From the IMG/VR virus record IMGVR_UViG_3300025391_000491: a stretch of 61,771 nucleotides of DNA. The stretch is one strand, 5' to 3'. The translations under genes were made by a program, and so were the position numbers. How positions within the stretch are numbered: position 1 is the stretch's first letter; the number at the start of each line of letters is the position of its first letter. Of this stretch, positions 1-61,771 are shown piece after piece. The notes beneath the pieces are model-generated. The model was not told the DNA's origin. It searched no databases and worked only from the letters and a program-made list of their open reading frames with translations. This DNA comes from an uncultured virus (IMG/VR IMGVR_UViG_3300025391_000491) (lineage: Duplodnaviria; Heunggongvirae; Uroviricota; Caudoviricetes).

Positions 1-423
1 AGAACAAAGAACAGTTGGAAAGATGCAGATAACCGAAAAGAAAAAACCAGAGAAACTTTTTTACAACATTGTTGTGGTCAACCAGGTCCGCTTGCTAAAA
101 TGAAAAAAACTAAAAGAAAAAAATCTGGATTACTTACGCCGTTGATTGCAAAAGATTATCGTCACTATGCAAGAGCTATACGAAAAAAAGCACAACACTG
201 GGCAAAGGAGCAAGGATATGTATTAGGACAACAAACATATCATGTTGATCATAAGTTTAGTATTCTGGATGCATGGCACGCTGATTTAGCAGAAGCAATC
301 GTAAATCATCCATCAAACTTACAAATTTTAGATGCAAAATTAAATAGCGGAAAAGGATCAAAGAGTAGTATCACCCTTGAAGAATTATTGTACAATATCA
401 GTCAAGCCGACGCACCAGCGTGA
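1..423 (+). CDS. HNH homing endonuclease, 5'-partial
   Basis: Frame open from base 1. YHVDHKFS...NLQILDAKLNSGKG is HNH-like. AT-rich, overlaps the 3' end of a convergent gene. Confidence 0.7.
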   Translation, partial: RTKNSWKDADNRKEKTRETFLQHCCGQPGPLAKMKKTKRKKSGLLTPLIAKDYRHYARAIRKKAQHWAKEQGYVLGQQTYHVDHKFSILDAWHADLAEAIVNHPSNLQILDAKLNSGKGSKSSITLEELLYNISQADAPA

Positions 424-775
424 TGCTTTTACGTTTGGTTTTTTTGCGTGCTATTTCGGCCAGACTGCATACAGGACCGTGTAGCACTGTAAGATCTTTG
501 TTGATGAATGTTCTTAGACTGGGGCGGAACGGCTCCCATTCGGTCTTGAGGAATATGTTGATGGGAACACTTCGGTTGCTTTCCCACCACCATACATTGG
601 CCAGTTCTAAAAATTTCTTTTTTTGTTCTAGATCCTGTATGGCACCAAAGTCATATATGGTGGTCACGACATCGTCTTGATTTTGTATGATGCCCACATA
701 CTCGTTGGTGGCATACACGCACAAAGTTATAAAAGGGTATTTTTCGGCCAGCTGCGCAAAGATGTCGTTACCCAT
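398..775 (-). CDS. hypothetical phage protein
   Basis: 125-aa ORF with a TAAATA element upstream on the minus strand (802-807). Confidence 0.7.
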   Translation of the reverse strand: MGNDIFAQLAEKYPFITLCVYATNEYVGIIQNQDDVVTTIYDFGAIQDLEQKKKFLELANVWWWESNRSVPINIFLKTEWEPFRPSLRTFINKDLTVLHGPVCSLAEIARKKTKRKSITLVRRLD

Positions 776-862
776 AAATATCGTATAAATCTATCATGAG
801 ATATTTACCAAATTGCAACCATACCCAAATCATTGCCAACCCACCACTGATAAATAACATGC

Positions 863-2014
863 ATGTACTCAACACAACTATATCTTTATCAGCAGATCAC
901 CCAGGTCGTGTGCTTGGACGACTCCGACAGTGCTGCATTTTCCTACAGGTATAATCCAGTGTACGCCAAGGTCCTGACCATAAACAAAGGTGTTGACAAT
1001 GTGCTGTTGTTTGAGTTCATCAACCAAAACGAAAAACCGGTCAACATAACCGGTAGCACATTTATTTTTCGCGTGATCAATACCCAAGGCGACACTGTGT
1101 TGATCGAACAGCCTTTGGTTACATTGAATGCAGCCACCGGCCGTGCCAAGGTCACCCTGTCGGCTTCGGACCTACTGGAAGTGTTGGCACAGCCTGCATA
1201 CTACAGCCTGACTCGCACCAGTGGCAATCTCACTGAACCGGTTTTTGTTGATGCACAATCAGGCGGTCGTGCACCATTGACTATTGCGGATTCGGTGTTG
1301 CCACAGTATACTCCCAGCCGTCCGCTTACCATACCCACTACCAAGATTTCTGCACAAGGCAGTCCAGACGGCACCAGCGTGGCCAATGCTTCTTACAACG
1401 ACTGGTACTGGAACGGTAACCCCAATGGCGCCAACTACTGGAACAGTTTTGCCATAACCGAATTTTACAGCAGTTTTGTCAAGCCCACACAGGCCATAAC
1501 CACGGTACAGATGACTTTGGATCACTATACCGGCACTATCAAGGCCCAGGCAGCACAGGACTACGAAGCAGTGCCGTTTAATGTGACTGAAAGTGTCACC
1601 TATCTCAACTATACCGGAACCATCTACCATAACATCGTAGGCTGGTATCCGCTGGTACGCATGTGTTTTAACAACAGCATATTTGCTGTGCCCAACGGGC
1701 AAGGCGTCCCAGCCAACGCCTATGCCTACTGTGTAAACGGTCAGGTTGAAAGCATCACGATCCAAAATGCCGGTCGCGGCTACCTGGCTCCGCCCAAGAT
1801 CAACATCATTGGTGAAGGATCGGGTGCCCAAGCCGAAGCCACCATAGATGACACTGGTGCGATTGCATCAATCACGGTGACCAATCCGGGATCAGGCTAT
1901 TGGTTGGTGCCCAATGCTGGTATCAACACTCCGTATTATCCGGTGGCACCCAACAATCAAGGTGCCATGGTCATAATCAGCACCGGATATGTGGTGGACC
2001 TTTTCTATAGATAA
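863..2014 (+). CDS. putative virion structural protein (baseplate/tail-associated)
   Basis: Beta-rich. ITIQNAGRGY..PKINIIGEGSGAQAEA repeat typical of phage structural proteins. TAAATA 6 nt before the ATG. Confidence 0.55.
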   Translation: MYSTQLYLYQQITQVVCLDDSDSAAFSYRYNPVYAKVLTINKGVDNVLLFEFINQNEKPVNITGSTFIFRVINTQGDTVLIEQPLVTLNAATGRAKVTLSASDLLEVLAQPAYYSLTRTSGNLTEPVFVDAQSGGRAPLTIADSVLPQYTPSRPLTIPTTKISAQGSPDGTSVANASYNDWYWNGNPNGANYWNSFAITEFYSSFVKPTQAITTVQMTLDHYTGTIKAQAAQDYEAVPFNVTESVTYLNYTGTIYHNIVGWYPLVRMCFNNSIFAVPNGQGVPANAYAYCVNGQVESITIQNAGRGYLAPPKINIIGEGSGAQAEATIDDTGAIASITVTNPGSGYWLVPNAGINTPYYPVAPNNQGAMVIISTGYVVDLFYR

Positions 2015-2041
2015 CTGTGACAAAACATGCTATAATACAGC

Positions 2042-2998
2042 ATGATCGATGTGACTGCCTATCTGCCCGGAAGAATCAAACGCAACAGCTCGGGCTGGAT
2101 CAACTTCGACGCTCCCTGTTGTATCCATAATGGTACATCGGCTGACCACAGGAAACGTGGTGGCCTCAAAGTCCAAGAATCTGATTGGATCTATCATTGT
2201 TTCAATTGCGGATTTAGCACCAGCTTTACTCTAGGTCGCACCCTGACTGTGCGAGCACGTCGCGTGCTGGGGTGGCTCAATGTACCTGCGGAAGAAATTG
2301 AGCGCATGAATCTAGAAAGTCTACAGCATAGGGGTGCACTGGGTATCTTGGATGATCGACGCAACATGATGCAACAGCTCAGCAATATCAGATTTGACGA
2401 ACATTATCTACCGAATCCAACGCAACCCCTTGCTGAGGAGGCTGCTACATATCTGACCCGGCGTGCGATTCCATTGGATTATCCGTTCCTGAGTACCGGT
2501 ATTGGACGACCTGGCATCATAGTACCGTTCACTCATGATCAAACAGTGGTGGGTCACTCAGTGAGATTCTTGGACAGCAGGATGCCCAAATATATACAAC
2601 GCACGCAACCGGGCTATGTATTTGGCACAGATCTACAACGCGATGCCTGGCACACAGCCATCGTTGTGGAAGGTGTGTTTGATGCACTCAGCATCGATGG
2701 CCTAGCAGTTTTGCATGCCGAAATCAATGATGCACAAGTGCGTTTGATACGCAGTCTGGAACGCGACGTGATCGTGGTACCTGATCAAGACCTAGCTGGT
2801 ATGAGTCTGGTGGATCGTGCAGTAGAACTGAACTGGGCTGTCAGCATGCCCGAATGGCCCGCCGGAATCAAGGATGTGAATGATGCAGTAATCTGCATGG
2901 GGCGAGTGGCTACCTTGCTAACTATCATGCAGTCCCGAGAGCACAATCGAGTCAAAATAGAACTAAGGAAACGACAAATTGTTAAAAGATTACGATAA
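2042..2998 (+). CDS. DNA primase (T4 gp61-like)
   Basis: N-terminal Zn finger (CC..YHCFNCG), TOPRIM motifs VEGVFDAL, PDQDLAG, KDVND. Near the helicase. Confidence 0.88.
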   Translation: MIDVTAYLPGRIKRNSSGWINFDAPCCIHNGTSADHRKRGGLKVQESDWIYHCFNCGFSTSFTLGRTLTVRARRVLGWLNVPAEEIERMNLESLQHRGALGILDDRRNMMQQLSNIRFDEHYLPNPTQPLAEEAATYLTRRAIPLDYPFLSTGIGRPGIIVPFTHDQTVVGHSVRFLDSRMPKYIQRTQPGYVFGTDLQRDAWHTAIVVEGVFDALSIDGLAVLHAEINDAQVRLIRSLERDVIVVPDQDLAGMSLVDRAVELNWAVSMPEWPAGIKDVNDAVICMGRVATLLTIMQSREHNRVKIELRKRQIVKRLR

Positions 2999-3701
2999 AC
3001 TTTGGGTATTTGGTGACAGCTATGCCACTACAAATTTTTGCGTAGACGCCAAAGATTCTTTCTGGGGATTAACAGCTAATCTACTGTCGACGAACACAAT
3101 TTTTAATTATGCCTGGCCAGGAAATAGTTTTGATAGTGTAGTTCATGTCATGATCAGTGAGCAGAATTCATATGATTGGAAAAAAGATTTTTTCCTGATT
3201 GGAGTTCCGCCATTGCCCCGACTAACTGTAGTCAGTAAAGATGATAAAAAAACAACAATCGGCCATAAGATTGACCCTATTTCTTGGCAAGACGATGCAT
3301 TCAATGTTTTGTGTCATCACGGTATGGAAAATATTTCAAGTCATGTAGATAAAAAATTTGCTATACATGAAGACAGCACATGGACCCAAACTCAAGCTAT
3401 GCGTAATATTTTTTTATTAAATACCTGGTTAGATTCAAAAAATGCCAACTACTTAATATTGAATTTGTCTGTGGATTTTTATCAAGATAATTCATCTGTT
3501 GGAGATTTTTTATTAACACATTGTTTATCTCATTCACGCAACATATTGTTCCAGGATGGATACTATTCTATTAATTTAAATGTCAATGAGCCAGCAGATT
3601 TTAAACAACACGGATGGATGGGCCATCATGGACCTCGGGGTAATAGGCATTATTTTGAAAAATCAATCATACCAGCATTAGAAAGAAATAAATTAATTTA
3701 A
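2979..3701 (+). CDS. SGNH/GDSL-like hypothetical protein
   Basis: VFGDSY block I and C-terminal HHGPRGN. AT-rich insert between primase and helicase. Confidence 0.5.
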   Translation: MLKDYDKLWVFGDSYATTNFCVDAKDSFWGLTANLLSTNTIFNYAWPGNSFDSVVHVMISEQNSYDWKKDFFLIGVPPLPRLTVVSKDDKKTTIGHKIDPISWQDDAFNVLCHHGMENISSHVDKKFAIHEDSTWTQTQAMRNIFLLNTWLDSKNANYLILNLSVDFYQDNSSVGDFLLTHCLSHSRNILFQDGYYSINLNVNEPADFKQHGWMGHHGPRGNRHYFEKSIIPALERNKLI

Positions 3702-3710
3702 AGGAATCGC

Positions 3711-5108
3711 ATGCTTAAAGATTACGGACTTGAAGTCCAACGCCTGTTCCTAGAAATGATGTTGCAAGACGCAGAAAGCTATGTGCGTGTGCAAAACATC
3801 TACAATCCGGAAAACTTTGATAGAAGCCTAAGATCAGCAGCCCAGTTCATCGCCGACCACAGCGACCAACACAAAACCTTGCCCACAGTGGCACAGATTT
3901 CGGCCAGTACCGGAATCGTGCTAGAACACTTGCCTGACCTCAACGAAGGGCATTTTGAATGGTTCATGGCCGAGTTTGAGCAGTTTACTAGACGCCAAGA
4001 ACTGGAACGTGCGATCTTGAAAAGCGCCGATCTCCTGGAAAAAGGCGAGTACGATCCGGTAGAAAAACTGATCAAGGACGCGGTACAGATCAGTTTGACC
4101 AAGGACATGGGCACAGACTACTGGGCCGATCCCAGAGCCAGGATTGATCGATACTTTAATTCAGGTGGACAAGTCAGCACAGGCTGGCCGCAGATGGATC
4201 GTATCTTGTACGGTGGATTCAGCAGAGGTGAACTCAATATATTTGCTGGTGGATCGGGATCAGGCAAGAGTCTTGTCATGATGAACATAGCCTTGAGCTG
4301 GTTGCAGATGGGACTGAGTGGTGTGTATGTGAGTCTAGAATTGAGCGAAGAACTGTGTGCGCTCAGGACCGATGCCATGCTGGCTGGCATGAGCACCAAG
4401 GAGATCCGCAAGGACATTGACCAAACCGAACTCAAGGTCAAGCTGGTCAGTAAAAAAGCCGGACAGTATAGAATCAAGGCCTTGCCGGCACAGAGCAACA
4501 TCAACGATATCCGCAGTTATATCAAAGAAGTGCAGGTGCAGACTGGCATACGTGTGGACTTTGTCATGGTTGACTACCTGGATCTCTTGATGCCGGTCAG
4601 TGCCAAAGTCAGCCCCAATGACCTATTTGTCAAAGACAAGTATGTGAGTGAGGAATTGCGTAACCTGGCCAAGGAACTCAATGTGCTGTTTGTGACAGCA
4701 AGTCAGTTGAATAGATCGGCCGTGGAAGAAGTGGAATTCGATCACAGTCATATATCGGGTGGTATCAGTAAAATCAACACAGCTGACAATGTGTTTGGTA
4801 TCTTTACCAGTCGAGCCATGCGTGAACGTGGCAAGTATCAGATACAATGCATGAAATCTCGTAGCAGTACTGGTGTGGGCATGAAGATTGACCTAGACTA
4901 CAACATTGAAACCATGCGTATCACAGACCCTGGCGAGGAAGAACAAAATAGTTTCAAACGTCCGGGTGGCAACCTCATGGACAGTATCCGTGCCAAGAGT
5001 ACAGTGACTGCCGCAGATGTGCCGTTTGAACCAGACAGCGCAGTTGGCGCAGTGGATATACAAAGTGCCAAACTCAAACAATTACTGGGCAAGATCAAGA
5101 CTGGTTGA
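3711..5108 (+). CDS. replicative DNA helicase (DnaB/T4 gp41-like)
   Basis: Walker A GGSGSGKS, VMVDYLDL, TASQLNR, KSR motifs. Confidence 0.93.
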   Translation: MLKDYGLEVQRLFLEMMLQDAESYVRVQNIYNPENFDRSLRSAAQFIADHSDQHKTLPTVAQISASTGIVLEHLPDLNEGHFEWFMAEFEQFTRRQELERAILKSADLLEKGEYDPVEKLIKDAVQISLTKDMGTDYWADPRARIDRYFNSGGQVSTGWPQMDRILYGGFSRGELNIFAGGSGSGKSLVMMNIALSWLQMGLSGVYVSLELSEELCALRTDAMLAGMSTKEIRKDIDQTELKVKLVSKKAGQYRIKALPAQSNINDIRSYIKEVQVQTGIRVDFVMVDYLDLLMPVSAKVSPNDLFVKDKYVSEELRNLAKELNVLFVTASQLNRSAVEEVEFDHSHISGGISKINTADNVFGIFTSRAMRERGKYQIQCMKSRSSTGVGMKIDLDYNIETMRITDPGEEEQNSFKRPGGNLMDSIRAKSTVTAADVPFEPDSAVGAVDIQSAKLKQLLGKIKTG

Positions 5109-5162
5109 TTGGGACTCGATTGATCAGTGATCCATAAATAATAAAAAGATCCTGGACCCCAT

Positions 5163-5411
5163 ATGCAAAAGAAAACTCGTAGTATCCTGGAAGAACTAGA
5201 AAATCTCTATGCCGAGCGAGACAGCCGTCACGTGATCGAAAATCGTGCTGCCAACGTGATTGCCAGCGCCATACGCTTGCTGGAACAGATTGATTCCAGC
5301 TATACCAGCGAGCAGGCCGAAAATCTACAACGCAAGTTGATCAATGCCATACGATTGAGAGATCCAGCCAAGTTCACCAGAACCGTGAGACGCACCGATG
5401 CAAATTCATGA
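5163..5411 (+). CDS. hypothetical protein
   Basis: 82-aa ORF downstream of a TAAATA element. Confidence 0.65.
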   Translation: MQKKTRSILEELENLYAERDSRHVIENRAANVIASAIRLLEQIDSSYTSEQAENLQRKLINAIRLRDPAKFTRTVRRTDANS

Positions 5412-6246
5412 ACTGACTCTATCGCGCAAGCCGCAACTGAATGAAATCTTTGGCTTGGGCAAAAGCAAACAAGACAAAATAAATGCCCAGGCGGCCAAGT
5501 ACGCCGGCAAATTACAAAAAAAAGTCAGCCAAAATGCAGGAACCACAGCACCATTGCAGACCGATGCCACACGCATGGCACAGGCCTCGGCCAAATTCCA
5601 CGCCAATCCGGCTGCCCAACAATGGGTCAATAATGCTGTGGCCAAGTGGCCATCCGCAGCTGCAACTATAAAAGCCCAGGCACAACCCACAACAACCAAC
5701 GCACCTGTGGCTTCGGCTTCCACTGCTGGCTCGGCTCCGGTCAGTATAGGTGGACAAACGCTGGATCCCAACAATCCGGCCCACGCACAGATACTGAGTC
5801 AGATGAAAAAACAGGGTATTTCAGAAGCCGCTGCCGGAGACAATTATGCCACACTGTTCCGCACCTGGGCCAATCAACAGCTCAGAACTGTCACACTGGA
5901 TGCGCTAGAGCAGAATGCTGAGGTCAAAAACAAGCTAGAGTCGCTGATAACCCAGATCGAAGCCACGCAGAACAATTTGCCAGCCCAGACCAAATTGGTG
6001 GCTGAGTTTTTGAGTACGGCCGTGATCGCCAACCATGTGGTTCAGGACCAGGCTCGTCAAGGACAATACAGTCCACAGACCCGTGCTGATGCCAACACCG
6101 AGTCTTCTATCAAACTGGATCCCATACAACAACTCAATCTCAAACGACAGGCACGAGCCGCCGGAATTACCCAGGCCAGAACGACCGGCAATACCGACTT
6201 GGACGATTTCCTTCGACAAAACATGGGCATACGGATCACAGGATGA
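5398..6246 (+). CDS. hypothetical protein, possible internal head protein
   Basis: Ala/Gln-rich, MQIHEL..LNE N-terminus, coupled to neighbours. Confidence 0.55.
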   Translation: MQIHELTLSRKPQLNEIFGLGKSKQDKINAQAAKYAGKLQKKVSQNAGTTAPLQTDATRMAQASAKFHANPAAQQWVNNAVAKWPSAAATIKAQAQPTTTNAPVASASTAGSAPVSIGGQTLDPNNPAHAQILSQMKKQGISEAAAGDNYATLFRTWANQQLRTVTLDALEQNAEVKNKLESLITQIEATQNNLPAQTKLVAEFLSTAVIANHVVQDQARQGQYSPQTRADANTESSIKLDPIQQLNLKRQARAAGITQARTTGNTDLDDFLRQNMGIRITG

Positions 6247-8219
6247 ATATATTCGAAGGTGGCAACGTATTCAAAGATGCAGACGGTCGTGCGCTCACAC
6301 AGCGTATCAATCAGGCCGATGTTGATCCGACAGTCAATTGGCTGGAGCAGTTGACTGGTCTTGATCTACACGGCGACTTGGATCCTGACACAGCCGATTC
6401 GCAACACCCCGAAGGATATCCAGAAAAATGGTTGGGCACCACTGGCAAAAAACCCACATCGGGCGACCTAGATCTTGATTCAAGTGACACAACCAAAGAT
6501 GCCTTACAACAGCGATTGACCCAATGGTGTGTCAGTCACAACCTGAACCCTCAAGAGTATGTTAAAAAAACTGGCAGTATTGTGCATTTCAGGACTCCAA
6601 TCACAGGACGCCCTGATCAGGGCTATGTGCAAACAGATTTTACATTTTTACCAAAACCACCATGGGGCCGATTTGTGCTCAGCGGCGGATCAGGTAGCCA
6701 ATACAAAGGTCGTGAACGCAACGTCATGATGAATTCGATAGCCAAAAGCATGGGCTATAAACTGAATCAAAACGATGGCATTGCCGACCGTGCTACCAAC
6801 CAATTGATTACCGACGATCCAGACAAGACAGCCAAGCTGTTGTTAAATCCGCGTGCTACCCGTAGTGATCTACGTAATGTAGAAACTATATTGAAAGCCT
6901 TGGAACGAGATCCCAAACGCGATGCCAAATTGGCCGACTTCCGCGAACACATGAAACGCGAAGGCATTCCGTTTATGGAAACGGCCAACTCCGACCCTTA
7001 TATCGAATACAGTGATGTGAACTTTCTGGCACGTCTGCGAGATCGTATCGTGAATCAGGGCATGCAGATCATCATCGAAGCAGATGTACAAGGCGGTCGT
7101 GCCAAAGGAATTGAGCATCTGGAAGATCTTGTGTTCCGCAACGGCAGTGCTGGCATCAAACGAGCCATGGATATCGTCAAACACACAGCCGCTGATACTG
7201 GACGCACAGCCACAGTCAAATGGGATGGTCGACCAGCCCTGGTATTTGGTCGCGAACCCGATGGCACCTTTGTGCTGACCGATGTGGCCGGATTTACAGC
7301 CCGAGGCTACAACGGCCTGTTCACCAGTCCCAAGCAGGCCATCTCTTTGCTGGCACAACGTGATCAAGAAGCCCAGCGTCAAGGACGTCCGGCCGGACGT
7401 GTGGCCTATCTTGGTCCCATCTATGAAAAACTATGGCCCATGCTGAGTGCAAGTTTGCCCAAGGATTTCCGTGGCTATGTGCAAGGCGATCTATTGTATA
7501 CCGATCGTCCTGACGAAGAGGCTGGTAATTTTGTGTTCACGCCCAATGCCATCACGTACCGTATACCCATCGCCAGCGACATTGGACAGCGTATAGCACA
7601 AAGTGAAGTGGGCATAGCCATGCACACACGCTATGCCGAACCTGGTGCCCCCAAAGAACCCATTGGCTCGATTGATTTTAAACGTGTGCCCGGTTTGTTA
7701 TTGCTGGAACCGGTATACGCCAAAGAAAATGTGCGTCCAAATCGCAATCTAGTGCAGGCTCTGCGTAACGTGTATTCAGCATCGGGCTCGGCCATAGATG
7801 GACTATTCAACCCAGCCGAACTTAGAGCACTACAGATCACAGACTTGCCCAGACTGTGCATTGACTATATCAACAGTAGAGTGGGTACCGATTTTGACGA
7901 CTTGGTCAACGGATTTGGTCCATGGTTGCAACGCACACAGACTCCTAGAAAGTATGCCAACATAGTGGAATACCTGACCAGTCCCAGAAGCAATCTTGAA
8001 GGCATGGCTGCTGCATTTGAAGCCTGGGCCCTACTACACGACATCAAGATGGACATACTGCGCCAACTGGATCTGCAACATCCAGGACAAGAAGGCTGGG
8101 TCATGGCCACCACAGGTGGCATGGCCAAGGCCGTGAATCGACTGGCTGGTGGATTTACTGCTGCCAACCGAGCCATAAACAATCCTGGACAAACCCCGGA
8201 TTTTTCCTCTCCGGCATAA
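6243..8219 (+). CDS. two-domain protein: pol-beta-type nucleotidyltransferase-like N-terminus plus ATP-dependent ligase-like C-terminus
   Basis: LGTTGKKPTSGDLDL and VQTDF in the N-half. TVKWDG (KxDG) and VQGDLLY in the C-half. Confidence 0.5.
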   Translation: MNIFEGGNVFKDADGRALTQRINQADVDPTVNWLEQLTGLDLHGDLDPDTADSQHPEGYPEKWLGTTGKKPTSGDLDLDSSDTTKDALQQRLTQWCVSHNLNPQEYVKKTGSIVHFRTPITGRPDQGYVQTDFTFLPKPPWGRFVLSGGSGSQYKGRERNVMMNSIAKSMGYKLNQNDGIADRATNQLITDDPDKTAKLLLNPRATRSDLRNVETILKALERDPKRDAKLADFREHMKREGIPFMETANSDPYIEYSDVNFLARLRDRIVNQGMQIIIEADVQGGRAKGIEHLEDLVFRNGSAGIKRAMDIVKHTAADTGRTATVKWDGRPALVFGREPDGTFVLTDVAGFTARGYNGLFTSPKQAISLLAQRDQEAQRQGRPAGRVAYLGPIYEKLWPMLSASLPKDFRGYVQGDLLYTDRPDEEAGNFVFTPNAITYRIPIASDIGQRIAQSEVGIAMHTRYAEPGAPKEPIGSIDFKRVPGLLLLEPVYAKENVRPNRNLVQALRNVYSASGSAIDGLFNPAELRALQITDLPRLCIDYINSRVGTDFDDLVNGFGPWLQRTQTPRKYANIVEYLTSPRSNLEGMAAAFEAWALLHDIKMDILRQLDLQHPGQEGWVMATTGGMAKAVNRLAGGFTAANRAINNPGQTPDFSSPA

Positions 8220-8262
8220 ATATTAGTAGGACCTCTGAGTCCATACACAAAGGAGAATCAAA

Positions 8263-8679
8263 ATGGCTTATATAACCGTAGTTTCCGGTGGCGCACAACC
8301 GGTATTCGCAACAGACGTATTAAATGGCTCTGTGGCTCAATCAGCAAACTTGGCTGCTCAACCAGTAACCAACTTCCAAGGTCCTAAATTAGACTTTTTT
8401 AGTTTGACAGCAAATGCCAATTTGTCTGTTGCAGGTGCAGGTAATGCAATGGGTTACGTTTCAAATGTATTGATGGCTATCCAGCAGATCAGCACAGTTG
8501 CAATGTACCAAGTCAGCCCAACTAACCCACAAGTTTTAAACCTTGCAATTTTCCCAACTGGCGCTGCTAACACAGCTACATTGGTAGGTTTGGCTCAAAC
8601 AGCCAATGCATCGGGTGGTTTAAACATTGGTATTTCCACAGGCAATGTCAATACAACTGCTTCATTCGTAACACAGTAA
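8263..8679 (+). CDS. hypothetical, likely abundant virion protein
   Basis: TAAATA, strong AGGAG RBS, biased codons, followed by a terminator. Confidence 0.6.
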   Translation: MAYITVVSGGAQPVFATDVLNGSVAQSANLAAQPVTNFQGPKLDFFSLTANANLSVAGAGNAMGYVSNVLMAIQQISTVAMYQVSPTNPQVLNLAIFPTGAANTATLVGLAQTANASGGLNIGISTGNVNTTASFVTQ

Positions 8680-8696
8680 TCGACTTTCGTCGTTAG

Positions 8697-8730
8697 AAAG
8701 CCCCGGCGTAAAATCCCGGGGTTTTTCTTT
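8697..8730 (+). terminator. rho-independent terminator
   Basis: gccccgg-loop-ccggggt stem followed by ttttcttt. Confidence 0.75.
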
Positions 8731-8762
8731 GGCCGCATTGTGCGTACATAACTATATGCTAC

Positions 8763-9188
8763 ATGAGATTCTCTTGCACCACCTTGTTTGACATCACAGT
8801 TACCGGTATCACTGGACACTACAAGCCCGCACGAGTGCCGTTCCTGGACAGGGCCAACAATCGGATAGAAGATCAAGCTGCTTGGACCCGTGCCAGGAAT
8901 CAACAACGCAACTGGGAAACCATCAATCAGATCATAGGCCTACGTACCCAGATCACAGACTCCACTCTGCCGTCGCGGTCCGGACTATCGTGGACGTTTG
9001 AATTTGAAACCGAGACTCCGGGTGTGTACGGAACTGATGATGACCCAGTCTCTATACTGCTCAGCGATGCCCAAGGCGTGCCCATGATCGTGGATCTAGA
9101 CAATCGTTCTGATTTGCCGGCCATGATGATAGTGTCTGGTCCGTCTCAAAATATCTGGTTTGCGCCTGCAGAGCTAAATATATCATGA
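8763..9188 (+). CDS. hypothetical protein
   Basis: 141-aa ORF in the operon. Confidence 0.65.
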   Translation: MRFSCTTLFDITVTGITGHYKPARVPFLDRANNRIEDQAAWTRARNQQRNWETINQIIGLRTQITDSTLPSRSGLSWTFEFETETPGVYGTDDDPVSILLSDAQGVPMIVDLDNRSDLPAMMIVSGPSQNIWFAPAELNIS

Positions 9189-9448
9189 GCTCAACTACTG
9201 ACATAGAGAAAAAAAGCCTCGAAGCACATGTGGAACTGTGTGCCGAGCGATATAATGCACTGGAAACACGCATAGATAATGTGGACGAAAAGATCTCCAC
9301 TCTCAGTCTCATGGTAGAAAAAGTACATGTAATGTTGCAAAAAATGTCAACCAAGCGCAACGATCAACTCATCACCTGGGGAGCAGGTCTGATTGGTGTA
9401 TTGCTCAGCATCATTGGTTGGTTAATCTCACACTACGCGGTAAAATGA
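9185..9448 (+). CDS. coiled-coil protein with C-terminal TM helix (holin/XhlA-like)
   Basis: Coiled coil followed by the hydrophobic LITWGAGLIGVLLSIIGWLI. Confidence 0.5.
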   Translation: MSSTTDIEKKSLEAHVELCAERYNALETRIDNVDEKISTLSLMVEKVHVMLQKMSTKRNDQLITWGAGLIGVLLSIIGWLISHYAVK

Positions 9449-9948
9449 ACATAGATCAACAGATTGAACGGTCTCTTGCGACTGAATTTCCTAAATTATT
9501 AAAATTGTTTGTGTGTAAAACAGACAGCGGCGAATACGAAGCATTTGGCAAATACCGTATAGTGCCCGAAAAACCTGGCTATCGAGTATTTTGTTCGGCC
9601 ACTGACGTGGGTGTGTTTGCCAACACACGCAATGCCATCAGTTGGTGTGTGGCCGACAAATATCGTTGCTACGATCTGGCACGTGATCTGCTGTGGTTGG
9701 ATCAAAAACTCACAGCCATCACCGATGATATCACGGTGCGTGCAGCAGTAGGCGATCGCAGTTCCGACCCGCAATTTCGAGAAGATATAACCATCAAGCT
9801 GGAAGGCAAGATCATCATGAAAAAACAGCTGGAACTTCAATTGATCAATTGTGTCGAAAAGGCTAAATATTATCAACAACGAGGATTCGATAATGAAACT
9901 GCAAGAACTATCCGCAAGCCCAACAAAACAAGCCGCAAAGGTATTTGA
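9445..9948 (+). CDS. hypothetical protein
   Basis: ATG overlaps the upstream stop (ATGA). Confidence 0.6.
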   Translation: MNIDQQIERSLATEFPKLLKLFVCKTDSGEYEAFGKYRIVPEKPGYRVFCSATDVGVFANTRNAISWCVADKYRCYDLARDLLWLDQKLTAITDDITVRAAVGDRSSDPQFREDITIKLEGKIIMKKQLELQLINCVEKAKYYQQRGFDNETARTIRKPNKTSRKGI

Positions 9949-10786
9949 AAGCTATTTTGGTGGTCGCGTGCGACCCGGCAACATGACCAAGAGTCAGGCA
10001 CGCAATCTGCTACAACGTGTGCGTGGTCTGGTGCAAGAACACCGTGCTACTCCAGATTTTCATCACAGCGAACGCGATCCGGCTTATCTCAAGTTGATCA
10101 TGATGGAACAGGTATTGAGCTCGCGTCTCAAAGAAGACATGATGCCGCCTCCAACACAGACACAGACACAGAGCCCGGCACAAGCAGCAGCCATGGCTGC
10201 ACAAAATCTTTCTCAGAAGAAAAAAGCCGACCAAGATCAGCTCAAACAGATCGATGACCAGATACGTGCATTGCAAGCACAACGTAGCCAGATACAACAG
10301 CAAATGAATTCGCCAACCATGGAAAATCGTGGTAGACGCAATAGCCTGTATCGTCGCTTGAGCGAAAGCGAAATACAGCAGGCACAAGTGGTTTTGGCTG
10401 CGCAGGACATGGTAGATCGTGTACAAAAGATACTGGAAGACGTGACCAGCATGCAGTTCAAAGATTTGCCAGCTTTGGCAGATCAGATCAAGAACGAAGT
10501 TGGCGCACAACAGGCCGCACAGTTCAACCAAGATGCCTCAGCTGCCTTGGGTGGCCTGGTACAAAACCTACAGGCCAGCAAACAGCAACTGGAACAGGCC
10601 CTGAGTGTGGTAACCGGACAAGATGCCGGCATGCCTCCGGCCATGGGTGCAGTGGACAGTGAACAGCCCGCGATGGGCGAACCTGAACCAGCACCTGATG
10701 CTGGCAACAGTGATCTAGAAGCCGACATGGATCTGGACTCCAATCTAGGCTCGCCTCCGGCTGCACTGGGTCGTGGTCGCAGATAA
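9893..10786 (+). CDS. putative prohead core/scaffold-like protein
   Basis: Gln/Ala coiled coil, acidic Pro-rich tail, repeated xxE sites, TAAATA and GAGG upstream. Confidence 0.45.
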   Translation: MKLQELSASPTKQAAKVFESYFGGRVRPGNMTKSQARNLLQRVRGLVQEHRATPDFHHSERDPAYLKLIMMEQVLSSRLKEDMMPPPTQTQTQSPAQAAAMAAQNLSQKKKADQDQLKQIDDQIRALQAQRSQIQQQMNSPTMENRGRRNSLYRRLSESEIQQAQVVLAAQDMVDRVQKILEDVTSMQFKDLPALADQIKNEVGAQQAAQFNQDASAALGGLVQNLQASKQQLEQALSVVTGQDAGMPPAMGAVDSEQPAMGEPEPAPDAGNSDLEADMDLDSNLGSPPAALGRGRR

Positions 10787-11133
10787 TGCGCATGAGAGAA
10801 ATATTTGAGGGCAACGACGTCAGCTCTCAAAAACTACTGGCCTTGAGTCAGTTCTTGGCTGGTCGAGCCAACGATCAAAATGCCCAAAAACAGATCAGCA
10901 CTGACGCTTTTATCCAGGCTGCCAAAAGTCTAGGAGTAGAACTCAATGCCAACAATCTTTCTGATTACCTGCAACAAGAACCGCTCAAGGACATACTTGA
11001 GCCCATGGATCCGGGGTCGGATGTGATACGTTTTGTTGGCAACCCTGCCGGTGGAGATGTGGGCATGCCGGTAGACCAGGCCCGAGCCGTGGTAGACAAA
11101 AACGCCAAGGCAGCTCTAAAAAGACGCACCTAA
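10786..11133 (+). CDS. hypothetical protein
   Basis: Coupled ORF with MRMREIFE N-terminus. Confidence 0.6.
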   Translation: MRMREIFEGNDVSSQKLLALSQFLAGRANDQNAQKQISTDAFIQAAKSLGVELNANNLSDYLQQEPLKDILEPMDPGSDVIRFVGNPAGGDVGMPVDQARAVVDKNAKAALKRRT

Positions 11134-11137
11134 ATGG

Positions 11138-11166
11138 TTGACAATCTGTTATAAGTATACTACACT
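11138..11166 (+). promoter_or_regulatory. sigma70-like promoter
   Basis: TTGACA-17 bp-TACACT upstream of the secreted protein/ompA genes. Confidence 0.55.
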
Positions 11167-11185
11167 TATACACTAGGAGTTGACC

Positions 11186-11491
11186 ATGAAAAAACTTATT
11201 GCAACAGGTATTCTAACACTCGCTGTGACCAGTTCACTACCAGCTGAAGCACATTGGCGCAACGGTTGTTGCTATCGCGGTTACAGTGGCTGGGTGGCGC
11301 CGGCCTTGATTGGTGGTGTGATCGGTTACGAACTGTCGAGACCCTATTACTATGCTCCGCCGCCAGTGGTACTAGTTCAACCGCCGGTAGTGGTTCAACA
11401 ACCGACTCCGGTTGATCCCCCAGGATATCATTGGCAACAGATGACAGATCCACAAACTGGCCAAAGCAAAATGGCCTTGATACCAAACTAA
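11186..11491 (+). CDS. secreted proline-rich protein
   Basis: Signal peptide MKKLIATG..AEA and YYAPPPVV repeats. Confidence 0.65.
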   Translation: MKKLIATGILTLAVTSSLPAEAHWRNGCCYRGYSGWVAPALIGGVIGYELSRPYYYAPPPVVLVQPPVVVQQPTPVDPPGYHWQQMTDPQTGQSKMALIPN

Positions 11492-11499
11492 AGGAAATT

Positions 11500-12087
11500 A
11501 TGAAATCGTTATTGTTAGCATTATTAGTAGTAACAGGGGCCGCACAAGCTTCTAACAACTGGACCGGACTAGCTGGTCCAGTGACCAATTCCACTGGATT
11601 ATGCTGGAGAAACAGTGCATGGACACCGGCCACAGCCGAAACCAACTGCGACGGAGCCACACAGCCAGCGATCACAAAATCTGCCGAGCCTGTTGTTGTG
11701 CCCAAAGTTGAAAAATCAGTCGCAATCGTGCAATTGCCTCCAGTGACATATTTGGCACAGTCCTTGTTCGATTTTGACCGTGCCGTGATCAAACCACAAG
11801 GTCTTCACACTCTTGATCAATTGGTAAAACGGTTAAAATCGGTCCATGTTGACAGCGTGATCGTGGTGGGACACACCGACAGTGTGGGCACCGATGCTTA
11901 CAACATGCGATTGGGGCAACGACGAGCTCGAGCAGTGGCTGATTATCTGATCGGGCAAGGCATAGAGGCCAATCGTGTGTTTGCTGACAGCAAAGGCGAA
12001 CGCGAGCCAGCTAGCACCAACAGCACAGCATATGGTCGTTCCATGAATCGACGAGTGGTTGTAGAAGTCTACGGAACAGCCGACTGA
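11500..12087 (+). CDS. ompA: OmpA-family peptidoglycan-binding protein
   Basis: Signal peptide. LFDFD, GHTDSVGTDAYNMRLGQRRA, NRRVVVEV motifs. Confidence 0.9.
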   Translation: MKSLLLALLVVTGAAQASNNWTGLAGPVTNSTGLCWRNSAWTPATAETNCDGATQPAITKSAEPVVVPKVEKSVAIVQLPPVTYLAQSLFDFDRAVIKPQGLHTLDQLVKRLKSVHVDSVIVVGHTDSVGTDAYNMRLGQRRARAVADYLIGQGIEANRVFADSKGEREPASTNSTAYGRSMNRRVVVEVYGTAD

Positions 12088-12176
12088 TGGCCTATTCAGA
12101 AAAGTTACTCGATCATTATGAGAATCCACGCAATGTGGGTTCTTTTGCCAAAGACGAGGAAGGCATAGGCACCTGA
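12087..12176 (+). pseudogene. iscU: orphan 5' fragment of iscU (29 codons)
   Basis: Reads MAYSEKLLDHYENPRNVGSFAKDEEGIGT*, paralleling the N-terminus of the intact copy at 12842. Confidence 0.85.
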
Positions 12177-12252
12177 ATTAAAAAACGTGTATAATCTTAA
12201 TATAGGCATTTATAAATGACCACATACAGGTACTCCAAGACTAAATACTTAT

Positions 12253-12852
12253 ATGAAAAGCAAGTATGGTTTAATTAAAAAATGTCTTCATTGTAACCAA
12301 GATTTTGAAACAAAACCTAGATACTTAGAGTATTGTTCAACTCCTTGTAAAAATCCAATCAATCGTCCTGGAAACACTGCTTGGAATAAAGGTATTAAAC
12401 TTACTAACGAACAAAAGTCTAAATTAAATATCGAAGGTCTTAAAAAAGGACACGGTTGGAATAAAGGTTTACCAAACAAAAGACAGAGTCAAAAATGGAA
12501 AGAAAATAATCCTAATGCAGACGGCAAATTAAATAATCTAAGAACTAAAAAACCTTGTAACGATGCTCTCAAACTTTATCGAGGAAAAGTTCGTTATGCT
12601 ACATATAGAACTATTAAAGAAATGAAAGTTAATAATGAGTGGGTTCCTGTGTTTGGCAAATATAAACATAGTTGGCAAATAGATCATATCATTCCTATAG
12701 TTCAAGGGTTTGAATTGGGAATAGATCCCTATTTACTTGGTAGTAAAAAAAATATACAATTTATTAAAGGTGAAGAAAACAGATCCAAGTGGGATAGTTT
12801 TCAAACTAACGATGTAATAGAGTCAATAACAGGAGAAACATATGGCTTATAG
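12253..12852 (+). CDS. free-standing HNH homing endonuclease
   Basis: CxxC..CS Zn finger, AWNKG repeats, QIDHIIP..NIQFI..ENRSK. AT-rich. Confidence 0.8.
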   Translation: MKSKYGLIKKCLHCNQDFETKPRYLEYCSTPCKNPINRPGNTAWNKGIKLTNEQKSKLNIEGLKKGHGWNKGLPNKRQSQKWKENNPNADGKLNNLRTKKPCNDALKLYRGKVRYATYRTIKEMKVNNEWVPVFGKYKHSWQIDHIIPIVQGFELGIDPYLLGSKKNIQFIKGEENRSKWDSFQTNDVIESITGETYGL

Positions 12853-14248
12853 TGATGCTGTTTTGGATCATTACGAAAATCCAAGAAATGTGGGATCGTT
12901 TAAGAAGGGTGACGAGGGTGTTGGAGTTGGACTTGTGGGGGCACCTAGTTGTGGAGATGTTTTACAGTTAAGTATAAAGGTAAATGATGTTGGAATTATT
13001 ACAGACGCCCGGTTTAAAACTTACGGCTGTTTAACTAGTAATGCTCCTGTTAATACTCCAACCTGCATTAAAAAAATAAAAGATTTAAAAATCGGCGACG
13101 AGGTGTTGGCCTGGAACGGTGAAAAAATTGTTAATCAAAAAATACAAAATATAATTAAACATTCGGTTGATGTTGATGAGTTGTTGATTATTACTTTTAA
13201 ACGCGAGACGAGTAGAAAAAATACCAATCCTGGCACCTTCTCATTAATTTGCACAAAAGAACATATATTTTGGAATGCCGATAATACACCAGTAGAAGCA
13301 CAACAACTACAAGTAGGTCAAGAGTTGTATGAAATAACCGAACACGAGTTACGAATTCTTACAAATAATAGACATCGCACAGAACTCAAACAAAAAAATA
13401 GCAATAGAATGAAAGAATGGAATCAAATTTTTGATCATTCAGTATTACCACAAAATCAATCCGGGTATGTGTGTAAAGATTTAGAAACCAAAAAGAAAAA
13501 ATCTAGGATTGCTTCTTTAAAAAATTGGAAAGATTCTGATTATGTCAAAAAATGGCAACAGGGAATGGCACGAAGAGATTGGTCTAAACCTACTAGTATT
13601 GAACAAAAATATATTGATTTATTTGAAGAAAACAATGTAGCAATAAAATGGAGTGCTGGAAAGATATGGATTCAAACTGATGCAGGACCAGCAAGCCCAG
13701 ATTTTATTGTTCCTGGTAAGAAAAAATGCATAGAAGTGTATACAAAGCGTATGCCCAAATTCATGCAAGATAGGTCAGAAGAATCAAATTATGTAGTGAA
13801 TCGTCGCAAACAGTTGGCCACAGCCGGCTACGATTCATTATTTTTAGCAATAGAAGATATTGATAAATCATTGTCAGAAGTGCAAAATTTCATTCATAAC
13901 GGAATGAAAATTGTAGATGTTTCACCAATTACTCATTTAAATCAGTTACGCGGTTGTGAAAGAGATGGAAAATCAGTTGTGGTATATGATTTAAAATTAG
14001 AGGGTGGAGCTCATGTGTTTTTCTCTAACAGAGTTGGGTCACATAATTGTGGATCGGCTATTGCATCATCCAGTCTTATCACTGAATGGGTCAAAGGGAA
14101 AACACTGGACGAAGCAGGAAGCATTAAGAACAGCCAAATTGCTGAAGAGTTGGCGCTCCCGCCCGTCAAAATACATTGTAGCATATTGGCAGAATCCGCC
14201 ATTACAGCGGCAATTGACGACTATAAGAAAAGACATAACCTAACATAG
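12842..14248 (+). CDS. iscU: Fe-S scaffold IscU interrupted by an intein
   Basis: YENPRNVG, GAPSCGDV, FKTYG|C..SHN|CGSAIAS, LPPVKIHC. The spliced product is 128 aa. Confidence 0.93.
   Translation: MAYSDAVLDHYENPRNVGSFKKGDEGVGVGLVGAPSCGDVLQLSIKVNDVGIITDARFKTYGCLTSNAPVNTPTCIKKIKDLKIGDEVLAWNGEKIVNQKIQNIIKHSVDVDELLIITFKRETSRKNTNPGTFSLICTKEHIFWNADNTPVEAQQLQVGQELYEITEHELRILTNNRHRTELKQKNSNRMKEWNQIFDHSVLPQNQSGYVCKDLETKKKKSRIASLKNWKDSDYVKKWQQGMARRDWSKPTSIEQKYIDLFEENNVAIKWSAGKIWIQTDAGPASPDFIVPGKKKCIEVYTKRMPKFMQDRSEESNYVVNRRKQLATAGYDSLFLAIEDIDKSLSEVQNFIHNGMKIVDVSPITHLNQLRGCERDGKSVVVYDLKLEGGAHVFFSNRVGSHNCGSAIASSSLITEWVKGKTLDEAGSIKNSQIAEELALPPVKIHCSILAESAITAAIDDYKKRHNLT
13028..14047 (+). mobile_element. 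intein (340 aa) with an internal Vsr/DUF559-like endonuclease
   Basis: Block A CLTSNAPV, block B CTKEHIF, block F VVYDLKL, terminal HN followed by Cys+1. Internal PDF..CIEVY nuclease motif. Confidence 0.9.
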
Positions 14249-14274
14249 AACAAATAACTTTGCTAAATAAAGTT

Positions 14275-15021
14275 ATGAATAGGTGTAAATGTGGTTGTGG
14301 AATATCACTTAGAAAAGATAATAGAACTGGATACCAAAAAGGTCATAAACCATGCCCTATTTGCGGTACACTGATAAAGGGCTCAAGTATAGAGTGCTGT
14401 TCAAAATCTTGCTCTGCTAAACTACACTGGCAAAGAAATCCAGATATGGCAGAATCTAGAACCTGGAATGCTGAACGATATGCTACTAGAGAACAGAATA
14501 GAGATACTTGGGTTAAAAACTTGTCAAATGCTTGCAAAGGTAGAACTCCTTGGAATAAAGATACGCAAGGATTACAAGTAGCGTGGAATAAAGGGTTACC
14601 TGGTAATTTTAAGGGAAAGAGGCACAGTTCTGATTATATTGAAAAAGTTAAAAAGACCAATCTTGAAAGATATGGTGTAGAAAATGTTGGACATTTTGCT
14701 AAAACTTCTCCTCGTAGTAAAAAAGAAAAATCTCTAGAAACAATTTTAATTGATTATGAGATCAATGTTAAAATTGGAAAATACAAACCAGATTATGTGA
14801 ATGAATCAACTAAACACATAATAGAAATTTATGGTGATTACTGGCATTGTAATCCAAAATTATTCAATAAAGATTTTTATCATCCTCAGCTGAAAAAGAC
14901 AGCCGAAGAAAAATGGTTATTAGATTTAACTAGACAACAGTATTTTGAATCTTTAGGATACACAGTAGAAATAATATGGGAAAGCGAATTAGATGATTAC
15001 CGTAACCGACACGGCCAGTAA
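14275..15021 (+). CDS. free-standing Vsr/DUF559-like homing endonuclease
   Basis: CKCGCG, PWNK repeats, KTNLERYGV, KPDY..IIEIYGDYWH..IIWESE. Confidence 0.8.
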   Translation: MNRCKCGCGISLRKDNRTGYQKGHKPCPICGTLIKGSSIECCSKSCSAKLHWQRNPDMAESRTWNAERYATREQNRDTWVKNLSNACKGRTPWNKDTQGLQVAWNKGLPGNFKGKRHSSDYIEKVKKTNLERYGVENVGHFAKTSPRSKKEKSLETILIDYEINVKIGKYKPDYVNESTKHIIEIYGDYWHCNPKLFNKDFYHPQLKKTAEEKWLLDLTRQQYFESLGYTVEIIWESELDDYRNRHGQ

Positions 15022-15319
15022 AAAGATTGCGCAGAATCTCCAACGCCGCGGACACGGTGTGGGTATCCGAGTGGGTGTGCGCACCACTGGGTGTTCGGGC
15101 TTGGCCTATGTGTTGGAATATATAGATGACATAACCAAGACTTCTGGGGCCATCGATCATGCTCATGACGATTTTGTCATAAGAATAGACCAACGTGATA
15201 TTGCCTATCTCGAAGGCATGACCATAGACTATGTGCGTCAAGGACTCAACGAAGGATTTGAATTCGTGAATCCCAACGAACGGGATCGTTGCGGGTGTGG
15301 AGAAAGTTTTCGCGTATGA
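14993..15319 (+). CDS. iscA: A-type Fe-S carrier IscA/HesB
   Basis: TTGCSGLAY and NPNERDRCGCGESF motifs. Confidence 0.93.
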   Translation: MITVTDTASKKIAQNLQRRGHGVGIRVGVRTTGCSGLAYVLEYIDDITKTSGAIDHAHDDFVIRIDQRDIAYLEGMTIDYVRQGLNEGFEFVNPNERDRCGCGESFRV

Positions 15320-15984
15320 AAATCTGCATAGTAGGATTTCCTAGATCTAGAAGTAGTCTTCTTTTAGAAGCTATCGGAAATCATCATGGAATACCTATTT
15401 TGGGTCAAGACTTGGAACAGATTGTTAGCTTACCTAACATAGCCCCACACTCTGAGCAGTACATGAAATTGCTGGCTGGAATACTAACCAAACCGGTTGG
15501 AGTAATAAGATTACATCCTGCTCAGCTTGCATACAAAAAAATCATCTGCGAATTTGACCTGTTTAATTTTGAACAGTACACCCACATCTATCTAACTGCT
15601 AGACGGTGTATAGCAGATGCAATCAGCAGCAATTTGGTAGCCCGCCATCTAAATATGTGGAACTACAATCAAGATAATCCGTCTCTCGAATTTGTGGAGC
15701 CTATCGAACTAACCGAGCAATATCACAAAGATGTAAAACATTATGTGTATAGCGAGCATATTATGGCCGAATTACAATCGTATTTCTTGAATAAAAATAT
15801 TAAATTCACACAGTTATACTATGAGGATATTCCAGAATTTGTTAGAGACAATCTTGGAAATACCGATGTGTCTCATGTGAAGACCAATTATCAATACAGT
15901 ACCATAATTAAAAACTACAATAGCATAATGCAGTTATACCATATCTACAAAGAACAGTTACAACAGTTGACATTGACGCAGTGA
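15316..15984 (+). CDS. sulfotransferase-like protein
   Basis: GFPRSRSSLL PAPS-binding-like loop, AISS, YYED. AT-rich. Confidence 0.5.
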   Translation: MKICIVGFPRSRSSLLLEAIGNHHGIPILGQDLEQIVSLPNIAPHSEQYMKLLAGILTKPVGVIRLHPAQLAYKKIICEFDLFNFEQYTHIYLTARRCIADAISSNLVARHLNMWNYNQDNPSLEFVEPIELTEQYHKDVKHYVYSEHIMAELQSYFLNKNIKFTQLYYEDIPEFVRDNLGNTDVSHVKTNYQYSTIIKNYNSIMQLYHIYKEQLQQLTLTQ

Positions 15985-16002
15985 TAGTGTTATAATAACA
16001 CA

Positions 16003-16719
16003 ATGTACAATCCTCGATTCAATTACCAACCCATACCCAGAGAAACTGTGGATGGTCGACGCTTGTATGCCACACCCGATGGCGGTCGACTGCCCAGCGT
16101 GACTACCATACTGGAGGCCACCAAACCTGAAGAGAAACGCCAGGCATTGCAAAACTGGCGCAATCGTGTGGGGCATACACAGGCACAGGCCATCACGACT
16201 GAAGCGGCCAATAGAGGCACCAGGATGCACAAGTATCTGGAAGATTATACAAAAACAGGTGCCATTGCTGATCCTGGATCCAATCCTTATAGCCAACAAA
16301 GCCATACCATGGCACAGACTATTATAACAAACGGTCTGTGCCACGTGAGCGAGGTCTGGGGCTATGAGGTTCCGCTGTATTTTCCTGGCATCTATGCCGG
16401 AACCACGGATGCCGCTGGTCTACATCTGTATCAACCGAGCATTCTGGATTACAAGCAGACCAACAAGCCCAAACGACGTGAGTGGATTGAGGACTATTTC
16501 TTGCAACTGTGTGCCTACGCCGAAGCGCACAATGCAGTACATGGCACCGACATACAAAAAGGTGTGGTACTCATGTGTGTCAAACCCGAGATGGATGACC
16601 AAGGTAACTTGATCACTCAGCCGCAATATCAAGAATTTGTCATTGAGGGCGCCGAGTTTGAACTGTATCGCCAGCTATGGTGGCACAGGGTTGAACAGTA
16701 CTATCTAGCGAATCACTGA
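16003..16719 (+). CDS. PD-(D/E)XK exonuclease
   Basis: LPSVTTIL, RGTRMH, AGTTD, ILDYKQ, QLCAYA motifs. Confidence 0.85.
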   Translation: MYNPRFNYQPIPRETVDGRRLYATPDGGRLPSVTTILEATKPEEKRQALQNWRNRVGHTQAQAITTEAANRGTRMHKYLEDYTKTGAIADPGSNPYSQQSHTMAQTIITNGLCHVSEVWGYEVPLYFPGIYAGTTDAAGLHLYQPSILDYKQTNKPKRREWIEDYFLQLCAYAEAHNAVHGTDIQKGVVLMCVKPEMDDQGNLITQPQYQEFVIEGAEFELYRQLWWHRVEQYYLANH

Positions 16720-16913
16720 TTGACTGGGACACCGCCCAGCACTTCGTTGCCGTCAGCATCGATGTCATTGGGTATGTCGATCTGATTGCCGCCTCGGCTG
16801 GCCACGATTCCGGCACCTACCAGTTGTTGCATCAAAAAATGCACTTTCATTTCTAGAGTTCTCATCGCTGAATCTGGATCGATTCTTTCATCTCTTTCCC
16901 AATAGCCTGCCAT
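16713..16913 (-). CDS. small hypothetical protein
   Basis: AGGAG RBS and TAAATA upstream on the minus strand. Confidence 0.5.
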   Translation of the reverse strand: MAGYWERDERIDPDSAMRTLEMKVHFLMQQLVGAGIVASRGGNQIDIPNDIDADGNEVLGGVPVNQ

Positions 16914-16979
16914 ACTGTCTCCTGTTTTGTCAGGATATTTAGCCCAAACTAAATACATCATAGACACAGAGGACAACAA

Positions 16980-17534
16980 ATGGCCATAGTACAGATCAGT
17001 CAGATCACCAATCGAAAAGGTTTACAATCAGAATTGCCGCAACTGGCTGGTGCCGAGTTTGGATGGAGCACGGACACACGTCAGCTGTTTATCGGAAACG
17101 GTACCTTGCAAGACGGTGCTCCGGTCATTGGTAATACCGAGATCTTGACCGAATACAGCAACATAGGTGCTTTGTTTTCTTCCACACAGAGTCAGTTCAC
17201 GCAAGGCAGTTACACCAGGATCAACGGTCAAACTGTGACCCTGTTGGACAACACTGGGTCCGCAACCACGTTGTTCACGATAGACACAGTGCGTACACCC
17301 ACTTTCAGTTTCGATTATTCGATTGCTAGATCAGGAGCCTATCGCGTGGGGACTTGGCGAGCGGCCGCAGCCGGATCGGCCACGCTGGCAACTGTGGATT
17401 CGGGCACTGAGAACACCAGTACCGGAGTCACGCTTGCTATCACACAGAATCTCACCACCATAACAGTAAGCTACACTACCACCAGTACCGGCAACAACGC
17501 GATACTCAACTATTCTATCTACTACCTGGCCTGA
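16980..17534 (+). CDS. virion structural protein (fibre-attachment type N-terminus)
   Basis: LPQLAGAEFGWSTDTRQLFIGNG motif typical of fibre N-termini. Confidence 0.6.
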   Translation: MAIVQISQITNRKGLQSELPQLAGAEFGWSTDTRQLFIGNGTLQDGAPVIGNTEILTEYSNIGALFSSTQSQFTQGSYTRINGQTVTLLDNTGSATTLFTIDTVRTPTFSFDYSIARSGAYRVGTWRAAAAGSATLATVDSGTENTSTGVTLAITQNLTTITVSYTTTSTGNNAILNYSIYYLA

Positions 17535-17959
17535 TGTGGTCCACCAGCTTTCCTGAGCGTTTGGCCGGGTGGAAGAATCTCCGCATGACATGCCAAGATC
17601 TGGATGCTCGGACTGCACTAGAACAAATCAATGCTTGGTGGTTTGGTACTCCGTGGCAACCGTATTATCTACACTGGGACGATGTAGAGACTTGGCCTGA
17701 TCCGTGGGCTCTTTTGAGCGATGATGTGTATTGTGATCTTGCAAGAAGTCTTGGAATCATGTATACTATAAGCATGTTGGAACGTCAGGACCTTGCCGAT
17801 GCCGAATTGATCATGTCACAAAATGGACATAATTTAGTCTCGGTCGGTCAATCAAAATATATACTTAATTGGAGCCCGGACACAGTAGTAAATACTTCCT
17901 CCGATATACAGATACAACGAAGTCTCAAATTATCCGAGATCGCACAAAAATACGAATAG
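17534..17959 (+). CDS. hypothetical, possibly transglutaminase-like cysteine protease
   Basis: YCDLARS..HNLV..YILN candidate triad. Confidence 0.4.
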   Translation: MWSTSFPERLAGWKNLRMTCQDLDARTALEQINAWWFGTPWQPYYLHWDDVETWPDPWALLSDDVYCDLARSLGIMYTISMLERQDLADAELIMSQNGHNLVSVGQSKYILNWSPDTVVNTSSDIQIQRSLKLSEIAQKYE

Positions 17960-17966
17960 AACAACA

Positions 17967-20291
17967 ATGAACCAAATCACCGTAGTAAAACGCAGTGGCC
18001 GTCGCGAACCATTGGATCTAGTCAAATGGCAGGCACAGATAGCCAAGGTATGCCAAGGCATCGCCGACGTCAGCCAAAGCATGATTGAAATCAAAAGCCA
18101 GTTGCATTTTTATGATGGAATCACCACCACGGAAATAGATGGAATCACGCTAAGAAGCATCGTGGATCTGATCGACGTAGAAAGCAATCCGGACATAGGC
18201 AATGTGAACTATCAGTATGTGGCTGGCAAACAACGACTCAGCATGCTGAGGAAAGATGTATATGGCAGCTATGATCCTCCGCATCTTTACGAAATCGTCA
18301 AACGCAATGTTGCTGTAGGCCTGTATTCGTCCGAACTGCTGTCATGGTACAGCGAGGACGATTGGAACCGAATGAACGACATGATCGACCACGACAAGGA
18401 CGAACTGTACGGATATGCTGCTATCGAGCAAATGATTGAAAAATATCTAGTGCGTAACAGAGCAACAAAGGAAATTTATGAAACTCCACAAGTTAGATAC
18501 ATGGTCGCGGCCGCTACTGTGTTTCATGCCGAAGAACCCAACAACGCACGCCTGCGCTACATCAAGGAGTACTACAACTGTGCCAGTGACGGACTGTTCA
18601 CTCTTGCCACTCCTGTGCTTGCAGGGCTTGGAACTCCTACTAAACAGTTTAGTTCATGTGTGCTTATACGTGCAGATGATGATCTGGATAGTATTTTTGC
18701 ATCGGGCGAGATGATGGCCAAATATGCCAGCAAGCGTGCTGGCATTGGTCTAGAAGTGGGACGTCTAAGACCGCTGGGCAGTCCTATTCGTGGTGGCGAA
18801 ATCATGCACACAGGCATGATACCGTTCCTGAAAAAATGGTTTGGTGATCTACGCAGTTGTAGTCAAGGTGGTATTCGCAATGCCAGTGCCACGGTGTTTT
18901 ATCCCATCTGGCATCTACAGTTTGACGATCTTATCGTGCTCAAAAACAACCAAGGTACCGAAGAGACTCGTGTGAGACACATGGACTATGGTGTGGTACT
19001 CAGCGCATTTTTCTGGCGTAGATTCAAGAACCGAGAGAATATTACATTTTTTGATCCCAATCAAGTGCCCGACCTGTATGAAGCTTTCTACAAAGACACT
19101 GCACGATTTGAAGAACTGTATGTGCGTTATGAGAAGCGGCAGGATCTACGTACCAAGACCATGGCAGCCGAGGATGTGTTCAAGGGTGGCATACTCAAGG
19201 AAAGAACTGACACCGGTCGAATCTATCTGGTGTTCATCGACAACGTGCAACGTCAAGGACCGTTTGATCCTGAATTCCATACCATTTATCAGAGTAACTT
19301 GTGTATGGAGATCCTGTTGCCTACCAAGAGCTTCAAACGCTTAGACGATGACGAAGGCAGAATTAGTTTATGCACTCTTGGGTCGCTAAACTGGGGAGCA
19401 TTTCGTAATCCAGAAGATATGCGTAGAGCAAATAGAATTTTGTTGCGTTCACTGAATAACATACTTGACTATCAAGACTTCTTATCTATTCAGAGTAAGT
19501 TAAGCAACGACGAGATTCGCCCTATTGGCATTGGTATTACTAACTTGGCCTATTGGCACGCTAAACGTGGATTAAAATACGGAACCCCGGAAGCATTAGC
19601 CGAAGTTAAAACTTGGACCGAACACCAAGCGTATTACTTAACAGAAGCTACTGTGGAACTTGCTAAGGAGCGAGGAGCTTGTTTACATTCTGCTAAAACA
19701 CGATACGGACAAGGAATATTCCCGTGGGAATTAAGAGCCGCCGGAGTAAACGAACTTACTAACTTTACGCCAGAACTTGACTGGGAAGCATTACGTGAAC
19801 AAATGAAACAATATGGTGTTCGTAATGCCACTGTTATGGCTGTGGCACCTGTAGAATCAAGCAGTGTAGTAATCAACTCAACCAACGGCATTGAAATGCC
19901 CATGAGCCTTATTACCGTTAAAGAATCAAAAGCAGGATCGCTCATCCAGGTGGCTCCTGAATACAACAAGTTAAAATCAAAATATCAACTTATGTGGGAT
20001 CAGAAGGACTGTATTGAATATCTTAAAACCGCAGCTGTTATTGCGGCATACACGGATCAAAGCCTGAGTTCAAATACTTTCTATAATCCTGCACACTATC
20101 CAGATAGAAAAGTTCCTACTACATTGATTGCCAAGAACTTGATGTTGGCCCATAAGTTTGGCCTCAAAACTCTATACTACTCACTAATAAACAAACAAGG
20201 TAGTAAAGGCCAAGATGACGAGGAAGCAACTGAATTGGAAGTGATTGATTTTGACGAATCTGAGGAGGATTGTGTGGCCTGTAAACTATGA
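17967..20291 (+). CDS. nrdA: class Ia ribonucleotide reductase alpha subunit
   Basis: ATP cone, SSCVL, QSNLCMEI, SLCTL, LYY and C-terminal CVAC. Confidence 0.96.
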   Translation: MNQITVVKRSGRREPLDLVKWQAQIAKVCQGIADVSQSMIEIKSQLHFYDGITTTEIDGITLRSIVDLIDVESNPDIGNVNYQYVAGKQRLSMLRKDVYGSYDPPHLYEIVKRNVAVGLYSSELLSWYSEDDWNRMNDMIDHDKDELYGYAAIEQMIEKYLVRNRATKEIYETPQVRYMVAAATVFHAEEPNNARLRYIKEYYNCASDGLFTLATPVLAGLGTPTKQFSSCVLIRADDDLDSIFASGEMMAKYASKRAGIGLEVGRLRPLGSPIRGGEIMHTGMIPFLKKWFGDLRSCSQGGIRNASATVFYPIWHLQFDDLIVLKNNQGTEETRVRHMDYGVVLSAFFWRRFKNRENITFFDPNQVPDLYEAFYKDTARFEELYVRYEKRQDLRTKTMAAEDVFKGGILKERTDTGRIYLVFIDNVQRQGPFDPEFHTIYQSNLCMEILLPTKSFKRLDDDEGRISLCTLGSLNWGAFRNPEDMRRANRILLRSLNNILDYQDFLSIQSKLSNDEIRPIGIGITNLAYWHAKRGLKYGTPEALAEVKTWTEHQAYYLTEATVELAKERGACLHSAKTRYGQGIFPWELRAAGVNELTNFTPELDWEALREQMKQYGVRNATVMAVAPVESSSVVINSTNGIEMPMSLITVKESKAGSLIQVAPEYNKLKSKYQLMWDQKDCIEYLKTAAVIAAYTDQSLSSNTFYNPAHYPDRKVPTTLIAKNLMLAHKFGLKTLYYSLINKQGSKGQDDEEATELEVIDFDESEEDCVACKL

Positions 20292-20524
20292 ACTATCAAC
20301 AGATTTACACTAATCTAATAATAAGTAAAGCACAACGGGCTAATGGCGGTAATGGACCTGCTAAACACAAAGAAGAATCAAAAAACAAAACTAAAGCATC
20401 AATGAAATTAAAGCCGCGAGCTAATAAAGTATGTCCGCATTGTAAAAAAGAAGGCGGATTCTTATCAATGAGTCGTTGGCACTTTGACAACTGTAAGGAA
20501 AAATATGTCACGAGCGCAATATGA
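20288..20524 (+). pseudogene. internally deleted homing endonuclease remnant
   Basis: MNYQQIYTNLI start and CPHC..MSRWHFDNCK tail typical of phage HNH endonucleases, with no catalytic core. Confidence 0.6.
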
Positions 20525-21605
20525 TTTATCAACAAAAACAGATTATACACGCAGGAAAATGTTCCTCGATCCTGCTGGACCTGTCACAATACAACGGTTT
20601 GAAGAAATTAAATATCAAAAACTTGGTAAGTTTGAGCAGGAACAAAGAGGGTTCTTTTGGGTACCTGAAGAAGTATCGTTAACCAAAGATGCTAACGACT
20701 TTAAAGAGGCAAGTGACACAGTTCGTCATATCTTTACAAGTAATTTATTGCGACAGACTGCTTTAGATAGTTTGCAAGGTCGTGGTCCAGTGCAAGTGTT
20801 CAGTCCTGTATGTTCCATTCCTGAACTCGAAGCACTGGTGATGGTGTGGTCGTTTATGGAAACAAACATTCACAGTCGCAGCTACAGTCATATCATTCGC
20901 AACATCTACAATGTGCCCAAGGACGAGTTCAATAGAATACACGACATCGAAGAGATAGTGGGCATGGCATCCAACATCGGAACTTACTATGATCGCTTGC
21001 ACCGACTGAACAGCAACAAAGAAATAGAGCTCGACGTAGACGAACAGGAACACATCCGTGCTATCTGGTTGGCACTCAATGCCAGTTACGGGCTGGAAGC
21101 ATTCAGATTCATGGTTAGCTTTGCTACCAGCTTGGCCATGGTGGAGAATCGCATCTTTATTGGCAACGGCAACATCATCAGCTTGATCCTACAGGATGAG
21201 ATCCTGCACAAGGACTGGACAGCTTGGATCATCAACCAAGTGGTCAAAGAAGATCCCAGATTTGCACAAGCACGCATCGACTGCGAGGAAGAAGTTTATG
21301 CCATGTACGCAGACGTGATACGAGAAGAAAAGGCCTGGGCCGACTATCTGTTCCAGAAAGGACCAGTAATTGGTCTCAATGCCAACATACTGAAAGATTT
21401 TGTAGATTTCATTGCTGTGGGTGCGCTAAAAGAAATTGGTATCAAGTATCGCTCACCGGCACCGCGTACTACGCCGGTGCCATGGTTCAACAAGCATGTG
21501 AACACATCAAACAAACAGACAGCGTTGCAAGAGTCAGAAAGCACCAACTATGTGATCGGAGTCATGAGTGATGTTCTAGATTACGACGCATTACCTGCGC
21601 TATAA
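20505..21605 (+). CDS. nrdB: class Ia ribonucleotide reductase beta subunit
   Basis: FFWVPEEV, LDSLQG, ETNIHSRSY, LEAFRF, QDEILH. Confidence 0.96.
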   Translation: MSRAQYDLSTKTDYTRRKMFLDPAGPVTIQRFEEIKYQKLGKFEQEQRGFFWVPEEVSLTKDANDFKEASDTVRHIFTSNLLRQTALDSLQGRGPVQVFSPVCSIPELEALVMVWSFMETNIHSRSYSHIIRNIYNVPKDEFNRIHDIEEIVGMASNIGTYYDRLHRLNSNKEIELDVDEQEHIRAIWLALNASYGLEAFRFMVSFATSLAMVENRIFIGNGNIISLILQDEILHKDWTAWIINQVVKEDPRFAQARIDCEEEVYAMYADVIREEKAWADYLFQKGPVIGLNANILKDFVDFIAVGALKEIGIKYRSPAPRTTPVPWFNKHVNTSNKQTALQESESTNYVIGVMSDVLDYDALPAL

Positions 21606-21625
21606 TAACTCAAAGGAGAACAAAA

Positions 21626-21850
21626 ATGAAAGCCATCGTATGGTCAAAGAATCACTGCCCCTATTGTGATCAGGCCAAAAACTTGCTGAAACTCAAAGGT
21701 ATCGAATACGAAGAAAGAAACATCAACCAAGGATGGGACCGCGAGGACCTCATGGCTGCTGTGCCCTCTGCCAGAACTGTGCCACAGATTTTTCTAGACG
21801 ATAAATTAGTAGGTGGATTTAACGAACTTCGACAACTTTTACAAGGATAG
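21626..21850 (+). CDS. glutaredoxin
   Basis: CPYC, TVPQIF, GG. Confidence 0.93.
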   Translation: MKAIVWSKNHCPYCDQAKNLLKLKGIEYEERNINQGWDREDLMAAVPSARTVPQIFLDDKLVGGFNELRQLLQG

Positions 21851-21851
21851 C

Positions 21852-22148
21852 ATGCTTACTCTAGATCAAGTTTACACCATCAAGATAGCCAACGGTGACG
21901 AAATAGTGGCCAAGGTGGTCGCTGAAGATGTGGACACGTACACCGTGATCAGACCGCTCACGGTAATTCCCGGACGTGAAGGAATCAACATGGTCAACAG
22001 TTTATTCACAGTCGGCCCCGACGAACCAGTCACTATAAATAAATCACAGGTGGCACTGTATGCTGTGGCCAGGCAAGAAGTATGCGACAGCTATCTAGAA
22101 GCCACCACTGGCATCAAGCCAGTGCGCAACAAGATCTTGATGGGATAA
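21852..22148 (+). CDS. hypothetical protein (Sm-like fold possible)
   Basis: IKIANGDEIVAK motif. Confidence 0.55.
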   Translation: MLTLDQVYTIKIANGDEIVAKVVAEDVDTYTVIRPLTVIPGREGINMVNSLFTVGPDEPVTINKSQVALYAVARQEVCDSYLEATTGIKPVRNKILMG

Positions 22149-22149
22149 C

Positions 22150-22440
22150 ATGCCAGGCTTTGTACAACGTGTGGGTGATGCTGATGTGGGCGGAGGAGTG
22201 ATTCTAACCGGCGAGCCCACTGTGTTGGTCAATTTTAGGCCCATAGCCACTGTGGGCAGTTTGGTCAGTCCACATCCTCCTTGCGGCCACCCGGGCGGTG
22301 CACTGCACTGTGCAGCCGTGACCACTACCAACAGTCCTACCATCTTGGCCGGATTCCGTCCCATAACCACAGCTGGCACTATTGACACCTGCGGCCATCC
22401 GCGTGTGACTGGGGCCTTCACCGTCATAGCAGGATTGTAA
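22150..22440 (+). CDS. PAAR-like tail spike tip protein
   Basis: RVGD, PIATVG, PITTAG..CGH repeats with His/Cys ligands. Confidence 0.8.
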   Translation: MPGFVQRVGDADVGGGVILTGEPTVLVNFRPIATVGSLVSPHPPCGHPGGALHCAAVTTTNSPTILAGFRPITTAGTIDTCGHPRVTGAFTVIAGL

Positions 22441-22441
22441 A

Positions 22442-23404
22442 TTGACTGTCACTTACCTGACTGCACTGCAACTGGATGCCGCAGCCGGTCTGTTGCAAAA
22501 CACAGGCCTTGCAGCCAATGCGGCCCTGACCACGGCCATTGGCACCTACAACAGCACCGATCCAATCGGCAATCTGCTGAGTACCTTGGCCAATTCGACC
22601 TTGGCCAATCTTTCCAATGTGACCATACAAAGTCTCGAGAGCCTGGCCAGCAACACCTGTCCGGCCTTGGCTGACAGCTTGCCCACCGGCTACACCACTC
22701 TGACCGTGGATACCACCTTGTTTACTGGACTGCTGAGCAACACAGCTACATTGTACATGGGTCAAGGGGATCTTACCAAATTTGCACAGGCCCTGAGCCA
22801 GGCACAAAGCTATGTGGATCTGACTGCGATCTTTGTCAATTCGGCCATCAATAGCCAGACCTATCTGGGCAACACATTTACCAGCATGAACAATACCATC
22901 ACGGGTGATATCACCACAGTGAACTTGGCCACTCAGGCTTTTGGTCAGGATCTGGCCAATCTGGGAGACTTGATTAACTTGAACGATCTGGGCAATTTTG
23001 GCAGTCCGCTGGGTCTGATACAACAGATATACAGTGTGACTGGCGCCATACCCAGTGTCAGTATCATGTTTGTGGCAGTGGGTATACCAGTCAACGTGGT
23101 ACTTGGTCTTGTTGACCCCACAATCAGTGTCACTGACAGCATACAACGCCTCATGTACACTGCCATGCAACAGATCACCGGCAACGACCTAGCACAGATA
23201 CTGAGTGTGTTAAAAGTGACCACTTTGGGTATCACGACCATGGCTGATCTACTGAATCCGATCAAGTTGTTCCCCAACAGCTATGCCAGTCTCACTGTCC
23301 CGGCCAAGGGCCAGCCACGACCCATCTATGTCAACAGCACTGCCAGCGTGGATCGGGCCCTGATCAACGAATTGCCATCCTACATAATAAACAGCCTCGC
23401 ATGA
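22442..23404 (+). CDS. putative tail/baseplate structural protein
   Basis: Thr/Ala/Asn/Leu-rich, directly after PAAR. Confidence 0.5.
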   Translation: MTVTYLTALQLDAAAGLLQNTGLAANAALTTAIGTYNSTDPIGNLLSTLANSTLANLSNVTIQSLESLASNTCPALADSLPTGYTTLTVDTTLFTGLLSNTATLYMGQGDLTKFAQALSQAQSYVDLTAIFVNSAINSQTYLGNTFTSMNNTITGDITTVNLATQAFGQDLANLGDLINLNDLGNFGSPLGLIQQIYSVTGAIPSVSIMFVAVGIPVNVVLGLVDPTISVTDSIQRLMYTAMQQITGNDLAQILSVLKVTTLGITTMADLLNPIKLFPNSYASLTVPAKGQPRPIYVNSTASVDRALINELPSYIINSLA

Positions 23405-24351
23405 TACCCTACGATAGACTCAGCCAGATAGTACCAGCCGACCAGGCTCTGGCCTGCAAGGCCATCAGTGTGAGTCTGAACCAGATCGCCGGCATCACGA
23501 CCATGACCTTGCCCAGCTTGGCCACTGTGGTCAGCGGCCAAGAGACCACTCGAGACTTGCCGTTAATTTCGGCCCTGACTGTGGCAGTACCGCCTGCGGT
23601 GGCCAATTATTTTACCAGCAACGTGGCTGTTGGAACAGGAACAGGAAACAGTATCGTGATCTGTGATGTTCTGGGCACCGCCAGCGGATTTGTCAGTGCC
23701 CCGGCTCTGGGCAATACCATATCTAGATTCTCGACCATGGATCTTGCCAGTCTGACCACGATCTATTATACCATGGCGCAGGTGGCATCGGGCATTTGGA
23801 CCACATTCGAACCGTTGAGTCCAACCGTCACGACCACCACTATCCCGGCAGGCTATCCGGCTGCCGGAACCTATGCCAGCCAAGACTTGGCCATACAGGC
23901 TCTGATACCCTTGGCCCAGGCCGAGATTGCTGACCTGATCGTGCGATATCCCACGCAGACTTCGGCCATGAATACCGACTGGAACAACATGGCTACTCAG
24001 TTGACCTTGGAAAAACAGTTGCAGGCGCAAGCCGGACTGAATTTTGCCAATCTGGTGCCCAACAGTACCAGTTCCATGTACAGCTTTGTGTTCAACATGA
24101 ACTCGTATGGAAATGATACACAGGTGGGTGGTCAAGCACAGCTGATCGAAGGTGTGGGCGATCTGACCACATTTACCGGTCAAGCCGTGATAGCTGCCAT
24201 GCGAGAAGGTCGCAATCAGATTGGTTTGCAATCAGTGGGAATCACCACCAATGGTCCAATTCCGGCAGATCCAAATCCGCCTCCACTACAGGCCAATCTT
24301 ATACCCAGCACCTACACAGCTCAACAAGCCGCAAATATAGTCGTTGTATAA
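23401..24351 (+). CDS. putative tail/baseplate structural protein
   Basis: Coupled to the previous gene, similar composition. Confidence 0.5.
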   Translation: MIPYDRLSQIVPADQALACKAISVSLNQIAGITTMTLPSLATVVSGQETTRDLPLISALTVAVPPAVANYFTSNVAVGTGTGNSIVICDVLGTASGFVSAPALGNTISRFSTMDLASLTTIYYTMAQVASGIWTTFEPLSPTVTTTTIPAGYPAAGTYASQDLAIQALIPLAQAEIADLIVRYPTQTSAMNTDWNNMATQLTLEKQLQAQAGLNFANLVPNSTSSMYSFVFNMNSYGNDTQVGGQAQLIEGVGDLTTFTGQAVIAAMREGRNQIGLQSVGITTNGPIPADPNPPPLQANLIPSTYTAQQAANIVVV

Positions 24352-24391
24352 AAACAACACTTTTCAAGCCCTGTTCGACGGGGTCAATTTT

Positions 24392-24433
24392 GGTTGACCA
24401 AAAACGCCCGTTCGGTTATAATAGTAGTATAGT
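24392..24433 (+). promoter_or_regulatory. repeated early promoter module, copy 1
   Basis: TTGACC(24394)-17-TATAAT(24417)-AGTAGTATAGT. Confidence 0.85.
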
Positions 24434-24451
24434 AAACGAACGGAGTCAAAC

Positions 24452-24673
24452 ATGGACCAAATGACTAAACAAATTGAAGGTTGGGGCGAAGTGGGTATAG
24501 ACTCAGAAGCCAGCCCAGGCAATGGTCGATACTATGTCAAGTGCTATGTCAACGGCCACGACACAGTGGGATTTGACACTGAAGAGGAAGCTCTACTAGA
24601 GTTAGAGTTTATAATTCAAGGCCTTAAAGCATACTCCGATCCGGGCAGGCATACCCAATTACGTTTTGGTTGA
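24452..24673 (+). CDS. small hypothetical early protein
   Basis: GGAG RBS. Stop codon lies inside the next -35 box. Confidence 0.6.
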   Translation: MDQMTKQIEGWGEVGIDSEASPGNGRYYVKCYVNGHDTVGFDTEEEALLELEFIIQGLKAYSDPGRHTQLRFG

Positions 24674-24709
24674 CCAAAAATGCCATTTCGGTTATAATAG
24701 TAGTATAGT
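24668..24709 (+). promoter_or_regulatory. repeated early promoter module, copy 2
   Basis: TTGACC(24670)-17-TATAAT(24693)-AGTAGTATAGT. Confidence 0.85.
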
Positions 24710-24729
24710 TAAATTTTTAAGGAGCCCAA

Positions 24730-24951
24730 ATGTTTAATGCAAAACAAACCCAATTGATGAATACCTTGGGTATTGTAAGCGACGCAGATCGCGAGCGCAT
24801 GTACGAAAATTACTGCGAAATCAAGTTCGAATTACAGGCCAACGGTATGAGATCATACAGTTCTTTCACCAGTTTCCTTGAGAAAAAAGTGCAATTTGCC
24901 CTGATGCGTGCCCGTGAAAATGCCGATAAAACCCTGGCACAGCTGGCCTAA
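24730..24951 (+). CDS. small hypothetical early protein
   Basis: AAGGAG RBS after the promoter. Confidence 0.65.
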   Translation: MFNAKQTQLMNTLGIVSDADRERMYENYCEIKFELQANGMRSYSSFTSFLEKKVQFALMRARENADKTLAQLA

Positions 24952-24955
24952 AAAC

Positions 24956-24997
24956 GGTTGACCCAAAATGACCCGTTTGTTATAATAGTAGTATAGT
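24956..24997 (+). promoter_or_regulatory. repeated early promoter module, copy 3
   Basis: TTGACC(24958)-17-TATAAT(24981)-AGTAGTATAGT. Confidence 0.85.
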
Positions 24998-25015
24998 CGA
25001 TAACAAGGAGCTGAA

Positions 25016-25246
25016 ATGACAACAGTACAATACAAAGTGGGCGATGATGTTAGCCACGGTATCGGTGGCGATCGCTATTACGATGGTAAAATTACTCGTA
25101 TGACCAAGCGATTTATTTTCACCGATTCCGGTCGTCGATACACTCGCAAAGAGGACAAAAATGGTCGTGTTTATTACACGCAGACCGGTTGCAAGTACTG
25201 TTATTTGATTCCGGGCAAACACGACTACATGGACCCACATTTCTAA
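25016..25246 (+). CDS. small hypothetical early protein
   Basis: AAGGAG RBS, ends in YMDPHF. Confidence 0.7.
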   Translation: MTTVQYKVGDDVSHGIGGDRYYDGKITRMTKRFIFTDSGRRYTRKEDKNGRVYYTQTGCKYCYLIPGKHDYMDPHF

Positions 25247-25258
25247 TAGGAGAACAAC

Positions 25259-25675
25259 ATGGGAACAAGATCACTTACTTTTGTGTATGAAGAAGCATTT
25301 AATCCCGGCGACGAACCACAGCCGATCATAAATCTTTATCGTCAGTATGACGGTTATCCTACAGGACACGGCGCAGAGCTGGCTGAATTCTTATCAACGG
25401 TCAAGAGCAATGGTATGTCGTGTTTGGCAGCTCAGTTGGTAGCTAACTTTAAAGACGGACCAGGTCAGTTCTATCTTTATCCAGTTACTGCCAAAGACTG
25501 CGGACAGGACTATGAGTATCACATCTACCAGCAACAAGATACATTCCGCGTAGTGGTGGGAAATAAAGGCTGTAATATGTTTGGGCTCATCATGAGCGAC
25601 AAGAACGACTATATCTTTGACGGCAATGTCAAAGAATTTGTAAATTTCTGTACAAAGAAAGAGGAGATTGAATAA
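25259..25675 (+). CDS. hypothetical phage protein
   Basis: MGTRS..YRQYDGYP motif, AGGAG RBS. Confidence 0.7.
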   Translation: MGTRSLTFVYEEAFNPGDEPQPIINLYRQYDGYPTGHGAELAEFLSTVKSNGMSCLAAQLVANFKDGPGQFYLYPVTAKDCGQDYEYHIYQQQDTFRVVVGNKGCNMFGLIMSDKNDYIFDGNVKEFVNFCTKKEEIE

Positions 25676-25857
25676 TGGAATTCAATAAACGAATCAACTT
25701 GGTCAAGTACACTTTGACCCCAGATCAGATCATGTCGTGGGTAGGTGGGTTACATGACATACAAGCCGACATGATCGAAGAGGCCCTGGAGGACAAAGGC
25801 TTCCTGGGCTACCCAGAAGCAAACCAAATTATCAATCACATACGAGGACTGAAATAA
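25675..25857 (+). CDS. hypothetical protein
   Basis: Translationally coupled ORF. Confidence 0.55.
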   Translation: MEFNKRINLVKYTLTPDQIMSWVGGLHDIQADMIEEALEDKGFLGYPEANQIINHIRGLK

Positions 25858-26285
25858 TGGGATTAGACATGTATGCTTACAGTTCCGCTCGTGCTGGGCA
25901 ATACACAGAATTTTGGCAGTCAGCCGAATTGCAGGATGATAAAGAGTTTACCAGTACAGTGGTATCTCAACCTGTAGAAATAGCCTACTGGCGCAAGCAT
26001 CCTAATCTACATGGCTGGATGGAACGGCTTTGGTATCACCGCTGTCGAGAATCCGGGCAGAATATTGATGAGGACAGCTTCAATGGTATTGAACTGGAAC
26101 TGACCAGAGAAGACCTTGACAATCTGGAGCATGATGTAACCAACAATCTGCTACCTGGCACCACTGGATTCTTTTTTGGCAGTGACAGTGACGATTACTA
26201 TCGTGAAAAAGATCTAGCGTTCGTACGGCGTGCCCGTGCCGACTTGTTTTTAGGTCTGCGTGTATTTTACAACTCCAGCTGGTAG
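25857..26285 (+). CDS. hypothetical phage protein
   Basis: MGLDMY..YWRKHPNLHGWM..GFFFG..YNSSW pattern. Confidence 0.7.
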   Translation: MGLDMYAYSSARAGQYTEFWQSAELQDDKEFTSTVVSQPVEIAYWRKHPNLHGWMERLWYHRCRESGQNIDEDSFNGIELELTREDLDNLEHDVTNNLLPGTTGFFFGSDSDDYYREKDLAFVRRARADLFLGLRVFYNSSW

Positions 26286-26292
26286 TAAATAT

Positions 26293-27675
26293 ATGACAAC
26301 TATAGATTATGGATCAGAACAATTCAACAGGATCAAAGTGGCCGCAGACTGGATCAGAGACCTAGAAGACAACGACAGCCGCAAGCACAAAGAGCTTGTG
26401 ATTGAACGGGCCCTGGTAGCTGCTCAGTTGGGCTCGGCCAATGCCCAATGTTTCTTGTTCAACTGCTATCAGGCCTACAATCCCTACTATGTGTTTGGTG
26501 TCAAGAAAGTTCTAGAAACCAAAGGCTTAGAAAACAGACCCAATCCTTGGCCCAAGTTCTGGGCCATGCTAGAAGGTTTACGCACTCGTAGTCTTACCGG
26601 ACACAATGCCAAGACCGCTATCGAATCGATGAGTGAACAGTTTGACAGCATAGAATGGAACAACCTATGCCGTAGGGTCATCATCAAGGACCTGCGCTGT
26701 GGTATCACAGAAAAGACCTTGAACAAGGTGTTGGGTAATACGGAATGGAAAATTCCTACATTTACTTGTCAACTGGCAACAGATTCAAACGATCATCAAA
26801 GCAAAATGACCGGCACCAAGCGAATTGAATGCAAGCTAGATGGTGTGCGTGTGTTGGCAGTGATAACCAAAAACACCATAAATCTCTACAGCCGCAATGG
26901 CAAAAGATTTGACAATTTTCCACAGATTGAAGCTGAACTTGAAAGTATCAGACCACAGCTGAACATACATCTGGGCAAGCTGGATGGCAGTGGTATAGTG
27001 TTGGATGGTGAAATTGTGGGCGAAAGTTTCCAGGCCTTGATGAAACAGGCACAACGTAAAACCAATGTGGAAACCAAGGACATGACCTACTATGTGTTTG
27101 ACTGGATTCCTATCGCTGATTTTGAACGTGGTTATTGGAACGCTCAACAACACAAACGCACCAATCTGTTAGAATCAAAAAAAGAAATATTCGAATCTAC
27201 CCGGTCGGTCCGAATCATGCCTGGTATGGATGTGGATTTAGACACAGCCGAAGGACACGATGTCATGCGCAGGTTTGCTACAGACGCTGTTGCGGCCGGT
27301 TATGAAGGTATCATGATCAAAGATGTCAATGCTCCATATGAATGCAAGCGGTCGACATTCTGGATGAAATGGAAACCGGTCATGACAGTGGATTTGAATA
27401 TAGTGGGTTTTGAAGAAGGTACCGGTCGCAATCGTGGACGCCTGGGTGCTATAATATGTGAAGGAGTAGATGATGATCGTAATATTCGTGTCAATGTGGG
27501 CAGTGGTCTTTCCGACGCTGATCGCGATCAATATTGGACCGCCCGAGATGACCTGCTTGGTCGAGTGGTTGAAGTGGCAGCAGATGCCGTCACCCAAAAT
27601 CAAGATGGCTCTTACAGTTTGAGATTTCCTCGATTTGTGAGATTCAGAGGATTTGAAGCCGGAGAGAAATTGTGA
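26293..27675 (+). CDS. ATP-dependent DNA ligase
   Basis: KLDGVR, SRNGK, LDGEI, EGIMIK, KWKP, SLRFPRF. Confidence 0.95.
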   Translation: MTTIDYGSEQFNRIKVAADWIRDLEDNDSRKHKELVIERALVAAQLGSANAQCFLFNCYQAYNPYYVFGVKKVLETKGLENRPNPWPKFWAMLEGLRTRSLTGHNAKTAIESMSEQFDSIEWNNLCRRVIIKDLRCGITEKTLNKVLGNTEWKIPTFTCQLATDSNDHQSKMTGTKRIECKLDGVRVLAVITKNTINLYSRNGKRFDNFPQIEAELESIRPQLNIHLGKLDGSGIVLDGEIVGESFQALMKQAQRKTNVETKDMTYYVFDWIPIADFERGYWNAQQHKRTNLLESKKEIFESTRSVRIMPGMDVDLDTAEGHDVMRRFATDAVAAGYEGIMIKDVNAPYECKRSTFWMKWKPVMTVDLNIVGFEEGTGRNRGRLGAIICEGVDDDRNIRVNVGSGLSDADRDQYWTARDDLLGRVVEVAADAVTQNQDGSYSLRFPRFVRFRGFEAGEKL

Positions 27676-27863
27676 ACTTTGGGGATCGAGATGGATTTGA
27701 TGAATATACAGTGACATTCGTTTGCGGCGGAGACGAGATGCTCCGAATCACTCGAACAGGTTTTTATGTACGTGGACAAAGGCTCGAACAGGATGACTGT
27801 GAAGCTGAACAAGTGTATAATAGTTTTACGCAATGGCTGGCGTGGCAACAACTTCAACGATAG
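27672..27863 (+). CDS. hypothetical protein
   Basis: Coupled 63-aa ORF. Confidence 0.5.
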   Translation: MNFGDRDGFDEYTVTFVCGGDEMLRITRTGFYVRGQRLEQDDCEAEQVYNSFTQWLAWQQLQR

Positions 27864-27872
27864 GAGAATCAA

Positions 27873-28622
27873 ATGAAAACTCAAACACAGAATCTTGCGT
27901 GGTTGCCGGATAAAAAATATTATGAGTATGCCTATCATAAGTTTTTTAATCCTGAAGTCAGCTATGCCGATTGGACGCCCTGGAACGAGTGGAATTATCC
28001 TGATAGAGATCTATTGAGATTTGATCATATCATAGGACAGCAAATTGCTCACATACATAACAAGCGTGTGTTGGATGTGGCCTGCCATTTGGGATATTTG
28101 AGTTTGTTTTGTTTGCACAACGGTGCCGCGCAGGTGACTGGTACAAACATAAGAGACAGAGAACTGTCGATTGCAAGAGAAATAGTCCAGTTGGCCGGTT
28201 ATACCAATTGTGAATTCGTAAACTCAAATATCTACAACATTGAAGAATTTTACAAATTGTGCGATGCACATGATACCATATTACTAAGTGGTATATTATA
28301 TCATGTAAACAATCATTACCAACTGTTGAAAACCATAGCAGACTCATCAGCACAGACCTTGATATTAGAATCCAGTATCGAGCATGCGATCGATATTGCA
28401 GAGTATCCAATCGTCAACTGGCGCATGGAAAATACTGACAGTCCAACTTCTGGTTTTGAAGACACCCAATCAACTACCTTTGTTGGAATACCAAATCACA
28501 AATGGATTGAACAGAGTTTGAAACAGCTTGGTTTCAAACTGACTTACAATGAAATAATTGAATTCAATACTCCAGTTGGCAGGCGTACCAAACGATGTAT
28601 CTTGGTTGGTCAAAAAATTTAA
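27873..28622 (+). CDS. class I SAM-dependent methyltransferase
   Basis: RVLDVACHLG and GILYHV motifs. Confidence 0.8.
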   Translation: MKTQTQNLAWLPDKKYYEYAYHKFFNPEVSYADWTPWNEWNYPDRDLLRFDHIIGQQIAHIHNKRVLDVACHLGYLSLFCLHNGAAQVTGTNIRDRELSIAREIVQLAGYTNCEFVNSNIYNIEEFYKLCDAHDTILLSGILYHVNNHYQLLKTIADSSAQTLILESSIEHAIDIAEYPIVNWRMENTDSPTSGFEDTQSTTFVGIPNHKWIEQSLKQLGFKLTYNEIIEFNTPVGRRTKRCILVGQKI

Positions 28623-28649
28623 CTTATACGAAAGTGAGCATGTGACATA

Positions 28650-28720
28650 ACAAAAGTAGAGGAAAAACAACAATTGATCGAAACACTAAAATTTACTACA
28701 CTTACAAAATATCAATGTGG
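28650..28720 (+). pseudogene. decayed gene remnant
   Basis: Reads TKVEEKQQLIETLKFT then shifts frame to KISMW. No start codon or complete ORF. Confidence 0.35.
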
Positions 28721-28756
28721 GCGTGGTAGCAACACCTTAACCGATAGGAGAATCAA

Positions 28757-28951
28757 ATGGCATCAACGTTAACAAAATTGACCAAGGTAAATGAATCAAT
28801 TACCCTCAATCGCTATGACAACGGCTTCATGGTCGAAATCGGCGGCCGAGACAAGAAAGAAGATTGGAAAACTGCCAAGATCATGTGTAGCACCGAAGAA
28901 GAAATGATCGCTGTGATCCGAGAGTGGAATTCAATGGACGTGGACAATTAA
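28757..28951 (+). CDS. hypothetical protein
   Basis: AGGAG RBS, 64 aa. Confidence 0.7.
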   Translation: MASTLTKLTKVNESITLNRYDNGFMVEIGGRDKKEDWKTAKIMCSTEEEMIAVIREWNSMDVDN

Positions 28952-28953
28952 TC

Positions 28954-29463
28954 ATGGCCACATGGACTATCAAAACCTATCATAAAAAAAACTGCCAAGA
29001 AGTTGAACACTGGAGTCAAGACAACGGAGATGGTCGGATCACAGTCACCAACGGTTATCGTTACGGTGAGTGGACTGTGGAAACCACTGATGACAATCCT
29101 CCAGAATTCGAATTTACAGAAGTACCCGGCGGCAATGGCAAACGAGACAGCATCGACATGTACAACTGCCAAGGCTCCAACATAGAAAGCGTAGATCTTG
29201 TCGAAATGTTCGACGGTGGATGTTGGTATGACGTGGAAATCGAAGGGCTGGATGACGAGGCCGAAGAAGAAATCCAGGAATTCCTTGATGAAAACAGTAC
29301 CTGGGATCTCGAAGATCGCGAACAAGATCCTTGGCACCATAGCGACACTGAATGCTGGGTCTGGGGCCCGATCGAGATCTCTAACACAGTGTCTGGTGAA
29401 CGTGTACGCATTATTTGTGCTGATGCGGATGGCAACGTGGTAGATTTCAAAGAGGAAGATTGA
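28954..29463 (+). CDS. acidic hypothetical protein
   Basis: Asp/Glu-rich ORF in the operon. Confidence 0.65.
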   Translation: MATWTIKTYHKKNCQEVEHWSQDNGDGRITVTNGYRYGEWTVETTDDNPPEFEFTEVPGGNGKRDSIDMYNCQGSNIESVDLVEMFDGGCWYDVEIEGLDDEAEEEIQEFLDENSTWDLEDREQDPWHHSDTECWVWGPIEISNTVSGERVRIICADADGNVVDFKEED

Positions 29464-29464
29464 T

Positions 29465-30112
29465 TTGGTTAAAAAAAATGCATTTTGGACCTGGTTTGAA
29501 CAAGAAGCCGAGCCCAACCTGGCGCATCGAGCCAGCACATTTAGGCAGATGTTTGAATATCTGGATCAGCAATCGGGTCCGATTTGTATTATAGAAACCG
29601 GGTGTGCCAGAGCAGCCGGTAATTGGGCCGGTGATGGACAAAGCACTGTGTTGTTTGATAGATACGTGACCGAACGTGGTACAGACAGCCAAGTGATCAC
29701 TGTGGACCTGAGCGAACAATCGGTAGTGGCCTGTAGGCTTTTGGTAGGTGATCAAACCACAGTGGCACAGGCCGACAGCGTGCGTTATCTGGACCACCTG
29801 GTGCGTACTGCCGATGGCCTCCACCCCAATTTGGTCTATCTTGACAGCTACGATCTAGATTGGGATTACTGGTTCCCCAGTGCTGCACACTGTCTCAAGG
29901 AATTCTCGGCCATACATCCTTTGCTCAAACCCAACACACTGACAGTGACAGACGACAGTCCTGCAGTCACGCACATCATGGAATCCGGAGAACGCACAAT
30001 AATATCCGGCGCCAAGCCAGCCGGCAAAGGTCGCTTGTTGGCCGAGTATGCACAACAGGTTGGTATTGAACCCTTGTTTGCACAGTATCAAATAGGATGG
30101 ATCGGACTTTGA
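29465..30112 (+). CDS. class I SAM-dependent methyltransferase
   Basis: IIETGC, TVDL, DSV, VYLDS motifs. Confidence 0.7.
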   Translation: MVKKNAFWTWFEQEAEPNLAHRASTFRQMFEYLDQQSGPICIIETGCARAAGNWAGDGQSTVLFDRYVTERGTDSQVITVDLSEQSVVACRLLVGDQTTVAQADSVRYLDHLVRTADGLHPNLVYLDSYDLDWDYWFPSAAHCLKEFSAIHPLLKPNTLTVTDDSPAVTHIMESGERTIISGAKPAGKGRLLAEYAQQVGIEPLFAQYQIGWIGL

Positions 30113-30651
30113 ACCAGTGCTCGGTCTGCAACTGTGACTACACCGATGATGAAGGTGGCATAGACGGCCACTTTGGCATGTTGCCAGTGAGTTTCTGCCC
30201 TACCTGCTTCAGTTGCATGTGCGACATGGCCGGCCAGTTTATGGATCAAGAACATCCTGAACACGATGAACTGATCGAACATCTCAAAGGTGTACGCTAC
30301 ATTGTGATAAATGGAAATTATGGAGGGTTTGGTCTCAGCCGAGCCGCCGAACTGGCCTATCTAGATCGCACCGGAACAGTTTACACATTAGTAGATCGTG
30401 AAGATCGTGCTTCAACCATTCAACAAGGGCAACGTATCATGATCAACGGACGATATTGGAGCAGTCAAGCTATTGAAGCTATTGAACGCGATGATCCGGT
30501 ACTAGTCAGCGTGGTGCGTGAAATGGGACCAGCGGCCAATGGCGAACATGCAGATTTGGCCATAGTACAAATTCCGGCCAACATTGAGTGGCAGATACAA
30601 GAATACGATGGTCGCGAATGGGTGGCTGAAAAACATCGCATCTGGAAATAA
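30097..30651 (+). CDS. hypothetical protein with Cys-rich N-terminus
   Basis: CxxC pairs, then VIN..YGGFGLS..EYDGREWV. Confidence 0.6.
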   Translation: MDRTLNQCSVCNCDYTDDEGGIDGHFGMLPVSFCPTCFSCMCDMAGQFMDQEHPEHDELIEHLKGVRYIVINGNYGGFGLSRAAELAYLDRTGTVYTLVDREDRASTIQQGQRIMINGRYWSSQAIEAIERDDPVLVSVVREMGPAANGEHADLAIVQIPANIEWQIQEYDGREWVAEKHRIWK

Positions 30652-30669
30652 AAAAAGGTTAAATACACC

Positions 30670-32202
30670 ATGATATTTGGATCTGTTATTCTCGCCACCG
30701 CATTGTTGCTCAGTACTGTGGCTGCTTACTACTCAATCATGGGACTCACGGCCATATTTGCTGCGGCCGTGCTACCGGTCATGATCATGGGTGCCATCCT
30801 GGAACTGGGCAAGGTCGTGACCACAGTATGGTTGCACAACAACTGGTCTAGAGCCAGTTGGGTATTCAAGACCTACATGATTCCGGCTGTGTTCTTTTTG
30901 ATGCTGTTGACCAGCATGGGCATTTTTGGACTACTGTCAAAAGCTCATTCGGATCAAAGCCTAGTATCAGGTGACGTCGCAGCCAAGATTGCCATATACG
31001 ATGAAAAAATTCAAACTGAAAAGGACAACATAGATGCAGATCGCAAGGCTCTCAAGCAAATGGATGAGGCTGTGGACCAAGTTATGGCACGCTCAACTTC
31101 GGAAGAAGGGGCAAGTAGATCCGGTGCAATTCGCCGAGGCCAGCAGAAAGAACGTGCTCGCCTCGCTCAGGACATTACAGCGAGTCAGCAGAGGATCGCC
31201 TCTCTCAACGAGGAGCGGGCACCTATTGCCGCAGAAGTTAGGAAAGTGGAAGCGGAGGTCGGACCGATAAAGTATATAGCGGCCCTGCTGTACGGTGATA
31301 ATCCTGACAGCAATGTGCTGGAACGTGCAGTGCGCTGGGTGATCATTTTGATCGTGTTGGTTTTTGATCCCTTGGCCCTGTGCCTGATCTTGGCCGCCAA
31401 CAAGCAGTTTGAATGGGCTCGACAAGGCACAGGAGGATTCGTCCACGACACATCCGCCTATCCACCCAACGATGGACCCCTCACAGACAAACAGATCGAA
31501 CAGCTACGACAACACAGCAAACAACAACAGCCCACTGGCCCGGTCCGAGCCAAACAAACCCTATTTCAAGATTTTGAAGCAGTTCGAGAACCCAACAGCG
31601 ACTGGATACAGACTGGTCCAGTCTTTGAGTACCATGATGACCATCCCGAATATGAATGGGATGATACACTCGATACCGATGTGGGTGAAAAGCCAACAGA
31701 GGAAGAAAAAGCCGCATACGAACAGTTTGTAGAGACCCGGAACGCTGGCAAATATCCAGAATCAGATTTACCAGAACCAGTGCAGGCTGAAGTGGCCTCG
31801 GCCGGTGGCGAGTACGTGGAAGTCAACGGCAAACGGATGCACCACAAGGCCTTTGACCCGGCCAGTATCGATGCTGGCCATGCAGTGGAACGACAGCGTG
31901 CAGCCCGCCTACAAGCTGACAACGAGCCCGTCACACAGGCCACACAGGCCGGGTTTGGTACAGACTTTCCGTCTGATCCCAGCAAAGGTGATACCTTTGT
32001 GCGAGTAGATCGATTGCCCAGTACTTTGTACAAGTACAACGGTCGTGAATGGATCAACGTGGACAAAGAAACCAGCAACAGCTACCTTTACCAAGACAAC
32101 TACCTGGACTATCTGATAGCTCGTATCGATTCGGGCGAGTATGATCCTGAACTTTTGAGCGACACCGAGCGTGAAGCCATAGCAAGACGACTAGATATCT
32201 GA
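30670..32202 (+). CDS. multi-TM coiled-coil membrane protein
   Basis: Three N-terminal hydrophobic helices, a coiled coil, then a VFDPLA helix. Confidence 0.7.
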   Translation: MIFGSVILATALLLSTVAAYYSIMGLTAIFAAAVLPVMIMGAILELGKVVTTVWLHNNWSRASWVFKTYMIPAVFFLMLLTSMGIFGLLSKAHSDQSLVSGDVAAKIAIYDEKIQTEKDNIDADRKALKQMDEAVDQVMARSTSEEGASRSGAIRRGQQKERARLAQDITASQQRIASLNEERAPIAAEVRKVEAEVGPIKYIAALLYGDNPDSNVLERAVRWVIILIVLVFDPLALCLILAANKQFEWARQGTGGFVHDTSAYPPNDGPLTDKQIEQLRQHSKQQQPTGPVRAKQTLFQDFEAVREPNSDWIQTGPVFEYHDDHPEYEWDDTLDTDVGEKPTEEEKAAYEQFVETRNAGKYPESDLPEPVQAEVASAGGEYVEVNGKRMHHKAFDPASIDAGHAVERQRAARLQADNEPVTQATQAGFGTDFPSDPSKGDTFVRVDRLPSTLYKYNGREWINVDKETSNSYLYQDNYLDYLIARIDSGEYDPELLSDTEREAIARRLDI

Positions 32203-32206
32203 CTGT

Positions 32207-33403
32207 ATGGCCACACCAGACAAGTGCAGCTTCTGCATCAAGCACAAGGATCAGGTGGTAAAACTGATCGTGGTTGATGATGCAGCCATCTGCAACGAAT
32301 GTGTGGACCTGTGCAGTGGACTGCTGACTGATCCCAAGAAAAACACACGCAAGCGTGATCGCAAATTTCGTATACCGGACCCAAAAGAGCTGTATGAATA
32401 CCTGGATCAGTTCGTGATTGGTCAAGAAACAGCCAAGCGTGCCTTGAGCGTGGCCATCGTGAACCATTACAAAAGAATCAGTTATGACGGTCTAGACCTG
32501 GAACTGCAAAAAAACAACATCATGCTGTTGGGTCCGACCGGGGTAGGCAAGACCCTTATGGCCCGAGTGGTGGCCAAGTATCTCAACGTGCCGTTCGTGA
32601 TTGCCGACGCCACAACCTTGACCGAAGCCGGTTACGTGGGTGATGATGTAGATGTGTTGATCAGTCGACTGTATGTTGCTGCGGACGGTGATGTTGATCA
32701 ATGTCAACGTGGTATCGTGTTCCTGGATGAAGTAGACAAGATAGCACGCAAAAGCGAAAGCAACACCGTCAGCAAAGATGTATCAGGCGAAGGCGTACAA
32801 CAGGCCCTGCTCAAACTGATAGAAGGCACTCGATGCCGCATCAATCCAGCAGGGAATCGGCGCAATCAGTCCAGTGATTCGGTTGAGATAGACACTCGAA
32901 ATATCCTGTTTGTGGCCAGCGGGGCTTTTGTTGGTCTGTCGGAAATAATAAAAAAACGCACAGCTGGCACCACTATGGGGTTTGGCGCCAACACTGCCAT
33001 AGTCTCAACCGATCTTGCACCCATGCCCGACGATCTGGTACGCTACGGACTCATACCTGAATTTGTTGGAAGGTTTTCTGGCACTGTGGTCCTGCAAGAG
33101 CTCGATCTCGATCAACTGCGAGCCATATTGATCACTATAAAAAACAATCTGGTAGATCAGTATCGTTGGTTGTTCCAGCAGGACGGAGTAGATCTGGTAT
33201 TTGATTCAGACAGTCTGGCACTCATTGCCGGTCGCGCACTCAAGTCCGGCACCGGCGCACGTGGTCTACAGGCCGAAATCGAACGTGTGTTGTTGCCACA
33301 CATGTACGATCTGCCACGCTACAGTCGCAACAACATACTTCACGTGGTCATCAACAAAGATCTGGTAAATACTCCCATGACTCTGTTACAGGAAAACACA
33401 TGA
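32207..33403 (+). CDS. clpX: ClpX AAA+ unfoldase
   Basis: CSFC..ICNEC Zn domain, [34 protein letters not shown] loop, TGARGL. Confidence 0.95.
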
Positions 33404-33621
33404 AATTATATGGTCGATCAGTCTTGGTCAAGGACGACAATGTAGAAAAGGCCTTGCGCAAGTTCAAGAAAAAGATAGCCGATAGCGGTCTCTTGAACGA
33501 ACTGCGCGACCGCGAAACCTATACCAAACCAACCACTGCCCGTAAAAAGAAAAAAGCCGCAGCGCAAAATCGGTGGCGCAAGCAGTTGCAGGCACAACAA
33601 CTTCCAAAAAAATTATACTGA
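33400..33621 (+). CDS. rpsU: ribosomal protein bS21
   Basis: [30 protein letters not shown]. Confidence 0.9.
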
Positions 33622-33624
33622 TCC

Positions 33625-34620
33625 ATGGCCTATTGCAGGATAGTCAATCCCGGAGTGCTACGCTACAGTTGTAGCCAATATTCTCGACAGGCACTACAAC
33701 ACAGCTCGGCACTGGTTCTGTCAGATCTGTCTAAAAATTCATTGACTGTGCATGATTTGACCAGCAATCTGTTGCTGATAGATTTCCTGGCCGAAGGACA
33801 TGACCCCGACGTGATCGACCCCTTGATCAAGTATCTCAGCACCATGATCGACGTTGCCCAGATACGGGTGTTGTTCAATGCCGCGGTCGACACCGACTCA
33901 TTGCCCTACCGCGCCAGGTCATTTGTGACCCATTTTGCCAGTTGGGATGGAAGATTTGTCAATGACGGAGATCAAGCCAATGTGGTATTGGAACAAAAAT
34001 TCCTGTGTCCGGTACGCAGGCCAAGTCTGGGACGGGCCTTGTTTGTCAGTCAATTGTTGTCCGCAGTGCCCAATGTGCGTGCCAGTTTTGGCAGCGGTTT
34101 TCCTACACACAGCCGCGATTTTCAAAAACATTTCCCCGATCATGTGTTGCCCATACTGTTCGATGGCGATGCTCAACAATACCAACACAATTTGGCGTCG
34201 GACCTGTTCCGCACCTGCCTGTTCAACATCGTGGTCGAAACCAGCAATCAGATCGATACTGAAGGATGGACCAGCATTTTTATAACAGAAAAAACATTCA
34301 AGGCGTTTGATCTGTATCAGATACCTGTATGGTTCGCGGTTCCAGGTCTGGTCAATCAGGTGCGTCGGCTGGGATTTGATCTGTTTGATGATCTGGTTGA
34401 TCACAGCTATGATTCTGAACCGGATCCCAAAATTCGATCCAGTCGGGTGATAGCTCAGATACAACAGCTGGACGCTGATCACAGTCTAGCAGATTGTCAA
34501 CAGTTGCGCACACAAGTATGGCCACGGCTGTTGGCCAACCGAGACCGGCTGGACCAACTGACTGCTCAATACAATCACACCCAGGATCAGTTGATAGCCG
34601 AATTGATTGACACGCAGTGA
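33625..34620 (+). CDS. glycosyltransferase-like hypothetical protein
   Basis: FNIVVET..FITEKTFK..GFDLF..DHSYD motif shared with 36662-37975. Confidence 0.5.
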   Translation: MAYCRIVNPGVLRYSCSQYSRQALQHSSALVLSDLSKNSLTVHDLTSNLLLIDFLAEGHDPDVIDPLIKYLSTMIDVAQIRVLFNAAVDTDSLPYRARSFVTHFASWDGRFVNDGDQANVVLEQKFLCPVRRPSLGRALFVSQLLSAVPNVRASFGSGFPTHSRDFQKHFPDHVLPILFDGDAQQYQHNLASDLFRTCLFNIVVETSNQIDTEGWTSIFITEKTFKAFDLYQIPVWFAVPGLVNQVRRLGFDLFDDLVDHSYDSEPDPKIRSSRVIAQIQQLDADHSLADCQQLRTQVWPRLLANRDRLDQLTAQYNHTQDQLIAELIDTQ

Positions 34621-34641
34621 AAAAACTGTTATAAATAAACA

Positions 34642-34700
34642 TGTAGATGCCGATGGTCGGGTCTACACAGTCATCTTGCTTAATAAAGGAGAAAAATATG
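34642..34700 (+). promoter_or_regulatory. ROSE-like RNA thermometer in the hsp20 leader
   Basis: 5' hairpin 34642-34667, then UCUUGCU-loop-AGGAGA with a bulged G pairing to the SD. Confidence 0.7.
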
Positions 34701-35129
34701 ACAAACACTTTAACCTTACGGTCTCTTGACCTTCCTTCGATACACAAATTTGGTATCGGATTTGATTCCATGTTTGATGAACTCAATCGAATACAGAATC
34801 AACAAACCAACTATCCGCCGTACAATATAGTGAAAATTTCAGAAGACAACTTCCTGATTGAAATCGCTGTGGCCGGATTTGCTCGAGATGAAATCGATAT
34901 CCAGTTGGAAAATCGTGTGTTGACTGTGCGAGGAACCAAGACAGCATCAGCACATGACTATCTACACAAAGGTATCAGTGATCGTGATTTCGTAAGAAAT
35001 TTCACCTTGGCCGAGCATGTGGAAGTGAATCATGCAGTGCAAAAAGATGGCATCTTGACTATCAATCTGGAACGTATCATTCCAGAGGAAAAGAAGCCAA
35101 AGACCATTGCTATCACTTACTCAAAGTAG
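34698..35129 (+). CDS. small heat shock protein (IbpA/Hsp20)
   Basis: GFD, NYPPYNI, IAVAGF, YLHKGI, DGILTINL. Confidence 0.93.
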   Translation: MTNTLTLRSLDLPSIHKFGIGFDSMFDELNRIQNQQTNYPPYNIVKISEDNFLIEIAVAGFARDEIDIQLENRVLTVRGTKTASAHDYLHKGISDRDFVRNFTLAEHVEVNHAVQKDGILTINLERIIPEEKKPKTIAITYSK

Positions 35130-35145
35130 TAAACTAGTGTAAATA

Positions 35146-35168
35146 CAGTGGGCGAGTCTCGCCCACTG
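35146..35168 (+). promoter_or_regulatory. perfect hairpin at the start of the clpS leader
   Basis: cagtgggcga-gtc-tcgcccactg directly after TAAATA (35140). Confidence 0.5.
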
Positions 35169-35196
35169 CTATACAACCAAGGTAAAAGGAACCAGC

Positions 35197-35505
35197 ATGT
35201 CACAATCAGACGCCATAACAAAAATAAAAATCAATCACGAGTTGGCAGAACCACCCATGTTCAAGGTCATATACCTCAATGATAGCCTGACCACCATGGA
35301 GTTCGTGATTGAAACCTTGATGAGTTTTTTTAATTATACCACCGAAACTGCTGTCAAGATCACCGAAGATATACATACTCTAGGTGCAGCCACTGTGGCA
35401 GTGTTGCCATATGAAATAGCCGAGCAAAAGGGTATCGAAGTCACAGTACATGCTCGCACACAAAATTTCCCGCTACAGATCAAGCTAGAACCCGAAGTGC
35501 CATAA
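35197..35505 (+). CDS. clpS: ClpS N-degron adaptor
   Basis: PPMFKVIYLNDSLTTMEFV, IH..G.A, YEIAEQK, FPLQIKLE. Confidence 0.92.
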   Translation: MSQSDAITKIKINHELAEPPMFKVIYLNDSLTTMEFVIETLMSFFNYTTETAVKITEDIHTLGAATVAVLPYEIAEQKGIEVTVHARTQNFPLQIKLEPEVP

Positions 35506-35544
35506 AACTAGTACAGCATAACACCCGGGCGGACAACTCTCAAT

Positions 35545-36333
35545 CTAGAACTTTATTTCAATGCGTTTGGGATGGTACACCGACTGTTTCCATTCGGTGT
35601 TGCCACGTCCGCGACAGTTGTTCACATAACGGACTCCTTGGCTGATACGATCCACTGATTTGTGATAGTGCCCAAAGCACCAGGTGTCAATCTTGTGTTC
35701 GGTATCGCGAGTGAGCACAGTGCTCATGAGACTGTTGCCCATGGTGTTGAACCTGTACTCACCACGCAGGTCCAGATCGTGTTCGATAAGCCAGCTGGCT
35801 GGCACAGTATGAGTGACCAACACAATGCGTCGCACTTCTTGATGTGTTTGCAATCTTTTGACACTGTTGATCAGATACATGGCATCCTGGTATGCCCTGA
35901 GTTCGATTTCGTTACTGACCGGTGCAGGAAAACCATAGCGATCCTGCGTCCAGACTCGGGTTTCTTCAAGATCTATGTCGGCATCAAAATCGTAACTCCA
36001 CCAACCGTTGGCAGCCAAGATGGCCACACCATTGATTATGACCACATCGCTGTGCAAATAAACCACACCGGGTATGGATTTCAGGGTTTGTTCTACAGCT
36101 TGATAACTGCCGTTGAGGTCATCCAGTTGATGTCTATGTTCGTCGTTGCCATCTATATAAAACACAGCCTGGTAGCAACAAGCCAGGTGCCCGAGTGCAT
36201 CTTCCATGGCTGCTGGATCTCGGCCAACATCGCCGGCTACCACACAATAGGGACTGGTGGCTTGCCCGGTCCAGTCAAACTGCGGCCAGGTATCAACGTG
36301 TAGATCAGAAATTAAATCAAAGGCAAATGTCAT
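35545..36333 (-). CDS. calcineurin-like metallophosphoesterase
   Basis: SDLH, AGD, GNDEH, THTVP, FGHYH. Confidence 0.85.
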   Translation of the reverse strand: MTFAFDLISDLHVDTWPQFDWTGQATSPYCVVAGDVGRDPAAMEDALGHLACCYQAVFYIDGNDEHRHQLDDLNGSYQAVEQTLKSIPGVVYLHSDVVIINGVAILAANGWWSYDFDADIDLEETRVWTQDRYGFPAPVSNEIELRAYQDAMYLINSVKRLQTHQEVRRIVLVTHTVPASWLIEHDLDLRGEYRFNTMGNSLMSTVLTRDTEHKIDTWCFGHYHKSVDRISQGVRYVNNCRGRGNTEWKQSVYHPKRIEIKF

Positions 36334-36357
36334 GATACATATTTAAAAGGAAATGCA

Positions 36358-36714
36358 ATGAACATAATATTTGGAACCGACCTAGTCGAAGGCATAGCGC
36401 AAAAACACACCCTGTTGGAATTGGATACCATACGTGTGATATCCACCGGCCAACTGAGCACAGCCTATTGTGTGGTAGAGAAGATACCAGTCGACGAGCT
36501 GACACGATTGGAAGAAATGAAAAATCTTCACGATGCCATGTTACAGGATTACAAGACCCGTGCCTGGAACGAGTGTGAAAAGAAGTTGCAACAACTCATG
36601 CACGCCTGGGGTACCGAGCTGGACAGTTTCTATGAGATCATGTTGGCCCGTGTCACGGAATTCAAGATCCAGGATCCAGGTCCATCATGGACAGCGGTCG
36701 TTGATCGAGACTAA
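36358..36714 (+). CDS. protein resembling the C-terminal tail of class III adenylate cyclases
   Basis: LELDTIRV..YKTRAWNEC..FYEIMLARV..PGPSWTAV. Confidence 0.45.
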   Translation: MNIIFGTDLVEGIAQKHTLLELDTIRVISTGQLSTAYCVVEKIPVDELTRLEEMKNLHDAMLQDYKTRAWNECEKKLQQLMHAWGTELDSFYEIMLARVTEFKIQDPGPSWTAVVDRD

Positions 36715-37975
36715 GGCATATCTTGTCAGGATCTTGGGTTTGTGCAGACATTATTTTTTTTATACGATTGATATCTGCAATGTTAGGAAGGAGAATGCTA
36801 GTTTCATCAATCAACGCCTGCAGTTTGATAGGATCAGCTGTCTGATCATTCCAAAAATTTAAAAATCCCTGATAATCTTTAGATTGTGATACTTGTTGTA
36901 TAGCAGTGTCTAGATTGGTTTTGAGTTCGGTTACTACCTGATCAAAAAATTCTGTGCTAAAAAAATGTTTGCGATTATGATCAGCTATGATCTGAGCTTG
37001 TGCAACACGTTCTTGGCGTATTTTAGGATCCCAGTTTTCTATATCTCGCATAAGACTGGTAATCTGTTTCAGTCTTGAATCAGAATCGGTTTCAAGGTCG
37101 TACTGCTCGGGCCAGATCTCGTCAAAAGTCCTAAATCCATAGTCGCGTAAATATTCCAGACTTCCATAAGTACCGGCCAATATGAATGGTTTGCCTAAAG
37201 CAATGGGTCGTAATATTTTTTCTGTCAGGTGCAAGCGCCCGTCGTCAAACAAGGTTTCCAATACCACTTCGATGTCGAACGTATTATAATCGTCAAGATC
37301 AAAGTCTGCGCTACTGTTACTGTCGGCGTCGGTTGGATGGAAATATTTTTCAAGATTGTGAATTGGTTTCCATTTTGGGTTATCAAATTGATGTTGTTGA
37401 AAGTGTGCTTGACAACCAGGATCTACAGGATTGAACCAAGTACGACAACTATTAACCAAATCGTGGTCTATCAGGTAATCCAAAAATTTCAACCGGTATT
37501 CTCTGGTGCCGCCCCAAGATCTGTTGTACGCTAGAAATGTTTTTTGTGGGCAAGGATGTAGTACTACGTGCCGAGCATACCTAAACCAGTCTAGGGCAAT
37601 AACAGCATGACTCCACCAATAACTTGGTACATAATTATCTTGTGTATATTGTTCTAGATTTGTGCTTCTTTTTTCGCTATGCAACAACACCGACTGTTGA
37701 CGCATACTAGGGTATTTAAAATGCTTAAATTTTCCAAATAATGAGTCATATCTCACCATATTTTTATAAAAATCATAAGCGAGAGGTTCCTGATCGTGAC
37801 AGTATATGTGTGGATGCATCACCTCAAGGTAAAAGTCTATAAGCCTTGTTGTAGTCAAATCTAGTAGATTTTTTGACCCGTGCGGGTAAAAACGATAAAT
37901 TATAACACGATCTTTGAAAATGGATTGTGCAGTATCTTCAATGTACTGATACAGGCGATCTAATGGTATACTCAT
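36662..37975 (-). CDS. glycosyltransferase-like hypothetical protein
   Basis: EVVLET..LTEKILRPI..KPFI..LRDYGFRTF..YD motif. Confidence 0.5.
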   Translation of the reverse strand: MSIPLDRLYQYIEDTAQSIFKDRVIIYRFYPHGSKNLLDLTTTRLIDFYLEVMHPHIYCHDQEPLAYDFYKNMVRYDSLFGKFKHFKYPSMRQQSVLLHSEKRSTNLEQYTQDNYVPSYWWSHAVIALDWFRYARHVVLHPCPQKTFLAYNRSWGGTREYRLKFLDYLIDHDLVNSCRTWFNPVDPGCQAHFQQHQFDNPKWKPIHNLEKYFHPTDADSNSSADFDLDDYNTFDIEVVLETLFDDGRLHLTEKILRPIALGKPFILAGTYGSLEYLRDYGFRTFDEIWPEQYDLETDSDSRLKQITSLMRDIENWDPKIRQERVAQAQIIADHNRKHFFSTEFFDQVVTELKTNLDTAIQQVSQSKDYQGFLNFWNDQTADPIKLQALIDETSILLPNIADINRIKKIMSAQTQDPDKICLSLDQRPLSMMDLDPGS

Positions 37976-38013
37976 GACTGGTATTTACAACAGATTTTAA
38001 CTACATAAAAAAA

Positions 38014-38520
38014 ATGATACTATATCACAAAATCCAAGTTGTTTGGGACGACGAATTCAAGACTCTTGATTATGTGCAAGAACGATTCAATGATCCTGAT
38101 AAAATAGCGGAATGGAAACAGCTAGGCTATCAAAATGTAGCCACCGGTTTCATGTGCGATATGCGCAGTCCACAACCCAGCTGGAACGATCAGATCGTGC
38201 AACAGTTTGTTGACCGTGGTTGGAACGATGTGGGAACCAGTTATTATCGCATGGGGTCAGGAGTCATCTTGCCCACACACCGCGATCTCTACAAAAAATA
38301 TATCGAACTGTTTGATCTGCAAGGACAGGAATCACGCATCAGACGTGCGTTGATTTTTTTAGAGGACTGGCAACCCGGGCACTATGCCGAGTACGAGGAT
38401 CATCCATTTGTGAGCTGGCATGCTGGGGACGTGGTTGAATGGGTTTACGATGCTCCGCACATGGCAGCCAATCTGGGTCTGACTCCCAGGTATACTCTGC
38501 AGATCACAGGTTGGGTATGA
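38014..38520 (+). CDS. 2OG-Fe(II)/cupin-type oxygenase
   Basis: PTHRD (HxD), distal PHMAAN and R.TLQITG. Confidence 0.65.
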   Translation: MILYHKIQVVWDDEFKTLDYVQERFNDPDKIAEWKQLGYQNVATGFMCDMRSPQPSWNDQIVQQFVDRGWNDVGTSYYRMGSGVILPTHRDLYKKYIELFDLQGQESRIRRALIFLEDWQPGHYAEYEDHPFVSWHAGDVVEWVYDAPHMAANLGLTPRYTLQITGWV

Positions 38521-39431
38521 TCAATTCTGTCAACGAATGGAGCACACTGAAGCAGGTTGTGGTAGGATCGGCCACTCATGCCAATTGGCCCACAAACGAT
38601 CCGGTATTTGCCCAGGAGTCTCGCAAGACCACTTGGCATACTTCACCGGTACCGTCCGGTCCGGTAGCACAACGAATCATAGACGAAGCCAATGAAGATC
38701 TTGACTGTTTGGCAACTACCTTGACCACATTGGGTGTGGAAGTCTTGAGACCACAGACGTTTGACTTCCAACAAGCAGGGGGCATGTACAACTATTGCCC
38801 TAGAGATCGACTTTTGATCTATGGTGACATCGTGATTGACTGTGCCATGATGTACCCGGGTAGAGATATGGAAATACAACAACTGGATTGTGTGATCGAA
38901 CAGGCTGGTCGAGTGATACACATGCCGAGAGACCAAGGCTTGGTCTTGGATGCAGCCAATGTGTTGCGTCTAGGCGACAGCATGCTGTTTTTGGAATCAG
39001 CATCGGGCAATCGCAAGGCCTATGAATGGTTGTGTTTGCAGTTTCCTGAGGTATCAATTGAACTGTGCAACTTTTATTCGGGTGTGCATATTGACAGCAC
39101 CATAGTGCCGTTGCGTGAAGGCCTGGTACTGTTGAATGGTAGTCGAGTGACCTGGGATAACTGTCCCAGAGTGTTCCAAAACTGGCACAAGATTTATGTA
39201 CACGATGTGATAGCGCAAGATTTTTATCAGTATCCGTATGCATCCAAATGGATAGCCATGAACATGTTGGTGGTTGACCCACACACAGTCATAGTGGATC
39301 GTCATCAGACTGATCTGATCAAGAGTTTGGAAAATTGGCATTTTACAGTGATACCACTGGAACTGAGACACAGTCGCACTTTGGGAGGTGGATTCCATTG
39401 TGTGACCCTGGACACTAGGAGACAAACATGA
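38517..39431 (+). CDS. amidinotransferase (glycine/inosamine-phosphate type)
   Basis: NEWSTLKQVVVG, CPRD, DAAN, HIDS, GGGFHCVTLD give a Cys-His-Asp triad. Confidence 0.88.
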   Translation: MINSVNEWSTLKQVVVGSATHANWPTNDPVFAQESRKTTWHTSPVPSGPVAQRIIDEANEDLDCLATTLTTLGVEVLRPQTFDFQQAGGMYNYCPRDRLLIYGDIVIDCAMMYPGRDMEIQQLDCVIEQAGRVIHMPRDQGLVLDAANVLRLGDSMLFLESASGNRKAYEWLCLQFPEVSIELCNFYSGVHIDSTIVPLREGLVLLNGSRVTWDNCPRVFQNWHKIYVHDVIAQDFYQYPYASKWIAMNMLVVDPHTVIVDRHQTDLIKSLENWHFTVIPLELRHSRTLGGGFHCVTLDTRRQT

Positions 39432-39985
39432 ATATCAGCTGGGTATTGGCCGACGCGGCCACTATAGATCCCACACAGGAATTGGAAATTCTCAAACACA
39501 TTGGACCATTCTGGGGCAGCTGGCGCACCTGGCGTGCCTATCTGACCGACAACGTGATCTGTCATGATCTGGCCCGTGCTGACGAATTGCTCCGGCGCGA
39601 ATTCCAACGCAGTTGTAATCTTTACATACCCGAATCGATCTATACCGGTCTAGCTCGACCTGATGGTGTACAAGTCTACCAAGGTGATTTTGTTCACGAC
39701 GTGATCCGTAAAGAAGAAATAGTGGCCATGCACCTGTCGGCCTCGACCAGCGACATCGTGCTGTTGATCGGATTTGACTGGAGCACGCACGAAAAAAATT
39801 CCAATAGACTGACAGAACACCAAGCTCAACACTACCTGGGGTTAACTGCCCAGGTCATACGTGATAACCCTGGCACACAATGGGTCTTGATTGATCATGT
39901 TGCCGAACTGCACCCAAATTTCTCCAAATTGGAGAATCTGACCCAGGACACTATGGCCGGTGTGCTTGGGCTACTAGCTGGTTGA
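39428..39985 (+). CDS. hypothetical protein
   Basis: Coupled ORF with IVLLIGFD motif. Confidence 0.55.
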   Translation: MNISWVLADAATIDPTQELEILKHIGPFWGSWRTWRAYLTDNVICHDLARADELLRREFQRSCNLYIPESIYTGLARPDGVQVYQGDFVHDVIRKEEIVAMHLSASTSDIVLLIGFDWSTHEKNSNRLTEHQAQHYLGLTAQVIRDNPGTQWVLIDHVAELHPNFSKLENLTQDTMAGVLGLLAG

Positions 39986-40018
39986 CTCAATAAACAATCT
40001 CAGCATATAATATATGCT

Positions 40019-41038
40019 ATGGATACTCTAAAACGAATTGGTTTCTGTTGCAAATGGCTCAACGATCCCAGCGAATGCGGCGGCATGAAAGTGAACGCCG
40101 TGGATAGGGAATTGAATGGTCGTAGTACAACCATGCGTTGGTTGCGTGAACATCCCGAGGAAGCCGAACAGCGCCAGTGGGACATCATGAATCACAACAC
40201 CACGGCCGCTGTGAAAATGATTGAACGTGTGGCCACCTTGCCTGCCGAACGCAGAATGGTTAGACTGGGGTCGGAGATGCTACAGGGCTATACCGAGAAA
40301 GACTGGAAAGCGTGGTGGCAACAGATCGATGTGCAAAATCACCTTGAGAGAATATTTGCTTCCATCGGTGAAACGGCCAGACGACTGGACGTGCGACTCA
40401 GTTTCCATCCCGGACAGTTCTGTTGTATAGTCAGCAATAATCCTGGTATTGTGGAAAGATCATTAGAAGAATTAGAATATCATGCTGACATGGCTCGCTG
40501 GATGGGCTACGGTAAATCCAAGTTGGATTTCAAGATCAATGTGCATCTGAGCGGCAAATTAGGTGTTGCTGGATTTGATACAGCTTGGCAAAAAATGAGC
40601 CCGGAACTACGAAATTGTCTTACATTAGAAAATGACGAATATCAAGCCGGTCTTGATGTCCTGTTACCATTAGGCAAGCGTGTTGGCATAGTGCTAGACA
40701 TACATCATCATTTTATCAATACCGGGGAATACATTAACTCGCAAGATCATCGTATTTCTCAAGTAATTGACAGTTGGCAAGGCGTTAGACCAGCAATACA
40801 TTACAGTCAATCAAGAGAAGAACACATTGCCGAATTTATTGATATCATGCCGTCGCTGGAACAACTGTTAACAATCACCAACAAAGCCAAATTGAGATCC
40901 CACAGTGATTTTTACAACAATAAACAACTCAATGCATGGGCGTTGACACATCTAGAGTGGGCAGATATACAAACAGAAAGCAAGGGAAAAAATCTGGCTG
41001 CCGGGCAGCTGTTTAATCAGTGGCAGGAATCCATCTAA
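40019..41038 (+). CDS. uvsE: UV damage endonuclease UvsE
   Basis: RIGFCC, RLSFHPGQF, LTLENDE, VLDIHHH, IHYSQ, HSD, ESKGK. Confidence 0.9.
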   Translation: MDTLKRIGFCCKWLNDPSECGGMKVNAVDRELNGRSTTMRWLREHPEEAEQRQWDIMNHNTTAAVKMIERVATLPAERRMVRLGSEMLQGYTEKDWKAWWQQIDVQNHLERIFASIGETARRLDVRLSFHPGQFCCIVSNNPGIVERSLEELEYHADMARWMGYGKSKLDFKINVHLSGKLGVAGFDTAWQKMSPELRNCLTLENDEYQAGLDVLLPLGKRVGIVLDIHHHFINTGEYINSQDHRISQVIDSWQGVRPAIHYSQSREEHIAEFIDIMPSLEQLLTITNKAKLRSHSDFYNNKQLNAWALTHLEWADIQTESKGKNLAAGQLFNQWQESI

Positions 41039-41702
41039 ATCTTTTTTTTCCGGTCTCGTCGGTATAAGATTTTCTTTTGAGTCCTGCATATTTTATTTTC
41101 TTAGTTTCGCAACCGGCAAGTGTTCTGGCTGATCGTTGTGCCGGGGTCATTTTTGCATTTCGTTGAGTCGCTGATTTTTTATAAGACTCTATTGCTGCTA
41201 AACTGCGTTTTTCGCCTTTGCGAGATTTGAGAGCATTTATTTGATTTTCTCTCAATTTGGGATCCTGCCATCGTGCTTGCATTGATTTTGAAATGGATTC
41301 CGCGCCAGCCCTTGTTTTATTATTCTTTCCTCTATTAGCATCACCACATTTTTTCTTGTTAGCGTCAGTATGAGTCTTGCCGTGGAATCCATTTTGTTCA
41401 CCAAATAATATTGGAGGATTAGCGTTTTTGCAAATGTTGGTTAAATTTTCAATACCAATATCTTCTATCAACTGTTCTTCAAATTGTATAGATTGTTGTT
41501 TGGTTAAGTTGGTTTCGACCAATTCGACTCCGACTTCAAGACCCATTGATTGTATTTTTCTAATAACTCGATCTTTGTGCGGATTATTACACCCACTGGT
41601 AAATTTCAAGTGCGACCAAGCCCGTTGTTCTTTGCCTTCGCCCACATAAAACGTCTTTCCGTTTCTTGGATCAATCAGTCGATATACATAATAATTGTTC
41701 AT
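41013..41702 (-). CDS. GIY-YIG homing endonuclease with NUMOD3
   Basis: YYVYRLIDP..FYVGEG..R, LTN, FHGKTHT. AT-rich. Confidence 0.8.
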   Translation of the reverse strand: MNNYYVYRLIDPRNGKTFYVGEGKEQRAWSHLKFTSGCNNPHKDRVIRKIQSMGLEVGVELVETNLTKQQSIQFEEQLIEDIGIENLTNICKNANPPILFGEQNGFHGKTHTDANKKKCGDANRGKNNKTRAGAESISKSMQARWQDPKLRENQINALKSRKGEKRSLAAIESYKKSATQRNAKMTPAQRSARTLAGCETKKIKYAGLKRKSYTDETGKKRFRWIPATD

Positions 41703-41764
41703 AATAGTATTTAGTGTATTGGCGTCAGACTTGATATTTAGTATATTTTATGCTACAATAAACA

Positions 41765-41995
41765 ATGGATCAATTTCAAGCATGGCCACCACCTAACAAT
41801 TGGACCCAGGTAGTGATACCATGGAGTACCATGTTGGCCCATGCGAACCACAGCCCGCATGAGATTATTGAATGGGTTGAATGTCAACCTGGTGGGCAGT
41901 ATCATCTGCACGGTTATCGGTCTGTGGAAGGATTTGCTTTTAGATTTGAAAATCCCCAAGATGCTGTATTTTTTAAATTACGATGGGAAATATGA
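41765..41995 (+). CDS. hypothetical protein
   Basis: Ends FRFENPQDAVFFKLRW. Extended -10 upstream. Confidence 0.65.
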   Translation: MDQFQAWPPPNNWTQVVIPWSTMLAHANHSPHEIIEWVECQPGGQYHLHGYRSVEGFAFRFENPQDAVFFKLRWEI

Positions 41996-42282
41996 AACAG
42001 ACTATGTTGGGTATGATTGCGTATGTACGCAACGATTATCAAGCCAATCGAACTAGATTTTTTGCCGAGCTGTTTGCCTGGTTATGTAGCGTGACCTCGG
42101 CAGTGACCTTTGCGGCCACTGTGCCTGATATTCCTTTGATACCACTGTACATGGTGTTTATCAGCGGCTGTGTTGCAGCCGCTTGGGCCTGCTGGACTCG
42201 TAGGAGTTTTGGACTGCTGTCTAACTATGTGTTCATGATCGTGATTGACTGTGTAGGTCTCACACGCCTACTGCTTCACTGA
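41992..42282 (+). CDS. small membrane protein
   Basis: Three hydrophobic segments. Confidence 0.65.
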   Translation: MKQTMLGMIAYVRNDYQANRTRFFAELFAWLCSVTSAVTFAATVPDIPLIPLYMVFISGCVAAAWACWTRRSFGLLSNYVFMIVIDCVGLTRLLLH

Positions 42283-42590
42283 GATTTTTTGGCTCTGGGC
42301 TTGCGCGGTTTGCGTTTGGCAGTGGTCGCAGTATCGGTCGCAGCTGGTTTGGCCACTGGTTTTTTGACCGGTTTGCGTTTGACAGGCGCTGTGTCGGCTG
42401 GCTCAGGTGTTGTTTCGGGCTTGGCAATAATACCACCAAAGGTTAAATTGCCCTTTGCAGGCGTTGTGTCGGCTGGCTCAGGTGTTGGTTCAACATCGGC
42501 TGGCTGACTCTTGGGTGTAGGCCATGGCCAATGTCCAGCAGGATCCACTTTTGGTTTGATACCGAACAACTTCTTTAAAAATGATTGCAT
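42276..42590 (-). CDS. Lys/Pro/Ala-rich protein
   Basis: AGGAG RBS and TAAATA. Internal TPEPADT repeat and basic tail. Confidence 0.6.
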   Translation of the reverse strand: MQSFLKKLFGIKPKVDPAGHWPWPTPKSQPADVEPTPEPADTTPAKGNLTFGGIIAKPETTPEPADTAPVKRKPVKKPVAKPAATDTATTAKRKPRKPRAKKSQ

Positions 42591-42731
42591 ACTGATCTCC
42601 TTGTGTCTGATATTTAGTTCAATTTTGCCGAACCTCGAAAACTTATATTATATTTGTTGTGTTGCGTGGTAAATATCAGTACAATTACTATTAGTGAAAA
42701 CCACTATAGTCCAACTCAAGGAAAACACACA

Positions 42732-42896
42732 ATGTTAAAACTTATCAAATCACTTGCCCGCTTGTTGACCACAACCGGTTCTATCAGTACCGGACTGGAT
42801 GACTACATCAACAGCAAACGACCAACCAGTGTGGCCGAAATTGAAAATCTTACTAGACAATATCTAGCAAGAGGCGTTTGCGGTCGAATCATATGA
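42732..42896 (+). CDS. small hypothetical protein (DUF3563-like)
   Basis: AAGGA RBS. LDDYINSKRPTSVAEIE. Confidence 0.5.
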   Translation: MLKLIKSLARLLTTTGSISTGLDDYINSKRPTSVAEIENLTRQYLARGVCGRII

Positions 42897-43420
42897 TAAC
42901 TACCCGATTTCTGCCATCGGCAAATTTTGATCAATACGGTGAATGGATCAAACGGCAGGATCAGGAAACACGCAATTTGTATTTTGGTATGGCCACGTCT
43001 GACGCTGTGATCGACAGCCTCATGGACCGTGTACACAACAATTTGCATGACCACCGGATTCTGGTAGCTCAGGACGGAAATCAATGGGTGGGAACATTGC
43101 ACATGGCCATGTCCGGACGTACCGTAGAATTTGGTCTCATAGTACGATCTGATTGTAGGGGCCAAGGCATTGCATCCGTCATGCTGGAACAGGCCTTGAC
43201 CTGGGTCAAGAATCGCGGCTATCAAGAGCTGTTCATGCATTGCCTGGGGCACAACCGTCCGATACAGCATCTGTGTGCCAAGCACGGATTACCGGCACGC
43301 AACATGCACGGTGACAGCCAAGTACATCTAAGATTGAGTCCGCCCACTTGGTTGACCATGATCAGCGAAATAAACACCAACTATAAGAATATCTGGTACA
43401 GCTGGTTGCAAAAAAGCTGA
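42893..43420 (+). CDS. GNAT acetyltransferase
   Basis: VEFGLIV..RGQGIAS..N.PI..L. Confidence 0.85.
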   Translation: MITTRFLPSANFDQYGEWIKRQDQETRNLYFGMATSDAVIDSLMDRVHNNLHDHRILVAQDGNQWVGTLHMAMSGRTVEFGLIVRSDCRGQGIASVMLEQALTWVKNRGYQELFMHCLGHNRPIQHLCAKHGLPARNMHGDSQVHLRLSPPTWLTMISEINTNYKNIWYSWLQKS

Positions 43421-43454
43421 ATAATATTTCAAGAGATATCAGACTAAGTACTAG

Positions 43455-44159
43455 ATGAACACAATCATCGCTACCCTGGTCATGACACACATAACCATAA
43501 TATGTGTGACACTATACTTACACCGCAGCCAAGCACATCGCGGAGTCGAATTCCATCCTGTGGTGGCACATGCCATGCGTGCATGGTTATGGTTGACCAC
43601 GGGCATGATCACACGACAATGGGTGGCCATACACAGAAAACATCACAGATTCAGTGACCAACCAGGAGATCCGCACAGCCCGCATGTGCATGGTATCTGG
43701 AACATTGTGACACGTGGAGTCTGGTACTATGTGACCGAAGGACGTAACACTCAAACCATGATGGCCTATGGTCGCGGTACTCCAACTGATTGGATCGAAC
43801 GGCACCTGTACACCAGATACAACTGGTTGGGCGTGGCTGTGATGGCAACCATTGATATGGCCGTGTTTGGTTGGACAGGAATGCTGGTTTGGGCGGTGCA
43901 AATAGCCTGGATTCCATTCTGGGCCGCAGGTGTGGTCAACGGCATTGGACACTGGGTTGGCTATAGAAATGGCCAAACACGTGACCAAAGCAGAAATGTT
44001 GTGCCCATCGACCTTGTTGTTGGTGGTGAGCTATTGCACAACAACCACCATCTTGATCCTGCCAATCCACGCTTGAGTCGACGCTGGTGGGAATTTGATA
44101 TTGGTTGGATGTATATACAGATACTGCGTGGACTGGGACTGGCCACACTGCGAACATGA
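43455..44159 (+). CDS. membrane fatty acid (delta-9 type) desaturase
   Basis: His boxes HRSQAH, HRKHH, HNNHH, plus DPHSP and WWEFD. Confidence 0.92.
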   Translation: MNTIIATLVMTHITIICVTLYLHRSQAHRGVEFHPVVAHAMRAWLWLTTGMITRQWVAIHRKHHRFSDQPGDPHSPHVHGIWNIVTRGVWYYVTEGRNTQTMMAYGRGTPTDWIERHLYTRYNWLGVAVMATIDMAVFGWTGMLVWAVQIAWIPFWAAGVVNGIGHWVGYRNGQTRDQSRNVVPIDLVVGGELLHNNHHLDPANPRLSRRWWEFDIGWMYIQILRGLGLATLRT

Positions 44160-44182
44160 ATTTAACCGGATCCGTAGGAAAA

Positions 44183-44227
44183 TGTTGCAGTACAGCATAT
44201 AATACATAAATATGTTGCAGCACAACA
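44183..44227. promoter_or_regulatory. paired palindromic operators (PhaR-like) flanking a promoter
   Basis: TGTTGCAGTACAGCA and TGTTGCAGCACAACA, 30 bp apart, around TATAAT and TAAATA. Confidence 0.55.
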
Positions 44228-44252
44228 AAACATTTAACCCAAGGAGAAAACA

Positions 44253-44543
44253 ATGTTCGATGTAGAAAAGTTCATAGATGCAGTACAAGATGGAAAAAAA
44301 CAAATCACCGAAACTGCTCTCAAGCAGACCGGTTTGGTAGACCCAATCAACCAGATCATCGATGCCCAAACCACATACACCAAAACCATGGTCAACGGCA
44401 TGTCCAAAATGGTCAAAAATCTAGCTGAGAGTGCCAGCCAGACATCAAGTTCCATGCAGGCTGGCTTGACCGATATCAACGATCAATGGTCCAAATTTAT
44501 CAATTCAATTGGTTGGACCACTGGCTCTGCCAAAAACAAGTAA
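44253..44543 (+). CDS. phasin-like amphipathic helical protein
   Basis: 96-aa helical Ala/Gln/Thr-rich protein with strong RBS and operator context. Confidence 0.45.
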   Translation: MFDVEKFIDAVQDGKKQITETALKQTGLVDPINQIIDAQTTYTKTMVNGMSKMVKNLAESASQTSSSMQAGLTDINDQWSKFINSIGWTTGSAKNK

Positions 44544-44625
44544 TCCAACTCGATTGACCTTTTAATCCAGCTCGTGCATAATATGTGCATAAGCTGGATT
44601 TTTCATATCTAAACAAAGGACAATC

Positions 44626-45306
44626 ATGAAAAAACATATCTTGGCCCTGACCGCACTTGCGCTGTTGTCGGCCTGTAGTTCAACCAAATCCTCCAACACC
44701 ACAGCAGGCATCAATCCTGGCACCACAGCTACCACGGCCATCAGTGAACAGCGTGCCACCAGCGATTTCAAGCGCCAGGGCATCCGTGTGCATTATACCT
44801 TGACCGGCAATTTGGAGGCCATCGAAGCCACTGGTTATGCGCCAGTTTGGGGCAACAGCGAAAATGCCTTGCGCGAATCTTACCGTGTGGCTGAGCTGGA
44901 AGCCAAGAAACGCATGAACGACTTTATCCACAAGGAAACCATTACCAGTGCAGTATCGGTCAAAATGATCAGCCAGAATCTAGAACAGGCCAAGGATCAA
45001 AAAAGCAATCAATTCACGTCCAATCGAACAGGTTCGAACGAGCTGATTGCCACCGATGACATCGATGATGTGGCCAATAAATCAGCCACTGTGGCTGACA
45101 ACAACACAGCCGCACGTACAGATGCCTTGAAAATTTCCAGCACAGTCAATACCACTATCACCAATAACAATCAAGGTATCCTGGGCGGACTGTATCTCAA
45201 AGAAGGCGAAGTGATCAACAATGGTCGAGCTGTACAAGTGGTCATGCGCTGGGATGCCCGTCATCAAGACATCCGTTTGCAAGTTCGTGGCATGATGATG
45301 CAATAA
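44626..45306 (+). CDS. lipoprotein
   Basis: Lipobox LSAC. Confidence 0.75.
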   Translation: MKKHILALTALALLSACSSTKSSNTTAGINPGTTATTAISEQRATSDFKRQGIRVHYTLTGNLEAIEATGYAPVWGNSENALRESYRVAELEAKKRMNDFIHKETITSAVSVKMISQNLEQAKDQKSNQFTSNRTGSNELIATDDIDDVANKSATVADNNTAARTDALKISSTVNTTITNNNQGILGGLYLKEGEVINNGRAVQVVMRWDARHQDIRLQVRGMMMQ

Positions 45307-45307
45307 C

Positions 45308-46324
45308 ATGCGCAGATTGATACTGGCGTTGACTACCACAGCTATGATGTGCTCGGCGCAAGCACAATGGTCTGCCTTGGCTCCTACACCGTTTGGCATA
45401 GTCATGACTGTGGGGCAATGGATCTTGTTGGACAGCAAACGATTGTACTATATCGAAGTAGAAGGACAAGGTGTCGATGCCCAAGAAGCCAGGCTCAACG
45501 GATTTAGACTGGCCGTTGAGCAGGCGTTGGGCACAGTGATAGCCTCTGAGACCCAATCGGTCAACAGTCATATCCGGCGCGATGAAGTGATTTCGTATGC
45601 AGCCGGATTTGTGGATCATTACAAAATAATGGACACTGTGCCAGGCACTCCGGGATATCGTGTACGCATGCAGGTATGGATACAACGAACCAATCTGGCT
45701 GAACGCTTGTTGGCACAGGATCGGACAGCAGGACAGATCGACGGCAATCGGGCATCGGTGTCAATTGACACAGCCGAATATTCAAGATCGCAAGGCGACC
45801 GAGTCCTGGGCACAGTGTTGAACGACTTTCCGCGTCGCAGTTTTGATATCGAGCTCAAGACCACCCGTACCGAGATCACTCAATCGCGTGTGCCCGAATT
45901 GGTCATACCTTTTGAACTGCGATGGAACCGTCGCTATGTGGACAGCTATACCACGGCATTAAAAACAGTGAGCACTTGCGGTTGGAACGGATGTGAAACT
46001 GATCGGCTCACCCAGGATTTATTATATGAGCATTTGGTGCAGAGCCAGCCGCGGGTGCTAGTGACCATACAGAGCCAGACCGGCCACGTGGTGTACCAGG
46101 ACTGCCTGGATTACGTGGCCTTGACTCACAGCAACTCCAATCTTGCGCACTACTTTGTGGAACTGCCAACAACTGGTGTGTGGTTAAATCCTGGCATGCG
46201 ATTGCGCAGTGAAATAACTCTGCCAGTACAAGGACTGACTGTGAGTGATCTGGGACGAGTAGAGCTACAGGTAGTTAGATTGACAGAATGTTCAAAACCC
46301 ATGCTATATGGTCGTAATCAGTAG
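45308..46324 (+). CDS. secreted protein, probable partner of the lipoprotein
   Basis: Signal peptide. VEGQG..EARLNGFRLAVEQALG domain. Confidence 0.6.
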   Translation: MRRLILALTTTAMMCSAQAQWSALAPTPFGIVMTVGQWILLDSKRLYYIEVEGQGVDAQEARLNGFRLAVEQALGTVIASETQSVNSHIRRDEVISYAAGFVDHYKIMDTVPGTPGYRVRMQVWIQRTNLAERLLAQDRTAGQIDGNRASVSIDTAEYSRSQGDRVLGTVLNDFPRRSFDIELKTTRTEITQSRVPELVIPFELRWNRRYVDSYTTALKTVSTCGWNGCETDRLTQDLLYEHLVQSQPRVLVTIQSQTGHVVYQDCLDYVALTHSNSNLAHYFVELPTTGVWLNPGMRLRSEITLPVQGLTVSDLGRVELQVVRLTECSKPMLYGRNQ

Positions 46325-46379
46325 CAAATAGTTTAAAAATCCATTATAATATATGGATACACTACCATCAGGAGATCAC

Positions 46380-46955
46380 ATGCCCGCTTCAAACGAACTA
46401 GACAGCATCAAAGATGCTAGCCAACAGTTGCAAGATGTTGGCATGTACATATTCATGGGCGATGTTTCAGCTGAAACTGTCAAGCCCATAGCCGAATGGA
46501 TCTTGGTCGAAAATCATGCAGTCAAGAAAAAGAAAAAAGAACTGTTGCTCATGATATGCAGTCCAGGAGGCGAAATGGAACCAGCGTTTGCCCTGATCGA
46601 TATCATGCAGTCCAGCAAGATTCCAGTCAAGACAGTGGGTCTGGGTCAGATAGCCAGTTGTGGACTCATGATATTTCTGGCAGGTACTCGGGGTCGACGG
46701 GTGCTTACACCCAACACATCAATCTTGAGTCATCAGTATAGTTGGGGAACTGAAGGCAAACATCATGAACTGTTTTCCATGACCAAGGAATTTGACTTAT
46801 GCCAGACTCGCATGATTGAACTGTACAAAGCAACCACGGGACTGGATGACAGTGTGATACGGGAACGACTGTTGCCGGCCACAGATGTATGGCTCAGTGC
46901 CAACGAAGCACTGGCACTGGGTATCTGCGATTATGTGTCGGATCTGGGCAAGTAG
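46380..46955 (+). CDS. clpP: ClpP protease
   Basis: ICSPGG, IASCG (Ser), SHQ (His), DVWLSANEAL..G. Confidence 0.9.
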   Translation: MPASNELDSIKDASQQLQDVGMYIFMGDVSAETVKPIAEWILVENHAVKKKKKELLLMICSPGGEMEPAFALIDIMQSSKIPVKTVGLGQIASCGLMIFLAGTRGRRVLTPNTSILSHQYSWGTEGKHHELFSMTKEFDLCQTRMIELYKATTGLDDSVIRERLLPATDVWLSANEALALGICDYVSDLGK

Positions 46956-46956
46956 A

Positions 46957-48510
46957 TCAACGTTGGCGCTTGCGTCCCAGAGACTTTTCAGTACCCAAAC
47001 GTCCGTTATCGCCTGTGGCCTTAACTGAGCTTCTGGGCGGAATATAATCAACCAGCTCGCCGGCTTTATCAGCACTACCTGTAGTGGCAGAGTCTTCTTT
47101 GTTAGGTACAGCCTTGGGTTCCTTGTTGATATTGAATACCAGTTTGCCGCCCGAACTGGCAGTTGAGCTGTAACTCTTGGATGCCTCAAGGGTAACTTCG
47201 GTAAACAGCTTGCTGGGCCATACTGTGTTGAATCCCTGGATCACAAACTCGTCTCGACCTTTTTTGGCTTCGGTATACATCTGCACAAAGGCTGAATTGT
47301 TCAAGATATCAGCAGCAGCCTCACTGAAATTGGTCTTGGTATTGATCTCGTTGCAGACTTTGTAGGCAATACTGGACACCATGTGATTGATTGGTATGAT
47401 CTTGCTGGCATCGTCAGCGGTGCGGTCGTGATAGATTTTTTTGAGATTGACACTTAGCCCCGGTACTTGATCAATATCAAAGTTTGGGTCCCCGCTGTAT
47501 TTTGTCAAGTCCATGACTTGTTTGGCTTCTGCCTGGGTGATCATGCCTAAATCTATGGCCAGCTCTAATGGACCAGTGTTGTGATCCCCTCGATCTATAG
47601 TTTCCAAAATGTCTATGGTATCAGCATACTGTTCTCTAAATTGTGTCATACCGGCTGCTTCAAGTTCGCGCACACTTTTTAATAGATTTACGCTGGATGC
47701 CATGGCACCCTTGGCCCCTTTTGAGCTCAACTTGATCTGCTTGCCAGCAGGATTGATCAAGAGACTGTCGTAGAGATTTCCTGAAACCGATTGATTGAAA
47801 CTGACCACACAATCTGCAAATGACCCATCCATGAATACCTCGGCAGCCTTGGCAGCGTTTCCTCGTACCGGAATACCACGTATCAGTACTATAGGTTGTA
47901 GCATTTCGCAAAAGTAATCTCTGAAGCCGGCAAAATCCATGTTACCGGCTGGCACTGTGACTGGAAAACTGTCGGCGCTAGAAACTATTTCAGCGGCACG
48001 ATATTCTGCGCTGTCCAATCCAAACCTATCTCCAATCTGTACCAGGATGGATTCGGGAGTTTGGCTCTTGAATTCGGTCAAAACATCGCTGGGCTTGTAA
48101 CCTGCTTTTTCTTTGCTGCCACGAGCATCACCTTGGCTGAATCCGCCTGGTATGTCATCGGTTTGGAAGAATTTGTTTTGATCGTGGACAGGTTTGATGG
48201 TTTGTGCGAATTTGGCCAGATAGCGTGTGCCAACCGCGGTATCAAATGTTGCAATGGCAAATGCTCGATTGCTGTTGCTAGGTTGATTGACCTGCTCAAT
48301 GGGATGACCGATCTCTGCTTGGACCTGATCAAAAACACTTTCTGTTTCTTCTCGAGTGGCATAATTGCCTACTTTGGGATAGAATGTGAGATTTTGGAAA
48401 ACGATTTGGTCATCTGGATTATCTCCTCGCTTGTACACAGCACCAGGTTTACGGCCACTGAGTCCGCGGCTTTCGGCCAGATTATCGAGTAAGTTTAAAA
48501 GATCGCGCAT
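46957..48510 (-). CDS. hypothetical, probable internal virion protein
   Basis: MRDLLNLLDNLAES N-terminus and LGRKRQR C-terminus. Confidence 0.6.
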   Translation of the reverse strand: MRDLLNLLDNLAESRGLSGRKPGAVYKRGDNPDDQIVFQNLTFYPKVGNYATREETESVFDQVQAEIGHPIEQVNQPSNSNRAFAIATFDTAVGTRYLAKFAQTIKPVHDQNKFFQTDDIPGGFSQGDARGSKEKAGYKPSDVLTEFKSQTPESILVQIGDRFGLDSAEYRAAEIVSSADSFPVTVPAGNMDFAGFRDYFCEMLQPIVLIRGIPVRGNAAKAAEVFMDGSFADCVVSFNQSVSGNLYDSLLINPAGKQIKLSSKGAKGAMASSVNLLKSVRELEAAGMTQFREQYADTIDILETIDRGDHNTGPLELAIDLGMITQAEAKQVMDLTKYSGDPNFDIDQVPGLSVNLKKIYHDRTADDASKIIPINHMVSSIAYKVCNEINTKTNFSEAAADILNNSAFVQMYTEAKKGRDEFVIQGFNTVWPSKLFTEVTLEASKSYSSTASSGGKLVFNINKEPKAVPNKEDSATTGSADKAGELVDYIPPRSSVKATGDNGRLGTEKSLGRKRQR

Positions 48511-48589
48511 TTGATTTTTTCAATTAAGTATAATATACTTATGGAAGATCAACTATATACTAGTTCAAATTCACCACCAACTACTACAC

Positions 48590-49912
48590 ATGCCCAATCA
48601 ATCTATATTTTGCAACTCTCCATGGTACGAACTCCATGTCTATTGGGATGGTAGTCTAGGAATCTGTTGCCAAGAATCTCACAAACTGTATTCGCCAGAT
48701 CAGACACAATACAATATCAAACACATGACCATCATGGAATGGTTCAACAGCGAGCCAGTACGAAATTTTCGCAACAGCATTTTAGGATCAAGCAAGGTTT
48801 CTCAGTGCAGTCGTTGTTATAGTGAGGAGGATCATGGCGGTAACAGCCGGCGTTTCAAAAGCAATCAAAAGAGCGTAATCTTTACTCGTACTGCGTTTAA
48901 TGACAGTTTTCCACAAAGTCCTGGTTACAAACATTTTTCTTACAGTGCCGACCATGACGGTTATTCTACCAGGCATCCAATAGATTTGCATATTGATCTA
49001 GGAAATTTTTGCAATTTGGCTTGTAAAATGTGCGGACCCGAAGCCAGTAGCACCATTGCCAGTCAGCAGGTCAAGTGGGGCATAGAATCCAGTAGATCAT
49101 ATCTGGGCACTGACTGGACCAAGGACCAGTCAGTCTGGAACGATTTCAAACAGCAGTTGTTGGAAATACCACAACTGACCAACCTGCATTTTATGGGTGG
49201 TGAGACCTTGTTGACTCCGAGAATGGAGGATCTGGTAGATACCATGATCGAGCATGAAAAATTTGATCTGTGTTTCAGTTTTGTTTCCAATGGCACTGTG
49301 TTCAAGCCTGATTTGTTAAACAAACTGAAACAATTCCGTCGCGTGGGCATTGAGGTCAGTATAGAAACTCTGGACGCTCGTAATTCGTACACTCGTCAAG
49401 GCACAGATACTGCACAAGTTTTGGAGAACATTCAACTTTATCTTGATTATTGCAACAACAGCTCGATCACACTGACGTTGAGACCGGCAATAAGTCTGCT
49501 GACTATTGGGTCCTATGTTGGACTGTTACAGTATGCTCTGGATCGCGAATTGATTGTAAAAGGCCTGATCTGTCAGACGCCTAGATTTTTGAGTGTGGAG
49601 ATATTGCCTTCTGAGATAAAACAACTGTATCGACCGCAGTTTGAAACATTCCTGGAATCGATTGAAGATGTGGAAATTGGTGGTGATTACAATGCCAGTG
49701 ATCCGCACAACTACAAAAAAATAATCAAGGAACAGGCCAAACTGTGTTTGAATCTACTGAAAACCGCGACACCGCCCGACAGTGATCAGCAGTTGGAATT
49801 GATGACTCGCCATTGCGAACGTTGGGATCGTGTGTACGGGCACGACGCCATGCTCCTGTTTCCTGAATTACAAAACATACTGTCGCAACACACCTATGAC
49901 ATATCCAGTTAA
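48590..49912 (+). CDS. radical SAM protein with N-terminal SPASM/twitch-like domain
   Basis: CNLACKMC, GGE, SNGT. N-terminal C..PW..CC..CSRC. Confidence 0.88.
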   Translation: MPNQSIFCNSPWYELHVYWDGSLGICCQESHKLYSPDQTQYNIKHMTIMEWFNSEPVRNFRNSILGSSKVSQCSRCYSEEDHGGNSRRFKSNQKSVIFTRTAFNDSFPQSPGYKHFSYSADHDGYSTRHPIDLHIDLGNFCNLACKMCGPEASSTIASQQVKWGIESSRSYLGTDWTKDQSVWNDFKQQLLEIPQLTNLHFMGGETLLTPRMEDLVDTMIEHEKFDLCFSFVSNGTVFKPDLLNKLKQFRRVGIEVSIETLDARNSYTRQGTDTAQVLENIQLYLDYCNNSSITLTLRPAISLLTIGSYVGLLQYALDRELIVKGLICQTPRFLSVEILPSEIKQLYRPQFETFLESIEDVEIGGDYNASDPHNYKKIIKEQAKLCLNLLKTATPPDSDQQLELMTRHCERWDRVYGHDAMLLFPELQNILSQHTYDISS

Positions 49913-50360
49913 ACTGTCGGTGGTATTACGACCCATCTGGCACGCCGAACCGCCGCAGATACGGGTAGGTATTGAACCCGATCTGACCAAAATTTGGTTG
50001 ACAGAAACTACCAAATTTGATTTTGAGTTTGAAACTGATCAGCCAGTCTGTCTAAGCGTGGAATTTTTAAACAAGACTGATCAAGATTGTATTCCAGATC
50101 AAATTTTGGACAAAGCCGTGGTCATAGAATCTGTGAGTTTTTTTGATATCACAGATCCTAAATTTGCGTGGGCTGGCATCTATGAGCCTGTATATCCCGA
50201 ACCATGGGCAACCCAACAACGCAATCAAGGTGTTGTACTAGAGCAACAGCTTAGTCTGAATACCTATTTGGGGTGGAATGGCAAGTGGACGCTGACATTT
50301 GGTGTACCTGTTTTCAGCTGGATACACCATGTGCAAAATCTGGGTTGGATTTATGATTGA
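49896..50360 (+). CDS. hypothetical protein
   Basis: Overlaps the radical SAM stop. YLGWNGKW motif. Confidence 0.6.
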   Translation: MTYPVKLSVVLRPIWHAEPPQIRVGIEPDLTKIWLTETTKFDFEFETDQPVCLSVEFLNKTDQDCIPDQILDKAVVIESVSFFDITDPKFAWAGIYEPVYPEPWATQQRNQGVVLEQQLSLNTYLGWNGKWTLTFGVPVFSWIHHVQNLGWIYD

Positions 50361-50391
50361 CTCAAAATGGCTATTATAATATACTAATATT

Positions 50392-50538
50392 ATGATAAAA
50401 ATCCAGCAAAAACCACGTCGAACCCGGGCACACATGGTGTTGTTTATTCGCAACACTCCATTCCGCCCCCAGCGTGTGGAGCCCAAAAACCTATATCGTC
50501 GCCAAGAAAAACACAAGAATCGTGTGGATTTTGGTTGA
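50392..50538 (+). CDS. ArfA-like ribosome rescue peptide (48 aa, not in the ORF track)
   Basis: MIKIQQKPRRTRAHMVLFIRNTPFRPQRVEPKNLYRRQEKHKNRVDFG resembles the ArfA PLFRQRVE..YxRKGKH core. Confidence 0.55.
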   Translation: MIKIQQKPRRTRAHMVLFIRNTPFRPQRVEPKNLYRRQEKHKNRVDFG

Positions 50539-50574
50539 CCCAAAACGGCATTTCGGTTATAATAGTAGTATATT
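50533..50574 (+). promoter_or_regulatory. repeated early promoter module, copy 4
   Basis: TTGACC(50535)-17-TATAAT(50558)-AGTAGTATA. Confidence 0.85.
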
Positions 50575-50591
50575 AACAATAAGGAGTAGAT

Positions 50592-51026
50592 ATGACAACA
50601 GTTCAATTTGCAGGTTTTAGTCGTTTGAATGGTGAGTTAAAATTCCGTACTGCCAACGACGTCAAACGTATCGATCAGTTGCGTAAACTGGGCGACACTG
50701 ATGTGGTTATCCTTGCATTGCCTACAGAAATGACCAAGAATGATGCTGCTCGGTTTGTGCTCACTAACTTGGCTGTCAGTTATCCAGATTTCAATAATGT
50801 TGAAGCAACGGCTTTATTGGAAGGGTTGATACAAGATAAGAACCCGTCAGCCAAGCCACAAGCTCAAAAAAAGCCACGCAATCCGGTCAAAGTAACAGTA
50901 CCAAACATGGCCAAGGTCAAGTTGACTGGTGCCACGGTCAAGTTTGAAAAACTCACAGCCAAACAGGCTGCTGAGATCCGTGCCGAATTCAACGAACAGG
51001 TGCGAGTCGCATTCGAAGCCAACTGA
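50592..51026 (+). CDS. hypothetical early protein
   Basis: AAGGAG RBS after the promoter. Confidence 0.7.
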   Translation: MTTVQFAGFSRLNGELKFRTANDVKRIDQLRKLGDTDVVILALPTEMTKNDAARFVLTNLAVSYPDFNNVEATALLEGLIQDKNPSAKPQAQKKPRNPVKVTVPNMAKVKLTGATVKFEKLTAKQAAEIRAEFNEQVRVAFEAN

Positions 51027-51066
51027 CATGTACACAATCACAATCTTGCTGGATCTAGAATAGCTC

Positions 51067-52137
51067 ATGCGAATAAATCTAATTGGACAACGCAACAGTT
51101 CGGGCATTGGCAATCATTTTGCAGCCTTTGCAGATGCCATACAGGCACTGGACACTGTGGGTAGCTGTGTGCAGGAACTGGATTTCCAGAATACCGATGC
51201 CATAGTGTCGGCAGCACGTGCCAGTACCGAACAGGATGTGACCATCAGCTTTGTGGGCATGAACATACACGATCTGTTCCGAGGCACCCGGATACAGTGG
51301 ATAGTTTTTGAAAGCACTCGTATTCCAGTCGATGTGTTACGGTCGGCTGAACAGGCCGATCTGGTATGGGTACCTACCAAGTGGGGACGGGATGTCTTGA
51401 TCGCCAACGGCATCGACAGTGACAAGATAGACATAGTGCCCGAAGGTGTCAATCATACCTTGTTCCATCCCCACGCTAGATCCCAGCAACCGCGTCCTTT
51501 TAGATTCCTGATCGTGGGCAAGTATGAAGTACGCAAGAGCTATGCCGAGCTGTTTGAAGCGTTTGGTCGCACATTTGGCAATGATCCGGGCGTGGAACTG
51601 GTCATGAAAAGCGACTACTTCCGCAACGGTGATGCCAAGGCCCAGCAGATGATTGCTGCGATCAAGAGTTACGGATTTGACAACTGGCGACTCAACTGGG
51701 GTTATGCGGATCTCACAAGCATAGCCGAAATGTATCGCACCGCAGATGTGTTCTTGAGCGCACCCAGAGGCGAAGCCTGGGGCTTGCCCATCATAGAAGC
51801 AGCTGCCAGTGGCTTGCCCATTATCAGCACCATGTACTCGGGTCATGCTGAATTTCTCAAACCCATACGCACCAGTGTGCTGGACGTGGCCTGGAATCTG
51901 CGTCCTGTGGACTGTGACGAATACAAAAGTTACTATCCATTTCCGGATGGCGACTGGGGACAATGGGCGGTGCCTAGGATAGCCAGCATCCAACAGGCCT
52001 TGCAAACGGCACGTGACAATCATGCAGACTTGAGCGCAAAGGCACGGGCCAACAGCACAATCATACGGTCTCGATTTACCTGGTCAGCCAGCGCCGATCA
52101 AGCAGTGGCCAGCCTAGAACTGCGAGGACTGATCTAG
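51067..52137 (+). CDS. GT-B (GT4-like) glycosyltransferase
   Basis: RKS, ADVFLS..RGEAWGLPIIEAAASGLPII. Confidence 0.88.
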   Translation: MRINLIGQRNSSGIGNHFAAFADAIQALDTVGSCVQELDFQNTDAIVSAARASTEQDVTISFVGMNIHDLFRGTRIQWIVFESTRIPVDVLRSAEQADLVWVPTKWGRDVLIANGIDSDKIDIVPEGVNHTLFHPHARSQQPRPFRFLIVGKYEVRKSYAELFEAFGRTFGNDPGVELVMKSDYFRNGDAKAQQMIAAIKSYGFDNWRLNWGYADLTSIAEMYRTADVFLSAPRGEAWGLPIIEAAASGLPIISTMYSGHAEFLKPIRTSVLDVAWNLRPVDCDEYKSYYPFPDGDWGQWAVPRIASIQQALQTARDNHADLSAKARANSTIIRSRFTWSASADQAVASLELRGLI

Positions 52138-52421
52138 TGTACACTTATCATGCCCAAAACACCTGTGTGCCCAGATCAGATCTCAGAGCCCGGTTGTTCA
52201 TGATCGGTCATGTTGACTTGTACGATTTGGTCAATCACAATCCTGATCTCAGAATGGTACCCATACAATATCTGGAACCCATGAGATCTGCTCTCAAGCA
52301 GTTGGGTTATCGAGCCCGGATCCGCTACCGAGGACCGCACAAACAGCAACAAGACACGCACAAACATCTTGCCAGAGCTTTTACCGTTTACTTTAAGGAA
52401 CCGTTGACATGTATGCTTTGA
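52137..52421 (+). CDS. hypothetical protein
   Basis: Coupled ORF with RIRYRGP motif. Confidence 0.55.
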   Translation: MYTYHAQNTCVPRSDLRARLFMIGHVDLYDLVNHNPDLRMVPIQYLEPMRSALKQLGYRARIRYRGPHKQQQDTHKHLARAFTVYFKEPLTCML

Positions 52422-52627
52422 TTTTCCTAGCTGTCACAGCCGGCACTAGTCCGGCCATTTTGGGCACCTATCACACACAAAACGCCTGTCAGCGAGTTCT
52501 GCGTGCAGTTTGGCAAGCCAGAATGTTTCCGCCCGGTGTTGCAAACACGCCACAGACACAGCAAGCGGTTGACATAAAATTGCAATATCAGAGAGATTTC
52601 CTGTGCATTCCTGTTGATCCAGATTGA
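52409..52627 (+). CDS. small exported hypothetical protein
   Basis: Hydrophobic N-terminus and two Cys. Confidence 0.5.
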   Translation: MYALIFLAVTAGTSPAILGTYHTQNACQRVLRAVWQARMFPPGVANTPQTQQAVDIKLQYQRDFLCIPVDPD

Positions 52628-52633
52628 CCAAAC

Positions 52634-52675
52634 GGTTGACCCAAAATGACAGATCGGTTATAATAGTAGTATAGT
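52634..52675 (+). promoter_or_regulatory. repeated early promoter module, copy 5
   Basis: TTGACC(52636)-17-TATAAT(52659)-AGTAGTATAGT. Confidence 0.85.
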
Positions 52676-52694
52676 AAACAACAAGGAGCATTAA

Positions 52695-52925
52695 ATGACT
52701 GAATTCGAACGTAATTGTTATGGTATCTCAGAAGCACAAATCCGCAGAGATTATTTACAAGGCATCAGTGCCAAACTCAGCGGTCTTGAAATGACAGCCA
52801 TGGGTGTTTTGAGTGATGCTCAAGAAATGTTGACAGGTGGCGCCAGCAAAGATGCTGTGCGTAAACAGATCAACATTGCCAAGTTTATCCTGTGTGAGAT
52901 ACTTGAATCCAAACAAACAGCCTAA
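52695..52925 (+). CDS. small hypothetical early protein
   Basis: AAGGAG RBS. Confidence 0.7.
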   Translation: MTEFERNCYGISEAQIRRDYLQGISAKLSGLEMTAMGVLSDAQEMLTGGASKDAVRKQINIAKFILCEILESKQTA

Positions 52926-52933
52926 GAACCACT

Positions 52934-53158
52934 ATGGGTTATGTAGTCTACGAAAAAGAATATGGTGGTGCCCAACACTACTACAAAAAAGAGTCTGTAG
53001 CGAAAGCCCAGGTCACTAGACTGAACAAACAGCTCTATGCCGGGTATGGTAGAGAAGTAGCTTACTGTAGTTGGGCCGATTATGAACTCATGTTGCAAGG
53101 TATGGATCCAGCCCAGATTAGATTTTATAGATTTGTCTCGCACCCCCTAAACACCTAA
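52934..53158 (+). CDS. hypothetical protein
   Basis: 74-aa ORF in the operon. Confidence 0.55.
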   Translation: MGYVVYEKEYGGAQHYYKKESVAKAQVTRLNKQLYAGYGREVAYCSWADYELMLQGMDPAQIRFYRFVSHPLNT

Positions 53159-53167
53159 GGAGCAGAT

Positions 53168-53395
53168 ATGTACAAAAGTGACGTTACCGAATATGACACC
53201 CGACATGGTGGACCTTGGGACCGTGGAAGTGCAGATTCCTGGTACGATAGACCGTTTGATCCGCACTACTATCAGGCCGGTACTGGTGTCAGCGAACGAG
53301 TAGAATTGGCCGACATGACCGCAGAAGAGATTGTTGCATACTCGGCCGGTTACAACTGGAATGAAACCCACGGTAGCAAAAAGGATTGGGCGTAA
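53168..53395 (+). CDS. hypothetical phage protein
   Basis: RHGGPWDRGSADSWY motif, AAGGAG RBS. Confidence 0.7.
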   Translation: MYKSDVTEYDTRHGGPWDRGSADSWYDRPFDPHYYQAGTGVSERVELADMTAEEIVAYSAGYNWNETHGSKKDWA

Positions 53396-53775
53396 TGAAG
53401 ATACTTGAAGAAATCACAGTATGGGATCAAGAATATGATGTACCCAATCATGTGTACTTTGTGAACGACAGCAAGGACAAGATGTTTGCTTATGTGGCAT
53501 CGGGCTCGGTCCGGGTGCAAGAGTTCAAGCAACCCATCCGATTCAGCACCAGCCGTCGCAAGTTCAAGGAAGTTGAAAATCGTTGGAACTTTATGCTTGA
53601 GGAAGAGAAACCAGTAGAGTCCACGGGCAAAGAGTATCGTGTGCCCGGATCACAAGGTGCTGTTTATACTGTGACTGACGATCGGGGTAGCTGGACCTGC
53701 ACCTGCCCAGTTGCGAAATGGCAACGGAGAGAGTGCAAACATATCGTTCAATTAAAAGCCGTATCGACCCTTTAA
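53395..53775 (+). CDS. SWIM zinc-finger protein
   Basis: YTV..WTCTCP..ECKHI. Confidence 0.75.
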   Translation: MKILEEITVWDQEYDVPNHVYFVNDSKDKMFAYVASGSVRVQEFKQPIRFSTSRRKFKEVENRWNFMLEEEKPVESTGKEYRVPGSQGAVYTVTDDRGSWTCTCPVAKWQRRECKHIVQLKAVSTL

Positions 53776-54468
53776 GGAATTGTAGTCTTGTTGTATTTGG
53801 TCTGCTGTTAGGGCACGACCATACACGGCTACAACGGGAATGTCACCATACCAGTAGTTGTCGCCATAGGCCACATTTTCGTTGCCATTGCTGACCCATT
53901 GACTAAATGCTATTGAGTTGGTTCCTACAGGTTGACCGTTAAGGTAATAAGTTACCAAACCACCGGTAGTCTGTGTAACTGCGGCAACGAACCATTGATT
54001 GGTAGTGATAGACAAGTTGTTGCTGAATCCACCACCGCCTCCAGCACTCCAATGTATTTGATAAACACCTGCGCTAGGACTGTAAATATAGGTATTAAAG
54101 TTTCTAGTTCCTGCGGCTGTGCCAAACATACAGCGGAAAGTGCTGGCGGTAATAGCAGTTAGTCTGGCCACAATGAATACAGTTTTACCTGTGTAGGTTT
54201 GATTGTATTTGGCTGTGGGCGTTCCAGCATATTGAGTGCCAGCACCATTGAAAGAGAAGTAGCTGTTTGCACCACTGCTGACGAATGTAGGACTGCCTAC
54301 CAAGGTAGCATTGTTGGTATTGGTAGACAAGTCAGTCCAAGTAGTTCCCGAACCAGAATAACTAGCGGCCTGCCCAGCATCTAGATATAGCAAGGCACCG
54401 TTGCTATTAAACGATGAGTCATAAACCGTAAATCCTTGTATGTTGGTGCCTTGAATAATTGTTGTCAT
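53752..54468 (-). CDS. LamG/concanavalin A-like lectin virion protein
   Basis: LLYLDAG..SYSGSGTTWTDLS, YLNG, YGRALTADQIQQDY. Confidence 0.8.
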   Translation of the reverse strand: MTTIIQGTNIQGFTVYDSSFNSNGALLYLDAGQAASYSGSGTTWTDLSTNTNNATLVGSPTFVSSGANSYFSFNGAGTQYAGTPTAKYNQTYTGKTVFIVARLTAITASTFRCMFGTAAGTRNFNTYIYSPSAGVYQIHWSAGGGGGFSNNLSITTNQWFVAAVTQTTGGLVTYYLNGQPVGTNSIAFSQWVSNGNENVAYGDNYWYGDIPVVAVYGRALTADQIQQDYNSLKGRYGF

Positions 54469-55184
54469 ACCCCAAACCGTCCCTTCAACCCATAGTAGTT
54501 TTGTTGAATTTGTTCTAAGGTAAGTTTAGTATTATACAACTCTAAATTGGCCACATAGCCCCAGGGTTGATCTGCGGAACCTTGTATGTTGCCCCAGGCA
54601 TAGTGATACTGCCCTGATACCGATTTAAATACCGGTTGACCAACCAGTTGACCATTGATGTAGAATACTTGTCCTGCGGCATCGCCTATTGTGGCAAACT
54701 GTGCCCAAACATCACCATAGGCTGACATGTTGTAGGTTGAGCTGTTGAACCCGGTGAGTGTGGCGTTGTCCCACATGCCCAAGATATTGGTCCCGGTGTT
54801 GACAATAATAGCATGTCCACCGTTGGGTCGGCTGCCGTTGGCTTGATAACCTCTTAAAAGAGTTCTGTAACCAGTTGTGGTGGATCTTACACGCACCCAA
54901 CTGATGTAGGTAAATGCTGTGGGTATCTGTATGTCGACTGAATTGGCGGTAATAACTTGTCCAGTAGCAGAGCAGTTGAAACATTTAACACCACTCAACA
55001 CAGTGTAGAGGTTGCTGTTGCTGAGAGTATGAGTGTAGCCATTGCCCGACAGGTCATTGAGCGTGGTGCCTGTGCCTGAATAACTTGAACTATTGTTAGC
55101 ATCAAGATACAGCACTAAACCAGTGGGCATGACCCCACCATCTACAACTCTTGTTCCTCGGAGTGTTACGCCTTGAACAATCAT
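54465..55184 (-). CDS. LamG/concanavalin A-like lectin virion protein
   Basis: Paralogue of the neighbour: LVLYLDAN..SYSGTG..DLSGNG, YING, YNTKLTLEQIQQNY. Confidence 0.8.
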   Translation of the reverse strand: MIVQGVTLRGTRVVDGGVMPTGLVLYLDANNSSSYSGTGTTLNDLSGNGYTHTLSNSNLYTVLSGVKCFNCSATGQVITANSVDIQIPTAFTYISWVRVRSTTTGYRTLLRGYQANGSRPNGGHAIIVNTGTNILGMWDNATLTGFNSSTYNMSAYGDVWAQFATIGDAAGQVFYINGQLVGQPVFKSVSGQYHYAWGNIQGSADQPWGYVANLELYNTKLTLEQIQQNYYGLKGRFGV

Positions 55185-55185
55185 A

Positions 55186-56430
55186 TTAACCTAGGAACGC
55201 CACTGACCAGTTGTCGTTGCCATCAAAAATAAGTGAACCAACAGTTACTTTAAGTGTAAGTGTGTCTCCTGCCGCCAGTTTTGATACCGTGCCAACACCA
55301 AAATGATTAATACTAGGGTTGGCACCTGATTCCCACATGACTTGATTTACATTACCTGACCCATAGTTTTTGATAACAATGGCCTGTGCGCTTGGTGAAG
55401 TATTATTTGCCACACGGCAAACAAGATTTAATTGATATAGACCAGCCACGGGTGCGGTAAACACCCCTGTTGACGAATTCAAGTAACCGCCTTGATTGTA
55501 ATCCACTGCCCAGTTGTTGCCGTTTAGAATGCCTGTGCCGTTGGTTGTAGTGCTCCAGATTGATGAACTATTGCCATACACACGGAATGCTGGCAAGTTT
55601 GGAATTTTGACGCCGCCCGAGCCAGATACAGTAACATTGCCGGCAACACTTACTGTATTGCCAAACTGTGCCGGAGTACTTGCTGTAACAATCAACTGTC
55701 CGGTGCCGTTTGGATCAACGGTAATATTACCATTTGTGACGCTGGTCATTGTGGTGTTGGCACTGAACACCAAATCCCCGTTTGTGGGCAGGGTTACGTT
55801 GCCGGTGTTGTCAAAAGTCCAAGTATATGATCCAGCAACTATGCCTACGTTGGCCTGTGCTCCAACCACGTTGCCAGCAATTGAAATGTTTCCAATTAGG
55901 TTACCGGCTGTAATATTACCACTAGTAGAAATAGTATTGCTACCGTATGCAGCCAAGAAAGTAGCCACGTTTGAGTTGCCGTATGTTGCTGGTAGGCCAG
56001 TTAACTGACTACCGTTACCAAAGATATAAGCACCTGTGATATTGCCGGCAGAACTGATTACGGATTGTGAGTTGGCCAATAGAATATCGCCACCAGTTGG
56101 AACGGTCAAGTTACCAGTGTTGTCAAAGGTCCAGGTATAGCTACCGGCTACTAGTTGAACATTTGGACTTGTTCCTGTTACGTTACCTGTGATGCTAATA
56201 TTACCAATCAAGTTACCGGCTGTAATATTACCACTAGTAGAAATAGTATTGCTACCGTATGCGGCCAAGAAAGTAGCCACGTTTGCGTTGCCATAGCTTG
56301 CGGCAATACCGGTCAGTTGCGATCCGTTACCCAGTATGTAATTGCCTGAAACGTTGCCAGTGGTAGAAACCACCGTGTTACTAATTACATTGTTAGCCTT
56401 GATGTTTATGTACGAACTTAGATCAGCCAT
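55186..56430 (-). CDS. tail fibre protein with C-terminal C1q-like domain
   Basis: GN-rich repeats. PAFRVY..TGVFTAPVAGLY..LAAGDTL. Confidence 0.75.
   Translation of the reverse strand: MADLSSYINIKANNVISNTVVSTTGNVSGNYILGNGSQLTGIAASYGNANVATFLAAYGSNTISTSGNITAGNLIGNISITGNVTGTSPNVQLVAGSYTWTFDNTGNLTVPTGGDILLANSQSVISSAGNITGAYIFGNGSQLTGLPATYGNSNVATFLAAYGSNTISTSGNITAGNLIGNISIAGNVVGAQANVGIVAGSYTWTFDNTGNVTLPTNGDLVFSANTTMTSVTNGNITVDPNGTGQLIVTASTPAQFGNTVSVAGNVTVSGSGGVKIPNLPAFRVYGNSSSIWSTTTNGTGILNGNNWAVDYNQGGYLNSSTGVFTAPVAGLYQLNLVCRVANNTSPSAQAIVIKNYGSGNVNQVMWESGANPSINHFGVGTVSKLAAGDTLTLKVTVGSLIFDGNDNWSVAFLG
55900..56285. repeat. 312-bp-period internal duplication in the fibre gene
   Basis: 55900-55973 and 56212-56285 are nearly identical. 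Confidence 0.8.
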
Positions 56431-56442
56431 TTGTTTTCCTCG

Positions 56443-59010
56443 TTACCCTGCGTTGTATGTGCGCCATGTTGAGCCATTATAGAACAGGCCAAAGCTCTGG
56501 TTGTTTGTGCTGACTGTCATGTTACCGGTTGCACCCATTATGGTGCGACCATTTGGATTGACAACCAAGTTGTTTGTGGCAAAGGCGCCGCCTGCATCGG
56601 CAAAGAATATGGCACCACCGGTTGCTGGGCTGGCCGGTAGTGTGGCTGTGACCGAGTTGCTCACAGTGTTGACTCCGTATCTATTGCCGGTTGTGGCTGC
56701 AAAATTGTTGCTTTGTATAGTAAATGCGGCTTCACCGGCACTGGCCTGTATGCCAGTCAACTGACTACCGTTACCCAAGATATAGTTACCGGTGATGTTT
56801 CCAACTGCACTGATACCAGTCTTGGAAAATTCTGCCACAATATTGGCTGTGTTGCTACCATCGGCTATGATCCGCACCACACCGTTGGCTTCGTTGGTAC
56901 CAATCACCAAGTTACCGGTCTGACCATTTCCGGTGCCTTGTACATACATATAGCCATCATTGGAGTTTAACGAACTGCCAAGACTGTTGTATGATCCAGG
57001 AACATAGCTGCCACCTGCAATACCCATGTCAATAAAGTGAATGGTGTCTGACCCGTTGTCGGCTGTGGCAATATAGTCCGTGGTTGACGCGATCCCAGGA
57101 TCGATATTTTGGAAATTGATCTGGCTGTAACTGTTGGCATTGCCAGAAAACTGTGCGACCACGTTGCTTGGCAAATGTGTGAACAATTGGATACCAGCAT
57201 ACAAAGCATTGTCGCCGCTCTGGGCATTACCAGTCAATGAAGCCACACCAGTCAGGAATCCGCTGGCTGTTATATTGCCTGCGGCCGACACATTGCCAGG
57301 CAAAGTGGTATTACCATCAAATCCAAAGATCCAGTTGCTACCATCTACTTCGAGTCCGGTCCCCACAGTGCCAAATGCTGTGCTGAACCGATAGCTCTGT
57401 CCGGCCTGGAAGACTCCACCAGTAATAACAATGGTGCTGGTTCCTTGATCTTGCGAAGCCACCGTAGCATTGACTACACCGGGTCCGTTGACCTTGTAAC
57501 CAACCAGGTTGATGTTGTAGTTGAGATACGGGAAAGTGCCAGTAGAACTGTTGACTCCGGATGTGTTTGTGTCGGTTTGTGTGATAGCGGCATCACCAAA
57601 GTTCGAACTGTTTGGCAGTGTCAAGTTACCGCTGGTGCCAAAAGTCCAGGTCGGTCCGTTAGTGTTGATCACGATGTTACCGCTTGGAGATGTCACATTG
57701 GCCCAGCTGAATCCGTTTATGATGTAGCTGGAATTGCCACCGCTACCGCCTCCTGGTCCAGCTACAGCCAAGAATCTGATCTGTACCACGTCACCATTGT
57801 AAGGCGCTGTGCTAAAGGTTATACTGTTGCCGGCAACATCATAGTCAACGTCGGGAGTTTGTGTAATACCGTTTATGGTCACCAACACAGTATTGGCCGT
57901 GGCCGATTGCAACAAAGTAAATGTGTTGGCAACATTGTTGCCTTCTACAGTTTGATTGATTATGCTGGTAGGTGGAATGATACCAGTCAAGTAATAGCCG
58001 TTACCATAGTAATATCCAGCAGAGATGTTGCCGGTGGTGCTAATGGTGTTGGAGCCGAAATCAGACAAGAAAGCAGCCACATCTGAATTGCCATAGTTTC
58101 CGCCCAAGGACACCTGTGTACCGTTGGCATAATACACATCAAAAGTGTTGCCTGATAGATTCAAGTTGCCGGCCAATGACAAATTACCATCAGTGCCAAA
58201 ACTCCATTCATTACCGGCGATACCAATGACCAAATTGCCATCGGTTGTGGCTATGTTGGCATAGCTGTTGCCGTTGAAAATCTTGTTTGAACTGGCATTG
58301 ATACCGGTCAACTGTGATCCATTACCAAAATAGTAATTGGCGGCAACATTGCCGGTCACATTGACCACCCCGGTGCCGTTGGCAGTGAGAGTGACATTGC
58401 CGTTGGCCAATGTGCTTGTGATGGTATTGCCGTTGATTTTTAAATTGCCAATGACAGTATTGCCCGGCAGGTTGGTGACACCTTTGAGTCCAATGTATCT
58501 GTAGCCCGAGACATAAATCACATTACCTGAGGTAAGACTAGCCGGTATGGTATTGCCAATAAAGTTTAACAGTCCGGCTTGGTTGTCAAAAAAGTATTCA
58601 CCAGTGCCGCCGGATCCAGCAGCAAACAATTGAGTACCAGTGGACTGTATATTGGCCGCACCAGGTGGCCCGGCATAGACCTTGACCAACCAGGTGCTTC
58701 CAAATTCAGACGGAATCCAATCGGTCAATCCGGTCAACCAGGTAGGATTCACTCCACCAATCAGGCCCACTGTAGGGTCGGCTGTACACTGTACACTGCT
58801 TCCGCCCAGATAACTTTGTGTGATACCACTCACAGTCTGAGCTGTAGCTGGAATTTGATCACTCTGTGTCCATACTATGTCACCGGCCAACAAGGGTGGG
58901 CTGGCTATGCTTTCGTTGCTGGGTGCCTTGGGCGGATTGGTGTCGGTCTTGGCCACACCAAATAATTTTTTAACTAATAGATCAATGTATTGTGCTTGTG
59001 ATATTGCCAT
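56443..59010 (-). CDS. tail fibre/structural protein
   Basis: [14 protein letters not shown] repeats and VTATLPASPATG C-terminal module. Confidence 0.75.
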   Translation of the reverse strand: MAISQAQYIDLLVKKLFGVAKTDTNPPKAPSNESIASPPLLAGDIVWTQSDQIPATAQTVSGITQSYLGGSSVQCTADPTVGLIGGVNPTWLTGLTDWIPSEFGSTWLVKVYAGPPGAANIQSTGTQLFAAGSGGTGEYFFDNQAGLLNFIGNTIPASLTSGNVIYVSGYRYIGLKGVTNLPGNTVIGNLKINGNTITSTLANGNVTLTANGTGVVNVTGNVAANYYFGNGSQLTGINASSNKIFNGNSYANIATTDGNLVIGIAGNEWSFGTDGNLSLAGNLNLSGNTFDVYYANGTQVSLGGNYGNSDVAAFLSDFGSNTISTTGNISAGYYYGNGYYLTGIIPPTSIINQTVEGNNVANTFTLLQSATANTVLVTINGITQTPDVDYDVAGNSITFSTAPYNGDVVQIRFLAVAGPGGGSGGNSSYIINGFSWANVTSPSGNIVINTNGPTWTFGTSGNLTLPNSSNFGDAAITQTDTNTSGVNSSTGTFPYLNYNINLVGYKVNGPGVVNATVASQDQGTSTIVITGGVFQAGQSYRFSTAFGTVGTGLEVDGSNWIFGFDGNTTLPGNVSAAGNITASGFLTGVASLTGNAQSGDNALYAGIQLFTHLPSNVVAQFSGNANSYSQINFQNIDPGIASTTDYIATADNGSDTIHFIDMGIAGGSYVPGSYNSLGSSLNSNDGYMYVQGTGNGQTGNLVIGTNEANGVVRIIADGSNTANIVAEFSKTGISAVGNITGNYILGNGSQLTGIQASAGEAAFTIQSNNFAATTGNRYGVNTVSNSVTATLPASPATGGAIFFADAGGAFATNNLVVNPNGRTIMGATGNMTVSTNNQSFGLFYNGSTWRTYNAG

Positions 59011-59011
59011 A

Positions 59012-61771
59012 TTATGGAGCCGCCTGTATATTTAATGCAGTTACTGACTGCCCAGATGTGAGTAAGATCCTTACATAAATTTCGTTGTTGGTAGCACTGC
59101 TGCTACTGACTGTACCAAAGGTACAAGTATATATTTTGCTCACGTTGCTTTGAGCTGTATTGGGCACAACTGCTCCGCCCGACGCACAACCATTTGAACC
59201 ATTGCCACCGGCTCCTATGTTGGCACCCGGAACACCTGCTCCGGCATAGTTCTGTGTCATGTCCAACCATCCGTTTAGTGTGCTGGTGCTGTCAATTTGG
59301 CTACCTGGCAGGGCCACCCACATGCCGGCCACTGTGCCCAGATATCTGATGGCAAACTGGCTGACCGGTGTCCGGGTGAACTTGAATGTAAAGTATTGGT
59401 TGGCCCCTTGGCTGCTGAGATTTGGACCTGCTGGCAAATATCCTGACGAATAGTTGGTGGTGTCATATTTGAGCACACCGGCCGAACCTGATCCAACTAC
59501 CACAGCATCATAGGTCTGTAATGGGCCTGTTTGGCTGTTGAACTGTGCTTCGCTACCGGTATAGGTCGGAGTGTTCGTGCTTCCAGGGTTTACAATACGA
59601 TAGCCCACTGCCGAACCTGAGCCGGTAGTATTGGCCGCGATCACGATGTTGCCTTCGTCAATGGCTGTGACATTGCCGGTCTTGTACAGTACTGTACCGC
59701 TTGGTGTAAATGTATTGGTCGTAGCGTTGTAACTGTTGGTCACTGTGACAGTAGGTCCTGAAGCACTGCTACCAAATCCGGAAATTATGGCCGCTGTGGT
59801 GTTGGCAGTGGCGTTACCAGAACTGACCAGATAATTTTGTGACAGCGGTGTGGTTATGTTGGCAGCCGCATAAGTGACCGTGGCCGGAGCCGCAAACGCA
59901 CCGCCGGCTGTGGTAGCACTGGTAAGATTGTTGCTGTCCGGATACATGTTGGCACTGAGACGATTGACCTGAAATCCAATGTTGAAGTTGGTACCGTTGT
60001 TGTAGTGTGGTATAGTGCTAGAATAGGTCAGGCTAGGGCTAGCACAGGCCACAAACGTGGTCGAACTGAACTGTGGTGCTGCCGCAGTACTTGCGTCATA
60101 GTACCAGTAAGGCGTATTGGTATTGCCGGCCACATTGTCGCTCAAATAAACTTCGTTCCAGCCCGATGGAGCACCGTTGCCGCTGATGGCCGAACTAAAC
60201 ACATACCAGAAACCGGCCGTGATTGATGAATTGGCAGAATGATAATCGTAATTGTTGGTGACTACCAGATTTCCTCCGTAAGTGCCATTGGCACTTGGCG
60301 AAGCACTGGTGTAAAATGAAGCATTGCCTACCGCGGCTCCGTTGCGATACGCAGTGAGCGTGCCCGAATCACCAGGGCCAGTATTGCCGATGGTGTTGGT
60401 TGTGTAAATGGAATTTCTTACAGCAGACACAGTGGTTCCGGCCGATACAGCCTTGTTGCCGGTGGCGGTGTTGTCGGGTTGAGTAAATCCTGAACACATG
60501 CGAGCCGGTGTGGTTGACATGGTCAAGGTCAAGCTATTTCCACCTGGGAAGTTGGGTGGTGATGCTGGTACCAGTTTGCCCAACACATAGTTCAATTCGG
60601 CTATGCCATTGGTGACACTGGTGTCGGTTGTCAAAGTCACAGCGTTACTGACCAAATTGCCAGCTGTGGGTGTTCCCATTTGTATTCCTGTCGCTCCACC
60701 GTTGGTGTTGGCCAATATAACCAGGCCTGTGCCAGGCGGTTGCAGATAGATGTTGGCATTGGCCACGTTGCTGCTGATAGTGGTGTTGCTGAAAGTGATA
60801 TTGCCGGTATTGGCTGTGGTATTGATACCAGTCAACTGACTGCCGTTACCCAAAATATAGTTACCCGTGATGTTGCCTACTGCACTCACGAACGAAACAT
60901 TGCTGATCGAAAAGCCTTGACCGTCAAGATTGGCTGTCAAGTTGCCATCAAAATAACCGGTAGTACCTTGTACACCGGTAGTACCCTGTACTCCTTGTGC
61001 GCCTGTGGCGCCTTGTACTCCTTGCGTGCCCTGTGCGCCATCTACGCCTTGAACACCCTGTGCGCCAGTGGCACCCTGTGCGCCGGTGGTGCCTTGTGCG
61101 CCATCGTTACCGGTGGTGCCTTGTGTTCCGGTGGTGCCTTGTGCGCCATCCGTGCCTTGTATGCCTTGCGTGCCCTGTGCTCCATCAGTACCTTGTGCGC
61201 CTGTGGTGCCCTGTGGTCCTTGTACCTGTCCCACATTGTTCCAAATACTTCCATCATATACCCATAAATTTCCGGTATCGGTAGCAATAACTCCATCACC
61301 AGCCACTGCTCCCGGAAAAGCCGCGTTCAACGTGGCCTGTGGATCGACACCCGCAGTGGGCACACTGCCTATGATGACCACACTGGTACCATTGGTACCT
61401 TGGACACCTTGTATACCTGTTGTGCCTTGAGCCCCGGTCGTGCCTTGAGCCCCGGTCGTGCCTTGAGTGCCTTGAGCTCCGTCAACACCCTGGATACCTA
61501 TTGTGCCTTGAGTGCCTTGAGCGCCATCTACTCCTTGTGTGCCTTGAGCACCGGTAGCGCCTTGTACTCCTTGGATTCCAGTGGCTCCTTGCACTCCGTC
61601 AACCCCTTGGGCACCTGTAGCACCTTGTATGCCTTGTGTGCCTGTGGTGCCTTGGGCACCGGTTGATCCCGTGGCTCCTTGAGACCCGTCTACACCCTGG
61701 ATGCCGGTGGTGCCTTGTATGCCTGTTGTGCCTTGTGTGCCAGTAGCACCTTGGATTCCGCTGTTGTATGG
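59012..61771 (-). CDS. collagen-like fibre protein, 5'-partial
   Basis: Long Gly-X-Y (GAQ/GTT/GIQ) tracts. Frame stays open to the window end. Confidence 0.85.

Follow-up and report, generated by a model that had tools for sequence, protein, structure and literature searches.

Class-1 inteins with a homing endonuclease share the Hint fold, Cys1, a TxxH motif, a block F Asp, a terminal His-Asn and Cys+1; the nuclease lies within the Hint domain, and both occupied and empty alleles occur. An insert in the iscU gene of a lake phage agrees with them in all these respects and differs in its host protein, IscU, and in its nuclease, which is of the Vsr type and in frame. The whole stretch of DNA analysed, 61,771 nt long, is referred to as the window. 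The intein of M. tuberculosis SufB is reportedly stress-sensing, and that of Pyrococcus abyssi MoaA interrupts the CxxxCxxC motif of this radical-SAM protein, its +1 residue being a ligand Cys.

In the accessible portion of PMC8891592, the SufB (Pps1) intein resembles the present one in Cys1/Cys+1, an endonuclease and a host protein of Fe-S assembly, but it belongs to the SUF instead of the ISC system and to a cellular gene instead of a phage accessory gene. A preliminary description of the window had named SufB as the Fe-S precedent; this stands as far as a canonical intein in an Fe-S assembly protein is concerned, but SufB is not the sole case, since the MoaA intein (PMC10663303, available in part) has to be counted as well. 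Its host is an oxygen-labile enzyme and its splicing is blocked by a disulfide; according to the same partial text, Cys1 of MoaA is trapped by an N-extein Cys, whereas the IscU N-extein has no Cys near the junction. The I-Bth0305I/Vsr-like EDxHD family (PMC2677866; PMC3239194; PDB 3R3P) shares with the intein nuclease a basic/helical N-terminus followed by a Vsr-type core with conserved E, PD and E; unlike that family, the nuclease studied here is an intein domain without the general-base His, in frame inside a contiguous intein. Elsewhere, in the excerpts available, the family is described as free-standing enzymes, within group I introns, between the halves of split inteins and antisense inside inteins (10.1101/2025.01.02.630785 for the last). 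The same excerpted survey of actinobacteriophages counts 712 inteins with a canonical LAGLIDADG nuclease versus 72 others. Large T4-like environmental phages carry IscU, an A-type carrier, glutaredoxin, ClpP and radical SAM genes (PMC5332604, partial text), and the window has the same set; the word ‘intein’ is absent from that text.

The literature search found no IscU intein, and the preliminary description knew of none; beyond the reach of the search were InBase, subscription journals and bioRxiv supplements, in which IscU/NifU inteins or in-frame Vsr inteins may be recorded. The accessible parts of the reviews PMC7765530 and PMC4760082 hold nothing on MoaA or IscU inteins. The locus adds a host protein outside the usual replication/nucleotide set, and its architecture, a Vsr-type nuclease without the catalytic His set in frame within a contiguous intein and present in many host genes, was not found in the literature examined.

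The insert in iscU

The iscU ORF (12842-14248, +) encodes 468 aa, is open throughout and is interrupted directly 5’ of the Cys63 codon. It consists of a 62-aa N-extein, a 340-aa insert and a 66-aa C-extein, and excision of the insert in silico gives a 128-aa IscU with C37, D39, C63, H105 and C106, which we take to be the cluster-ligand set of IscU. The parts of the ORF are as follows:

12842..13027, + strand: IscU N-extein, residues 1-62 (C37, D39), ending FKTYG; 12974-13027 is identical to the empty allele L042, further upstream it is divergent
13028..14047, + strand: class-1 intein, 340 aa (C1, T76/H79, D321, H339, N340)
13028..13363, + strand: Hint domain, N-terminal part, intein residues ~1-112; all-beta in the model, with Foldseek and VIA matches to inteins/BILs
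13364..13585, + strand: basic helical linker, intein residues ~113-186, a candidate DNA-binding region; helical with modest pLDDT
13586..13903, + strand: in-frame Vsr-like nuclease domain, intein residues ~187-292; E192, P224-D225 and E236 invariant, His of the EDxHD position absent
13904..14047, + strand: Hint domain, C-terminal part, which contains blocks F and G, from conservation and the structure model
14048..14248, + strand: IscU C-extein, residues 63-128, beginning CGSAIAS at Cys63 (+1 nucleophile) and containing H105 and C106

This layout, with canonical blocks and a 128-aa product on removal of the insert, agrees with the preliminary description, as does the identity of the +1 splicing nucleophile with the conserved Cys63. 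Because these two are the same residue, unspliced IscU would, judging from the ligand set, have no normal scaffold site. The blocks comprise Cys1, TKEH at intein positions 76-79, VYDL at 319-322 and His-Asn at the end. Among 121 aligned proteins, C1 was found in 120 (one record is without it), and T76, H79, D321, H339, N340 and Cys+1 in all 121 each. In the exteins, C37 is present in 119/121, H105 and C106 in 121/121. NCBIfam model TIGR01999 (iscU) matched the ORF in two stretches with 196.1 bits (cut-off 192.4).

Matches to Pfam Hint models fell short of the thresholds (PF01079, E 8e-5, 22.8 bits vs 29.7; PF07591, 19.4 vs 27.7), so that evidence from sequence HMMs is weak when taken alone; a diverged relative, P0168, scores above the PF14890 cut-off. 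A PDB sequence search with the intein profile returned spurious TIM-barrel and ABC-binding matches, and intein matches that were weak only. In structural comparison (VIA), the model of the insert aligned to the solved Hint domain 2lwy with Z 17.8 (1.8 A, 131 residues) and to the NpuDnaB intein with Z 16.5; in the model of the precursor, both exteins aligned to IscU 4eb5_C (Z 20.5, 1.2 A, 120 residues). The Hint/intein HMM check proposed in the preliminary description therefore failed at the Pfam cut-offs, whereas at the level of the predicted structure the Hint identity is settled.

The best 120 of 726 homology matches were mostly full-length with 64-97% identity, and 35 of the 39 viral loci contain both exteins and the insert. 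An assembly artefact or a chance motif was ruled out by the full-length homologues, the invariant junctions, the empty alleles with a gap of 0 nt and continuous contigs. A canonical class-1 intein is thus supported, with splicing itself predicted.

The intein nuclease domain

The preliminary description was silent on the middle of the insert, which is made up of the helical linker and the Vsr-like nuclease. The linker is the most variable part of the intein (mean pN 0.277) and may bind DNA. Free-standing proteins bearing NUMOD3, recovered with the intein profile, align over linker and nuclease; a Pfam search of the 468-aa precursor gave no match to a NUMOD motif.

The nuclease domain aligned (VIA) to I-Bth0305I, 3r3p, with Z 9.0 in the insert model and 9.9 in the precursor model (89-94 of 98 residues, rmsd 3.1-3.5) and to Vsr, 1cw0, with Z 7.3-8.0. 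These values are middling, yet they are the top ones among matches other than Hint and IscU. E192, D225 and E236, assigned by motif and not by residue-level superposition, are present in 121/121 aligned proteins. The interval E236-G267 is devoid of His; Pro243 occupies the spaced position in 121/121, followed by D248 (120/121) and R249 (121/121). As the catalytic His (His213 of I-Bth0305I) is missing, the domain is termed Vsr-like and not a strict EDxHD member, and nuclease activity is not guaranteed. The acidic residues and the PD motif recur in ~87 of 151 scanned sequences, mostly distant relatives in other host genes. A LAGLIDADG or HNH nuclease inside the intein is unlikely, as Pfam gave no match and the fold points to Vsr; for LAGLIDADG, Pfam matches were considered to an E of 0.1, and the alignment of DOD inteins ran chiefly through their Hint part.

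Mean pN of the nuclease was 0.181 vs 0.167 for the exteins, with pS saturated, and its median dN/dS was 0.13 in the 25/276 unsaturated pairs; saturation left 3 to 28 of 276 pairs usable per region. Judged from these substitution rates, the nuclease is under purifying selection. It is not closely related to the free-standing Vsr ORF downstream of iscU (BLASTP E 0.06).

Empty alleles, probable co-conversion and flanking ORFs

Using the neighbouring exonuclease gene, the 80 loci nearest to the window were selected, for which reason part of the pattern of empty and occupied alleles is built in. They comprise 75 empty iscU alleles, each with an insert gap of 0 nt, one occupied allele (the window’s own sequence), one partial allele and three loci without iscU. 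Both classes of allele that the preliminary description had suggested looking for were thus found, and the intein is absent from 75/76 of the nearest scorable loci. The window exonuclease is sister to those of two empty-allele phages (support 100/99). On the extein tree, parsimony requires 7 changes, and the starred branches force 3. AU tests did not reject a single clade of occupied alleles, either on iscU extein DNA (p 0.55) or on the exonuclease (40 of 78 rows, p 0.13); accordingly, repeated gain is not claimed from the trees. In several pairs, intein DNA is much more alike than extein DNA (pS 0.28 vs 0.74 for L018/L020, 0.19 vs 0.56 for L007/L012). The pairs are mosaic within the intein, and such mosaicism shows ordinary recombination too.

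Contigs of the sequencing runs X6 and X16 join across the intein. The letters of X6 are those of the L042-type empty allele, which indicates that recipient-type alleles co-occur with the element; the window itself may derive from this run, which does not count as independent. Among GenBank phages, there was no match for the intein, and the 11 records matching the precursor cover extein parts only. The GTDB genome scan gave one locus from 34 pattern matches, a 2.1-kb Crocinitomicaceae MAG contig with iscA and an occupied iscU, which may be a mis-binned phage contig and is left aside in considering the host.

The features in and around iscU that bear on its history are:

12087..12176, + strand: orphaned 29-codon iscU 5’ stub with stop, translating as the IscU N-terminus; probable original gene start
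12253..12852, + strand: low-GC free-standing ORF, weakly HNH-like, overlapping the iscU start; candidate homing endonuclease
14048..14110, + strand: probable co-conversion tract, brought in along with the intein; 14/63 mismatches to L042, with 1 aa change only
14275..15021, + strand: free-standing Vsr-like ORF in which the E-D-x-H-D pattern is complete, linked to the replaced iscU 3’ end; candidate homing endonuclease
14993..15319, + strand: iscA (A-type carrier); TIGR02011 1e-36, TIGR00049 above cut-off

Compared with L042, the nearest empty allele, the window has 0/54 mismatches at -54..-1, then the intein, then 14/63 mismatches and then 2/69. The tract differs significantly from the flanking stretches (14/63 vs 2/123, Fisher p 6e-6), and this one-sided pattern looks like the footprint of a copy-in event as far as one comparison pair, window and L042, can indicate. 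The five closest tracts all come from occupied alleles; L012, L007 and L008 have both the intein 3’ ends closest to the window (7/60) and the closest tracts (11-12/63). Over the full set of alleles, the distance of the window tract from occupied ones is not significantly smaller than that from empty ones (medians 18 vs 19, p 0.15). The tract of L042 itself is also slightly nearer to occupied alleles (p 0.04).

Both ends of the gene appear to have been replaced as well. Upstream, 16/36 positions mismatch L042 at -90..-55; ungapped comparisons there are distorted by indels and were used near the junction only. The stub is identical to the start of L042 in 73/87 nt, the start now in use in 53/87. 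Beyond loci identical to the window, the search for further stubs 5’ of iscU gave weak matches only (E ~0.5; L028, L029, L050). ORF 12253..12852 (GC 0.31; Pfam HNH E 0.076; phrog_5104, of unknown function, 6e-6) has 55-64% homologues at three other occupied iscU loci, L006, L009 and L030, and is the candidate for having brought the replacement 5’ end. Downstream, the window departs from L042 directly after the Cys106 codon (24/57 mismatches). ORF 14275..15021 matched TIGR00632 (vsr) below threshold (E 1.1e-5) and phrog_3339, homing endonuclease (6.7e-4); a homologue was found at only one other occupied locus. Since near-identical L042-type stretches lie between the intein tract and both flanking replacements, three separate events are indicated, and one 387-nt gene apparently keeps the footprints of three separate homing events. 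In these phages, iscU usually lies next to iscA, which is present at 77/80 of the loci selected by the exonuclease gene. A search of 5 phage records, each just 26-61% complete, gave no IscS (PF00266), a result that does not establish its absence.

Probable homing and a possible splicing switch

The element is probably a mobile, selfish class-1 intein that homes into a phage auxiliary gene by its in-frame Vsr-type nuclease. The data themselves show the anatomy, the fold, the conservation of splicing residues, purifying selection on the nuclease, the mostly empty nearest relatives and the mosaic footprint. After translation of the 468-aa precursor, an N-S shift at Cys1, transfer to Cys63 and cyclisation of Asn340 would set the 340-aa intein free and leave a normal IscU of 128 aa. 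In co-infecting phages, the nuclease would cut empty iscU at the Gly62/Cys63 codons or immediately 3’ of them, and repair off the occupied allele would copy in the intein with ~60 nt of donor 3’ exon. In the available part of PMC3239194, cleavage by I-Bth0305I directly adjoins its insertion site. Two properties would make Cys63 the site: it provides the +1 nucleophile that splicing requires, and its invariance means that imprecise loss is not tolerated; the invariance itself follows from its role as a cluster ligand.

Related inteins precede all three ligand cysteines of IscU/NifU (Cys37, Cys63, Cys106) as well as radical-SAM cysteines, and by a regex count the insertion site is an Fe-S ligand cysteine in ~72 of ~114 relatives that carry an intein. 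Mini-inteins without nuclease make up 39/40 matches at Cys37 and, with 148-160 aa, 6/22 at Cys106; at Cys63 they are represented by P0164 and P0182. Mini-inteins are an expected late stage of the homing cycle. The same intein clade is also found in DNA polymerase B, NrdD, QueC and DegT-type aminotransferases. Occupation of the three IscU ligand cysteines and of many other conserved ones is what one would predict if every invariant Cys within a conserved motif made a good target.

A non-working intein, be it a chimera created in assembly or a fusion that is dead or capable of cleavage only (BIL-like) and so inactivates phage IscU, would account for the sub-threshold Pfam scores and for a bacterial intein-like domain as top structural match; with ~120 independent homologues of invariant junctions and intact extein ligands, zero-gap correspondence to 75 empty alleles and public-run contigs continuous across the junctions, it is highly improbable. 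A splicing-competent passenger whose nuclease no longer cuts is quite unlikely too. It would be moved by ordinary recombination or by co-conversion from the flanking endonucleases, and the missing EDxHD His, the mosaic tracts within inteins, the unrejected monophyly of occupied alleles and the replaced gene ends next to HNH-like and Vsr-like ORFs, either of which could have moved the block, are consistent with it. Against it, the acidic residues and PD motif are invariant and recur widely, the dN/dS of the nuclease is as low as that of the exteins, L042-type stretches part the intein tract from the flanking replacements, and the flanking ORFs have homologues at so few other occupied loci (three upstream, one downstream).

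Unlikely as well is a domesticated sensor, the redox or metal gate suggested in the preliminary description, in which C37, C63(+1), H105, C106 and Cys1 bind Zn/Fe or form a disulfide, so that splicing pauses under oxidative or metal stress; the IscU halves would co-fold in the precursor and IscU would be released only once clusters can be built. The native IscU fold in the precursor model agrees with this, with familiarity of AlphaFold with IscU as a possible cause; so do the redox-trapped MoaA intein (PMC10663303, partial text), the block of splicing by zinc and copper via active-site residues (PMC7765530, likewise), the persistence of mini-inteins at all three ligand cysteines and the share of relatives at such residues. 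More broadly, and with the same low probability, inteins at ligand cysteines would form a post-translational checkpoint on Fe-S assembly, with C37, H105 and C106 of the pre-folded IscU halves lying beside Cys63(+1) and Cys1 and the precursor held by Zn, Fe or a disulfide until clusters can be built; repeated independent capture of Cys37/Cys63/Cys106 in phages, giant viruses and bacteria and long-lived nuclease-free forms would then reflect selection, with spread by a His-less in-frame Vsr-type nuclease whose active site is undescribed. No sign of redox or metal gating emerged from the analysis. Against a sensor, the intein is missing from nearly all nearest alleles, its nuclease is intact and under selection, the +1 Cys is chemically required and invariant cysteines are mostly metal ligands anyway, the clade also occupies the other host genes named above, and mini-inteins are expected late in the homing cycle. 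There is also no extein Cys beside Cys1: the N-extein ends ITDARFKTYG, its closest upstream Cys is C37, and any trap in IscU would therefore need folded C37 or C106. Since oxidants and Zn affect every Cys-dependent intein to some degree, sensitivity alone would be no proof of adaptation. Each of the three ligand cysteines of the 128-aa IscU/NifU scaffold serves as an independent site for inteins. The extein is small and well studied, and full-length, mini and empty alleles occur naturally at three ligand positions, an unusually clean system for distinguishing sensor from parasite. Five proteins are doubly occupied by inteins.

Structure of the interrupted iscU gene and of its intein

The ORF at 12842-14248 (+) is open and codes for 468 aa (precursor P0001). 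Its parts are as follows:

N-extein: 62 aa of IscU, ending in FKTYG
13028-14047 (+): intein insert, 340 aa
C-extein: 66 aa, beginning with CGSAIAS
Intein residues ~113-186: basic helical linker
Intein residues ~187-292: alpha/beta nuclease domain

In-silico excision of the insert gives a 128-aa IscU with C37, D39, C63, H105 and C106, and TIGR01999 (iscU) scores above its cut-off on the precursor, the match falling in two stretches. A check with Hint/intein HMMs had been proposed; the Pfam Hint models did match the insert, but only below their cut-off, and the fold was supplied by structure prediction. The insert was modeled using AlphaFold2 (24-sequence alignment, mean pLDDT 73.8), and the predicted structure matches the Hint domain 2lwy with Z 17.8 (1.8 A, 131 residues) and the NpuDnaB intein with Z 16.5. 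Foldseek likewise paired the model with Hint domains. In the precursor model (80 aligned sequences, pLDDT 79.5), both exteins together are predicted to resemble IscU (Z 20.5, 1.2 A, 120 residues). With these results, the preliminary description of an IscU split at Cys63 by a 340-aa intein was confirmed. The intein feature is real; its chemistry is ordinary, its host and nuclease are unusual.

Structurally, the nuclease domain comes closest to the catalytic domain of I-Bth0305I (3r3p; Z 9.0 for the insert model, 9.9 for the precursor model), followed in the models by the DUF559-like structure 3hrl and Vsr (1cw0), with Z 7.3-8.6. These values are middling, yet nearly the whole target domain is covered. 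Conservation was determined for the best 120 of 726 matches (64-97% identity, nearly all full length) obtained among 8000 scored candidates in a protein search with the precursor; together with the query, 121 sequences were aligned. In the nuclease, E192, P224-D225, E236, R249, R259 and G267 are invariant (121/121). According to the covered part of PMC3239194, the EDxHD family, to which I-Bth0305I belongs, is defined by its His. No His lies between E236 and G267 in the 121-sequence alignment, and Pro243 occupies the correspondingly spaced position in every sequence. The intein nuclease shares the Vsr-type fold with this family but differs in lacking the defining His. The element is a class-1 intein whose predicted nuclease would function like EDxHD enzymes but lies outside strict EDxHD membership.

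Published Vsr-like homing endonucleases are free-standing, reside in group I introns or lie between the halves of split inteins (PMC2677866, covered in part); an antisense location inside inteins is also on record (10.1101/2025.01.02.630785, main-text passages). An in-frame Vsr-type nuclease in a contiguous intein was not found in the parts of these sources that were covered. Three free-standing proteins of 312-334 aa (P0170, P0171 and P0173) have the same Hint plus Vsr-like architecture. Cys1, block B His and terminal Asn are missing from them, and they are apparently splicing-dead intein derivatives.

Empty alleles, flanking ORFs and spread of the intein

Loci were retrieved via the neighboring exonuclease gene, i.e. 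blind to the state of iscU, and the best 80 of at least 598 were used. Both occupied and empty alleles, which the preliminary description had suggested searching for, exist: in 75 of the 80 loci iscU is empty and its two halves abut exactly (gap 0 nt), while 39 IMG/VR loci carry this intein (both exteins present in 35). The remaining exonuclease-chosen loci comprise one occupied (window-identical), one partial and three without iscU in the fetched stretch. The window exonuclease clusters with L041 and L042, both empty alleles (support 100/99). Compared to L042, the nearest empty allele, the window has mismatches at 0 of the 54 nt preceding the intein, at 14 of the 63 nt following it and at 2 of the 69 nt beyond (Fisher p 6e-6 for the excess in the 63-nt tract), with only one amino-acid change in the tract. 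Its five closest matches are all occupied alleles, L012 and L007 first, and the intein 3' ends of these two are likewise nearest to the window's. Judged from the alignment, this mismatch pattern is that expected of break repair with one-sided co-conversion. Since contigs from the public sequencing runs X6 and X16 run straight across the intein site, those of X6 with L042-type letters, empty alleles probably occur in the same habitat (the window itself may derive from X6). Furthermore, intein DNA is far closer than extein DNA in several pairs (pS 0.28 vs 0.74, 0.19 vs 0.56, 0.30 vs 0.74 and 0.02 vs 0.19). Against homing, intein pairs are mosaic within the intein itself, and over all alleles the window tract is not significantly nearer to occupied ones (p 0.15). 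In AU tests, one clade of occupied alleles was not rejected for iscU extein DNA (p 0.55) or for the exonuclease (p 0.13, 40/78 rows). Homing is the best reading of the empty alleles and the footprint, short of proof.

Three further elements lie around the working gene:

12087-12176 (+): orphan iscU stub, 29 codons, matching the L042 start
12253-12852 (+): low-GC, weakly HNH-like ORF between stub and working iscU, overlapping the iscU start in use
14275-15021 (+): free-standing Vsr-like ORF with the full E-D-x-H-D pattern, 3' of the divergence point

The stub is identical to the L042 start at 73/87 nt, the start now in use at 53/87, and in comparison with L042 roughly the first 44 codons of the working gene appear to be foreign. 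At the 3' end, the window departs from L042 directly after the Cys106 codon (24/57 mismatches), and an X18 contig links 14179 to 14993 with L042-type letters in between. The replaced 3' end has Ser at precursor position 452 (AED motif), where ~90% or more of aligned homologs have Asp. We infer that two intron-less cassettes replaced the 5' and 3' ends of iscU near the Cys37 and Cys106 motifs. Including the intein at Cys63, the gene looks to have been invaded three times, which fits a short conserved gene as a homing hotspot.

A selfish intein with standard splicing, spread by its Vsr-type nuclease and sited at Cys63, is the probable explanation. Standard splicing would release the intein from the IscU precursor, the nuclease would drive its spread, and the site would be Cys63 because this residue is an invariant nucleophile. 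In the 121 aligned proteins, Cys1 is kept in 120 and T76, H79, D321, H339, N340 and Cys+1 are each kept in all; extein C37 is present in 119, H105 and C106 in 121. A non-splicing insert or artefact is highly improbable. It is quite unlikely that the intein is a passenger with a dead nuclease. Selection was analyzed in 24 de-duplicated genes (276 pairs, most of them saturated), and purifying selection was indicated by a mean pN of 0.181 for the nuclease vs 0.167 for IscU, with pS saturated at 0.72-0.78; the median dN/dS of the nuclease was 0.13 in the 25/276 usable pairs. By these substitution values, the nuclease is constrained as strongly as IscU.

Intein splicing might also act as a regulatory switch on IscU. 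Such a sensor is conceivable because the exteins may, according to the model, pre-fold around Cys63 and because precedents exist in the MoaA redox trap (PMC10663303), splicing inhibition by zinc and copper (PMC7765530) and the SufB intein (PMC8891592; all three covered in part). However, none of the analyses here gave positive evidence for regulation, the element is missing from 75 near relatives and no Cys flanks Cys1, so that a sensor is unlikely. The IscU intein is very well suited for testing whether such an element is a sensor or a parasite.

Inteins at other Fe-S ligand cysteines

P0121 has a second intein, a 138-aa mini-intein, before Cys37. Searching with this region retrieved 40 proteins, of which one is a fragment and the other 39 have an insert of 144-198 aa at the Cys37 site; the Cys37 mini-intein family is separate (P0121, P0122-P0160; L122-L128). 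One member, P0147, lies on a GVMAG-named contig, and at least some of these proteins are from giant viruses; N-terminal extensions are present in several. In P0207 and its 21 relatives (P0311-P0331), which are three-domain NifU proteins, a 148-317-aa intein precedes the Cys106 equivalent (22/22). This intein exists in full-length and mini forms, has an unusual SPYFMPV start after Cys1 and ends in Lys-Asn. Five proteins have inteins at both Cys37 and Cys63. Among the Cys63 inteins there are mini forms too, and some Cys63 inteins reside in divergent IscU that look bacterial. By sequence comparison, all three IscU ligand cysteines (Cys37, Cys63 and Cys106) are intein sites.

An intein-profile search gave 499 matches at E up to 0.001, of which the best 150 representatives were classed by regex: 53 radical SAM proteins with the insert at CxxxCxx/C, 19 IscU/NifU (one of which, P0179, is radical SAM by Pfam), 42 other intein hosts and 36 free-standing or fragments. 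Given the radical SAM and IscU/NifU counts, inteins of this clade commonly sit before an Fe-S ligand. About 54 radical SAM proteins (P0178-P0310), which from their motifs we take to be QueE-like, have related Vsr-type inteins before the last Cys of CxxxCxxC. Non-Fe-S hosts in the same clade include PolB, NrdD, QueC and the DegT family. In the titles and abstract openings of the openly accessible literature searched, no IscU intein was found. The component parts belong to established types. Apparently undescribed so far are the host gene, the occupation of three sites and an in-frame Vsr nuclease that lacks the His.

Phage setting

Genes in the window code for primase, helicase, NrdAB, glutaredoxin, ligase, ClpP/ClpX-like and radical-SAM proteins. 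The closest virus records span 90-213 kb, with an estimated completeness of 26-61%, and the runs containing this stretch are freshwater or lake metagenomes. The window is from a large freshwater phage. Phage IscU and IscA with similar companion genes were already known (PMC5332604, covered in part). The sole GTDB match for the intein is a 2.1-kb contig of a Crocinitomicaceae MAG (L120, JBDNIA010000044.1), which may be a phage fragment that was binned wrongly. Between nrdA and nrdB, a short ORF (20288-20524) matches PHROG homing-endonuclease families, as does a 229-aa ORF (41013-41702), and by such matches this phage carries several homing-endonuclease genes or remnants. On the 90-kb contig bearing the window-identical iscU locus, a second intein-like match (G002:C1:15251-15547; PF14890 over cut-off) has one internal TAA and is possibly a split or broken intein.
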